Below, piece by piece: positions 1-64,000 of a stretch of DNA of 64,000 bases. The stretch spans positions 11,454 through 75,453 of the forward strand of contig NW_005434592.1 in assembly GCF_000315625.1 (NCBI RefSeq). The letters run 5' to 3'. The notes beneath the pieces are model-generated. The model was not told where the DNA came from. It worked only from the letters and a program-made list of their open reading frames with translations, and made no database searches. Source of the DNA: Guillardia theta CCMP2712. Taxonomy: Eukaryota > Protista > Cryptophyta. The translations under genes were made by a program, and so were the position numbers. The first letter of the stretch is position 1. Each line of letters starts with the position of its first letter.

Positions 1-856
1 GGCGCCCGGCCGGGCGCAATGCACTGGCCCCGCGGCCGGCCGCCTCGGGACTCGGAGAATTTGGCAGGCCGCGATGGGGTGATTCCGTCCGATCGGCGTC
101 GTATGGTTCCGCGGACTCGGACAATCAGACAATCACTGGTACTCGTACTGATTTTCACTTCACTTTGAGTAAAGGTACTCTGCCGCGAACTCAGTTTGAG
201 TAAAATTGGATAAAGTTGAGTAAAGGCCCGCCCAGTGACCCTCAGGCTCTCAGTGAGGTTCAAGCCCAGGCTCAGTGCCGCCGCCCGGCCAGTGTCCGAT
301 CGGAGATTACGTCATTCCCGGCAAAGATCCCTCAGTCACCCGTTATGATGACCGGGCCTCTCACTAATACTGTCAGACAGTACTACTACTGTGATAAGAC
401 TCCGCTTGAAGGCAATCAAGATACAGTGACTATCATCCGTGATGCCATGTCTCCTTGTAACTCCGAGTCAGTCGTTCAGAGGCGCGGCGAAAAGATCTAC
501 ATGATATCGAGAACAAAGAGAAAGCTACCACCGGTATAAATCTATTAGAAAGGACCGGGTATATCTTTCCGGCCCTTAAATCCCTTTACTGCAATCGAAA
601 CCTCGCTATTTCATGAAGAGGCCGGCAAGGATGACAGGAGACGGTCTCCGTGTTCGTCATCCTCCTTGTCCCGCTCCTACTTTGGCCCCAACCCTCCCCG
701 TGCTTCACCCTCCGGAGTTCGCAAGGGATACTGAAGTCAGTCTTTATCTTTCCATTTCCCTTCCTCTCCTCCAAACCCAACTGAACTCCATACTCCCCTC
801 CACACCTTCATCTCTTCCTAGTCTTCTCCCCTCCAACCAACATATACATAAACAAC

Positions 857-1669
857 ATGGATGAAAAGTTCTTATTTCCATATGATGACGACATGCTCTC
901 CCAACACCCCCAACCACCCTTCCTCTCCTCCCCTGCTCCCCCCCAGACGGAGCCTCCCTCCTGCCAAGATCGTCTCCAGCATGACAGCATCAGCTCTCAG
1001 ATCTCCTCCGCCCGCGTCGCGCTCGTCTGCCCTCGCAAGAAGAAGGCAGGCCCTGGCCAGTCTCCCCGACAGCCCGACGACCCGGTCGTGCTGACGAGAG
1101 AGCTTCTGGAGGGCCTCTTCGATCGCTCGCTCGCTGCGGCATCGGAGGCGCTTGGGATCTGCCCTACGGCCATCAAGAAAGCCTGCAGGAGGCTCGGGAT
1201 CGACAAGTGGCCTTTCAAGGGGCCGGCAGGGAGGTCCAGCAAGCCACCTACCCCGCCATCCTCGTCGGCCATGTCGGGAGGGTGTGTGGCATCGGTGGAG
1301 GTGTCAGCGTGCGAGGACCTGCCGCTATCAAGCCATGACGTTTGTTCGCTTGAGATCGTTCCGTCGAAGTGCGAATTTTTGCAGTGCAAAACTAAGCCGA
1401 GTGAATTTTTTTCCTGTTTCAGCTTTGAAGGCCATTCAAGGACACTGCAAGATAAGATCGACGATCCTCACTGCACGGAGACCCGCCATTGCCCTCTTCT
1501 GCTTCAACGCCGAGACTCTCTCGACCAGTACGCGTCCATGCTCGCCGTACCTCCAGGAGAGGAGGGGCAAGGCGACGCCGTGTTCTGGAAGGAGCTGCTG
1601 GGGATGCTGCCGGAGGAGGTGAAGGGGAAGAGGGTGGAGGCCGACTTTGACTTTTCCTGTCGTTTATGA
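857..1669 (+). CDS. RWP-RK domain transcription factor
   Basis: Intronless 270-aa ORF with VVLTRELLEGLFDRSLAAASEALGICPTAIKKACRRLGIDKWPFK, matching the RWP-RK (NIN/MID-like) helix-turn-helix consensus. Confidence 0.9.
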   Translation: MDEKFLFPYDDDMLSQHPQPPFLSSPAPPQTEPPSCQDRLQHDSISSQISSARVALVCPRKKKAGPGQSPRQPDDPVVLTRELLEGLFDRSLAAASEALGICPTAIKKACRRLGIDKWPFKGPAGRSSKPPTPPSSSAMSGGCVASVEVSACEDLPLSSHDVCSLEIVPSKCEFLQCKTKPSEFFSCFSFEGHSRTLQDKIDDPHCTETRHCPLLLQRRDSLDQYASMLAVPPGEEGQGDAVFWKELLGMLPEEVKGKRVEADFDFSCRL

Positions 1670-2138
1670 TCTTGCGTGGATCATGGATAACCATGTTTAC
1701 TTGCGAGGCATACCATATCATGTTATATGTTTGCTCAATAAAACTTGAAGATGTTGATTTGCGGCTTGAAATTAGTTTTTTAAGCACAGTTCAGACTGTC
1801 GACTGATCCCTGGCAAGAGCGGTGGTCCGCAGGGCTAAGCCAGCAAGGGACACTGACACGATCCTGGTAGGACACCGGCTGGCAACATAACTAGAGCCTC
1901 GCAGTCATTCGAGTTTTGAAAGATCTGCTGCAGCCGGCCGGCAGCAGGACGGTTCGAACGGTGCCTTCAACTTGCTCATCCACCTGATTGAATCAAGTGC
2001 TTGGCATCAGTTGTCTGAGTTCTTGTCAGTCATTCTGGTTGCGGATTGTAGTACGCCATACCGGAGAAAAGAATAAAATTTGTTACAAGATAGAAACTCT
2101 CCACGGAAGTGTAGTACACCGGACACAACTCGGAAGTT

Positions 2139-3086
2139 TCAAAAATATTTCCAATCATCAGCAAGTTTTCTCCTCAGTAACCGAATCTTCGCAGCCGTTT
2201 TTTGATTGCTTCTAAAGGTATACTTGTTTTGATTGCTGGAAATAACACCCGTGGGTGACTGACCGCTCCTGCTTTCTCTGTTGCCAAACAGATTCCACAG
2301 CAAAGATTTGTTTGTGTTCGCCGACGTCCTGAACGTTTGAGACTGAAATCTTTCTACAGGACCCGCTTTGTAATCCACTTTCATCATTGCAGCTGCGTCT
2401 TGTCGAAAGGATGGCGTCATCTGCCGTGAGGACGTGGCATTGTCTCTTTGCAGTTCCGGTGCACCACGTGGTAGTTGGGCTTGTTTCCAATATTCATGTT
2501 TTTGCTCGAACAATCCCACAGAGCTCTTGTCATCTGCATTCCTGCGGCGAAGGAGAAGGTGCGCAAGGTAGGATTGGACGGATTGGTGGATTTCACCTCT
2601 CAGCCTATGTCTCAAGTATCCCATCGAGGTCTTGTCAAAAGAAGAGTCCTGTTCAAGATCATAACAGCTCGGAGAGTCGAAATGCGTCAACAGATTACGT
2701 TTCACATCCATGATTTCTTTCTGTTCGCCCTTGATAATCTTGATCTCGGCCTCAATCAGCCTTTGCACAATTCCAGGGCTGGCAGCAATCTCGCTCGAGT
2801 GAATTGCTTCCTGCTCGTCCTGGTCCGCATCGCTCGACATCTCACCGATCAGACGACTGAGTGATTTCGCGTCCATCCTGGCGTTCACCCTCATCGACAA
2901 CGGTGTGCGCTTGCAGAGCAGCGACTGCTTCAAACCTTGTTGTCTTGTGAGCAGCAACACTGCCTCTGTCCCAGCTTTATCATCGTCAGCATTCTTGGAC
3001 AGGGAATCGAGAGAGAGTGCAAGCAGGAACAAAGAGGTAAGCGCCGTAGTACACGACCATGGTAGGCGCCGTGTTGACCTGGACAT
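2139..3086 (-). CDS. Hypothetical protein with N-terminal signal or anchor (3' end may be spliced)
   Basis: 315-aa ORF with a hydrophobic N-terminal stretch (TALTSLFLLALSL); no recognisable domain. Confidence 0.5.
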   Translation of the reverse strand: MSRSTRRLPWSCTTALTSLFLLALSLDSLSKNADDDKAGTEAVLLLTRQQGLKQSLLCKRTPLSMRVNARMDAKSLSRLIGEMSSDADQDEQEAIHSSEIAASPGIVQRLIEAEIKIIKGEQKEIMDVKRNLLTHFDSPSCYDLEQDSSFDKTSMGYLRHRLRGEIHQSVQSYLAHLLLRRRNADDKSSVGLFEQKHEYWKQAQLPRGAPELQRDNATSSRQMTPSFRQDAAAMMKVDYKAGPVERFQSQTFRTSANTNKSLLWNLFGNRESRSGQSPTGVISSNQNKYTFRSNQKTAAKIRLLRRKLADDWKYF

Positions 3087-3152
3087 GAAAACGATCCCTC
3101 AAGTCTATTTTGGGCTCGCGAGTGATGCAGCAGTGATAGGTTGAAGTTCAAT

Positions 3153-3431
3153 TTGACTTTTTCTTTCGCAGCCGGGCCGCGCGCGGCCCGGCCCGGGGCC
3201 GGGGCAAACGGCAGTGTCCGATGCCATGATGATCCGCCGATGATGATCGGATCATGAACGCCGTAACCGCCGGCGCATCACTGGGCCACACGTTCACAAG
3301 TTGACTTTTTCTTTCGCAGCCGGGCCGCCGCGCGGCCCGGGCCGGGGCAAACGGCAGTGTCCGCTTCATGCCATGATGATCCGATGATCATGAACGCCGT
3401 AACCGCCGGCGCCTCACTGGGCCACACGTTC
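3153..3431. repeat. Imperfect tandem duplication (~140 bp x2) within a GC-rich island
   Basis: 3153-3295 and 3301-3431 both read TTGACTTTTTCTTTCGCAGCCGGGCCGC...GGGGCAAACGGCAGTGTCCG...ATGAACGCCGTAACCGCCGGCGC.TCACTGGGCCACACGTTC. Confidence 0.9.
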
Positions 3432-3701
3432 CATGTCAACGGAGCTCGGACAGCCACTCCAGGCGGCTCAGCACACTGCCGATCAACCGTGCAACGGTGA
3501 CTGACGGTTGTGCGGCGCCGCCGCGCCTGGGCCGCGCGGCGCGGCGGCCGCAGTGCCTCAGTCCCGCCGGATAGACGGCCCGTTCGGGCGTCCACCGCCC
3601 GCGGCGGCCGCGAACACTCAGCCTCCGTGACTTTGCGGCCGGGCCCGTGCCCCGGCGGCTTCAAGTACTGACAGGGCCGTGGCAAGCCGCTGAGCCTCGG
3701 G

Positions 3702-3749
3702 CCACTCCTGATTGTCCTCGTACTGATCTTTAACTTAACTTTGAGTAAA
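3702..3749 (+). repeat. Dispersed repeat terminus CCACTCCTGATTGTCCTCGTACTGATCTTTAACTTAACTTTGAGTAAA
   Basis: The 21-mer TTTAACTTAACTTTGAGTAAA is identical at 3729-3749, 54058-54078 and (reverse) 54235-54255; a 2-mismatch copy is at 153-173. Confidence 0.85.
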
Positions 3750-4463
3750 GAGTTCTGGGGCTGAGCGGCGACTGACTCTGAGGCAGGTTCGACTCCCTAA
3801 AGAAGGCAGCGAGATCTGACCGACTCCCTTTTACCGTACCGTTTCGTTTTCAGGGTTGACGGTCAACCAGACGTGCTCACGTCATCGATAGTCATACTGA
3901 CCTGACGTGCATGCTTCGAAAAGACTTATTTTCATTCATTTGGATATGGACATAGAAGCCACCCCCCTTTTCATTTGGGGTTTCACCCCTACCCTTCACC
4001 TGCCCTGCCATATGGCCCGAGAGACAAGATCAACTCCGAGACGACCTCTTCAAAGAGACTGTTCCCGCCCCCACTACCACCCGTCATAATGACTACTTAT
4101 ATGAGGGTAGCCGTCTGTGGTGGCTCCCGTGAGCCTTTTGCTGACGGGTGACAGGAGTAAACCACTAAAAATCGCAATGATTGAAAATGGCCGCGCGAAG
4201 GATATAGTGTTAAGCACTGCAGCGGTTCGGATTAGATACCCGATCTGAATCGAGAAGAATCTTTTTCGAATTTTGATCCGTCCCCCAGCGTTACCTTATC
4301 ACGGACTGGTCCTTCTCAAAGAGACAGACGAAACTGCTTCAGAATTCACTTCGTGTTCTCATTGTTTCAAATTTAAAGCAACAATTTCGAAACCCCCACT
4401 CTATTAAAAGTGTTATTATAGTAATCGTTGGCCTCCGTGATCCGCAACAGGATCCGCATGGGA

Positions 4464-4470
4464 TATAAAA
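4464..4470 (+). promoter_or_regulatory. Putative TATA box of the second RWP-RK gene
   Basis: TATAAAA about 85 nt upstream of ATG 4553, followed by a pyrimidine-rich leader. Confidence 0.45.
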
Positions 4471-4552
4471 GCAGCAGCAGCTCCTCCTCCTCCTCACTTC
4501 ATTTCCTGCCGCTACCTCGGTCTACTCTCATCGGTCCACGTGAGAGATAAAC

Positions 4553-5272
4553 ATGACAGCCTTCACCTTCGCAGACACGAAACAAACCTCTTCCTCCTCT
4601 CCTCTTCCTCAGAATGCTGCTCCTGTTTGCTCTCAATCTTACCCCCATATCTGGAACGAGCCTGACGCAAGTTTCTCCCAACACCCTTCCAACATCAACT
4701 CCGAGAAGGTCGCTCTTGTTTGTCCGAGGCGGAAGAAGAACCCCTCCGCGGCTAAAAGGGATGCTGAGGACCCTGTAGTGCTCACGAGGGAACTGTTGGA
4801 AAGCTTGTTCAGCCTTCCGCTCTCGTCCGCCTCCGAGCGGCTAGGGATCTGTCCTACCGCCATCAAGAAGGCATGCAGAAAGCTCGGCATCCCCAAGTGG
4901 CCGTTCAAGAATCAGAGCAGGAGGGGAGCATGCCAGAAGCAAGTGAGCGAAGCGTCAGGCGAGGACAAGGCAGTGTTCGGAGAGCCTGCTCCCCAGGCAG
5001 AGCAAGGCAGGGCGAACGAGCCCTATCACACAGTGTCAGCGCCGGACTTGGCCGCCTTCGAGGAGCCTGCGCACCGTAATGGAGAGAGCGAAGTGCACTA
5101 TGGTATGAGTTCGTTCCAACCCTTAGCGCCTTTCGATGAGGGCGTGTTGTTCCTGAAAGGGAGCGAGTTGGGTCAAGCGCTGATGAATCCCTTGGAAGAG
5201 GACCTAGCGGACGAGATGTTCTGGAAGGAGATAGAAAGAGTTATCCCTGCCAAGCGGAGCTCTGCTTGTTAG
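4553..5272 (+). CDS. RWP-RK domain transcription factor (paralogue of 857-1669)
   Basis: Intronless 239-aa ORF with VVLTRELLESLFSLPLSSASERLGICPTAIKKACRKLGIPKWPFK. Confidence 0.9.
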   Translation: MTAFTFADTKQTSSSSPLPQNAAPVCSQSYPHIWNEPDASFSQHPSNINSEKVALVCPRRKKNPSAAKRDAEDPVVLTRELLESLFSLPLSSASERLGICPTAIKKACRKLGIPKWPFKNQSRRGACQKQVSEASGEDKAVFGEPAPQAEQGRANEPYHTVSAPDLAAFEEPAHRNGESEVHYGMSSFQPLAPFDEGVLFLKGSELGQALMNPLEEDLADEMFWKEIERVIPAKRSSAC

Positions 5273-5456
5273 CTTGTTTGTCTTAATCTATTTTGTTGGA
5301 AATTAAATGTTACATGTCGGATGTTTTCGCCAACTCAAATCAACTTGCCGATTTTCTTGCAATGGAATTGAGTATGAGAGGAGCAAGCAGGGAGCCATTC
5401 CATTCAGTTAGCGTATGAAGAGCACAAAGTCACTTGAATTGCCGAGGAGCTGGGGG

Positions 5457-8400
5457 TCAGATGGGCTTCTTGACGTCAGGGGCCCGGTACTTTTCGTGCT
5501 TCTTATCAATAGGCTGTAGCTTCAGCATCCTCCCCGTCTTCGCTATGGCGCTTCCAACAATTGTACGCGCGTCGATGCTCAGCTGACCAGCCGCTGCTCC
5601 TTGTCTCTTGTCGGGCTGACCAGCCGAACTGCTCTCCGTGCTGCCTTGGAGACTCGGCGCCGGTGCATGACCCACCGAGGACGGAGCATCTATCATGGCC
5701 GGCCCACCGTCCTCCCTTAACCCTTCTTCCTTCCTGTGACTTCTGCCAGCACCTTCTGCTCTGATACCGCTGGTGACACAAAGGGATGCTTCAGGCCTTT
5801 TCACTTTGCCCTGCCCCACCAGCATGCTCTCAACTAGCGTCAGCGTTCGCTCCTGCTCGCTCTTGAACATCTCCTCGAAGAGGGTAATCCCGAGCTCCAC
5901 GTGAGGCTTCGACACCTGTTTGACCCCGTCCGTCTTCGCGACGTTGTTTGCGGATCGCAGGATGCAGGCAGTGGTGACCTCGAGGAAGTGGGCGAAGCAG
6001 ATGAGAACGTCGGTGAAGAGCTGGTAGTCGAGTCTGCCGCCTTCAGCCTCCACCGGTCCCCCGTCCCCTACCTCGGGGTCGGGAGACTGTGGGTAGACCT
6101 GTTTCTCCTCAAGTTTGACAGCAGCTGCCTTCAATGCCTCGTAGGAGATCATGTGCTCGCCGACACTCATCTCGCACGCCTCCAGGTCCAGCGGAGTCTG
6201 ATGGGAGTGCCTGTTGGGTTCGCCGGGCTGCGAGCACTTGACAAGCAGCGTCTTTGCCAGCTTCTCAAGCCCGTCCCTCGTTCTGGTGTCGCAGGACTCA
6301 AAAATCTTGTTTATCGTGTCCTCCATCTTATCCAGGTAGTGATGCTTGGCTGATGCTGAGAAAGGAAGGAGGTCACTGCTGCTGACCCTCACCATGGATT
6401 CGAACAAGATGCTGAGCCCCGTGTGCCAGTCCGAGACGAACTCCCAGAAGAAGTCCTCACTCCGGCAGATATCAGCTTCAAAAATTTTCTGATTCATCTC
6501 AGTCAATCCTGTTCCTGTTCCTGCTCCTGTTCCATCTCCTCCTCCATCTCCTGCTCTTGCACCACCACCACCACCTCCTCCTCCTCCTCCTCCAACCAGA
6601 CTTTTTCCTCGTCCTTTTCCTAGACTTCCCGCTCCAGCAGACCGAAAGCTGGCCATTTTCTTTTTGCTAGTTTGAGGGTACTTCTGCCCGGTACGTTTCT
6701 CGGGAAAGAAGGGCAAGTGCTTTTTGGCAAACTTGTTGTAGATCCTCTCATAGCGGATGACTGTGTAGGCGAAGAAGATTGACCAGGTGAGCACAGCGTC
6801 CTGCTGCTTCAAGTCGAAGAACCTCGAGACGATGGCGATGAGAAAGTTGAGGACGAGGATGCAAGAGAAGACAGCCCACACGATGTTGAGGATCATGGCG
6901 ATCTGCGAGTTCTCCGACGCGTAGATGAAGCCCCGGTTGTCCACCTCCCCGAAGGAGACCCAGAGGAGGCTCGCGACGTTGATGCCAAAGTTGTTCTGGA
7001 AGGTGAAGTTGGTGTCGGGGATGGGCTGAGCGATCTTGGCATCCTTGTAGGTCGTGTGCATCGCGGAGGAAAAGGCCAGGAGGACGATGATATACACGAC
7101 AGCCCACAGGAAGACGCTTTGCATGAGGACCTTGAAGAGCAAGATCGACAGGATGCCCAGCTGCTTGAAGGGAAGGCAGAGGACGAAGAGGTAGTAGGAG
7201 TAGAGGACCAGGGAGATTGCGTTGAGATTCAGCTCGAACATCATCGAGCCAGCCAGGCGGCAGGCGAACGCTGACTTGACGCAGAGGCCGATGATGAAGC
7301 CCAGGATGGAGTTGAGATTCTTCAGGATGAACTGAATGAGGCGCTTCGTGTAGTGGTGGTGCGACTTCTTGCCCCAGCCCAAGACGCTGTTGAAGCTCGA
7401 GGGGTCCCAGTCGTGCTGCTTCCACCGGCAGCATTTGAAGCTTGCGTAGAGGAAGAGGAGGTTGCAGAAGAGGGTGAAGACTTCGAGCGCGACTGATACC
7501 TTCTCCATCCTGGAAGAGCCAGCGCTGAAGCCTTTTGTGAAGGGCGGCGGGCTGCTCGATGAGTAAGTCTTGCCGTTCCAAAAGTCCAGCTGCAGTACAG
7601 CACAGTCAAGCAGAAGGAGAGAGGAAGAGAAAATGAAGGAGGATGCGAAGAAAGATGAAGGAAGAAATGGAGGAGGTGGAGGGGAGGAGAAGGAGGAGGG
7701 GAGGAGAAGGAGGAGGAGGAGCGGAGGAGTTGGAGGAGGAGGGGAGGAGGAGGAAGGGGTAGCTGGGAGGAGCAGAAGATTGAGAGTATTGTTCAGCATG
7801 AGGACTGAAGAATGAAGTTTCAACCTCAATGCAACGGACGAAAACGTTCGCGATCAGCAGCATGTAGAACAAGAAGGCAGGGACGAGGGAGAACATCACA
7901 AAAAACCAACAGATGTGGGATTTCCACTTGTCCTCAATCAATTCCTGCATCAGCTCGTCCGCACACAGAGACTGCAGCTCATGGTTGACGTAGATCTCGA
8001 TCGCGCTCCTCCAGTGGCCCTTGTGCAGTTCCGCCAGCATGTGGTTGGATTCGTCGGAATGGATGCGGAAGGTGTCGATCTGGGAGAGGGAAAGGTAGAC
8101 GTGCTGCTTGTTGGAGTACTTCCACGAGTCGTATTGGAAGCAGCGTTGGCGGATGTACTGAAACATCTCCAAGTTGCCCACGCGGACAGCGAGAGTCAAC
8201 CTGGGGAAGGAGTCTTGAGTCTTGATCGGGGAAGGGGAAAGGGGGGTGAAGGAGATGGTGAGGGGTAAAGGAGCATCTTCAGCAGCAGCAGCAGCAGCAG
8301 TGGTAGACTAAAGGAGGAGCAGAAGCAGGAGAGGGAGAGGGAGAGGGAGAGGGAGAGGGAGAGGGAGAGGGAGAGGGAGAGGGAGAGGGAGAGGGAGAGG

Positions 8401-10557
8401 GAGAGGGAGAGGGAGAGGGAGAGGGAGAGGGAGAGGGAGAGGGAGAGGGGAGGGAGAGGGGAGGGAGAGGGAGAGGGAAAAGGGAGAGGATAGTGGTGGC
8501 GGTGGTCTGTGGAACATGCGGCAGAAGCGGCAGCAGCAGAGGAGGAAGAGGAGGAGGAGGAGGAGGAGGAGAAAGAGGAGGAGGAGGAGGAGAAAGTGGA
8601 GGAGGAGGAGGAGAAAGAGGAGGAGGAGGAGGAGAAAGAGGAGGAGGAACGCCGCAATTCAACTCACGGGGTGAATCCAAATTTGTTCTTTTTGAGCATG
8701 TACTGTTCGAGCATTTCCATGTCCTTGTTCGCATCGTGGTACTGGCAGGAGTCGTGCTCGGCACTTGTTTTCTCCTTCCTACTGTGGTGCCGGATGAACA
8801 GGCAGAGCCATTCGAAGATCTCCATCCGCCCATGCAGCGCTGCCATGTGGAACGGGTTGTTGTCATACTGGTCCTGCTTGTGCGTCAGGAAAGTCCAGAG
8901 GAGGAGGAGCGTACAGTTTCGAAAACGCCCTGGGACTCATAGATGCGTTCAGCTAGCATCGAGCAGATCTTGAGGTTGCCCTTGGCAACGGCGATCATCA
9001 GCGGCGTTGTACCCCAGTAGTGAAAGAACTGCTCTGTGTCATCGTGAGAAGGACGAGGACGAGGACGACGACGAGGAGGAGCAGGAGAAGGAGAAGGATT
9101 AGAACGAAGCGGTGGTAATAGAGGAGGAGGAGAAGAAGAAAGAGGAGGAGAAGGAGGAAGAGGAGGAAGTACAAGAGGAGGAGGTGCAGGAGGAGGAGGA
9201 AGAGGAGGTGTAGGAGAAGGAGGAGGAGGAGGAGGAGGAGGAGGAGGAGGAGGTGTAGGAGGAAGAGGAGGTGTAGGAGGAGGAGGCAATCGTACTTCCT
9301 TTGTAAAAGTAGGATCGTTTGTTCTCTTGACTTGAGAGAGATGAAAATGAACAAGGTCTACAGTAGCAGGAGCAGCAGCAGTGGCAGCAGCCTGTGCAGC
9401 AGCATCCGCTGTTGTTGTCGCTCTGGAAGTTGAAAAGCAGTCAAGGCCAAGAGCAGGAGCAACAAAGAGATAGAGGCGGGGAGAGGAAAGCAAAAGCTAA
9501 CTAAGATCTGATGAAAGATGAGGCGGTGAAAGAGGAGGCAGTGAAGGAGGAGTTGGGGAGGTAAGAATCAGCAGGATAAGAACGAGGAACAGATATAGCC
9601 AGGGGAGAGCAGGCGGGAGGGAGGGAGGCAGGGAGGACCTTATCAGAACTGTCAGATGGAAATATGCTGGTAGTCAGTGCGAGTCAGTCATGACGGGCAT
9701 CCAAGTTGAGAGCTTACAAGGGGGGTTGCAAGTATTTGCAGGAACAATCTAAATTCTTGTCCATATGGTCGACCTTTTTCTTGCCTTCCCCAGCGTTAGC
9801 TTGCCTGTGAGCCTCCAGGAACACCCTGTGCGATGATGGGTCAAGGAAGGGAGGCAGGTTTCTCCTCGTCACTTCAGGGTCTCGAGGTCGTTGTAGAAGA
9901 CGACGATGTGTATGAGCGATGCTCCTGCGGGACAAGATGAACAGGAGGAACAAGGCCTTCCGTGACTATCACCTTCGAAATCGTTGTAGACTTTTGGCTT
10001 TTGGTTGGTGATGCTTTCGATCACTTTCAAATCCTGGAGCTCAGAAGTCAAAACACGTCAGGCAAGCGGCAGAGCGAACTCACGGAGCGAAATGCTTCAT
10101 AGGGAAGTTCTCTATTTTTCGAGACGAGCGTTTTTAAGATAAACCTTCCTTTCTTCAGCAGTTGCTGGCGGACTGCCGAATCATTCTCCTCGTAGGCATT
10201 CAGAAAGTAGACACAGCAGTAGATGATCAAATGGTCCAGCCTTTGGTCTTTGTTGCAGAAGGATATGATATTGTTGTCAAGGTCCTCCTCGCCGGAAGCG
10301 CTGTCATCGACATGGCAGCATGGGTCCTTTTCAGCCCAGTCCTTGCCGTTCACACGGGATACTTTCTGCTCCATGATGGTATTGATGATACTTTCCCACA
10401 GCATTCGGGGGGGGACTTCATCTTCTTCCTTGTCCCGGACTTCATCTCCTACCTTGTCCCGGACTTTATCTCCTTCCTTGTCCCGGACTTCATCTCCTTC
10501 CTTGTCCTGCTGCCTACCCTGCTCCTCCTCCTGCCCGGCCTGCCCCTCCGCCGCCAT
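5457..10557 (-). CDS. Ankyrin-repeat TRP channel, TRPV-like (multi-exon)
   Basis: Ankyrin motifs (YWGTTPLMIAVAKGN, NPFHMAALHGRMEIF, NKFGFTP-LTLAVRVGNLEMF), a TRPV-type linker (WKYSNKQHVYLSLSQIDT), pre-S1 ELIEDKW, TM segments, pore helix LLWVSFGEVD, S6 ILVLNFLIAIVS and a TRP-box-like W.....YTVIRYER. Confidence 0.85.
8328..8650. repeat. Intronic microsatellites (GAGAGG)n and (GAG)n
   Basis: Directly visible simple repeats inside an intron of the TRP gene. Confidence 0.95.
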
Positions 10558-11001
10558 TTACCTGCTGGGCCCAGCAGCAGTTGAACCCACCAGTTCAAGC
10601 CGGCGGCCCGGTGACCCCGGCCCGGTGAACGGTCGGACCGGCTACTCCGCCGGGCCGGGCCCATTCCGGATGCTCGCCGATCCGAGGCATGGCATCGGAT
10701 ACGGGACGGTGCGACGGTGCCTCGGACAGTGCCGCGCGTGCCGCGGCCCGCCGGGCCCCTGGCCGTGACCCAGTCACCCGTGGACCTACTCAAAGTTTTA
10801 ATCAATGATGAGACCAAAACAGAAGGATAAAGATGGACTTGAAAAAGGAGGAGTCACAGGCTGCCGTGCTTACAAGCCCGGACGGTCCCGCTTCAGTGTA
10901 GTGGTCAGTGGACTCTCAGCCTGAGTCAGTCCTACGGAACTTGGAAGGTGGCCGGGCACCGGGAGGCCCGGCGCGCACCGCAGCGGTGACTGAGACAAAA
11001 A

Positions 11002-11074
11002 TGGACAACCCGGGTATCGATCCCGGTGCCTCTCGCATGCTAAGCGAGCGCTCTACCATCTGAGCTAGTCGCCC
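11002..11074 (-). tRNA. tRNA-Ala (anticodon AGC)
   Basis: Reverse complement GGGCGACTAGCTCAGATGGTAGAGCGCTCGCTTAGCATGCGAGAGGCACCGGGATCGATACCCGGGTTGTCCA folds as a cloverleaf with the G3:U70 alanine identity pair, and is followed by a TTTTT Pol III terminator (10997-11001). Confidence 0.97.
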
Positions 11075-11329
11075 TTATATGTGTCGTAGACCCCTAGCTG
11101 CTAAATCCCCTTTAGCTCTCAGTCACGGTCTTGAAAGGACTTGTCTTGGCCAGTCTGGTCGCGTGACGCTCCCCGCCATGGTAACCCTACCCCCCATTTC
11201 TTTTGATCTTAGCAGGGGTGGTTAACAATAATGACACCGGAAATAGAACAAAAAGTTGCAAGAAGGTACGTGACCCACGGAAATGTTACAGTCCCGGTTT
11301 TCAATGGCCACCGCTAGAATGCTGCGAAC

Positions 11330-11431
11330 TGCTGATGCTGATGCTGATGCTGATGCTGATGCTGCTGATGTTTATGCTGATGCTGCTGATGTTTATGCTG
11401 ACGCTGACGCTGACGCTGACGCTGCTGATGC
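11330..11431. repeat. (GCTGAT/GCTGAC)n hexamer microsatellite
   Basis: Directly visible. Confidence 0.9.
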
Positions 11432-12039
11432 TTCTCTCCCCGGCAATGATACACGTTCCTATTCGTCCTTACTCTGATGTCTCTTCTGAAACATCGTTCC
11501 TTCCCGGATCGTCCGACATCTCTCATGTGGCTCTCCATCTTCTCATTCTCATCTACGTCTACAGGCATCATTCTTCATTTTCTCTCTATTGAGTGTACAT
11601 GAGATCCAATACTGCTTTTCTGAATTTCACCCTCTGCGTTCACTGTGATAAACGTCGCCGATGTCACGTATGACCATTCCGTCCTCAGGCATGTTTTTCT
11701 GTGTACACAACCTGCTTCTGTACGGGTCGAGCAACATAGAATGTGCATCGATCTTGCTTAATCCCGACTCTGAACTCAACTTTTATTCTTGACTCATAAT
11801 CCACGTTTCGTTGGGAGTCGTGAGGTTGGGGTGCTTTCGGCTGAAAGAATCAAAATCGACCCTTGTGCATAATGCAACCTCAAGTAAGTCCGGGCATGTT
11901 GACAATATCTAGATATTGAATGATGACATGCTTTATTTCCACTCTAGACCTGAAATATGAGGAAAGACACAAGGAGGATGGGGCAAGAGCGTAGACCTAA
12001 CTCTCGCAACTAGCGATATGCCCACGTTGCCACAGCTCA

Positions 12040-13462
12040 TCAGGCATTCATCCTGCTTGGCCCTCCTAGGTAATACTTGATAACTTTTCCGCCCGGAGTC
12101 TGCGGTTGAATGGCAAGTCTGCCACTTGGAGGACAGTATCTGTCATGCTTTCCTTGACGATCCTGCAGAAAGTATTGGAGATAGCAAGGCTTGGGGGAAG
12201 CAGCTGACATACCTTGATCTTGACCGTCTCTTCCACATGAGTCCTCAAATAAGACTCGTATGGCGATAGAGATACCCATGGAGGTTGCAAAACGAACTCA
12301 ATGTAGCTGCGGCCCAGGAATAAGGGCGGACGATACAAGAAACATCCTGATTCTCTTACCCATTGCTGCGCTTGCCCCATCGAGAAGGTAGCTTTCTCAA
12401 TACGTATTCAACTGATGCTGGATGCGACTTGACTAGATTGTACATATATCTCAGTAGCTCTTTTCGTCCACCGCTTTCCTGGACACTCTGTGAATGTACG
12501 AGATGCGCAAACTGTGACTCACTTCTCCGAAGTCGTCAGTGAATAGACAGACAATCAGCCCGCCCTTATCAGCATAGCTGCGCTCGAAAGACGCTTGCCA
12601 ATCGGCACGTAGAGTAGCGGATAGCCTCGTTAACAACTCCTGTTGGAAATCAATCAGACTTAGATTCTATCGTTACATGTTTACATGTTGTAATGACTTG
12701 TGCTTGTGCGTTTCTCTGCTTGCATTCTGCCTTCCTCCTGGCACAAACTGCTTCTTCGATGGTGAAAATTGCTGGAGAAAGATCACGAGCAGTGAGAACT
12801 TCGACTACAGCATGCAGCATAACACGTACAGATGTGGAAGCAGAAGAGGCCGAGTGGAAAGTCTCTATTCGGGACTGATACGGTTCTGATTCATATCTGA
12901 AGGGTTCTGTTTAACTTGTGCACAAGGGTTCGCACTGCAAGGCAAATCACCTGAAGTGCGTAAACGATCCTTGCTTGTCCAAAGTCACCGGCACCCCTGT
13001 CTTCATCGACTTCGGCCCGATTATCTTTGCTTCCTTTGCCGCTCGTTCTGCAGCTCGCTGCTGGCGCTCGAAGTCATAGTCGTTGGGGATGTGCGCGAAG
13101 GAAGAGAAAGTCTTGGGGGCGATAGTATGCCTCCTCGGTGAGAGTGTGCCCTCAACGGTACCCAAAAGCTTCTTGCGCATTTCACTCTGCCGTGGAGAAA
13201 CAGAGTCCATGTTGTATATTGCATATCCCTGAAGTGAAGACTCTGTTTGCCACGGCTTGGCAGCTCTTGTTGGTTTCTCACTCCTGATTTCCTCTATCAT
13301 GCCAGCCTTGAGTTTTGCCGGGAGCTTTCTGAGCTGGACGAAAGACGTGGGCAGGAACGCATACCGGACCACATCTTCCTCATACACACCAAAGTATCGC
13401 TCCGCGCTCTTTGTATTCCTCAGATACCCTGGAAGCTCCTTTTTGGACGCCATCTCAGGCAA
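12040..13462 (-). CDS. Uncharacterised multi-exon protein
   Basis: Protein-like exon ORFs (MASKKELPGYLRNTKSAERYFG..., FAHIPNDYDFERQQR, LSATLRADWQASF, YLQYFLQDR) separated by short GT-AG introns. Confidence 0.6.
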
Positions 13463-14048
13463 TGACCCGAGCTAGTGCCAACAGCACCCTTGTTTCCTCA
13501 AGCATCTCTGGCCCCTATCGCAGCCTCAGCACGAGCCCACCTGTCCATCTCAGGTGGTGTGAAGGCCTCTTCCTGGCAGCTCCCAGCTCCTCCTCGTCCG
13601 AGCATCAAGGTCCTTCCCATCCTCCCCGCCCTCCACGTCCTCCGCTCCTCCTCACTTTCGCTCAACAGACGGCAGTTGAGCCGTTACACTGCGTTACACT
13701 CAACCGGCGGCCGGTAGGTAAGATTGAATCGATTTGAATCAGGAGAGCATCGATTCAAACCAAGGGCAGGCTCGGGGGACGCATGGCAGGTGTCGGGAGG
13801 CAGGGAGGAGAGGAGGGGGGAAGACAAGAGAGCGGGAGGAGGAGGGGGCGGGGAGCACATACATAGAGGGAGCAGTGAGCGAGAGACGTCCTAGTGCCGT
13901 CCCGGCCCGTCTCTTGCCTCGGCTCGCGCTCAGAAGGGGAGGCGCTGCCAGGTTCCATTGCATCGCCGGACAGCTGGCCTTGTCGCCTCTGACGCAGGGG
14001 AGGCGGAGGCAGAGGGAGCAAGAGAGTCTGCTGTGCATACGTTCGAAC

Positions 14049-17000
14049 ATGCTGCAGCCGAACGGAACGGGGGGGAGACAGCTCCTGAATCGCAGCAAGC
14101 GGTACCTGATGGCCTTGGACCATGAACGAGCTCTTCGCTCGCCGCTGCATCTTCAGCGAGGGAAGGAGTCGGAAGCTAAGTTGTCATTCGGAGCTCCCAG
14201 CGCACAGAGCTCTTCTTTCCTGTCTCAGGCAAACTGGCAAACGTTGAGAAGCCTCGGCGCCCATTGGACGTGTCGGTCCCTCAGTTTTGCAGGACCCTGC
14301 CTCTTGCCAGGGGCAGCGAACAGGAGGAATGCCTCCTCTGTTGAAGTTTCCGAAGTTTCTGTCAAGGATTTGAAGCTGTCTCGCCTTTGGAAGTCGAGAC
14401 AGATAGATGAGTTCATCCAAGTATGCTAGTATGCCTCCTGTTTGCCCCTTGGTGACCTCGTGGCCTCGACAGGAATTTGAATCGCTGGCGATGTCAGAGG
14501 GAGTTGGTCAGAACAGTCAGAACATGGCGATACGAGCATATGGGATGAAGAAGAATGTGTCAGCTGCGAAGCGAGTGTTCGACAAGCTTATTGCCCGGCA
14601 GAAGGTCTGAGGTGGGAGAGGAGGGAGACGAAGGTTCACAACTCACGACAGGCGGACGTTTACAGCTACGGAGCCATGGTTTCGGCTCTCTGCAGTGTTG
14701 AGCGGCTGAATGATGCGTATGAGCTGATCCAGAGCATGTAAGATCCTCCTTGCGCTTGCGCGCGATGAGATGGATGATGGGACGTTGGCCAGGAGAGGAT
14801 CCAACGTGAGGCCGAACCTGATTGTGTACAATACTCTCTTTCACGCGGCGATCACAAAAGGTTTGTTTACCCTGCACATGCTTTGCGCATGTCGTGTAAT
14901 GTCTTGGTAAGGGAAACAAATCATGGCGCAAAAGCTAAGGGAGGAGATTGAAAGTTTGCAGCTGGGAAGCAGCGAGATGTTTCTAATCGGACTCCTGAGA
15001 CTTGTGAACCAGTCCGGCTTCCTCGATGTTCGCTGACAGCTTCTGATAGGAGAGCGTATCGGGGAGCAAACAACGATTGCAGCAAGTGTGGAAACAAGAA
15101 ATCAAAGCTATCTACTCTTCGAACCAGGTGATACCATTGCAACATGTCCGTTCTCACACTCACGTATGACGGACACAGCACGTGGGGTTTCCAGCGCTGG
15201 CCTCGTACTGTAATGCACTGAACAAGTCCGTTGCAGCAGCTGCCAGTGTTGCTCCTGACATGCTGTGCTTGAACAGGCTTGATTGCCCGGAGCTCGCTGT
15301 TCCTCTACTCGAAGTGATGCCGAATAGATGTTTGTTGTGCATACTTACGAAGACTGTGGCACAGGTACTCTGCAACAAGAAGCTGTTCCCGATGACGTAC
15401 GAAGACGCACTGACTGTTATCGACGGTACGTTGAAGTCCCTACATCTAAGAGCTGTGACTTGCGAGGAAACAGACGACATGGCGCAAAAGTTTGTTGCCG
15501 ACGGGAACAACGGAGGCCCTGGTGAGATCAGCGCGGCTCCGCATGACAAGCACATCCGTGCGGCCTTTGATGCCACGATCTCTGCTCTCTGGTAAGTAGA
15601 AGAGGTCGCGGGCCGGAAGGTGGTGATGGGGGGGCATGTGCAGCCGGAGAAGAGACATCGCAAGGGTGAATCAAGTCGTTGAGACCATGGTGAACTGCAA
15701 GGTGGAGCCGAGGTATAATCTTCGGTCACTTCCTTGTCCTGACCTCTCTATCACGCTTCTCCTCCTCTCCCATCGTCTCCTTTCTCAACTCCGTGCTGCA
15801 GGGCAACCTGTTCCCTATCATCCTCTTACCTCCTGACTGATCCCTTGCGCGATCTTCGCTTCCCAGCATGGGACTTGTTCCCTCTCCCTTATTCTCCAAA
15901 CTCTGCTTTGATTTTAACTTGATTCTTGCCTCTGCCAGCTCGTCTACCATCGCTGCTCTTGCAAGGATCATGCCGCTGGATTCGACAGGGTAATCCTCCT
16001 CTCCTTCGTGACCTAGTTGACTCACCAGCACTCCTCCTTTTCAGGGAAATCCTCGCCGTCAACCATCAGGTTTGCTTTTTCACGTTCAATCCTGACAGAC
16101 TGATGGCATCTTCACCAGCATACGAAGGGGGCCAATCAATTGAATCTCACGTTGATCAGGTGGAAGCAACCTTTCAGTCGGCCCTTGCGTTGTCTAACAA
16201 GCTTGCTCACAGAAATTTTTCCAAACATCTGTTCAACAACGTTGAAGCTCGGAACGCAATGCTGTCCAGGGCTGCAAGCAGCAGCGTCACAGAACTGGAG
16301 TTGTTGTGGCAGAAGCTCCTGCAGGACAGCTGGGAGGTGAAGTTATTTTCACGTTGCTCATGTGGCGCCTGTGGAGATTGAACCTCATCTGCAGCCTGAC
16401 ATTTGTAGTTTCAACATCCTCCTTGCAACCTACGCCCGGTAAGATGTTTGAAGTTGTTGTTTGATGCACCTTCACTCACGTGGCACCCTTAGCCTTCGCG
16501 ATGTTGAGAGGGCATGGATGACTTTCGAGCTGATTAAAGAGAAGTGAGCTTGCTGTTGCAGAGAAGGAAGTTGGTGCTGTCCTGACTATTTTTCTCGATC
16601 ACAGACGACTTGTTCCCACTGAGAGCACGTGCGTATCGATGATCGTTGCTCATTCAAAACTCAAGGTCCGGCCTCATGCATTCCATGAGGAGAGGTTGAC
16701 TGATGACCATGACAGAGACAAGATCAAGCCGCGTTTCGCGTCGTGGAGGTTCTTAATGTTGAAGATCTGGTTTCCTCCCTCACCTTGTTTGGTTGAACGC
16801 AACAGTTTGTCCAAGAGATGAAGAGGATGAAGATCGATCACACTGTTAAAACTGCCGCGGCCCTCATCCGGGTTTACGGTCAACTCGGACTCTGCGATCA
16901 AGCGTTGATGGTGTGGACCTGGAGATCTCGACTGCTGGTTGAGATGTTATGACGCCACCTCTTTGAAGGTCTTGGATGAGTTGAAGAAATTGGACATCGA

Positions 17001-18936
17001 GCCGAACATCAAGTGATTTCTCCAGCTCTTGTCTTATTCCTTCCTTTCTCACCTTTGATTCCCAGCTCCCACAACGCGATGATGAATGGATTCGTCGACT
17101 CACAGGAGGTTGTGATGACGTGTCACCCCTAGAGGCTGACGACACCTCAGGGAGCTGAGATGACTTTGAACTATTTCATCCGCATGATTGGCGAGGGTAA
17201 GTCGGATGAGATAGCGACAAAGATGGAGATGGAGATGGAGATGGAGATGGAGATGGAGATGGAGATGGAGATGGAGATGGAGATGGAGGATAGATACTAG
17301 AAATGAGAGCAAGAATGAGAGGAGGTGAGCTCAATAGATGCTTGCTTGTGGTGTCACCCGGAGAAGAAAGAAAAGAGATTTGAGGGCAGGAGGCTGGGTG
17401 GCAGGGGAGTAATTTCTCTGCAGGTGTACAACCTGATCGACACTCGTACAACATTCTCATCTCTGCGTGCTCGGAGCATGGTGGGGGGGGTGACAGGAAG
17501 GGAGCTGGCTCTCTTGACGTGTCACTGCAGAAGAGTTCTTCGGGCTAGCTCAATTCTTTCTTGCCTTCATGATCAACTCTGGTCTCAAACCAGAGGTGAG
17601 AGTTATTCTGTCATTCAATGCTTTGCTCCCTTCCAGCCAAAGTCCTTCGCTCCCTGTCTCTCCCCCGCTAAAAGCCTCATTCCTGCCTTTTCTGTTGCTT
17701 GCCCTATCCCTTGATCTCCACTTCTTCCAGTCATTTCTTTCCATTCCTGTGCGGTTGTATCAATCCTGTTTGGCTCCAACTCCTCCCCCCCACCCCAACC
17801 TCTCCGTCTCTCCTCCTCTTACCCCATCTCGTGCTCCATCTCCTTTCCTTTCCTCGCTCACCGCCTCAATCAGGCCGATTCCTTTAACAGTGCGATACGA
17901 GTCGCGCTTCTTCACTCAGGTCTGGCACGTCACTCATGTCATGCCTGCCATCCTGATGCGGTTGCGGTCAGACCAACAGGCTGCTTTCGTGCACACCAAG
18001 TACATCTTGGAAGATATGATCAGCTCGCAAGTGATAGCGGACGAGAACACGTTCAAGACCATCCTCAAGGTCGTCAGCAACATGGCGCAGCTCTCAGGAC
18101 AGGTAATGGTTGATTTGCTTCATCGCTGCCATCACCATCGACATAATCCTCGATTCATTCATCCTCGACATAATCTTCTACGTCGTCATCATCTCCAACT
18201 TCATCACCACCACCACCACCATCGTCGTCATCGTCATCACCATCATCATCATCATCACCACCACCACCACCACTATCATCATCACCATCCTCATCATTGT
18301 CATCATCATCGTCATCATCATGCTTTCTTGTGAGGTTTGCTGATGCAGAGCATGCGCGTCCTCTTCGAGCTCTGCTTCAAAGCTGGATCGAGACCACACG
18401 TAATATCATCCCTCCCGCTGGCCTCGTTCCCCCCTCTCCTCTCATGCTCTCTCCCCCCACCTTCCCCTCTTTCGCTGCCTCTCCTCGTCTCTTCCCTCTC
18501 ATGCTCCTCCTTCAGCACCGTCTCCTCGAGGATGTCATCCACACGTGGCTGGAGGACGCGAAGCAAAAGGAGGTGAATGCCGACTGTGCTGCCGACTGTG
18601 CTGCCTTGAGGAGCTGGTGGAGGTGACGGTGCTCTAGGGCGTTGGCCTCTTCGTCCTCGGCATCAAGTTCGAGATCTTCACATATCAGAAGGCTCTCAAG
18701 CTTGAGGTTCCGGGACTCCTTACCTTCCCCTGCTCACCCTCCTGCCAGGAGAACATCCGCAACACTCTCTTAGAGAATTACACCGAGGTCCTGCCCTCGT
18801 GCTTCCCTCCCCCCCCCCCCCCCCTTCGGTGACTGCTGCTCTACAGAACTCCAAGCTTCTCCTTCAAGACCTCCAGGGCATCCGTCAGTTCCTCCTCTCC
18901 AAGAACCCTCCCTTCTCCATCGATTCCCGGCAATGA
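14049..18936 (+). CDS. Pentatricopeptide-repeat (PPR) protein (multi-exon; start uncertain)
   Basis: PPR-like motifs across exons: NMAIRAYGMKKNVSAAKRVFDKL, PNLIVYNTLFHAA, PDICSFNILLATYA, PTESTCVSMIVAHSK, ADENTFKTILKV. Confidence 0.75.
17222..17290. repeat. (GATGGA)n intronic microsatellite
   Basis: Directly visible. Confidence 0.95.
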
Positions 18937-19628
18937 CCTCGAAAGAATTTTCATTAGCGCAGGCTGCTAGCTTAGTAAAGCCCGGAGTCGCCCGGCTGTA
19001 CTGTGACTCTGAGTGCCACGACTGTTCGACTCTTCCGCGACGAGTTCTGATGAGATGGTGACTGGGCTATGACTCAGTGACTCCCCGGCCCCAGCCTACT
19101 AACTAAGTTAACCGGCGCCGCGGCCAGCAGCCTCTATCGAGTATGGACTCGTCAGCTGCGCCGCCGGCTAAGCCTGGCCCCCCAGCCTGGCTTGCCGCAG
19201 TGCCCCGGCAGCCCGGCCCGCCCTCCGAGTCACCCGGCGCCGGGCCAGCCTGCCGGCCCCTGCCGCGCGGCGGCGGAGCGGACATCGGAGCGTCTCAGTA
19301 CGGTGCCTGCGGTGCCAGGCAGGATTGAGGGTGCGGGCCAACCCCTAAATTCCAGAGCTACCACTCCTGCGACCACTACCACCACCATTGCCATGGCGAT
19401 CACCACACTAGAGGGAGAAGAAGCTCAAGTCAGAGAGTGACCAACTGCCAGCCCTCTCGTCTTCACTCCCTTGTCCTCTTGCTACCTCTTGTCTTCTCTC
19501 TGCTGCTGTCAAGGATGGGGTGGGGTGGGGGAGAGGAGCACTTTGTGAAGCGCAGTCGGAGAGCACTTGATGATTTGAGAGGATCTTGACTTTGATGACA
19601 GGAGCGGATTCGATCACCTTGGAGGATC

Positions 19629-21014
19629 ATGCGGCAGATCAGAGCCATCGGCCTTGAGATTCTGCCTCTCGTTATCCTGCTGAGTCAACTAGACAGCCAA
19701 ATCGCCAGCGTAGACTCGCTATCCTCCTGCCACCGCCATCATCCTCTTGCTCGCAGATTCTCTCTCCATGCTCTTCGTGGGGGACTGGGGCGTTCTGAAG
19801 CAGCAGATGATGACGAGGAATTAAGCTCGGAGTCGGAGAAGGGAAATGACGGAGATTGGGCTGACAACAACGCTGAGGGCAAGGGCAAGGGCAAGGGCAA
19901 GGGCAAGGCTGCTGCAAAACCGAGAGGAGCAGGTACATCCTAGGTGCTGTACCTGCATTCCTGAATCTCTCCACTCTCATCCAGCCAAAGCAAGGGGGAG
20001 AGGAAGAGGTGGAAAGAAATCTGTTGCGTCCTCAAGATCGCAAGGGGAGGAAGCAGTCGGCACAGAAGATGAGGCGAAGGAAGCATCGGATGGTGGAGCA
20101 AACGAGATGTCAGCTGACAAGAAAGCTGCCTCTGCAAGATCTTCAAAGAAGGTGGCATGCATCCATAAGAGATTTGTTCGCCATGCTGATTATCCACAGA
20201 CCGATCTGCAGAGCAAGCAGTGGGCCAAGGACGCCATTGCAGCAACTGCCGGCTTCGAGTACGTCAGGAGGTCAGGACTGAGCCTGGACTGTGCATGATG
20301 TGACATGAGCTGCTTAGAACTTTACCTAACCTTCCGCCAAGCTCCATCCCGAACAAGGACGAAGACCCGTAAGTCTACAGGAGAGCGTCCTTGTGCGGCT
20401 GAGAGGTTCTCCAGGCGATTGCTCCCAGTGAGACCGAAAGGGCTGCGAAAAGTCTGGCAGAAGGTTGAGAAATGCGAGGAAGGGACGGCAGGAGCCAGGC
20501 TTTCTGGTCTTTCAGGTCATTCGCTCAGCAAGTGCGGGCTGAGGGAAAGTGCCTGACGTCGTGGATCAGTTGCCAGCGCAAACGTGGAGGAGCCGAACTC
20601 ACCGAAAAGCTCCAACGAGAAGTTGTCTGGGAAGAAGCAGGTCGAAGAGCAGCGGACTGCTCACAGACCCATGATGTGCCTGGTGACAGGTGAAGCATGT
20701 GGTGAGAATGTCGGGGCTAAGACGACAAGTACAAGACAACTCGTTCACCCTCCACCCTTATGCAAACAGCAGCGCCCTCCCAGGTGATACCAAGCACTTG
20801 CTGCTTCCTCTAGCTTACATGCTGTATAGCAGAGGTGGATCATATTTCAGCGCCAACAGCACGAACATCCAATGCTCCGGCCAAGAGTGCAGAATCGTCT
20901 GAAGAACTGCCCAACGAGGATGCTGCTGCAGGTGGGGAGGCAAGCGAGGAAGGAATGAAGGACAGCGGCGATGATGTCAAGTCTGAAGGTGGTCAAGCTG
21001 AAGTCTCTGACTAA
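19629..21014 (+). CDS. Hypothetical protein with signal peptide and LRGG-terminated leader (multi-exon)
   Basis: MRQIRAIGLEILPLVILLSQL...RRFSLHALRGG, followed by charged low-complexity exons. Confidence 0.55.
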
Positions 21015-21292
21015 CTAGAGCAGACGATATGTTAGTGGGAGGGTCCCAAGGTGCTGTGTGCGCAATGTAAAGAAGAATTTAATAAACTTAAAAGTCTTGG
21101 TGTAGAGAGAAAAAATACGATGAAGATTCGAAGATAAGAGAGAAGGGGGGAGGGGTGGGGGGTCAAAAAGAATAAAGGCATCGCTGCACACCTCGTGTTG
21201 TGGAACAAACGTCACCCTAGATCGAAGACCAGGCTGAATCCCCAAGAAAAGTCGTAGCGAGGCCACGAGTGCGGGTTAATAAAAAAAACAGC

Positions 21293-21832
21293 TCATTCGT
21301 TCTTCTCATCCGGGTCCTTCCTGAAGGAAGCTTCTAGCAGTCGCAGCTGGAGTGTGAAGCCTGCGTTCGGAGCCGCTGCTGGATGCTTGATGCGTATCCT
21401 TCTCATGCTCTCGTCGTAGGAGATGCACTCCTTCCTCATGAGATAGTGAGCAACCAGCGCAACCGATCGCGATATCCCGCTGGCACAGTGCACCAGCACT
21501 GCCCCTGCGGGAGAATGCTGATACGCGCTCTCGATGAAATCCCAGCTGAGCCGGCATGCCTCGCTCAGGTCCGTTTTTTCCGTGTCTGTGATAGGGCAGG
21601 TGAAGTACTGGATCGAGGGAAAAGGGCTGCTCCCATCGCGGGAGGCGTTCACGATGTACTTGATGTTCAGAGAGGAAACGAGATCCCAGTTTGTTGCTTG
21701 AGCGCGGTTGCCGATGAAAAGCTTGCCCTCCAAGATCTGCAACATTGGGTCAGAAAAACGCATGTAAGAATCTCGTCTCTGCTCACCTCTGCTGGTTGTG
21801 CGTCTTTCGGCTCCTGTATGCTGATTCCCCAT
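21293..21832 (-). CDS. Atypical dual-specificity protein phosphatase
   Basis: LFIGN, IKYIVNAS, general-acid loop ITDTE, catalytic VHCASGISRS and PNAGFTLQL; Gly2 (MGNQHT) suggests N-myristoylation. Confidence 0.93.
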   Translation of the reverse strand: MGNQHTGAERRTTSRGEQRRDSYMRFSDPMLQILEGKLFIGNRAQATNWDLVSSLNIKYIVNASRDGSSPFPSIQYFTCPITDTEKTDLSEACRLSWDFIESAYQHSPAGAVLVHCASGISRSVALVAHYLMRKECISYDESMRRIRIKHPAAAPNAGFTLQLRLLEASFRKDPDEKNE

Positions 21833-24394
21833 TTTTTCCCCTTGCTCCTTGATTTCTGCATCCTCGGCGGAGAACTGCTCATCCAGTCTTGATACTCAAA
21901 GCAGGATTGAATGGCACGGGACTCGACTTGGCAAACAGCCATTACCTCAGCCAGACTCCCTAAGCGCAAATGGGCATGCGGCCCTGAGGACAGAATTTCC
22001 ACAACAAGCTTATACCCTCCTCAAATATTTATCATGCAAGTCCGTGACACCAATCTCAGATCCAATCCAGAACCAGATCAGGAAAGCGTTGAACGACCAG
22101 TACTTCTGATTACGTAACCTGAAAACAAACAATCCAGCAGCGCTCAGGACGGCAGAGATTTGCTCCAATGATTCTTGGAGATGGAATTCGAGCTTGAATC
22201 GGTTCAAAGGTCGATTCTTCTTAGCCAAGGAAGAAACGAAGAATGAAGAATTAGAATCGAAAGAGTTGATTCAAGACGAGTATGCGATCGCTGATAGAGA
22301 ATCGTGACGAGAACAAGCGAGCGGAAGCAACGACAGGGTAGAATCGCTCGGTCTCCGAGGAGAAGGAAAGAGGAGGGGAGGGGAGGGGGAGGGGGAGGAG
22401 AGAAGGGGAGGTTGTTGCAAGATCAGATCACCACGGGCATTACGAGTGAAGGGGACGGAGCGATTTGCAAGTCTGGCCTCGTGAGTATCTAAGGTGGGGT
22501 GGGGGTACTGGACCGAGGGGTAACCGAAAAAAGAGGGTGGGGTTATCAAGTACGGGGTACTTTGTGTCATCACCTGTGAGGAAAAAGGGGGTGATATTTC
22601 GTAAGGTAGGATAAGCCGGTCACGTCGGAAGGGGGGTACTGGGAAGTCCGAATTATCGAGCTAAAAGGGATGAAGGGACGTGGGCATAGGAGGGGTGGGG
22701 TGACAAAATTAGTCCCTAATGGGTGGTGAGGGTACCTATACCACCCCTGTGTTGAAAGATAATTCTATAGAGGTAGCGTTCTGAGTGTTTTACATGTGAG
22801 AAAACAAGGGGTGCTATTGGACCGGTACCCCTCTTTTACACCATGGGGTCCGTTCATATGGGGTGTCAAAACGCATCTGTTATCGAACGAGGGTGGGGTG
22901 GTTGCTCCCAAAATACCAGATGGGATTGTACCTGAAAATATCTCAAAACAGTTATAAAAATGCAACTCTTCGACTAAAATCTATTTACATCGTCTACGAT
23001 AATCACCGAACATAGCTACTTTCCTTCATTTTAGAGATTTATAACTCGAAGCTCCAGATAACTTGGTACAAGAAAAGTGTAGAGAGATCATTATCTTGAT
23101 TTTAAAATAAATTTCTTTAATGAAAATTGGTACCGCTCGATGTCCACCCCACAATCTGAGGGAAACTTTTGGGGTACACATGACAAACAAAAGGTTGAAT
23201 CAAAAAAGTATATTCATTTTTATTTCATTATTACTGGAATCGGCCGGGCCCGTGTCTGTCACGGCACCTGCCGGGCCCGGGCCGGGTCACTACTGAGATG
23301 TACCAACGCTTTAAAATGCTTCCATGCGTTCCATTTGTCCGTTATCATCGTTTTTATCGTTAAGATTTCATAACGGAGGAAAAAAAGAGTCTGTGTGTGG
23401 TGGGTACTGATTTCATGCATGGTACCTCTGATGGAGATGTAGATTTCAATGAAATGGTAGGGTAGTGAATAGTGCAAAGGGGGCATATACGCTGTAATTT
23501 AATAATGATATCAATAGTAAAATAGCGAGATCTAGCTGCAAAAGAAAAGGGAAATTTATCTTCTGGGGTAGGGTTACAAACGAGAGGGTAGGGTATATGT
23601 AGAATGAGATCAGGGGTGGGGTCCTGCATGCGTGAGATGGCGGGAGCTGTGCTCTGCGACTAGGGAGGGGATAAAGGCAAGGAGCGCGAGAGATCGTGGG
23701 CTCTGGACAAGAGGAGGAGGATTTCATGAGCAAATGTTTTAATCGAGAGAGGACAAGATGATTTTAAGAGATGTGAGAAGGAAGGTCACGGAGCTCGAAA
23801 GCTGATGGTGGTTGACGAAAAGATACTAGGAGATTGCGGCTTTTAGATCCGTTTTGTCTAGTTTTTTTGAACAGCATTCTTTGTTGCTTTGTTGCAATCA
23901 TTGTACTACAACAATATCTTCAGTCTATACTGTTTAGAACATCTGTTTGCATCCTAATTGGGGAAGATGCATCAACCTTCCACCGAGGAAATATGATGCT
24001 AAAATATGATGAAGTTGATCCGAGAATCTTGAATCTTCTTTCATATTGCAAGAATTGAACTGTCATGATTCCTGGTTTCATATTTGAATCTCTGCATGTC
24101 TCTGTCTCTCTATAGTATTTATGTGCATGATGCTATCGCATTCTCGCACTTCGCTACTAGCTTCCTCTCACCTCAGTTTCCCCTGCACTTGCGCAAAGGA
24201 GTAGAAAACAAAATCATTTGTACATAATCCTGCTCAGATTTCGTGTTTCTTTACGTGTAGAATGAATGTGGATAACATCTAATTTGGATCACTCAATCTG
24301 GCTTGCTTGCTACATTGTGATCACTTTTGTTTTCCAGGATCTCTCTTGTTTCTAGCCGCCAGTACGCTGTTGCGAGTTTCGATTCTTCTGCACG

Positions 24395-25496
24395 ATGCCT
24401 CCCAAAGCTTCCAAGAAGGAAGTTGCCAAAGCACAAAAGAAGGTCATTGAGGACAAGACCTTCGGTTTGAAGAACAAGAACAAATCCAAAGTTGTCCAGA
24501 ATTTCGTTCAGCAAGTTACCCAAAACGCGAAACGTGCAGGTTTGTCAAAGGATGAGGCCGTGCGGAAAGAGAAGGAGAAAGAAGAGAGAACGAACAGAAA
24601 GGCTGAAAAGGAGGCGAGAGATGCCGAGCTTCGAATGCTTTTCGCCCCAGCTGTGAAGAAGAAGGAGAAGGAAGCTGCTGTTGCGAAGAAAGATGAAGCT
24701 CCCAAGGAGGAGGAGACCGAGATGATTTCTGCCCAGGATGCCTACAATGAGGCCAAGAGAAACGAAGATCTCGCCAAGGCCGAAGCCGTTCTTGGAGAGC
24801 AGAAGGATGATGACATATACGATGCCATCGAGCGCGAGAGAGCCGAACTGAGGAAGCGAGGAAATTTAACACCTGTAACCTACGACAACTTCGTGGCGTG
24901 GAAAGCACGAAAGGCAGAAGAAAGGAAGCAGAAGGATATTGCAGAGGCCAAGAAGATGCTCGCAGCTGCAAAGCAGATCAAAGGGAAGAGTGGGAAAGAC
25001 CTGTTCAATCAGCTTGCGGCAGCGAATGCGGATCTGTTCTTGGATGATGATGAGGCTGATGACGATTGGATGATAAGGGAGAAAGATTCTGATGATGAGG
25101 AAGAGGTTTACGACATTCAAGTCACTGGAACTTCCTTCTCATTGCAAAAGGTCAACAAGGGTGGGCCAAGCGCACAGGCAGAGTCAAAGGAGGTGAGATC
25201 CCTTGATCAAGTTGAATTTCAAACCCCTTCAACCACTCTGCTTCCCTTCGTCCCGTTTTTAACTTTCTCAACTCTTCTTTCCTGTCCTCTTGTTCCTTCT
25301 ACTCAACTCTGCTTGCCTGTCCTTATGCTTATCCTGAAGAACTTATGTGTTCAGAGTATGTTGCATTTCAACAGATTGAGAATTTTGTCAGGATCAAAAG
25401 GACAACGCTACTGCTGGTGAAACAGAGTTGGCTGCTGCAGTTGACGCATCGTTGTTCCTCGATGAAGACGTGGATTTGCCCTCTGACGACGACTGA
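24395..25496 (+). CDS. ZC3H15/Tma46/DFRP1-like protein lacking CCCH zinc fingers
   Basis: Diagnostic N-terminus KVIEDKTFGLKNKNKSKVVQNFVQQV, DFRP motif IERERAEL...LTPVTYDNFVAWK...SGKDLF, C-terminal VDASLFLDED; one intron at about 25192-25391. Confidence 0.85.
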
Positions 25497-26262
25497 GCAG
25501 AATCCATTATCAGTGCAGTGAATAAATTGTGAAAAGATCGGCAAGTATGGTCAGCATCTCTTAACTGTTTTTGATTTGAGCAATCTCCTTTTGATTTGGA
25601 GGCATGCTTCGATACAAGACGCAGACTTTCAACATGTGTTTGAACTGTTTCATTCATTCCTTGTGTATTTCTACAAAATCTTAAATTCACATGCAAGCTA
25701 TTTCAGCTTTTCACCATTAAAATTTCTTGATCAATTTCTCGAGCTGGGCATTCAGCTTGGCAGGAAAAATCGATCTTGCGTGCTGCCTCTTCCTAACGGC
25801 ATTGATCACGTTCTGCAGCAAGACGTCCTTGCTCCCTTCAGACCGGATTGCCATAGATTTCTTCCCTGTCAAGCCTTGTTCTTAAACCGCACGAAACAGG
25901 GGCGGTACTCCCTCATTGAGACCGCTCGTGTGCCTGAATCGTGTACAACTGGATCTGTAGTCTTGCGCTGATCTGAACTCAACGTCAAGTCGACGGAGTT
26001 TGCTTGTGCCTCCAGACCGTCCTGGTGTGGTATGCCAAGTCCAACTTGATGACTTTTTCTTTCTGACAATCTGGTTGCGGATGCATTACTTGAATCTCTT
26101 CCCTGAAAGAAGATCTCGCCGATGTAGCTTCCATGATGACTTGAATCTTCTTCTTGAAATAATTTGTCCATGATCTCGTTTCACTGCTTCGTAGATACCT
26201 TTTCCCTCTCTTATTTCTCTCACAAAAGCCCTTTCCACAACGTCGACAATCCTTTCTTGCAA

Positions 26263-26352
26263 GACCTGACCTGACCTGACCTGACCTGACCTGACCTGAC
26301 CTGACCTGACCTGACCTGACCTGACCTGACCTGACCTGACCTGACCTGACCT
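26263..26352. repeat. (GACCT)18 pentamer array
   Basis: 90 nt of perfect 5-mer repeat. Confidence 0.97.
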
Positions 26353-27144
26353 CTGCTCGGCTGTCCTCAGCTGTCCTGAGCAGGCCTTGCTCACCTCACA
26401 GCCCTTTTCCTGACCTCCCCCCTCTTCGGGTCGGATCGTGACGACCCTTTGTCCTGTGGTAAATTAAAGTCATCGAGCATTGCTACAGTGATGTAGTAAA
26501 TATCATCTACCAGTCATCTGGATGACTCAATGTCATGGCCAGGTACCCTAAGCTGTCTGGGTCCTAGGGCTCCTAGGTCACCGGGAATAGCATTAGAAAC
26601 GTTGACATGGCTGATCATGGTCTTGACATGGACCGCTGGATTTTAAGCACACAGTCATGATACCATATGCGGTTCTGAAGTCAGCAGTTTCTATGTTGCT
26701 TGTCAAGACCTATAGGTCTGAGGGAACCCTTGTTTGCCTTGAGGAGAGCCGTCTAAATTCTGACCTTGACTGGGCGACATCCTGCTATGAAGGGGTCAAA
26801 GTGTAGTAAATACGGTTGAAGCGATAGCCGATGTTTCATAAAGGGTCACAGTGTCATCGTTCCATCCAAAGAAGAGCTATTCAATTCTTACCTATGGAGT
26901 CAGCTGCCAAGAGATCAGATAACAAGGCGTTTCATGGATAACCCCCAAATTAAAAAAAGATTGTAACAGGTATGATGACAGTCTGCGTCAGCGGCTGACT
27001 GCGACCCCTCGGCTGCCTCCGCACCCCTATATATACAGCGGAGCTCCCAGTTTTCCAGCACCTTTCACATCCTCTCCAACTTCAACCCCCTCCTTCGATC
27101 CTTCACGTACCTAAACTTCACATTCTCCTCTGTTACTGCCAGAC

Positions 27145-27471
27145 ATGTCAGCGATTTCCCTTCATCAAGAGTCTTCACACAACTCCGATGAGTTCCTCAT
27201 GGAAGACGACCTCTTCTTCTCCGGCAGAGACTCATGGGGTCGAGAGCGGTCCTCTCAGTTGGACAAGAACTTTGACTTAGACGGAGGAGCTCAAGTCAGC
27301 CATGGACGCAAGTACATCTACATCATTGAAGAGAGCATGGTTTTGTCATCTTGCTTCAAGCTGAGGGATGCCGAGTTGCTCCCAGAATCCAGAAAAATTC
27401 TCTGCCACGGACCCGAAGGAATGCTCCTTTCGAACGTCACGGCTTCCCTGAGGAAGAGTAGGAAAATGTAG
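27145..27471 (+). CDS. Hypothetical protein (probably the first exon of a spliced gene)
   Basis: 108-aa ORF preceded by TATATATA (27028-27035) and a pyrimidine-rich leader. Confidence 0.35.
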   Translation: MSAISLHQESSHNSDEFLMEDDLFFSGRDSWGRERSSQLDKNFDLDGGAQVSHGRKYIYIIEESMVLSSCFKLRDAELLPESRKILCHGPEGMLLSNVTASLRKSRKM

Positions 27472-28694
27472 AAAATGCGCAAGAAAATGTGTATCATAGC
27501 ATTGTTTCAATAAACCCATGGATACCAAAGACGACTGCATCAATGTATCTTTGATTCATTTCTTCATAATTCAATTTATGAGCCACACGAATTTCTGAGG
27601 CGAAAAAACTTCGCTAGCAAGCTTAATGTAATGATAGGAATCTATTCTCAGAATGCTCACTCGGATGAAATGAATTCTTTGTTGAGGACCAAGAAATTTA
27701 TTGAATTTTCGTCTGTATCGGGAAATTAGCGACGGATTTCTATCGAATACCCCCCAAGAACGCTGCACAAGCAGTCAGTTGAGGGTTTGCGAGGTGGGTG
27801 AGGTTGCTGACTCATTCCTTTGAGCATTACTCCGTTGCCTGATGTGTACATTACGATACGATGATTTTCTTTTTTACTCTGATGTAGTATTCCGATTTCG
27901 CACCATTTTCTCACACCTCCTATGTAGATTGAACTCAATATTTTCAGCATCACTCTTGTTTAATTTTTCTACGATTGTTTGATTAGTAATGCCATCTCTA
28001 CAAAAGAATAATTTCTCATTGAAAATGATGCTTTAGATTACATTATTCGTTGAAGATGACGCTTTCAAGTGTACTTGGATTCAAGATTCTCAGTTATTTG
28101 CCTAAATCTTCATTCACAATAAAGTTCATCAAAATTACAAGGGTCCTCTCCACCAGCCCATCCCCCTCCAAGATATCCGGTACCATCATCCTCTCCATGG
28201 CCATCTTGTAAGTATATATCCTGGAGCGAGTGGGCACAATCAGCTCAAGAAGAAGCATTTGATGGTGTTTATGGAACAAACACAGCAGAGGTGGTTGACG
28301 GATTGGAGCAGAGTGTTCGAAGGATGAGAGCTAAAACGACAGTGCGACAGCAAGCTCACCAGCATCGTCGTCTTCGTGGGCGCTTTCTCCACGAGCCTCC
28401 TCAAGAGCGAGAACATAGTCCACCTTGCCGACCTCCAGACGCGAGCAGGTATGAGGGGTCACCTCGATATGGAAATAGGGGGTAGGGTCCTTGTTACGTC
28501 GATGTTCAACCATAATCGCATCTCCGGTATTCTTTGCTTTGCTGCCTTTCAACTGATTCTATTTAGGATACTGAGGCGATGCGACTCAACTAGGCGAGAT
28601 TACGATGAAGAGGCGGGCCCACGGCTTCTGTTGGAAGGTCTGATAACAAGTATGAAAATGGGGGGTGGGGGTAGTGCCTTTGTGTCTTAAGGCC

Positions 28695-30204
28695 ATGATG
28701 ATCTCGAAGCCCGGGATGCTTGCAGTCTTGATGGCAGCGAATGCGCTGGCTTTCTCCCCAGGCTCCTCTTTCATGCACAACGCCATCACTCCTGCAGCAA
28801 GAGCACGGCTCTGGCCTACCGGAGTCAGGAGGAGCCTCTCCTGCGGCCCTCGCTTCCTGATGGTCGCCCAGGAAGACTCTGCGTTGAGCTCGGCGAGGAG
28901 GAAGTTCACCATTGGGAGCTTCTCCGCCGCTGCACTCGCCACGTTTGGTCCTCCTGCAAGAAATGCCATGGCAGAGAGCCAAGTGGCCGCTGCTGTCGAG
29001 TTCAACCAGCTGGGCGGGGACTTACCATGCTGCAAGGTACTCACCGGGATGTGGCAACTGTCAGGTGCGCATGGGTACAGACCGGACAAGGTGAAGACGG
29101 TGGAAGCCATGAAGAAACATGTTGAAGCTGGCTTCACCACCTTCGATCTTGCCGACCATTATGGAAATGCAGAGCTCATGACGGCCCTCTTCCGGAAAGA
29201 GCACCCTGAGCTCTGGGCGAAGTCTCAGTTCTATACCAAGTGGGTCCCGATGCCCGGCGACATGAAACGAAGTGTGGTTGAGAAGGCTGTCAACGAGCGG
29301 TTGAAGAGAATGGGCACGGAAAAGCTTGATCTCCTTCAATTTCATTGGTGGGATTACGGGAGCAAGAACCAGTACATGGAAGCCCTCAAGCACATGCAGG
29401 ACATGGTGGATGAAGGGAAGATCAATCACCTCGCCCTCACGAATTTCGACACGCAGAACTTGGAGTCGATTGTGAATGGGGGGATCAAGATCGTCTCGAA
29501 TCAGGTGCAGTACAGCATCATCGATCAGCGACCACAGAAGTTCATGGCTCCTTTCTGCTCTAAGAATGATATCAAGTTGCTCGCATACGGCACGGTTTGC
29601 GGAGGTTTCCTGACAGATAAATATGTCGGCCACAAGAAACTGAAGAACGAAGATTTCGACACGGTCTCTAAGCAGAAGTATTACAACATGATCCGCGCTT
29701 GGGGCGGCTGGGATCTGTTTCAGGTCGTCGAGCACACCCCAAGGGATCATCCTGGGTTAAGTTGTCTTGCAGGAACTTCTTGCCAAGATGAAGATCGTTG
29801 CTGACAAGCATGGCGTCTCGGTTGCTAACGTGGCTCAAAGGTATTTGAATTGACCTTGCAATGTCTGGTCGGATCACAAGTGAGCAGATGGGTCATCGAC
29901 CAGCCCTCCACGGGAGGAGCGATCGTCGGAGCTCGCCTGGGGCTTCAAGAGCATATCGACGACAACTTGCGGTGAGCTCCGCAATCAGGATCCTGCCGCT
30001 CTTGCGGCGCTAGGAGCTGGGCAGTGACTTGGATCAACCTTCAGGGTATTTGGCTTCAAACTGGACAAGGAAGATTTTGATCTGATAGCTTCGGTTACAT
30101 CTCAATCTAACGACTTGTTCAAGGTCGTTCTTTTTGGTTGTGCCATTGCAAGATTGATGAGATTTCAGGTCATCGGCGACTGCGGCGATGAATACCGCGG
30201 ATGA
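28695..30204 (+). CDS. Aldo-keto reductase, probably plastid-targeted
   Basis: LTGMWQLSG, FTTFDLADHYG, TKW, LDLLQFHWW, SNQVQYSIID, LLAYGTVCGGFL and C-terminal GDCGDEYR; bipartite leader MMISKPGMLAVLMAANALA-FSP. Confidence 0.92.
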
Positions 30205-30292
30205 TGGCTGCATTACAGGATGTTTGTATTTGTATTGAAGATTTTGAGAGTGATGGTATCGACCAACCGATCTTGTGCGGTGTGCTGGGAAT

Positions 30293-31224
30293 CTAGACGA
30301 CGTCGACGACTCCACAACCCTCGATGTACTCCAATTTTCCTGTTTCACGTCAGCAAAGTCAAACGGTCGAGTCGTTCGACTACCTCGCAGCATCTCGTCA
30401 CGGTACTTCTCCAAGTAGCTGCAGCAAGAGGGTCACTGCGACTGTCGTTGCACAAGAAGCAACGATTACGATGCGAGAGATGGCGACTCGACCATCCCCA
30501 ACCCCTCGCCTGAACCAGTCGTGTCATCCTACGGTGCGGGCAGCAGCAGCAGCAGGAGCAGCAGCAGCAGACTCACTTTTGCTCCATGTAGAAACGCCCT
30601 TCTCATGCAACACAAGATACTGCAACGTCACAATCAAACTTGAAGAATCTCCGAGCGATCGCTGGCAGCGAAAGCAAGATGCAAGAAGCTTACGTCTCCC
30701 TCTCCGTCGATTGCGAATGGGACCATGCCCCCTCCCCCCTTCCATGTGACATCAGCAGCCTCGTACGCAGGTATTCTGGCATTCCCCCCGGAGGAGCCAT
30801 ACCTTGTCCGAGCTGAGGATCTCGGACCTTGCTTCCAGAATCTTCTTGGCAGACCTGGAGGAGAGCTGAGAAACAATCTCTCCCTTGAGACAGAACCCTC
30901 ACAAGGTCGTTGACGAGTAGACCGGCATGTTTCCGTCGTGAGCCAGCAGGAGCGACTGCAGGAGCAGAGCTCAGACCTCGGAGCCCAACGGGAACCATAG
31001 GTGACCTTGAGCACAGAGTCGATCTGCCCCCCCTCCAAAGAGCTCTCGAGCTCCTTGATCGCATCGTCAGAGGCTGGGGGCGTTTGAGCGTAGACGTTCC
31101 CTACGGGTTGCGTCAATAGAAATCTTGATGCCTCCTCCTGCCTTCGCTCACCGAGCTCCTCACAATTCGATTTGAACCATGTCTCCAGGTCCAGCAGGCA
31201 CTGGGTGACCTCCTCGTCCGTCAT
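30293..31224 (-). CDS. SMI1/KNR4-like domain protein (multi-exon)
   Basis: PPASDDAIKELESSL...LLAHDG...VPFAIDGEGD...YLEKYRDEML matches the SMI1/KNR4 pattern. Confidence 0.6.
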
Positions 31225-31356
31225 GTCCCCTTGCCTGGTGTTGTGCATGGCTGGTATTGAGCCCTGTCTTCTGACATCATGATGCGTGCACGCTGACTCG
31301 AGGAGTGATGGGGAATGCAGAGAGGAAGAAGCGTTTGAAACGCAGAGGAGGAGGAG

Positions 31357-31666
<310 letters not shown>

Positions 31667-31960
31667 TTGGTCGTTCACCTTGGAAACCTCCATGGCTGCG
31701 CGTTCTTTTCACTCATCCATCAGGCCTGCCTCATGGAATCGGTCGAACTCAGACGAGCCCGCCTCGTCCTCTATTTCCATCCCCCCCGATGAAAACATGA
31801 TCAGGCAGGAGGGACAGGAGGAGAGAGGAGGAGGGGAGGAAGGGGAGGAAGGGAGCACATGGTTGAGGGGGAGGGGGAAGCGTATCGAGACAGAGGATGG
31901 TGCCGTCTAGCTCGTTCAACGTGGATGTAGAAGGTTGAGGCAAACCATCGTCAGGCTGGA

Positions 31961-34718
31961 ATGTTCCCACAAAGAGGCCTGGCCCGAGTCAACTCCAACC
32001 ATGTCCACCTCATCGCAAGCGTGCAGCTCGTCCTGCTGCTTGTATCATGCTCTGGCGAACTTATGGCGAACGTCTCGGACGCCGCGAACTTCACGACTGT
32101 TCCGTGGAACCAGACAACCCCCGAGCCCAACGCTGCCAGTACAAGTCGACCCAATGAGACCGTCGGAGAAGCGATCTCGGCGTCAAGTCGACCCAATGAG
32201 ACCGTCGGAGAAGCGATCTCGGCGTCAAGTCGACCCAATGAGACCGTCGGAGAAGCGATCTCGGCGTCAACGCCGCCCCCGCTCATCGGCGCATGCGAGA
32301 ACTCGAGCATCGCAGGGCTCTCGCGGACAAACGGGCCGACATCGGGAGGATTCGCCGTCACGCTCCTTGGAAGATTCCTGGGGACATCAAACGACTCAGC
32401 TGTGCAGGTCAGGTTTGGCTCGCAGAGTTCAGGGGAGGTAACGTGGCAGTCGGACACGTCCATCGTTGCACAAGTTCCTGCCGGTTTCAGCGATCTGGGG
32501 TCAGCATTGCGCATCGACACAGGGCAGGATTGCTACATCGAGAATGTCCCTCGTACCTTCAACAATGTGTTCTCCTACGACCGTCCCATGATAAGCAGGA
32601 TGCAAACAGCCAGCAGCGTGTCAACGGAAGGAGGAGCGAAGGCTACTATCACCGGGATGAACTTCGGGCTCGGTGACTTCACTCCCGTGATGCTGGTGGA
32701 CTCCTTCTACAAGGGCTACGAGGCATGCAGCACGCGATGGGTCAGCGACTCGTCTTTGATCAGCATCTTGCCGCCCGGAGTAGGAAGGGGAAGGACGATC
32801 AGGCTGGAGGTGGGAGGCGTGGAGGCAAGCCAGGTGTGCACTGCAGATAACCAGTCGTCTGCCACCGCGATGAATGGAAGCTCCGTCCAGCACCCTTGCT
32901 TCACAGTGAACTACTCGGCTCCAGCCATCCTGGATGTCAACCCGAAGTTGGGGCCGTATGTTGGGGAGCAGACGCTGACTGTGGGAGGATCGGACTTCGG
33001 GCCGGAGCCTCCGGCTGGAGCTGATGGGCCAACAATACAGGTGGGTGAGAGGAGGTGCCAGCAGACAAGTTGGGTTTCGCAGACCAGCGCTCTGTGCAAG
33101 ATCAGTGGAGGAACGGGAACGTTTCTGCCCCTCAAGGTACTTGTGCAGCAGCAGCCCCCTCCCCTGCCTCCTGCTAACTCGTTTCAGATCGATGTCGGCA
33201 ACCAGAGCAGCGGAGCAGCCGCGCGATTGGAGGGAGGAGTCAACCTGCTATCGTTCACGTTCGTCAACGTGTCTGGCCCGCTGTCGGTCGTGATCGAGCC
33301 CAACCAGGACGTGGGTGACAAGGTATGACTTGCTGCCCACTCTTCTCCTTCAGACGTGGTTGCTGATGCCCCGATAGAAACGGCTGGCTGAAAAGTTCAA
33401 GGATGACCTGGCCTACCTCCTCTTCGGGTTCTGCGCTGGAATATCTCCAAGGGCGGAGGCTTGTGGAGATTACATCAGGGCGGAGCAGGTCCAAGTCGTG
33501 GACACGTCTCTGCAACGGAGGAAGGAGGAACATTTCCTGTGGAGCAGAGAAAGAAGAGGAGGAGGAGGAGGAGGAGGAGGAGGAGGAGGAGGAGGGACCG
33601 TGGAGGANNNNNNNNNNNNNNNNNNNNNNNNNNNNNNNNNNNNNNNNNNNNNNNNNNNNNNNNNNNNNNNNNNNNNNNNNNNNNNNNNNNNNNNNNNNNN
33701 NNNNNNNTCCCCTCCCCTCCTCCCTTTCTCCTCTCCTACCCTCTTCTGCTCCCCAGCACTTACTCATCGTCTCCTCCCCTACCCTCCACGCAAGGTCGTC
33801 CTCGGCGACGGCGGCGACGAGGATGACAACAACAACGACCACCGCCACGGCGAAGACCTCGACCATCACCCTCCCTCCAGAAGGAGGCGCCCATGTCGCC
33901 CACCCCCCCACCGACGCCCTCCTCCTCCTCCTCCTCCTCCTCCTCCTCCTCCTCCTCCTTTGCCCCCTTACATCTCTGCCGCCCCTCCCTGCTGCTGGCC
34001 TGCTCCCCACCACACCCCTCAGCCGTTCCTCGTGACTCGACAGACAGGCCGAGCGCGTACAACTCGCTGCCGTGCAGCGGGCGAGGGGAGTGCGTAGGAG
34101 GAGGATGCGTGTGCTCCGCTGGCTTCTCTGGGGAGCTGTGCGACATGCGCGCCTCCTTCTCAAGGCAAGTGATCAACGAGATCTCCTCCGTGACGTTCCT
34201 CCTTGCCCTTGCCATCCTCCTCGCCTCCGTCACCGCGCACGCACTTGCCTGGTTTGTGATCACAGGGATGTACAACATCGAGGTAAAAGAGGACGGAGGC
34301 GTGAGAAAGAAGATGTATCAGATGGGAGAGAGGAAGGAAGTGCAGTTGTAGGACTGGAGAGGGAGGAGGAGGAGGAGGAGGAGAGGGAAGAGGAAGATGA
34401 CGATGGGGGCAGATGGTGGTAACGGGGGACCACTGGTCTTTCTTGCTTCATATTCAATTCGTCTCCATCACCAGCCTCTTGGCCACGGAAGTGCCTCAGC
34501 AATACCTCGACTGGGCTTCGAGCTTCCGCCCCATGAACGGCCAACTTGATCCCAAGCAGGTGGCTGGGTGGATCGGATACGAGTGGCCCCAAGGTGAAGG
34601 AGGAAGGGAGTTGATTGCCTTGCGGAATGAGCCTGCACCCCCTGGCCTCTTCCTTACCTTATCCTTACCTCCTCTCATCATCATCATTATCATCATCATC
34701 GAAATCCTCCTCCTCATA

Positions 34719-34751
<33 letters not shown>

Positions 34752-37226
34752 ATCTTCCTACCTCCCCAACGTCTTCTCTTCCTCTTCTTTCCTCTTCTCT
34801 TCCTCTTCTTTCCTCTCTTACCCTCGTCGCCATCTTCTACTTGCACATGTGACATATGGTCCTCAGGGATTATCTTCACGGGGTTCTGTCAGGCATATCA
34901 AAACACGTCAGCCCAGCTAGACACCAACTCAACGATCTCATCAGAGCAGGTGGCCCTCGAAGACACTTTCAGACTTTTCCTTGGGACCTGCACTACCAGC
35001 ATCGTCCTCCTCCTCCTTGTCTGCTGCTCTAGAGTGTTGGCCGCCTCTCTCAGGGTTTCCATTATCCGCTGGAAGAGGAGGCGGCAGAAGGCGAGGCAGA
35101 AGAAGATGCGGGAAGAGGAGGAGGAGGCGGAGGCGGAGGCGGCAAAAATGATGCTAAATCAGGACGAGCAGACAAGCATGACTGTGATTGATGAGAAGCT
35201 CACGGCTCGAGTGTCGGGCAGAAGCTTCGGGCTGAGTTGGAGGCTATCGGGTAAGAGCAAACAAGGGAAGGAGAGAGCAGACGCTGACAAGGCGGCTGGA
35301 GGAGGGGACGAGAAGGAAACGGAGAACTGCCAAGATCCGAAGCTGGCTGCGGAAGGAGGGGCGGAGGAGGGCCAAAATGCGAACGAGAAGGAGGAGGAGG
35401 AGGAGGAGGAGGAGGAGATTCCTGTCTCCATGGCGCTTCGGTTCCCCAAGTGGGAGCTCCCTGTCCTCGCTTTCCTTGCCACAGGCCTGAGCACGAGTAC
35501 AGGGATGCTGATCAACGCGGCAGTGAGCATGCGCTGCTTCCCCCTCCTCGGCTTCGTCATCGTCCTGGCCGTCTGCATCCTCTTCGTCGTCTGGCTCTTC
35601 TCCAGGCTCCGCAAGCACTTCGTCAGCAGGCCGGCGGTGTGGTGGCACCGGAATCGACTCAAGGATGCGGAGGAGGGAGTGGCTGCGGCGAAGCATGCGA
35701 GCTCCCGCCAGTTCCGACACAAGTGTCTGGCTGATTACTTCGATGCCCTGCAGACGAGCGGGTGGTGGGAGGATGCGGTTGGGATCAAAAGGGAGGGCAA
35801 GGAGGAGGAGGACGTTGAGGAGGGGAAGGGAAAGAGCCCGTCGGGCGTCCCGTCCGACTATCGGGGAGACGCGGATGAACAGGAGAAGTTGAAGGTGGCG
35901 GGGGAAGGGGAGGGGGCCGAGGAGAGCATGAAGAAGATTGTGGAGATCGTTCGGACCATCGTGCAGGAAGCAGCACTTGTGCCAGCTCTGTACCTGCGGA
36001 GCAGGGAGGGGAGCGAGAACGCAAGACTATGCTCGACCTTCGACGAATTCCTTCTCACTGCCAGAGACCGACTCAAGTAGGACGCCTGACTTGCCGGCAA
36101 CTCTCCGCCCGCCTCCTCCTCCCCTTCGCATCTCCTGTTTCCCTTTTCTCTCTCCATCCCCTTCCCCTTCTCCTCCCTCCTGCCCTTGTCCGTCTCTTCC
36201 CTCTTCCCTCCCTACCCCCATCCCCTTCTCTCGTTCCTCGCTCTCCTGTCTTCGGACTTGTGACATCTGATACATCTGATTCTGATACAACTGATTCTCC
36301 TCTGTGCAGGAACGTAATCGGCAACCTCGCTGCGCGTCAACTTAAATCCATCGCAATCACAAGTGAAGTGATCGCACAGGTTGTGAGAATCTGGAAAAAG
36401 CAACATGTCCTTCTCATCTCACATCATTTTATCTCATCGCACCTCATTCACCTCACCTCATCTCACCTCATCTCATCTCATCTCATCTCATCTCATCTCA
36501 TAATGTCACATCCATTTGCAAAGATTGACCACCGGTTGCAGACTTGGACGGAGTTTGCAACTGATCTGCTTTGGCCGTCAAACTATGATGCATATTACCG
36601 AACCGTAAGAGACGAGATTCTCCTCCCCTCTTCCCCTCCTCCCCTCGCCTCGCTCCCTTCATTCACCTCTCCTCTCCTCCTCTCCTCCTCTCCTCCTCTC
36701 CTCGCCTCTTCCCTCTTTCTTTTCCCTCACTCTACTCTCCTCTTCTCTCCCTCCCGTTCTCCTCACCGCTTCCTTCTCCTCTCCTTCCCTTTCTCTTCCT
36801 CTCCTCACTTCTTCTCCTCAGGTCTACTCGGACTGGGATCCTGACATCGTTCACGTCAACGAGTCCGTCCTCGTCTCCCTCAAGGAGACTCTCTGTCGCC
36901 TCAAGGAAGGCTCGCAGATCGTCATCGTTNNNNNNNNNNNNNNNNNNNNNNNNNNNNNNNNNNNNNNNNNNNNNNNNNNNNNNNNNNNNNNNNNNNNNNN
37001 NNNNNNNNNNNNNNNNNNNNNNNNNNNNNATAGCTTGCAGGTGAGGGTCTGAATGCCAGCGGATTAGCTCCGTCTTCTGCAATAATTATGCTTTATAACA
37101 ACAATCAAAGCGTTCGTGCTACTCATGTCATCGATCGACGACTCACTAATAATATAGTGCATGCATCAAGGTGGATGAGGATAGAACAGGAGCAGAAGGA
37201 ACGAAAGAAGGAATAGGAATGAGCAG

Positions 37227-37299
<73 letters not shown>

Positions 37300-39106
37300 A
37301 GCAGCGGCTGCTACTGCGGTGGCAGGGAGGAGGAGCAGAAAGGAGGAGCGGAAAGGAGGAGGAGGCTATGGACGGTTCATGACAGACGTTTGAACAGGGA
37401 CGGGAGCTTGTGCCGGGGCTCTCAACGGGTGGGAGCAGGGGGTGGTTCTCGTTCTCGTCAACATCCCCTGCGTTGTCCTCCTGGCCGCCAAGAGGCCGTA
37501 CAAGAACCGTCTGCAGGTCAGGAGGAAGGCAGCGAGGGAAGGAGGGGAAGAAGCTGGGGAGAGGGACAGAGGGACGTAGGGAGGCGGGAAGGAGGAACAA
37601 GGGAGGAAGGAGAAAGAAAGAGTGACGAAGGAAAAGGCAGTGAGAGGATGGGGGAAGGAGCAAGGGAGAGAGTGAGCGAGCGAAATGAGGGTGATGGGGG
37701 AGGGGGGAGGGGGGAGAGGAAGGCGGGGGTGGGAGGGAGGAGGGAGGAAAGGAGGAGCTCCCGAGCTCACGGAGGGATATGCAGAATTTGAAGCAGCTGG
37801 TGACTGCGAGCATGCGACTCTACCTCCTCCGTGAGACCCTCGCCCGCTGCAGAGAGGAGGCCTGCGACTGACCCACTGCAGTTCTCTCGTGCTACCTCAT
37901 TCAGCACGAGCCCAGCTACGTCTCCACTGAGAGCAACCCAGCAGCCAACGGTGAGCAGGCTTCCAGCTGTTATCGAGCTGACGCTGTCGCCCCTTCTGCA
38001 GAGGCGACATTCATCATCATCCTCGTCATCTGCGCGGCGATCGAAGCGGTGGAGAGAGAGGGAGGGGAGGATGCGAGTGGAGGATGGGGAAGGAGGGGGG
38101 GGTGAGGGAGGAGTAAGATGAGAGCGAGGGAGCGAGGGACGGAGGAGGAAGGGTCGGGAGGGACGACAAGGAGAGACGGGAGGAGTAACATAAGAATATG
38201 GAAGGAGGGACGGGAGGGACGGGGGGATGGGATGGATGGAAGGGAAAGGAAGGGAATGGAAGGGAAGGGAAGGGAAGGGAGGGACGGGCATCGGCTGATC
38301 CAGCCTGGCAGGTCTCGCCGATCTTGGGCTGCATCCGAGCATACATGGCGATCCTCCTAGTGATCACAGGGCTGATGGATCGGCTGCAAGCCAAGTCAGA
38401 CTGGAGTCTGATTTCTCGCTGGCTGCTCGGAGCGATGAGGACGAGGTGGATGCCGTCCTGCTGCCAACTAGACCTCTTCCTCCTCGCGATCCTTCCTCCC
38501 CCTGTCGTCCGCTCTTGCCTGTTGTTGTCTCTCCTCCTCTGTGGGCCCTGCTTGATCTCCCGCCCTTGAGATTCTGATCCACCTCTCTCTCATTCCCTCC
38601 CCATCTCTTCCTCCCCCTGTCTTCTCCTCTGACTCTTTCCTCTCCTTGCTCAGGACCGCCTTGTACCTCAACGCTAAGGGGCTGAAGCGGCAAAACTTGC
38701 CCTGGTCTGTCATCCGCAACCGCTACAGGAGCCTGTATTCTCCAAAATCCTCTCCTGCTCCTCCTTTTTGTCATCCTCCCCCTCCCCCCTTTCTCCTCCT
38801 CCTCCTCCTCCTCCTCCTCCTCCTCCTCCTCCTCCTCCTCCTCCTCCTCCTCCTCCTCCTCCTCTTCCTCCTCCTCCTCCTCCTCCTCCTCCTCCTCCTC
38901 CTCCTCCTCCTCCTCCTCCTCCTCACCGACCACGCAGACAACTCGCGAGCATCACTCCCCGGAGCCTCCGGAGCCACGAGATGCCAGCAGAGGAGGAGAG
39001 CAGGGAGAACATGGACTTTGCGGAGGATGCCGAGGCGATTCGAAAGTGGTTATCCATCTACGGTATGCGCTCAAGGAGGAGGAGGGGGGGGAGGAACAGG
39101 AGGACA

Positions 39107-39149
<43 letters not shown>

Positions 39150-40408
39150 AATGAAGGAGGGGAAGCAGAAACAGGAACTGGAGAGGAAGGAGGAGGAGGA
39201 GGAGGAGGAGGAGGAGGAGGAGGAAGGGGAGAGAGAGAGTGGCGGGGAGGAGGGATGGGGTCACGGTGTTGGTGAAGGTAGCTCACTTCATCTCAGTGCT
39301 CCCGCGCATGATCGCGGTCGGGACCTTCACCGCCAACTCCTTCGCTTCCATCTACCTTGGGACTGAAGACGTGGAGTCTTTCTGCCCCACCTTTCCCCCC
39401 CTCGCTCACTCTCCCAGCAGGCCATGGAAGACCTGCGGCTGTCCTCTTGCTCTGAAACCTTCCTGCTGCGCGTCAAGGAGCGATTTTACAGGTGGAAGGT
39501 GCCGCTGATGACAAGCATGAGCTGACGTCTGAACGCAGAGAGATGCTGCAAGCTACCCTGAAGGTTCTGCCTACAGTCGAGGAGGCTGGTGAGGGGGAGG
39601 AGAAGGAGGAGGAGCAAGAGGGGGGAACGAGGGAGGGAGGGGGAGGGGGGAAGGACGGAGNNNNNNNNNNNNNNNNNNNNNNNNNNNNNNNNNNNNNNNN
39701 NNNNNNNNNNNNNNNNNNNNNNNNNNNNNNNNNNNNNNNNNNNNNNNNNNNNNNNNNNNNNNNNNNNNNNNNNNNNNNNNNNNNNNNNNNNNNNNNNNNN
39801 NNNNNNNNNNNNNNNNNNNNNNNNNNNNNNNNNNNNNNNNNNNNNNNNNNNNNNNNNNNNNNNNNNNNCCTCCTCCTCCCTCCTCCCTCCTCCCTCCTCC
39901 CTCCTCCCTCCTCCCTCCTCCCTCCTCCCTCCTCCCTCCTCCCTCCTCCCTCCTCCCTCCTCCCTCCTCCCTCCTCCCTCCTCCCTCCTCCCTCTCCTCT
40001 CCCTTTTCCCCCATCCCTTCTCCTTCGTCTCCCTCTCCCACTCGCCGACTGCCTCCCTCCCTGGAGTTCTCCCGTTATCCGCTCTACTGTCCTGCTCCTT
40101 CTCGCCTTCCTGACCCCGACTCCCTCCCTCCATTCCTCGCGCTCCTTCTGCTCCCTCCTCCCTCGTCTCTCTTGCATCCTCCTCTCACCTCCATCCTACG
40201 CAGGCTGAAAGACACGGACCGCAAGATCGCTCAGCTGCTCCTCACAGAGAAAGCGCTCAAGGTGACGCGGAGGTACAGCAAGTCTGCGCTAACCTTCGTG
40301 CAGCTGGTGGACATCACGTGGGTCAACGTGGAGCAGGCAGTACGGGGTCAACTCATCAGCAGAAAGCCAGGGGTCACCACTGACGAGGACGGGGTCGTCA
40401 ACAAGTGA
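31961..40408 (+). CDS. Large IPT/TIG + EGF-like ectodomain, multi-pass membrane protein (multi-exon, spans three gaps)
   Basis: Signal peptide, 14-aa repeat x3, three IPT/TIG modules (GPTSGGFAVTLLG, STEGGAKATITGMNFG, GPYVGEQTLTVGGSDFG), EGF CSGRGECVGGGCVCSAGFSGELC, then TM segments (HIQFVSITSLL...PQQYLDWASSF, LLAAKRPYKNRLQ). Confidence 0.7.
33608..33707. other. Assembly gap
   Basis: Run of N. Confidence 1.
36930..37029. other. Assembly gap
   Basis: Run of N. Confidence 1.
39661..39868. other. Assembly gap
   Basis: Run of N. Confidence 1.
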
Positions 40409-40634
40409 TCTTCGGATGCCTGCTCCGCGCTCCCTGACGTCAGTTCCAGGGAATGTCAGTTTCAGTTCGGCATCAGCGAGCAAGACTTGAATGCTCGGGA
40501 AGAGGTCCCAGCCTGCCATTGTGAAGAGTCTTGCTGCCCTGACATGCTGTGCAGTTGTGTGCGGAGGTAGGTCACATTATGAATGTTATGGAGCTTGTAA
40601 GATATTATTAGACAGTATCAAACATTTCATTCGA

Positions 40635-41902
40635 TCATTGGTTGAATAGTGTTGTTGTATTTCCTCTTGTACTTCGATTCTTGACTTGCAAGCTTCTGTG
40701 TTCCATCTCAGCAATCTCAACTTTTCCTGAGTCACAAAGTCAGTGCAACGTCCCAACTCTCCAATCGCCGCACTCTCATAGTTTGCCACATCTTTCTGCA
40801 GTTGGTACGCCGTCGCTTTCTGCTGCACGTACTCCAGAGGCTTCCAAGAGCCGTTAGGTCACTCACGGGCGTTCAAGTCAACCAACCTCAGGCATGGCCG
40901 ACTCCTCGATCTGCTTCTTCAAGAACGAGTTGGCTTTCTGCACTTTCGATCTCTCTGTCTCTATCCCCTTGATCTCCTGCTGCACTTTCTTCGTCAGCTC
41001 TTTCTTTTCCACTATCATCTTCTTCAATGTTTCTGATTCCAGAATCAGCCTGCATCGCACAACGACTATCAGTCCCCTCTGCAGCAACGCCATGGCGCCA
41101 TGGTGGCACTTGCCGTTGCAGCTTCTTCTTACTCCCATTCAAAGTTTGGGTGATGTTCCCTGTTGTGAGCTTCCTGCAAGCAAGCTTGTGAGAGAGGTTC
41201 CAGGTCATGTGTGGGGGCGAACAGTTTGAGCAGCTCGTTGTTCCTTTCTTCTATCTTCTCTAAGAACTGTTGGTTCTCGATCTTGAGCTGATCAAAGTCG
41301 ATCACGTGCAAGACTTCCCCCATCTCCTCCTTGTGCTGAAGCTGATTCCCCAGCTTCAAGATCTGCTGCTTGAGCGCGTTGTTCTTGAGCGACAACTTGT
41401 CTATGGCAGAGTCTTTGGACCGCAGCTTCTCTTCAAGATGGTGCAGCAACCGATCGTTGGCGCTCTTTCCTGCCACCAGCACCGTCAAACTCCAGCGGCA
41501 ACGACGCGGCAACCAACCTGGCACGCTCATGTTCTGAACATCACGCTTGAACTCGTAGGTTTCCTTGGAGACGTCGGTGATGTTGACATCAGCAAGCTCC
41601 AGCAGAGCTCTCAAGTCGTCGACTAGCTTCTCTGAGATGTTCTTACACTCGTCGATCTCAGACTTGACGGTCTCGTTGACTTCTAGCGCTATGTTGGTCC
41701 TCTGGGACACGCTCAGCTCCACGGGAACCTTCTCCTTCTTCGCGCTTCTCCTGCTCTGCTTCTTGGCGACTTTGTCGTCCAGCTCTTCACCGTGCGTTAG
41801 GTTTCTTTCAGAGTAGCTCTGCAGCAGCATGTTCTCCAGCTCCAGGATCTGGATTTCTTCCTCCATCTGTTGCAGGTGCTCCAACAATTCATCCGACTCC
41901 AT
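40635..41902 (-). CDS. CCDC113: Cilia/flagella coiled-coil protein CCDC113/CFAP263 (DUF4201 family)
   Basis: Signature QLQHKEEMGEVLHVIDFDQLKIENQQFLEKIEERNNELLKL and C-terminal RKVEIAEM; coiled-coil throughout. Confidence 0.85.
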
Positions 41903-43385
41903 CCTGTCCTCAGCTCCCTATCACCGTTGAGATCTGCAATGCAACAACTCAGGGTTTTGTTCCAACCTTGACATAGAGACGAACGAGACACATCTCGCAA
42001 AGATCTGAGATATATGATGCGATGCATCAGCAGAGGAACTATCACTCCACAACAAGACTTCTGCATTCTACTTCCTTCTAACAGCCTTTCTCGGCCCTTT
42101 CTCTGTTCTTCAGATCCCTGAAATCAAAAGATTCGACAAGATCTCTGCTCGTCTCGTCATGCTGAAAGTGACTTCTGAAGAATTCAACCCCTCAGTCAAT
42201 CCTTTCATGCTCTCTTTACCTCCTCCCCCCTTCAGCTCCTCCTCCTCTTGTCCCTGCTCTCTTTTTCTCCCCTCCTCGCTCTCCTCGCTCTCCTCGCTCT
42301 CCTCGCTCTCCTCGCTCTCCTCGCTCTCCCTTCTCTTCTCTTCTCTTCTCTTCTCTTCTCTTCTCTTCTCTTCTCTTTCCCTCTTGCTCTCCTTCTCTGC
42401 CATGGCGGGGTTCAACTGTTCTCAGCGCTCTCAGACTGCTGGCCCTACCGTTACTCCGCCTCAGAGTCAGCTCGGCTATCTATTTCTCATAGTGAGCAGT
42501 CCGCCCGGGCCCGACTCGGAGCCTCCGCTAGCGTCGGCCGGCCCTCGGTGGTACCGTACGGTGAATACTACCGTACGGTACTACTAGGCGGCTATCTACT
42601 CGGAGTGGCAGCCTGTGTTCTGCCGTACCGTAGTACCGTAGTAGGGCGCGGCTAGTACAAGCCTCGTCACCCCGGGCCCCGGCGGGGCCACGGTGACACT
42701 GGCCCCGGGCCCGGGCCGGCGATCGGGATAATTTTGAGTTCCGAGCCTTTCCGCCATTCACTGTCAATTTGAGATGATATCGGCGTGACTCAGTGACTCG
42801 CACTTGCCTATCATCGGATGCCGGGCCGGGCGGCCCGGCGCCCGCCGGGCGGCCCGGCCCGGGCGGCCGCCGTGACTGAGGGCCGGGCCGGGCGCTCCGC
42901 TCAGAGCCGGCGTCGGAGCTGGACTCAGTGCCGGGCCCCGGCGGGCCGGACCGCCGCTCTGAGCGGCTTGCCGGGCCCGGCCACACTCAGTGCCTCGGAC
43001 AGCCGCTGCTGAGCGGCAGAGGAACTTCGGAACTTGAAACTGATCAAACCCGCCTCAGGTCTATTGGCAAAGGCAGAAGAAACCAAGCAAAGGTGGATTA
43101 GGAAGAGATGATAGCAGGATAGGAAGTTCGCCGAAGTTCCATGTTGATCCCGATCATGTGGGAGGAAAGGAGAGAGGGGGGGCAGGGAAAGAAAGAGGCA
43201 CCAAGAAGAGCGAGCGAGAAAGAGGAGGAAGGAATACGAAGGATCAGCTTGGCTCTTGTTTTAGCTCTAGTGATGTTCATTTTATCGATTGCTACACCAC
43301 TCCGATTGGGGTAGCCCAAAGTCATCCCAGTCGTGTCGTCCTCACTCTCAGACATCCACAAACGGCTAGAGATTCTTTCATGTGT

Positions 43386-43575
43386 TGTGCTGATGTTGCG
43401 TTCATGTGCTGATGTTTCGTTCATGTGCTGATGTTTCGTTCATGTGCTGATGTTTCGTTCATGCGCTGATGTTTCGTTCATGTGCTGATGTTTCGTTCAT
43501 GCGCTGATGTTTCGTTCATGCGCTGATGTTTCGTTCATGCGCTGATGTTTCGTTCATGCGCTGATGTTTCGTTCA
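43386..43575 (+). repeat. 19-bp minisatellite x10 (TGYGCTGATGTTTCGTTCA)
   Basis: Ten consecutive units; the last ends in CAG just before ATG 43585. Confidence 0.95.
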
Positions 43576-43584
43576 GGGAGCATC

Positions 43585-46500
43585 ATGGAAAACAAACTTC
43601 GATCTTTGGGTCAGGTATTCCCACTCCCCTCCATCCTTCTCATCTCTACGCATCCCCTCCCACTCCCCTCGCTCCCCTCGCTCCCCGCCATAGTCTCGCT
43701 CCTCTCACCGTGACGCACTGACGATGGGGGTCAGGAGCACCTCTTCGAAGGCCTCACCGAACCTCAGAAGGCGAGCCTGCTGCAGCAAGCGAGCGAGCTG
43801 GACTCTCAGCTGCCAGGTCCCCCGCATGCCCAGCTCTCCTCCTGCTGCTGACGTCCTTGAAGGCGGCCTTGCGGGGTACGTGGAGACGGCACAGAAGCTG
43901 CTCAAGGACTCGGCGGAGGGGGTGAACCCTTTCTCCGGGTTTCAGCCTCAAATTCCTGCTGGGGAGAAGTTGCAAGTGAGAATCCTGCTGGAGGGCTGGT
44001 GGGGGTTGACGAGCTGAGAGCTGAGAACCTAGGTCGGATCTGAGGCGTTCTTGGAGATGGAGTCTGTCGGTTCGAAAGCGATCAAAGATGCGGCTTTTGT
44101 ACTAGTTGCTGGGTATGAAGCCCGTTACATCCCTCTCCCTCCTCTCCTTCTGCTCTCTCTCCTTCTGCTCTCCTCCTCCTTGTCCCTGTCCTCCTTGTCC
44201 TCCTGCTCCTCCTGCTTCTTGCCCCCTCCCTCTGCTGCTCCTCCTGCCCAGGATGCTGCCTCTCCTCTTCTGACTCTTCTGTGTTTGCTTGTCGCTTATC
44301 AGCTATCCTCCACTACTTTCTTTGCTGACGACGATGCTACCAGGGGTCTTGGAGAAAGACTGGGTTACAAAGGAATTAAAGTCTCTCTCCCTCTCTACAT
44401 CATCGAGCGAGAAAGGTGGTTGCGACATTAACATGAGAGGAGCGATGGTTGTGACTTTGGCTGCAGATGCTTCCTGGATCTCTACATCAGCCACATCCTC
44501 GCCTTGCAGAGAGCCCATGGAGATGGAAGGAAGCTCCCCCTGGCCATCATGACCAGTGACGACACTCACTCGCTCACTGTCGAGCTGCTCGAGAAGGTTG
44601 ATCTCTCCACCCCTCCTCGTCCCGCCCCGATATTTCTTGTCTTCGTTTCCTCTGCTGTTCGCTCGATTCCTCGTGTCCTCAACTTGTCTCTCTACGCTTC
44701 AATCCCTTACCTTCTCTCATCTGTTCACGACTTGATTTCTTGCTTCATCTCGCCTGCTCGGCATTTTCATGCCTCTCCCGTTTGTTTTCTACCCTCCTCC
44801 TAATGGCTGAAACTTCTCCACAGCACAAGAATTTCGGCATGGAAAGCGATCAGATCACCATTGTCAAGCAGAACAAGGTCGACTGTCTGCTCTCTCGCTC
44901 GCCTTCAGCACTTCTCTGATGCTTCGGATCCTCAGGTTCCAGCGCTGATGGACGTCAAGGCAAGGTTTGCATCCTCTGACGGCAAGATCGAGACGAAGCC
45001 GCACGGGCATGGAGTGAGGGACGAGGGATGACGGCTGAAGCTAACTGCTCTCCTTCCCACAGGACGTTCACACTCTCCTGCATCAGCATGGACTCGTCAA
45101 GAGGTGGCAGGAGGAAGGGCGGAAATGGGTTGTTTTCTTCCAGGTGTGCGAGGGAGGAGGTGTAGCTCTATCGGTGTTGGTGAATGTGTCCGAGCAGGAC
45201 ACCAACGGAGTTATCTTCCGCGCGCTCACGGCTGTGCTGGGAGTCAGCTGCAAGGTAAGAAAGGCGAGGGAGAGTAGACAGGAGAGGAGAGGAGAGCACA
45301 GGAAGACATATGGTGACAGATGGGGAGGAGGAGGAGAGGGAGGAGAGGGAGAGAGCAGGAGCGGGGGAGGGGACATTTCGAATCTTACTTGTCAATCAGT
45401 GCAATTTCGACGTCAACTCAGTTTGTGTCCCCCGCACGCCAGGAGAAGCCGTTGGAGGAATTTGCAAGTGAGTCAGAGGCGGGAGGGATTGGATGAAGAC
45501 ATAAATGATATATTTGTCAACGAATGTATGATGAACGGGAAGCGATGTGAGGAGATCAGAGGAGAGCAGAGCAGAGGAGAGCAGATCAGAGGGTGGGTAG
45601 GAGAGGGAAAGGGAGGGAGGAGGGGAGGAGATCTGTATGCTGCGACGTGTTCCGACATGGTGTGATGTAAAGTTGACTTTGGCCACAGGCTTGTTCACCA
45701 AGACGGCCGAGACTTCACCGTCAACGTCGAGTACAACCAGCTCGACCCCCTGCTGAGATCAACGAACGTGATTGAACGATCACAACGGCGCAACAGCCGT
45801 TACTGTCTCTGTCTGCTCACGGCCTTTGCGCAGGACTTCGCCAACGGGGATGTGGCGGACCCTGCCACCGGTAACTTGAACTTCTCACATGCACCTGCCC
45901 AGTGATCGCCCACAAGGTCACTCTCCCTTCCCCGGCAACATCAACTGCCTTGTGTTCGGCATCGCGCAGTACAAGAGTAATCACCCCCCCTCCCCCCCCC
46001 CCCTTGCGCTGACGAGTCGATGGTGGCAGACGTGCTGGAGGCCACTGGGGGCAAAGTGAACGAGTTTGTGAACCCCAAGGTAAGAAGTCAGGGAGATCAA
46101 CGTGAAGGAGTTTCCTCCAGAGGTCACTGGTGGACAAGGAGAGGGAGAGGGAGAGGGAGAGGGATACGGAGACGGAGACGGAGAGAGAGAGGGAGGAGGA
46201 AAGAGAAGTTGTGAATGGATGGGGAATGTTGTCGTGTCAGTTGGTTGTAGAAGAGCGATGCCAAGGAGGCTGAAGAGTTGCAAGGAGGTTGAGAGTTGTG
46301 GCGTCTTAACTCGGAGATGCTAATATCTCAATGGCTGTCGTTTGATGTGCTCATGCGCAGTATGCCGACAGCTCTAAGACATCTTTCAAGAGCCCGACAC
46401 GATTGGAGTGCATGATGCAGGCAAGAACAATCGTACATGTTGTCATCGTTGTCCCGGTTGTGGTCGTCGTCGTCGACAACAACAACAACAAACAAACGAT

Positions 46501-47516
46501 CATTCTTCCTTCACCCATCATCAACAACTTTGATGTCGATCTGACTTGTTTGTAGGACTTTCCACTTCTGTTGCCACCTGAGGCAAATGTAATTGACCTC
46601 TTCTCTTCTCCCACTTCCTCCCTTTCATTCATCTACAATACTAATTCCCATCCTTCTTGCTTTTCCCTTTTACTTCCCTATCCTTCCTCCCTCCTCCCTC
46701 CTCCCTCCAGCAATCCATCTATCCGTCCCCCTCACAACCTTCTGTGGTGTACAGGTTGGCTTCACAGAGATCGATCGCTGGCTCTGCTTTTCTCCTGTGA
46801 AGAACAACTTGACGGTTAGTTACTCTCCTCCTCCTCCTCCTCCTCCCCCTCCTCTCAACATTTCCACTGCTCCTACTCCTCGCCCTCAACACCTCACCTC
46901 AACTCTCAATTCTTCCTTTTCCCTCCTCTCCCTCTCCCTCTCCCTCTTCTTGTTCCTTCGCTCCCTGGCTTCCACTCCCACATCGTCGTTTTGTTTCACA
47001 TAATGCTCACGAAATTCGCAGGACGCCGCCGCAAAGGCTCGCAACGGCTTGCCGCCTGAGGTGATAGGATGGGAGAGCAGAGGAACTCAAGAATATGGGA
47101 GGAGGCGAAGTGAAAAGAGAGAGAGGAGGAGGCAAAACCAGCCGGAGAAATAAGGGGACCGGGAGAGAGGGGGAAGAAGAGGAAGGGAGCGAAGGGAAAG
47201 CAGAGTGGAGGGAGAGGAGAGGGAACAGAACAAGTTTCATGACAAGCGCGTGCAGTGTGCAGGGTCAGCTGAACGAGACGCGATGATTTTGAACTGCCGC
47301 CTCCTCTCCCTTGCAGGTGGGAAGTAGAGAAGAAGTTGAAGGGCGTGAGGAGCATAAACAGGTGTCGACGTTGATATGCAAGGAACTTCAGGAACCTTCG
47401 CCGACATCCCGATTGAGTTCCCGTGAGACTCTCCCTCCCTTGATCTCCATCACCACCACTATCATCATATAGCATCATCAGCAGAAGCATCATCATCATC
47501 ATCGTCATCATCATCG

Positions 47517-47549
<33 letters not shown>

Positions 47550-47572
47550 CCACCACCACCACCACCACCACC

Positions 47573-47604
<32 letters not shown>

Positions 47605-47714
47605 CAACCACAACCACACCAACACCACCACTACCACCACCAACAACAACAGCATCATCATCATTACCACCACCACCACCACCACCACCACCACCACCAC
47701 CACCACCACCACTC

Positions 47715-47759
<45 letters not shown>

Positions 47760-48535
47760 TCATCATCATCATCATCAACAACAACAACAACAACAGCAAC
47801 TTTCCTACTTTTCCCTGCCTGGTCTCATTTCTTCACAGGCCTCTCGTCGTGCTCCTTCCCTCCTTTGGAACCTCGCTACTTGAGATCAAGGTCCCGCCTC
47901 CTGCTCCTCTAGACGTCAGCCTGACCGTTGCGAGCAGGAAAAAATCTCCCAGGACTCTAAAGTGAAGGTGACAGGAAGGAGTGCACTTGTGCTGGAGGGC
48001 GACGTTTCCATCCAAGGTGTCTTCCTTCACCTTATCCTCTCCTCCCCCCTGCTCTGCCCTTCTTCCTCTCCATCCTCTTCCAACTAACTCATCTCCTCTT
48101 CCCAACCCACCTCCTCTCCTTGCTCATACAATCGCAGGAACTCTCGAGCTCGACGGGGCGCTGGTTGTCCGCGCAGCTCCAGGGGCGAAAGTCGTGATCC
48201 AAAGTCTCCTCGTGCACAACGCGGGTGATGGAGGAGGAGGATAAGCACAAGAGCTGAAGAGGATGGCAGGATGGCGACTGGAGAAGACTGAGGACGAAGA
48301 AACTATGAGCGACGACATGCTGAAAATGAGGGGCTACAAGGTTTCTTCCTTCATTCCCTCCCTTCCTCCACCTGCACTCTCACCTATATCCCTCACGCTA
48401 TCTCCATCTCCTCCCTCCCTCCCTCCTCCTCCTATGCTTGCTGGCGCTCTTGCTCACAGATCATGGCAGGTTGTTCGCACGGAGACGAGGGAGATTCTCG
48501 TCACGGAGCCAGGGGTCCACACCATCTCGCAATAG
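43585..48535 (+). CDS. USP: UDP-sugar pyrophosphorylase (many exons)
   Basis: [110 protein letters not shown]. Confidence 0.93.
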
Positions 48536-48736
48536 CTAGCAAACCAGCGAAATCGCCTTGCGGGGACGGAAGCGAGGCAATCGAGATTGTAGGATTTACT
48601 TCACGCTGCATGCTTGCACCTGGTTGTCACATACAAACAGGAAAGCATCAATCACGTAGCGACCATCATGAACACAACCGTCATCCTGTCATCCTCACAC
48701 CCTTCTCAAGCACCATCAGCCATTGAGATCATGCCG

Positions 48737-50003
48737 TCACCGCATCCCTGTCGATCCAAACCCCATGGAACCTCTGCAGGTAGGAGGAGGCGTCAGCAAA
48801 CAGATCCCCCCCCCCCCTGCCGTCGGCTCGCCTGTCCGTCTCGTCCAGGTTGTCCACCACAGCAACAGGAGGCGTCGCGCACACCTCGAGGATCAACTGA
48901 CATATCAGAGTCACTTCAGCTACTCGCATGCACATCATGCACAACTTGCGCTATCCTCATCCCGGGTTCGATCGCAAAGTCTTCATCGCCTGCATACAGT
49001 CAAGACTGGCGAGACAGCTGCTTCCGCCTCCCCACCATGGTTGAACAACAAGACTTTCACTTCCCCCCTGCCACCTCAGGTTACGTCTCCTCCTCCTTCC
49101 CTCTTGCCATGTTGACGGTCACCTGTAGTCCGGGTCGATGACCCCCGCTCCTACATCGATCGAGTTCTTGACCGCCAACCCTTGACGGCACCCCCTTCAC
49201 GTCCCTGCTACCCTCGACATTGCAAGCACCTGATCGAGGTGCGATCCTTCCGTAGCATCCGCGCGGGATGGCGACGGCGACTCCAGTGCCAACAACAGCA
49301 GAGGACCTGTTGCGAGGCAACTTACAAGCGTCCTTGCGAGTACCGTACCTCCACCTCCCCTTCACCACCGTCGCAGCTGCACTGTACACATCGTATCCCA
49401 CCGCTCCTTCGGTAGCTCTGCATGGTGCCCTGCGCCTGATCTCAGCCCTGCAAGCATGGGAGTTTGTGAAGGTTCTGACTTAGCGCTCTTGTCGACGAGC
49501 ATGATCCTTAACGGGCCTCTGACGTCTGTGTTTCCATCTACTTCCCCACCTCCTCCTCTGAGCATCGACATGGCAATTCGCAGCTGGTCGTTCCTTCCTC
49601 GACAACTCAGAGCCTGTACAAACCTTCCACGGTGGAGCAGAGGATTTACTAGCCCAGAGCTGTGAACATAACAGCAATCACTCCCGAGGCCATGTAGAGC
49701 AAGACTCAGCACGACCTGCGAAAAGATGTTACGAGAACAACAACATCTCTAATCCTCATCTGCTCCCTCAAGTCAAGGTTGTGCAGTCTTCAATTTGTCC
49801 CCTTCTCTTCAGAACTAAATCCCATCGATCCAAACCTTTCTCTCTACATTCTCTGTCTCCTTCTCATGTGACTGCAAGCTCTACTTGCTAATCTCTCCAT
49901 CATCCCTCACACACTACTCCTTCTCCACCCACTCCTCCTCCTCCTCCTCCTCCTCCTCCTCCTCCTCCCGTCATCTGCTACTCACACGCAGACTCCCTGC
50001 CAT
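48737..50003 (-). CDS. DUT: dUTP diphosphatase (dUTPase) with N-terminal targeting leader
   Basis: Motifs GYDVYS, GRIAPRSG, GVIDPDY-GEVKVLLFN, RIAQLI and GFGSTG; short first exon MAGSLR followed by a GTGAGT donor; leader contains MLRGG. Confidence 0.9.
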
Positions 50004-51172
50004 GAACGCGATGGTCTTATTGCTCGCTCAGTAGCACCGCCGGGCCCGGGAGGCCCGGAATATCTACCCACCCACCCCCTTTCAATCTGTTTAAGTACCG
50101 GTGGCGTTTCCCAGATGGGAGCAATATCACATTTCGCTGTGGTTTGAGCGGATTCGGGTGGGGAGGGAGGGAGAGAGAGAGAGAGAGAGGAGGAAGGTGG
50201 AAGAAGGAGGGCGTGAGTGAGGGAGCGAGTGAGGTATGCTGGGATGCATGAGGAGGGAGTGGGATAGGCGATGGAGGGCGGGGGGGGGGGGAGGGGCGGG
50301 AGGGCAGAGGCCGAATGGCGAAACCAGGAAGTGTGACGGTGAAGAGTTGGAAGAGAGGGCAGCGCAAGTTGGCAACAGAACACACCCCTGGCCATCCTTC
50401 TATTGCAATAACTGCTCTCCTCCTTGTAGTTTTGATTGGCACCGAGCTTGTCCTCAGCATGGTTGCGGAGAAGGTCGTCCAGGTACTGGATCTTGCAATT
50501 CAACACTTCATTAATTTCGATCTCAAGGGCTCTGCTTTCAAGCCCAAGGGAGTGATTCAGGGCTCTGTCATACCTGGTACTTGCTGCTGCATGAACAGAA
50601 GGTTGTGTGAGATGGTTGATAGATGCGGTGACGTGGACAACCTGGGAGGTGGACTTCACTGCCAGTACCTGGTAGGAGAGCGGAAGAGAGGTTGAGAAGT
50701 TGATTCTGGTGAAGGGGAATCAAGGCTGCGATGGACAAAGTGAATAACGACATCAGATTCAAGTATCCTCTCATCATCACCGAAGTCGTGTTTCCATCGG
50801 AGGCGCATAAACTGGCAATTTCCCAACCATCGCATTGGTGTGTTGGTGACTTTTCAGCAGGGCATTATGATTGGTGATCACATCGTTGGAGTGAAGTCGC
50901 CAGACGCAGCTGACTTTATGTTTGTACCTCACTTGCCAAAGAGAGCTTCTTACACGTTCATTAGTGATATCGCGAATGCGAATGAGAAGAATCCCATGGT
51001 AGTAGACATCTTGTGGGACTGCGTGAGCTGACTTTCAAGAAAAGTCCCGGGAACGATACGTCCTTGATTCTGTCCGGGATATTTTGATGCAGGGCGGAAA
51101 TGTACTTTCTTACCTTCTTGTCTACCTCAAGTGACAGATTTGTCTGTCTAGTGTACCGTCCGCTTCACGCGA

Positions 51173-52944
51173 ATGCACAGGAGACCTTGTGCTTACTGTG
51201 GAAGCGAATCGCTGATAGAGATACAGGAAGAGGTTGGTGGTCAAGTTGTACTTCCAGCACTGAAAGCTCTTGTCCTTTTGCTAGGGATCCATAGTTTGCT
51301 CCAACTGTGCGATGGAAAACAACGCGCGAATCATGTCCACGCAGGTGAATTCCTTCGACCTATGCCATGCAAGTGATATCCCGCCAGTCCGAATGGCGTA
51401 CCTTCCAAGACGATGATAAGAGCCAGGAAAAGGGAAGGTCTCTTCTCTCGGTCCGATTGATTGGAAGGTGAAAACTGCCGCAGAACTGGTGGTCCTGAAA
51501 ACGCATTGTTGAACAACGATGGGGCACAGGTCGATCTTTGACCTGCTCGTTTTTGGTTTCTGGTGGCGTACATTCACTGACTCCGAATGTTGCAACAGAC
51601 CAAGATAGAAGGAAACGGTAGAAATGGCGATGGTAAATCCTTTCATGCTCTGTTCCATCTTGTCCCAAGACTTTCTAACCCGGAAACCTGTGACAGTCGA
51701 TGTTCTCGGCTCTGCAGCAAACCTGGCGAAGAGCCAGCATAGATTTGGCTCGCAATCTGGAGATCGGTTGTTCATCTTTCTTGGCGGATTTGTTTGTAAT
51801 GCGAGTTTGCAATACGAACAGGGCATTGACCGATGCATACAAAAAAATCGATGAGATTTGTGACACCATGAACCTCTCCTCTGTCATTCGTGGCCAGGTT
51901 TTGATGATCATACAATACTCGAAAACACTACTTACCAACTTTTAGGCCAAACACAACTTCAAAAGCTATGACGAAGAGTCAAAGAAAGTGAGATGGAACC
52001 AACCAAGTCTCCTTAGCATCGCTCGTCACAATGTTTGCAGCAAAAGAAGAAAATCCCCATCGATCCCGTCCTGACCTCGTGCATTTATATTGCTTGCCGA
52101 GAAGAAGGTACTGGCGAGCAGCTTCTTCGGGAGGACTGGTGTGCTAAGGCCAGTCTACTTCAGGATTCCCTCGAACAATGAAGGAGATGTGTGCTGCCAC
52201 AACTCTGACCAAGAAGGAGATTGGGAACGCCTTCAAACACGTATGATATTGCAGCGGTACAGAATGTCAAAGTTATTGTTCTGACAGGTACAGGAACTGA
52301 TCAAGAAGACTGTACAGCCTATGAAGGTGAGGATGTGATCATGGTGGTAGGGATTGACTGACTGTGCGGTCAGGCATCCGACATTATTCCTCGCTTCTGC
52401 TCCAACTTGAACTTGGACGGAAATGTTATCGAGGAGGTAAAAATTTATATCCGTCTACTGTCGTCGTTCCTCCTGCCCTCGCCTTCTTCGTCTTTCTGGG
52501 ATTCTCATTCGCTGCTGGCAGGCTGCGAAGCATATCTGTCAAGCAGCCGATGCTCTCAACATCACTGAGGTCTAAGATCTCTCGAGTGTCTTCGCACCTC
52601 AACTTCAACATACAGGGAAGGGTGTACACGTCCATCGCCTCTGCCGCCATGTTCATGGCCTGTCTTCTGCGACAACGTCTGTTGTTATGATCTGCACTTC
52701 GCTCCTGACGCCCGTGCTCAGGCAACCCGAAGCACTTCAGAAGTTGCAAGCAGATCTCAGACGCTACCGGAGCAGCAGAAGCAACGATCAGGCAGATCTA
52801 CAAGGTGAGTGCGCACGATGTCGTGAGGCAAACTGAAGCTGTTGAGATCAGGAGATGCATGCGAAGCGACACCAGCTTGTCCCTCCAGATTTTGCAACCA
52901 AGGAGGAGATTGACAAACTTCCCGAGGGAGGAGGTGGATTCTGA
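51173..52944 (+). CDS. TFIIB: Transcription initiation factor TFIIB (multi-exon)
   Basis: Zn-ribbon CAYC...CSNC, B-reader SEWRTF, cyclin repeats (CIYIACREE, PRTMKE, KKEIG, IPRFCSNL, GRVYTSIASAAMFMA, TGAAEATIRQIYK). Confidence 0.92.
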
Positions 52945-53109
52945 TGAACCCACGTATCAGATTTCTTCCACTTGCCGAGTTCTACTTCTCATCGGGTCGA
53001 GCTTTTTGCGGTTTTTGCGGCTCCAGCTTGTCATAGATCAGTAGCCTGTCTACTTGAATCTTCTCACCGCGATCTCCAGTGAGATCGGACTGGCGGCTGA
53101 TGACAGGAC

Positions 53110-53280
53110 GGCTAGTATTTATTAGCTAAACGACACAAAATATAAAATTTCAAAATTCTAAATTTTCCGTCGAAATTATGGATCATGGAAGACCCACACG
53201 CCAATATTTCCTTGTGTCTGACTCGTACTTCATCCTTTCCATGAAGAACAGGTTGAAGTATAACCAGACCCATGTGTGAT
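53110..53280 (-). ncRNA. Candidate Fanzor omegaRNA scaffold / transposon right end
   Basis: Directly downstream of the Fanzor stop codon, with complementary segments 53226-53232/53254-53260, 53183-53190/53237-53244, 53132-53143/53204-53218 and 53195-53199/53274-53278. Confidence 0.6.
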
Positions 53281-54000
53281 TCAAGGCCGTTTCAGAAAAT
53301 CCGGTCGTGCTGGTAGAGACATGTAGCACAATAGAATATTCATAGCAGCATTGATATCACGAGACTTGATACGGTTTTGAACACAATTGGTGGATCTGCA
53401 CCATTTCAAACCCCGCACCACTGACACTTCGTCAGCGAGTATACCATTCTTGTTGATTTTTTTGCGTTTCAAATCATACAATTCTTGATGACATTGATTG
53501 CAACATTCTGTCGTTCTGTATTCATCAACTGCCGTCACCTCGAAGAAGTTCTGACATCGCCTTTTGATCCATTTTACAGGCACTGACTTCTCTCCACGCC
53601 CAGTACAACCAAATGATGCATCACCGTATGCAATTATTGGATTTTGATCTGAACCGTTACCGTCTTTCATCTTCTTGAAGAACGTATCAATCGCCTTGTG
53701 TTTGTGGATGTAGTTATCCATCTTCAGGCGTGCGAACTTGTTTTGACAATTGTGTTCGAACAGGATCTCGCTTAGTCTCACCACGGTGTCGATGTATCTT
53801 TCATAGTGATCCAACCGAGACGTTTTTGCGGACACTCTTGCAATATCGCTTGATTCTTCTGTTATGCCTTGTCTCCATTTTTCGAACTTGGCGTTATTCC
53901 GAGTAATATGAAACTCATGATAGTACTGCCTTCGAGTATATCGATACTGCTTTGGTTTTTCTTGACCAGGTATTTGCTCGACACCGCATATCAGTACACT
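53281..54000 (-). pseudogene. Fanzor (eukaryotic TnpB/Cas12-like RNA-guided nuclease), 5'-truncated
   Basis: Intronless AT-rich ORF with YRYTRRQYY, IIAYGDASF..TGRGE..VP, RuvC-II VDEYRTT, Zn-finger CCNQC...LKWCRSTNC, RuvC-III RDINAAMNI and terminal RPDFLKR. There is no ATG, and the RuvC-I D(PG) motif and N-terminal lobe are absent. Confidence 0.88.
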
Positions 54001-54004
54001 GCGA

Positions 54005-54285
54005 CCACCTCGACTCTCCTGATCCGACAAGTCCTCGTCATGGCGTACTGATCAGTTTTTAACTTAACTTTGAGTAAAGGTCAGCCCGGCGCCGCGGGCC
54101 CGCCCTGAGTCGCCCGGCAGCCCGGGCTCAGAGTCCGATCAATGCTCAGTCAAGGGGTCGTGTAAAAGTTCCTCCGACCGTCGTTCGAGCTCGCCGCGCA
54201 CCCAGTATAAAAAATCTATACAAATTCAGCCAATTTTACTCAAAGTTAAGTTAAAGATCATACTATGATAACGAGGGCAAATTCA
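54005..54285. mobile_element. MITE-like element with 21-bp perfect inverted repeats abutting the Fanzor
   Basis: TTTAACTTAACTTTGAGTAAA at 54058-54078 and its reverse complement at 54235-54255 flank a GC-rich core; the same terminus occurs at 3729 and 153. Confidence 0.6.
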
Positions 54286-55290
54286 GCCATGTGGGGGACG
54301 CGGGCCCGGTAATTGCGCCCAGAAGGTGAAAGAATAATAAAGACGTTAATCGTATGACTGCGGGTCCGTGCGAAGAGGGAGGGGTTGGACCCTCTGTCAC
54401 CGTCCGACACCGCAATTAAGAAAAGTGACACCCTGACAGGGGGGCCTTTCACCCTCCAGCCCCTGTGCGGCCGCTCAAACCGTGGCATCTACAGTTTATA
54501 TCAGTGGCCAAAATGGGAGGCGGACGGTGATCCTGCCTGAAATATGCTCTCAAATTTGAAATTAACACTGTCAAAAGATTCGAAACCGAAGCTCCTTTTA
54601 AGGAAAACAAGTGATCTCTGGGGAATCCATCCCACCCCACCCCACCTGGGCCCTGGAGTAAGAACTACCCTACCCCCAGGATAAAAATCGATGCGCACTC
54701 CTTGCGCTTTTCGGACCAGAACCCCCCCGACCTAGGTCAATACTATGATGTTCCCACCCCGTGATCTCACCGACCACCCCCACCCTGTCAGTGGCTGTCA
54801 TCTCGAGACGACCCATCACACCACCCCCCTCAAAGTTCGGGGACTGGAACGTTGGAGCTTATCCACATCTTAAAACAATTTTGATTTGGGGTTGGGTGGC
54901 TAAGTTAATTCGCCCTAGAAGTGGGGGTGAAAAGTCACTACAATGGAGGGGTGATGAGAAAGAGAGTTAGATTCAGTGGGTGGGGTACAAGTTGGATTGC
55001 CCCTCCGGGATTGAGCAGTCACATGCAATGCTAGTCAGTGGTGCAGAGCGACAAAGAACTGGAGAAATCTCCCTGGAAGGAGCGAGAGAGAATGGGAAGA
55101 AGGCGATAGAGTAGAAATATCCATAAACTATCAGGGACACGCATCGTTTTGAGGTGTGACTGAAGTGAAACCGAGAAGAAGAAGAGGTAAGAACTCGACA
55201 TCGTAATTCTTGAGATTCACTGAACAATTCCTCTGTAGTCCTTGCCGAATCGTAATCCATCAAAAGACTACATCTCGATATGAAACAAGC

Positions 55291-58200
55291 ATGATTTCTT
55301 TCAGTATCCAACTTTCCTGCTTTCTTACCTTGTTATCATGCTTGGTTTTGTCCACAAATGGATTGGAACAAGTGATATCAGCAGCTTCCATACGTCAGAC
55401 CAATCCTCTCGCAAACGATAACAATCTTTTGATTCTTTCTCTTACAATTGCACAGAATGTTGAAACACGATCAAACTTTTCTGTTTGTGCTTTTTCTGGC
55501 CTTGACTATGCTGTTGGGCAAAGCGTACCCACAGTTTCAAGTCCGCAGCTTTCGCTGACAAGCTCCTGGAATGCAGCCTCCTGCTTGTTGTTTTCGAACA
55601 CTGAAATCATCCAATCTCAAGCAACAGCATATCAGATTTCATTCTCAGTCAAGAACCAGAACCTGGCGCATCAGGGCAGCAGTTCATTGACTCTTAGCCT
55701 CAATGCAGTGAACGTGCCCCTCACTGTCATCTATGCAGATGTCCTGGGTGTTCTGAACGGCTCTGTCCCAGGGAAGACTGTCATTCCTTCGTTGATCTTT
55801 GCTTCTATCCGTCAATCGAGTGCACTGGCAAACATCAGCAACAGAGTTTCGATTGTTCTACGACCCAATGTGCATTTTGACACTGGATCCATTTTTACAC
55901 TCACTGGATTTAGCGCCATCTGGGATTATGTCGATTCTTGTTATTCATATCAGCTACCTCAAGGGGAGGAGACAACAACATCCACGACTACTCCAGCTCC
56001 AACTACAACATCCACGACTACTCCAGCTCCAACTACAACATCCACGACTACTCCAGCTCCAACTACAACATCTACGACTACCCCAGTTGAAACAACAACA
56101 TCTACGACTACCCCAGTTGAAACAACAACATCTACGACTACCGCAGCTGGAACAACAACATCTACGACTACCCCAGTTGCAACGACGTTATCCACGACAA
56201 CTCAAGCTGCAACAACGTTGTCGACGACTACCCCTGCTGAAACGTTGTCGACGACTACCCCTGCTGAAACAACATCCACGACTACCCCAGCTGAAACAAC
56301 AACATCCACGACTACCCCAGCTGAAACAACAATGTTCGATGAAACTACTTCTTTGGCTGCAAATGAGGCCAGCTCAACTCCCAGCGCCGAGGAGAGCAGC
56401 TCAACTGCGATGCTGGAGAGCAGCTCTTCGTCGACGCCTGCAGAGCAGCTCTTCGTCGACGCCTGCAGAGGTCGAGAGCAGCTCAACTGCAATGCTGGAG
56501 AGCAGCTCTTCGTCAACGCCTGCAGAGGTCGAGAGCAGCTCAACTGCAATGCTGGAGAGCAGCTCGTCGTCAACGACTGCAGAGGTCGAGAGCAGCTCAA
56601 CTGCAATGCTGGAGAGCAGCTCTTCGTCGACGCCTGCAGAGGTCGAGAGCAGCTCAACTGCAATGCTGGAGAGTAGCTCTTCGTCAACGACTGCAGAGGT
56701 CGAGAGCAGCTCAACTGCGATGCTGGAGAGTAGCTCCTCCTCCACACCCTTGGAGAGCAGCTCGTCGTCTACACCAGCACCATTGGAAACAAGTGCGTTC
56801 TCTACGTCCGCGTTAGAGTCCAGTTCCTCCTCCACACCCTTGGAGAGCAGCTCTTCGTCGACAACAATGCAGGCGTTAGAGACCAGCACAGATTGGACGA
56901 CCCCCGCTCCCAGCAGCAGCAGAAGGAGGCTGTTGAGCTCCGCCGCTTCGAATGATCAGCAGAATGTTGTCTATTCCACAGCAGCCGTGTGCCAGCAGAA
57001 GCAGATCCAGTTTGCATCAGCTCAGGCTGACCAGTCTTGGTCCGCGTCAGAAGTAACTTTCGGAGGCAGAGCCGTGATTCTTCGTACTGGCGAGCTCTTG
57101 CTGGTTGCCAACTCGAGCTTCGATCAGTACGAGGCTCTCGTCGCTTTCGAGCTCACAAACCCGGTGGTCGAACGGGCTCCATCGAGTTTTCTCGTCCAGG
57201 GAAGGCTCGTGGTGAGTGGAAATCGTTATTCTCTGCCATCGCAAGGGGTCACGTTGAGCTCCCAAGCCATCGGAGGTGTGAAGGACGCCTCCAACCCGTT
57301 CAAGGTTCATGTCCCAAAGATCCTCTTCGCCCACATCCAGCACTCGAGATCAGTCTCGTTCATGCAAAATACGATCTCGATGGAGATGAGAGTGGACGTG
57401 GATATGACGAACCGTTCTTACCTCTACATCACAGGCATTCCCGACCAACTCTACGTCTACAATGAAGCGAAGGCACCAGCTTACAGCAACCTTGACAGCG
57501 CGATTGAGGTGAAGCAAGTGGCCGATGGCTTCACCGTCAAGGTGTTAGACCTCATCGCTGTCAACACGAGCATCCGTGTGTGGGTGCCCGTCACGAACAG
57601 CCAAGGTCAGCGGCTAGAGGGATGCAACGTGTCGGTCGAGGGAGGAGTCGGAGTCGGAGACAGGATCTCTCTCTTGTCAAAGACTCGCATGACGACCGAG
57701 ACCGACACGAGCGGCCGCATCTGCTTGCTTGTCGCCCCGAAGGTTGTATCACCGACGGTGTCATCAGCGAACCCGCTGGTGGGCTCGCTGAACCGTCTGA
57801 ACCTCAAGTTTGCTTTCAATGTCGAGCTCAGAGGGAGCGATGGGCTCAAGTTCAGGCTTCGCTCGCCTCTGCTGCAGTCGCCGCTCACCAGCGGGTCTCT
57901 CAACTTCACCTCTCAAGACGGCAGGGTGCAGACTTTCCGCAACGTGACGACAGGCGAAGATTACCTTGAGTTTGCGATGGAGGCCTCTGACGCGATGAAG
58001 GCAAACGTCAACTACTATCTCGTCGTCGAGGTCAGGAACCCGTCCTACGTCCTTCGAGCCCCCAACGTCTCCATGGACATCACAAGCTCGAAGAGCAACA
58101 ACTTCGCCCTGGCCTTCAACTTCACCCCGGTGGCTGCTTCCAACCCCTACGGGATCTCGTTGCAGGATCCTCTTGACACATGGGCTCCTGTCATCGTCAA

Positions 58201-61200
58201 CGCGTCTATCTATCAGAGCTCTCCTCTCACCGACGCTTCCAACACTCTCACGGTCTCTGTGAAGACCAACACCTTCCTCGTCCAAGGCTCTCGCTTGACT
58301 CTCAGCGGCTTGTGCGGCATGGCGGATGACATCGCGACTGTGAATGCTGCTGCTTTCAGGGTGACCTCTACCTCTGCGAGCGGGTGTTTCATAGTGGTGG
58401 AGGCGACGAGCGACCGGAGCAGCTTCGTCGTCATGCTGGATGTGACAGTGAGAAACGGAGGGAGCGAGCAGGTAGCCGTCAGCCCCACGCTGAGCGGGTT
58501 CATCGAGAGCGGCGTATGGGACGCGAGCTTGAGCTCGGTGTCGCTGCTTCAGCAGCCTTCCTCTCGGTTCGGCATTGAGGGAGGCTCGTTACCCCTCAAG
58601 ATTGTTCGTCCTCGCATCTCCTCTTGGAGCTTCGAGCAATCCTCTCCCTTCGTGGGCTCATCCAACCAGCTCACTCTCAGCCTCACCCTCAACGTCGCAC
58701 TCACCGTCGGGTCTCAACTCTTCCTTGCAAACTGGCCTGCACAGCAAGTCTCGCAGGCTGCGTCGCTGTCGTCTGCATGGCAGGTTGTCAACATCAGCTC
58801 CAACTCCTCCTTCAAGTTCCTGGGAGGTGACAACCAACCTCCTTATGTCCTCCTCTTGAGCATCAGAAACAGTCAGACCCCCCTGTCCTCCCCGTCTGAC
58901 TTTCCCGCCCGCCTCATGGTGGAGTGCGGGCTGTACGACTCCTGGTCAGAAGTGACCGCCATAGCTGGGACCCAGCAGGACCTTTTCCTGGTCCCGGGCG
59001 GGCGGAAGCCATTCTTGACAGTGATGCCGGAGATACAGGAGGCGACGATCTCGCAGACGATTCCCTTCACCAGCTCGCCCAACGTGATCTCCCTGCACGT
59101 CGTCTCCAGGTTCGCCATCACCAAGGACTCGCGGCTGCTCATCACCCCAGCTCCCTCGTGTGTGCCAACGCTGCTCGACGACTCCTTCACGAGCATCAGG
59201 GATAATACTCTAGTGCTGACGCTCTCGGGGTCGAACGTCTCCGCCTTCAATGTGTCGTTCCGCGTCATCAACGGCGACTGCGAGCAGGCGGACAGGCAGT
59301 TGCAGGTCAAGCTGGTGGAGGAGCTGGGAGTCTTCGACTCTGAGAGTGAGACGAGGGCGATGCTGATGGATCGCTCGACCCTCTTCGGCGTCATCAATGG
59401 CAGCAGCCCCTTCGTGACTTACCGTGCGACGATCACCAAAGCTCTCGTCTACCAAGACAACCCGATCGTCGGTCAGCTCAACAACGTGAGTTTGTCCCTT
59501 CGCTTCAACTTCGAGACGCCCAAGCAGGCAAGCTGCACCATCACCGGGATGAGCATGTTCGACCAGCAGCAGGGCGTCGTGAGCGTCAGACAGTCTCCGG
59601 CCAGCCTGATCAACTCGAGCCGCCTGGTGGGAGGGAGCCTGGTGCTCAGCAACTTTCTGCAGACTTTGCCAGCTGGCGACGACCTGAACGTGACGGTCGT
59701 GCTGGTCAACGGAGCGAAAGAGAGCAATGCAGCTGCAGTGTCGGTCACGTGCTACCTGGATCCGATCGTGACCGGGTTGAAGGTGACTAGCGAGTTCTCG
59801 TCGCGTTCTGTCTCTGTGTTTGGAGTGGCAGGAGGGTCTCTCGTCGGGAAGCTGGTGCAACCAGGGTTTGACCTGCTCGCGGGCATCCAGAAGAACCCGC
59901 TGGTGATGAAGGAGAACAAGCTCGTGTTCAGCATCTCCTGCAACATCGACTTTGCTGTGGGATCAACGATGACGCTGCGTGGGCTGGTGGGACTTCCAGC
60001 ACTCTACAACGTCTCGTCGGAGTTTGCTGTGCTGAATCGTACCTTGAGCGATGAGCTGATTGTCATCGCGCACATGGACATGTATGCGAGTGAGACTTAC
60101 TTTCTCAACTTGTCGTTGATCAACCCCGACCAAGAGCAGAACTCTCCTCCTCTCAAGCTCAGGGCGACGCTTGTGGTCCAGGCGAGCTATGCAGCTTTAC
60201 ACCTGCCGTTGGCGGAAGCTCTCGTCAGCAAGCCAGGAATCACCGTCATCGGTATCCCCGGTGGTTATGACCCGCTCAAGATTTTCCGAGCCAACTTCAC
60301 GATCGATCAACTCTCGCAGGTGACCATGTTGTTCTGCCGCGCGACGGTCTTCAGGATCTTCTTCTCCTTCAACTGCGACATCCTGCCAAATTCCTCGCTC
60401 ACCGTCAGCTTCCCTGCTCATGCCCTTGCCAGTCTGCTGGCTACCGCAGACTACTACCGCGCGCCCAACAGCAAGGCTGTCGTGGTTGTCAGCCAATTAG
60501 GACAGCTCGCGCAAGTGTCGAAGGGAATTCAGCTGGATGTTCCTGACACGTCGACGTCTGCTCTGAGCCCCTTCAGTCTCGCTTCTCATGTCTTGACCAT
60601 CTTCGGTCCCGTCGCCTTCCCCGAGCTGAAGCTGAACGTGACGGTAAGCGCTGGGCCTCCGCTTTCCTTGGCCTTGACTGATCTCTCGTGCTGCAGTCAA
60701 GTGTGCAAGAGATCAACCTCATGGTCCATCAGCTTGCCTTCGCCTTCGATGCCATCAGCGACCGTCGAGTTGTCTACGTCCAGGACTTGAACCTTGCAGG
60801 AAACTCTTCATGCACACAGGTGCTGACGTGGCAGTTGTCGGAATGTTCGCTTCTCACCCTAATGGCAGGACTTCTTTCAAGTGACCACCTTCACAGTGTC
60901 AGGCAGTATCGATCCGAGCTTCTCCCTGGCTCCCAAGATCAATCAATCAGGTCTGCCTGTCCTCCCTGTCCTCAAGAGCCTCAACCTGACCATGCCGCAG
61001 GGTACTTGTCCTTCCGGATATCAAACTCAGAGCCCGACGAAGGTTCTTCGATCGAGTTCGACCTGCTGATAACCGCCAACTTGTACGATGCGAATCTTAG
61101 CAGCGCTGTCCAGTCCTTGGATAGTCGCGTGCGAGTGATCGTCATGGGAAGACCTCGCTGTCCGGTCCAGGTGTGGTACAATTATGCAGGGTCGTTGGCG

Positions 61201-63918
61201 GTAGAGATCAGCTGGAGAAAGGATCCGAGAACAATCCTTGCTTGCCAACAGAACGCGACGAGCAAGACTGTCTCCTATCGGGTCAGCCTCAAACCGGAGA
61301 AAGGCTCTGTCGTTACTCAGACAGTCAGCAGCAACTGCTCTGCAGTGCAAAGCGTGAGGCTCGATAACCTTGAGCAAGGACAAGTGTATCATTATGATGC
61401 CATCGGAGTCAACCTGGTCGGCGAGACGTGCAGCCCATCGCTCGACTCCTCTGGCTTCAAGTTCCTCGCCTTGGCTACCCCGACGGTCCCTCAGGCCCTC
61501 ACCGTCTCTCGCGTCGACCTCAACACCCTCAACTTCAGCTGGACGATCCCATCTAATACTGGCGATGGGACAGCAAACCGTCAACTCATCTCCAGCTTTC
61601 GCGTCGTCTTGGTGTTCAATCAGGAGTTTGTCATCTCAACGTCGCAGACAAGCGTGTTGCTCACGAGACAGGACTACCCCCAGCTCTTCGACTCTACCAC
61701 CCAGAACTTTACCATCAAAGTGTCGGCCATCAACGTCATCGGAGAAGGAGCCGTCGCCTCCTCTCCTCTCGATCTTGCAAACGCCGAATGCCCGCGAGTA
61801 TGTGGAGACGGGTTGAAGTTGCCGACCGAGGGCTGTGATGACGGGAACGTGTTGGACGGAGACGGATGCTCGAGCAGCTGCAAGGTAGAGGCAACAGCTC
61901 TCTGTCGTTCCTCCAGCTCTCCTGCCTTCACCTGCAAGCAGATGCCTCAGGGCCCGTCTTCCTGCATCTTTCCTAAGTTCGAGTACGTCAAACTGCTCCA
62001 GTCCTCCACGTTTCCCGACAGCGACAATATCATCTACTTCTCCCTTCGAGCCAACACGCCGCTCGTATCGGCCCTGCATGTCACACTCAGTGGGCTGACG
62101 GGTACGGGCACACCAGACAACAACAACTTGCCGATCACGCTATACAACAGCACATTCAAAATGACGTCTGCTATCTGGACGCAAAAATCTGGGAAACTTG
62201 ACATGACGATCGACACCGTCACTGGTCTCGACGGCGAGCTCTTCCTCTCCTTCACGTTGAAAAATCCTTCCACGACTCAGGCTGCCGTTGATGTCACGGT
62301 AGGATGCATCGACTGCGTGACCTGCGTCGACTGTTCTCAGTCGCCCGTCAGCCTGCAGGGCTCCGTCAACGGCTCGATCCTGGGCGTGCAAGTCCCCAAG
62401 ACTGACTGCGAGCGGAGGAACGGCTCAGCATGGTTCGGCCCCGACTGCTCTCTGCCGTGCTACGGAGTCGTCCAGGTCCCCCCAGGCGGTCAGGCATGGT
62501 GCGAATGTCCTGCCGGCTCTTTCGGCGAAAGTTGCCAAACTCAAGTGGTAGCGGACAAGAATCTCTCGGTAGCCCCGCAGCTCGTGCAGCCGAGCTCAGA
62601 GCCGGTACCTGTCAAAGGAGCGGACGGGGATGGGGTGGAGCTTCCTCCCGGAGCCCTCACCTCCTCCATCGTCGTCTCAGTGCAAGTGTACAAGACGGAT
62701 CCTCCGATCCCCAAGGACCAGAGTGACCTCAAGCCCGTGGGGAAGGTGATGGAGCTGAAGCCCGACGGAGTGACCTTCGCTCAGCCCGTCACCATCGCCA
62801 CTGCCATCACCCAGGAAGTCATCGACACGGCGAAAAAAGAAGGAAAGGTGCTGGAGATGCGCTTCCTGGATCGGGACAGCGGCAAGTGGGTGAGCACAGG
62901 AGGGGAGGTGAAGTATGACCGCGGAGCTCCGTTCCTGCTCACCAAGAGCTATCACTTCTCTCTGTGGGCAGCGATGAGCGGCAACCCTCCCCCGACCACA
63001 GCGACCAACGCGAGCGAGACGACGGCGATGGCGACAACTGCTGTGCCCTCTACCACCGTCACTCCCGCCAAGTCGTCGGACAAGGTCGGTCTCATCGTAG
63101 GGTTGGTGGTGGGGCTTTCTTCCCTGCTGTTGATCTCAGTGGCGGTCGGGTACACTGTAGCAACCGTCAAGTCTCGGAACAAACTCTACATGGCCGGAGC
63201 AGAGACGAGGACCGAGGAAGGGGATCAGGTCCGGGAGTTCGTCGCTGGCGCCTCTTCCTCCATGGTTGTGGTGCAAGCTTCGCTTGCTCGAGCTCTTCCA
63301 CCTCTGGATGAACCAGGTGCTCCTCTCATGTTTCGCAGTACTCTACGTGACGTGGCTCCGTCGCAAGGACCCTCAGCTCCTGTGGACGCCCCCACGCCTC
63401 CTTCTCCTCGACCTCCCGCCCCCCCCGACTCGGAGCCTTCCAGTCAAGACGTCCTGCCGGCGGCAGGAATCCCAAGCCAGTCTCGAACTCCGAGCCCTCC
63501 TGTGGAGCCTACTTCCAAATTGGAGCTTCCTCTACAGATCTCGTCGATCGGGCAGCTTGTGTTCGACGACAATGTCCTTCAGGCCAGGAGCCCCAAGGAG
63601 ACGCTGGTCAAGAGGCGGACCTCCTCCCGCGCCTCCTCCCGCGGCAGCTTGCCGCTGCTATCAGCCATCGAGCGAGGAGAAGGGGCGGCAAGGAGGACTG
63701 AGTCCCCCAAGGCCTTTGTGCCCCAGAGCTCCTTACAGAGGGAGAACAGTCAGCCAGAAGCAGGAGCCGCGAGTCCCATTGACGTTAACGGGATGTTTTC
63801 TGGAATGTTCGCTTACCTACAATCTGAGGGTGAGGGTAAGGGGAAGGAGGAGGAGCAGGAGGAGGAGCAGGAAGAGGAGGAGGAGGCGCAGACATCGCAT
63901 CATTCCATCATCCTCTAA
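55291..63918 (+). CDS. Giant single-pass surface protein: repeated beta-rich modules, mucin-like T/S repeats, 2x FN3, Cys-rich CGDG repeat, EGF, ZU5-HFS, TM and Pro-rich tail (frame break near 56444)
   Basis: Signal peptide; about 11 modules of type IxQSxPxxxxxNxLxLSLxxN; TTTPA and SSSTAMLE repeats; FN3 (EISW, FSWTIPSNTG, VSAINVIGEG); CGDG...CDDGNVLDGDGCSSSC; ZU5-like ELPPGAL...ELKPDGVTFAQPVTI...HFSLWA; TM VGLIVGLVVGLSSLLLISVAVGY. Confidence 0.8.
55970..56870 (+). repeat. Coding tandem repeats (30-nt Thr-rich and 57-nt Ser-rich units)
   Basis: TTTSTTTPAP-type and SSSSSTPAEVESSSTAMLE-type repeats visible in both DNA and protein. Confidence 0.92.
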
Positions 63919-64000
63919 AGGAATTCAAGTCGACTGCAGCAGCCTCTGGTTTATTCTTGTACATGAGAGGGCGTTATAGATCCTGATGTTTTAAGTTTAA

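Follow-up and report, generated by a model that had tools for sequence, protein, structure and literature searches.

What is an intronless open frame with the motifs of an RNA-guided nuclease in the genome of the cryptophyte Guillardia theta? The frame (minus strand, 53281..54030, 249 codons) lies in the 64-kb window of DNA that we analyzed and had been read in a first-pass annotation as the remnant of a Fanzor, a eukaryotic relative of TnpB. The locus could be a gene, a guide locus, or a dead piece of a mobile element. We conclude with high confidence that the locus is a dead copy (53120-54007, minus strand) of a Fanzor1 element of ~2.75 kb that is non-autonomous and was active recently; the copy is truncated at its 5' end.

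The open frame is the 3' part of a repeated element

We found that the region has nine further matches in the G. theta genome, at 97.3 to 97.5% DNA identity across 888 to 899 bp, which excludes a chance match for this part of the window. The window holds the last 888 bp of the element (its positions 1872-2757 of 2757). By comparison of flanks, its right end is intact, with the terminus ...GTTTAGCTAATA at 53120 (±1). In run X14, DNA contigs cross both junctions with zero differences. Alignment to the full element placed the 5' breakpoint at 54007, 3 nt past the RuvC-I Asp codon (GAT CC/T GGT, the slash marking the break) and within the Pro codon next to the catalytic Asp in "...IAIDPGRN...". 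The annotation had proposed that RuvC-I and the REC/WED lobe were lost. This is borne out, since DNA homology stops at 54007, a search with the element's own DNA found no further piece of it in the 64-kb window, and neither upstream exons nor a displaced 5' part was found there.

The description of a 249-aa intronless ORF held only in part. The frame is open, but it begins with TTG, a start permitted only under the bacterial code of the ORF listing. Only codons 9 to 249 derive from the Fanzor; codons 1 to 8 belong to an unrelated MITE-like repeat. The earliest in-frame ATG is codon 104 (53721-53719), and there is none in the 103 codons before it. The window copy is an untranslatable gene fragment and not a gene. 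It codes for the C-terminal RuvC lobe plus the TNB domain, with 95 to 96% amino acid identity to the full-length ORFs. The AT-richness noted earlier was confirmed: the remnant has 41.3% GC, compared with 52.2% at 48000-53000, 54.3% at 54100-60000, and 53.2% in the whole window. The features of the locus are collected in Table 1.

Table 1. Features of the Fanzor1 remnant and its surroundings in the window
Feature	Position	Strand	Basis or remark
5'-truncated Fanzor1 element copy	53120..54007	-	BLASTN, 97.3-97.5% identity to nine other G. theta loci
Remnant coding sequence	53284..54006	-	241 codons: residues 403-642 of the 642-aa paralog and one extra Asp codon
Rearranged RuvC-II catalytic Glu, E170 (E563 of the full protein), codon GAA	53521..53523	-	In VDEYRTT, directly before the zinc module
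TNB zinc module, C176/C177-x2-C180...C211-x4-C216	53383..53505	-	Pfam PF07282 and alignment
RuvC-III catalytic Asp, D225 (D618 of the full protein), codon GAT, in SRDINAAMNI	53356..53358	-	Alignments A1 and A2
Noncoding 3' tail and right end, candidate omegaRNA scaffold	53120..53280	-	RNA fold z-score and conservation
3' UTR of TFIIB-like gene	52945..53162	+	Raw RNA reads; last 43 nt (53120-53162) inside the remnant
MITE-like repeat, terminal part, unrelated to Fanzor	54008..54079	-	Own-genome DNA search, alignment to 8 other loci

Motifs and fold identify the fragment as Fanzor1

All the motifs named in the annotation are present, in the order and at the places given there. The frame carries YRYTRRQYY, with T32 to Y37 at 53937-53920 (-), and a AYGDASFGCTGRGE motif that starts at 53631 (-). 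At the canonical RuvC-II position it reads AYGDA, with a non-acidic residue there. An alternative, rearranged RuvC-II Glu has been described (PMC10530073), and the E170/E563 column, invariant in alignments A1 and A2, aligns with DEYKTS of SpuFz1. The halves of the zinc module are CC-x2-C at 53505-53491 and C-x4-C at 53400-53383, and C211 is invariant. The R-D-x-N-A motif around the RuvC-III Asp is nearly invariant in A1 and A2. In the family alignment D401, E563, and C604 are invariant and D618 is kept in at least 90% of the sequences. The frame also fits the pattern D-x-[TS][TS]-x-x-C4-x-RD given for Fanzor1 by Bao and Jurka (PMC3627910), reading TT-E-C-C-x2-C...C-x4-C...SRD. The RuvC-I catalytic Asp (xIDPG), which as D401 is invariant in the full-length paralogs and relatives, is missing. 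Thus, the remnant is a fragment of a Fanzor1 member and not a functional member.

Database searches agreed with the proposed Fanzor/TnpB origin. With phmmer against the PDB, SpuFz1 was the sole significant match of the window ORF (E 4.5e-5). The Pfam family PF07282 (Cas12f1-like_TNB) matched it with an E value of 3.8e-4 and 21 bits, under the 26.3-bit cut-off that the relatives P0012, P0023, and P0003 exceed, and an NCBIfam scan of the ORF returned no family. We modeled the ORF with AF2 (pLDDT, 90.2) and compared the model by Foldseek. The top three matches, with E values from 1e-9 to 4e-6, were all Fanzor1 structures, SpuFz1 (E 1.2e-9; TMq, 0.72), GtFz1 (4.9e-8), and PpFz1; Cas12f, Fanzor2, and TnpB followed. 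The outcome that the annotation had named as refuting its reading, no match to RuvC/TnpB or a best match to an unrelated zinc-finger family, was therefore not seen.

Intact copies define a second Fanzor1 lineage in G. theta

The annotation had suggested that intact copies might exist elsewhere in the genome, and we found them. Among 85 genome-wide protein-level matches to the window ORF, at least seven loci have open frames of 644 to 646 codons (ORFs of 642 to 646 aa) that are 95 to 96% identical to the remnant; one copy of the 642-aa paralog lies at L002:1501-3426 (-). The full copies are 98 to 99.9% identical among themselves. The element's single intronless gene encodes a 642-aa Fanzor1. 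Searched against the PDB, the family profile A1 matched SpuFz1 over its whole length (1.5e-37), PpFz1 (4.6e-31), and GtFz1 (7.5e-23), and Fanzor2 at only 2.8e-4. The model of a full-length paralog (pLDDT, 85.5) matched SpuFz1 by Foldseek at 3e-20, with a TM score of 0.65 to 0.71 both ways; PpFz1 and GtFz1 were also matched, and Fanzor2 and TnpB scored far below the Fanzor1 structures. A phmmer search of the PDB with the full-length paralog found nothing at an E value of ≤1, in contrast to the searches with the fragment and with the profile, which both match; we treated this null result as a filter artifact. By homology and predicted fold, the 642-aa paralog is probably an omegaRNA-guided RuvC endonuclease that makes double-strand breaks in DNA, of the same kind as SpuFz1, PpFz1, and GtFz1.

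SpuFz1 (PDB 8GKH, 9CEU-9CEZ) is the best match in sequence and fold for both the remnant and the full-length paralog. Like the family, it has a D...E(rearranged)...D RuvC triad in which a TNB zinc module separates RuvC-II from RuvC-III. Its length is similar (633 aa versus 642 aa in the family), with only about 15 to 23% identity. In contrast to SpuFz1, the window copy has lost 60% of the protein from the N terminus.

GtFz1 (FZID83; PDB 9CER-9CET) also comes from G. theta and agrees with the family in its Fanzor1 architecture and fold. We considered whether the window copy belongs to the GtFz1 lineage, a question that the annotation had left unanswered, and rejected this. The third catalytic position of GtFz1 is Asn (N658, in NRNVAGAFNIL), whereas the window family has Asp in RD(I/V)NAA. 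GtFz1 is absent from the phmmer matches of the window ORF and has the weakest profile score of the three solved Fz1 proteins. The published start of the GtFz1 omegaRNA matches exactly at G000:C7:896451 and otherwise only at C345:6940, so that GtFz1 occupies two loci on two other scaffolds, compared with 21 right ends for the window family. The TAM of GtFz1 is TTAA-like, whereas the window family sits after ATA. The family is a second, far more abundant Fanzor1 lineage of G. theta, with related sublineages.

Truncation at the 5' end is the norm in the family

We examined the element ends across the genome. The left end begins TGGTTAAGTGACAC..., and its motif is confined to copies of the family. 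Right-end motifs outnumber left-end motifs 21 to 8, and 13 of the 21 right ends have no left end. At least eight copies keep the 3' end intact yet differ in their 5' break points. In all seven copies whose 5' junction was resolved, it follows (C/T)ATA+N; six begin at the common 5' terminus, and the seventh (L036) has the first 8 nt of the element replaced. Clear duplications right after ATA were seen in two of about 10 truncated copies examined, L036 (TAAGAGG, 7 bp) and L053 (GAGGTATA, 8 bp); most of the others show none, and no target-site duplication was found at the window copy. Apparent 5' truncations in the intron-containing subfamily C proved to be 5'-leader indels or an assembly gap.

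These features resemble those of CRe-1/2/3 (CrFNuc) of Chlamydomonas reinhardtii, in which Fanzor1 is carried by a non-autonomous Helitron2 (PMC3627910; PMC10530073). In both, 3' ends are overabundant and 5' truncation is frequent. Full-length copies of CRe-1/2/3 lie directly after a fixed short motif and have no duplication, and their 5'-truncated copies can bear duplications of variable length that start after the same motif; the same may hold for the G. theta family. Both elements begin with T, and a subterminal 3' hairpin and a structured RNA from the 3' UTR, as in CRe-1/2/3, are predicted for the G. theta family. Taken together, the placement after ATA, the 7- to 8-bp duplications, and the excess of right ends recall the signature that Bao and Jurka reported for Fanzor1 carried on Helitron2. 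The two groups also differ. The motif is TTTT in CRe-1/2/3 and ATA in the G. theta family, whose gene, unlike theirs, is intronless. Asymmetric terminal inverted repeats (TIRs) of the CRe-1/2/3 type were not identified in the family. A six-frame, exon-by-exon search of the genome gave no match to RepHel (PF14214), which leaves its absence unproven, as the search had no positive control. The genome has five PIF1 matches, one of them within a 1255-codon open frame (C167:96936-97394).

We also considered a Tc1/mariner-borne element of the SPu-1 type and rejected it, as long TIRs and a DDE transposase with matching ends were not found. SPu-1 carries 33-bp TIRs and is flanked by TA duplications (PMC3627910). 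In contrast, the termini of the G. theta family share an imperfect inverted match (11/16), and there is a strong excess of right ends; the ATA...ATA flanks are compatible with a TA duplication, for which they are not diagnostic. A 5' terminal hairpin can be drawn but is no better than in shuffled sequences (z, -0.5). The genome has only two DDE_3 matches, both adjoining GtFz1 loci. One metagenome relative lies in a TIR-bounded DDE_3 element, and the right-end motif is absent from the metagenome relatives.

With right ends outnumbering left ends by 21 to 8, loss of the 5' side and preservation of the 3' end are usual in this family, and the fragment most likely arose when copying that had begun at the 3' end was aborted. 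Alternatively, a full element may have inserted, and a later deletion or rearrangement with the MITE-like repeat may have removed its first 1871 bp. The repeat abuts the truncation point and is itself cut. Its other copies run on from ...GAGTCGAGG into AGGCTTGACCCTGACACTGTC, while the window continues instead into Fanzor sequence, and one of its arms, the 21 nt at 54058-54078, has a perfect inverted counterpart at 54235-54255. We did not find the 5' flank resuming beyond the remnant, which would prove that a copy truncated beforehand had inserted into the repeat. Because the 5' partner is itself a truncated repeat, a later deletion explains this break just as well as abortive copying, and the missing target-site duplication is in keeping with it. 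Against it, the right-end excess argues that some copies, at least, were truncated when they inserted, and the duplications right after ATA in L036 and L053 point the same way. Nothing separates the two routes for the window copy itself, and we give the later deletion somewhat less than an even chance.

The 3' tail is a candidate omegaRNA that overlaps a host 3' UTR

The window copy retains only the last 241 codons, with the RuvC-II Glu, the TNB zinc finger, and the RuvC-III Asp, and the complete tail. The ~160-nt tail may be an omegaRNA scaffold. Its RNA fold z-score is -3.3, compared with -3.4 for the L031 copy, and it differs from young copies by only 3 substitutions. A 42-nt hairpin at 53131-53172 (DNA hairpin z, -1.9) ends 11 to 12 nt before the element terminus. 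The terminal motif is common to subfamily A (GTGTCGTTTAGCTAATA) and a further subfamily (GTGGCGTTTATCTATTA) that is ~45% identical to it in protein over the region matching the window ORF. Subfamilies A and C share this terminal motif, with AATA and ATTA as their respective right-end termini, but the predicted topologies of their tails differ, and we claim no covariation support. Rfam gave only two sub-threshold snoRNA chance matches in 52800-54400.

The remnant had been described as lying tail to tail with TFIIB. The neighbor on the plus strand is indeed convergent, spliced (introns 52568-52613, 52677-52721, and 52803-52849; stop codon 52942-52944), and expressed. Its identity is less firm: its C terminus and one exon resemble TFIIB, and a Pfam search of three of its exons gave a single weak TFIIB match (PF00382, E 0.032), below the cut-off. 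We found that the poly(A) site of this TFIIB-like gene lies inside the remnant. Thirty-eight raw reads have untemplated A runs after 53162, and an RNA contig of X1 ends at the same position.

Could the remnant work as a guide locus, with its tail processed to an omegaRNA and loaded in trans by the Fanzor1 of the paralogs? The guide would then be the flank from 53119 downward (AATACTAGCCGTCC...), within the TFIIB-like 3' UTR. There is a precedent in the standalone "ghost" omegaRNA loci documented for SpuFz1 in Spizellomyces punctatus (Saito et al. 2023; PMC10432273), which, like the window copy, have a right end and an omegaRNA-like tail and no functional Fanzor gene. The completeness of the tail, its fold, the terminal motif kept across subfamilies, and the 13 right ends without a left end also fit. 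In contrast, the S. punctatus loci keep both inverted repeats and are transcribed, while the window copy keeps the right end only, its tail is a candidate, the promoter-bearing 5' region is missing, and the transcript of the convergent TFIIB-like gene runs over its last 43 nt. Sense raw reads over the tail are 0.3 to 1.4 deep and the diagnostic ones come from other copies, which is weak evidence either way in a library that misses small RNAs. We consider a working guide locus unlikely.

The window copy is decaying

In one raw RNA run, sense depth over the remnant was 0 to 1.4, compared with 100 to 185 for the neighboring gene. The library is poly(A)/3' biased with 60-nt reads, and small RNAs would be missed. 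At 53302, the sole diagnostic site with at least three reads, 5 of 5 reads carry the letter of the paralogs, and no copy-specific sense transcript of the remnant was seen in this run. One spliced joint over the remnant, 53709>53764 (GT..AG), is on the plus strand and antisense. The window-specific stretch 53407-54025 is without differences in contigs of X1 and X4, at a low depth of 8 to 13. The type label of these two runs, "RNA?," is a guess, and there may be some transcription across the remnant.

Compared with young copies, the window copy has 17 coding substitutions (10 nonsynonymous and 7 synonymous; pN/pS, 0.38) and an in-frame 3-nt insertion at 53662-53664. Taken alone, this ratio could hint at constraint. 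Of the differences that set it apart from the young cluster, about nine also occur in older copies, and about 10 to 12 are private to the window copy. Since about half of the differences are ancestral states common to old copies, the ratio mostly mirrors selection on the master lineage. The private coding changes, ~7 nonsynonymous to 3 synonymous, look neutral. Letters specific to the window copy include T at 53912 (minus strand), G at 53508, and A at 53141; 53187 and 53240 are further diagnostic sites.

That the fragment is a domesticated, translated protein (146 aa from the ATG at 53721, or longer from a non-AUG start), serving as a zinc-finger or dominant-negative Fanzor partner, is highly improbable: its 249 codons are still open after 2.3 to 2.7% divergence, the overall pN/pS is low, and the AF2 model is confident, but an open frame is expected by chance with 17 substitutions, the first 103 codons have no ATG and begin in an unrelated repeat, no copy-specific sense RNA was seen, the private changes and the inserted codon are as described above, and at least eight similarly truncated copies with other break points form a pattern of decay or abortive copying. 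The dead copy that we favor has neither the promoter region nor the start codon, the WED/REC lobes, or the RuvC-I Asp. With these parts missing, it cannot make an active nuclease.

Implications for the Fanzor1 family of G. theta

The remnant itself is an ordinary dead copy. Decaying transposon fragments like it are to be expected in any genome region where a family of Fanzor elements has been active. Its sequence serves the TFIIB-like gene as a polyadenylation site, so that here, on a small scale, transposon DNA is put to use by a host gene.

The 3'-anchored truncation signature has so far been described for the Helitron2-borne Fanzors of Chlamydomonas; in the G. theta genome we detected no RepHel. 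It bears on the movement of Fanzor elements "lack[ing] IRs and transposase association." As a speculation that we consider very unlikely, the family may spread without RepHel or another transposase, by one-ended copying anchored at the right end, that is, at the omegaRNA module. Such copying would perhaps be started by Fanzor cleavage beside an ATA-type TAM, and the window remnant would be one of ~13 abortive products with a usable guide module. If true, this would tie an RNA-guided nuclease directly to the propagation of its element in a eukaryote.

The intact family differs in lineage from GtFz1, until now the sole G. theta Fanzor to be characterized, by biochemistry and structure. Its seven intact, near-identical ORFs with a canonical RuvC-III Asp are a ready candidate for characterization of omegaRNA and TAM, and the new lineage makes possible a comparison within one genome with the unusual, Asn-bearing GtFz1.

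Identification of the window ORF as part of a Fanzor1 element

We found that the minus strand of the window (G000:C82:11454-75453) is open over the 249 codons reported by the ORF listing and that this ORF carries every motif listed in the first-pass annotation, each at its stated position, including the Glu codon GAA (53523-53521) and the Asp codon GAT (53358-53356). It is also AT-rich as described (41.3% GC versus 52 to 54% to either side). The open frame stood, but its start did not: it is a TTG, valid only in the ORF lister's bacterial code, with the earliest in-frame ATG at codon 104.

Against Pfam, the ORF alone gave a sub-threshold match to the Cas12f1-like TNB domain (PF07282; E, 3.8e-4), and among all PDB sequences SpuFz1 was its sole significant match (E, 4.5e-5), with an alignment that begins at YRYT... 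and extends as far as the RD motif. Searched in six frames, the G. theta assembly (87.1 Mb, 669 contigs) gave 85 matches. As the first-pass annotation had suspected, intact copies exist elsewhere: seven loci have open frames of 644 to 646 codons, 95 to 96% identical to ORF codons 9 to 249. The ORF at L002 encodes 642 aa and reads ...RRVIAIDPGRNVLICGVEQ... versus ...SRGGRSVLICGVEQ... in the window. We aligned this 642-aa paralogue with members of a second G. theta subfamily and with relatives retrieved from 5.8 billion proteins, among which the top named relative was a Hanusia phi protein (38% identity). In this 21-sequence alignment, D401, E563, and C604 are invariant, and the RuvC-III Asp (D618) is kept in at least 90% of sequences. 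The family profile matched SpuFz1 (E, 1.5e-37; profile positions 13 to 588), PpFz1 (E, 4.6e-31), GtFz1 (E, 7.5e-23), and, in the TNB region only, a mimivirus Fanzor2 (E, 2.8e-4). The AlphaFold model of the 249-aa fragment (pLDDT, 90.2) matched SpuFz1 (E, 1.2e-9; TMq, 0.72), with SpuFz1, GtFz1, and PpFz1 ranking above Cas12f, Fanzor2, and TnpB, and that of the 642-aa paralogue (pLDDT, 85.5) superposed on the whole of SpuFz1 (TM, 0.65 to 0.71; E, 3e-20). Because sequence, profile, and models all match solved Fanzor1 proteins, the proposed TnpB/Fanzor origin, against which a lack of RuvC/TnpB matches was to count, stands.

Full elements are ~2.6 to 2.85 kb long and comprise a 5' region of ~665 bp that includes a variable ~88-bp tandem repeat, an intronless ORF, and a 162-nt tail. 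BLASTN against 10-kb pieces around full copies found only element positions 1872 to 2757 in the window copy and no further element parts within the 64-kb window. The junction reads GAGTCGAGG|TGGTCGCAGTGTACTG, versus ATCGATCC|TGGTCGCAATGTACTG in full copies; therefore, the break falls in the Pro codon immediately following the RuvC-I catalytic Asp, which bears out the proposed loss of RuvC-I. Both junctions are covered with zero differences by contigs of one DNA run, which may be the assembly's own source data. Beyond the break lies the terminus of an unrelated MITE-like repeat, whose other copies diverge after ...GAGTCGAGG. Its 21-nt terminal arm is TTTACTCAAAGTTAAGTTAAA. This repeat occurs at at least 13 other loci in both orientations, and its arms show many alternative joints in DNA contigs.

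Coordinates of features in the window and at related loci
Feature	Location	Strand	Remark
Window ORF	53281-54030	-	249 codons
Homology to full copies	54007 to 53119/53120	-	97.3-97.5% identity
Tail hairpin	53131-53172		42 nt; ends 11 nt short of terminus
Neighbour introns	52568-52613, 52677-52721, 52803-52849	+	RNA data
Neighbour stop codon	52942-52944	+	
Neighbour poly(A) site	after 53162	+	43 nt into Fanzor right end
GT..AG joint	53709>53764	+	54 nt; antisense to remnant
MITE-like repeat terminus	54008-54079		
MITE-like terminal arm	54058-54078		perfect inversion at 54235-54255
DDE_3 matches	G000:C7:893922-896603, G000:C345:4420-6969		regions
Subfamily C intron	L018:1440-1500		G000:C111; 61 nt, GT..AG
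Tandem-array edge with full copy	L031:7617-8162		G000:C14
PIF1-helicase match	G000:C167:96936-97394	-	inside a 1255-codon open frame
Compact element	L059:1-3000		metagenome contig
L059 DDE_3 transposase	40-1020	-	
L059 Fanzor1 gene	1091-2803	+	

Relation to GtFz1

The third catalytic position of GtFz1 is Asn (N658) (PMC11423790); in the profile alignment GtFz1 has NRNVAGAFNIL, whereas the window's family has RD(V/I)NAAMNIL. GtFz1 was not among the phmmer matches of the ORF in the PDB. In the literature the GtFz1 omegaRNA starts at NW_005434667:896451 (PMC10432273, supplement), which corresponds exactly to G000:C7:896451; we accordingly identify the assembly as Guillardia theta CCMP2712. The start sequence occurs in the genome on contigs C7 and C345 only. 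Thus, the window's family is a Fanzor1 lineage separate from GtFz1 in the same genome and is by a wide margin the more abundant of the two.

The genome's only two matches to DDE_3 (Tc1/mariner-type transposase, PF13358), each with one in-frame TAG, sit directly upstream of the GtFz1 gene, ~2.1 to 2.5 kb before the omegaRNA start of the respective locus. No clear transposase association was reported for GtFz1 (Saito et al. 2023).

Element ends and spread of the family

Wherever the 5' junction could be resolved (seven copies), the element directly follows (C/T)ATA and a single variable base and begins TGGTTAAG...; six of these copies start at a common terminus, and in L036 the first 8 nt are replaced. 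The terminus ...GTTTAGCTAATA is shared by all copies. We found 21 right-end but 8 left-end motifs in the genome. In at least eight copies the right end is intact and the 5' break points differ; one of these copies (on C7) is 100% identical to young copies. Two truncated copies (L036 and L053) have 7- and 8-bp duplications starting directly after ATA; none was found flanking the window copy. The full-length copy L031 is inserted on the border of a 73-bp tandem array, and its preceding ATA is within the array unit (..CCATATATTTTAC..); therefore, the ATA is host, not element, sequence.

Such a combination of end counts, insertion after a motif, and duplications at truncated copies is known from the Helitron2-borne Fanzor1 elements CRe-1/2/3, where it was read as copying from the 3' end (Bao and Jurka, PMC3627910). 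We infer that the window's family may spread in a like manner. Two results count against a simple Helitron2 assignment: Helitron_like_N had no match in the genome in an exon-by-exon search run without a positive control, and the left-end motif is confined to the family's own copies. A Tc1/mariner origin is unsupported, as the two DDE_3 matches belong to GtFz1 loci.

A PIF1-helicase match on C167 lies in an open frame unusually long for this intron-rich genome, possibly a transposon helicase. Separately, a metagenome contig with a relative of the family (P0005, 32% identity) holds a compact element that is bounded by perfect 28-nt terminal inverted repeats (TACACCGTTTTTCATCCTGAATGAAACA) and encodes both a DDE_3 transposase and a Fanzor1; it thus resembles an autonomous Tc1/mariner-type element carrying this relative.

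The 3' tail as a candidate omegaRNA

Compared with shuffled sequences, the 160 nt that separate the stop codon from the element end fold markedly better (z, -3.3 in the window copy and -3.4 in a full copy). Subfamily C, whose protein is ~45% identical over the ORF-matching region, has nearly the same last 17 nt (GTGTCGTTTAGCTAATA in the window's family, GTGGCGTTTATCTATTA in subfamily C). Analogy to SpuFz1, GtFz1, and CrFNuc makes the tail a likely omegaRNA scaffold with its guide in the flank. We claim no covariation support for the fold because the predicted topologies of the window's subfamily (A) and subfamily C differ. Subfamily C is the third Fanzor1 subfamily of G. theta, with at least 12 copies (~99% identical). 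Its tail measures ~370 nt versus 162 nt in the window's family, and its intron is required to reach the RuvC-III motif, joining ...KFCRSS to CKGKPIKSRDLNAALNIL.

Transcription over the remnant

We placed one raw RNA run (60-nt, 3'-biased reads, with RNA sense judged by A-tails) and two probable RNA contig sets on 52500-54500. The convergent TFIIB-like neighbour is well expressed (depth up to 185), and 38 raw reads with A-runs mark its poly(A) site. Its 218-nt 3' UTR terminates in the remnant, within the element's AT-rich terminal hairpin. Of 119 reads at 53141, 42 have the letter found in other copies, which could reflect other-locus reads or a strain difference.

Sense read depth across the remnant was 0 to 1.4, and at 53302, the sole diagnostic site with at least three reads, five of five carried the paralogue letter. 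Window-specific sequence up to 54025 is present at low depth in contigs of runs X1 and X4, and the plus-strand joint is present in one raw read as well as in contigs from two runs. Transcription across the remnant therefore looks antisense and is probably read-through from the neighbour; the joint suggests that it is spliced across the dead copy. We saw no gene-like expression of the fragment in these data, whose reach ends short of small RNAs.

Decay of the window copy

Relative to letters fixed in all young full copies compared, the homologous stretch has 20 substitutions and one in-frame insertion (GAC). With L031 as the reference copy, 10 changes in the coding part are non-synonymous and 7 synonymous (pN/pS, 0.38). 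Nine differing positions have the letter common to other old copies (on C3, C1, C62, and C176); these are ancestral subfamily states. Private changes number ~10 to 12; those in the coding part are ~7 non-synonymous and 3 synonymous. Present-day full copies are mutually 98 to 99.9% identical. The pattern fits neutral decay and descent from a master older than the current burst, with counts too small for a formal test. The first-pass observation was confirmed and its reading as a Fanzor remnant supported. We concluded that the window copy is one ordinary dead Fanzor1 element.
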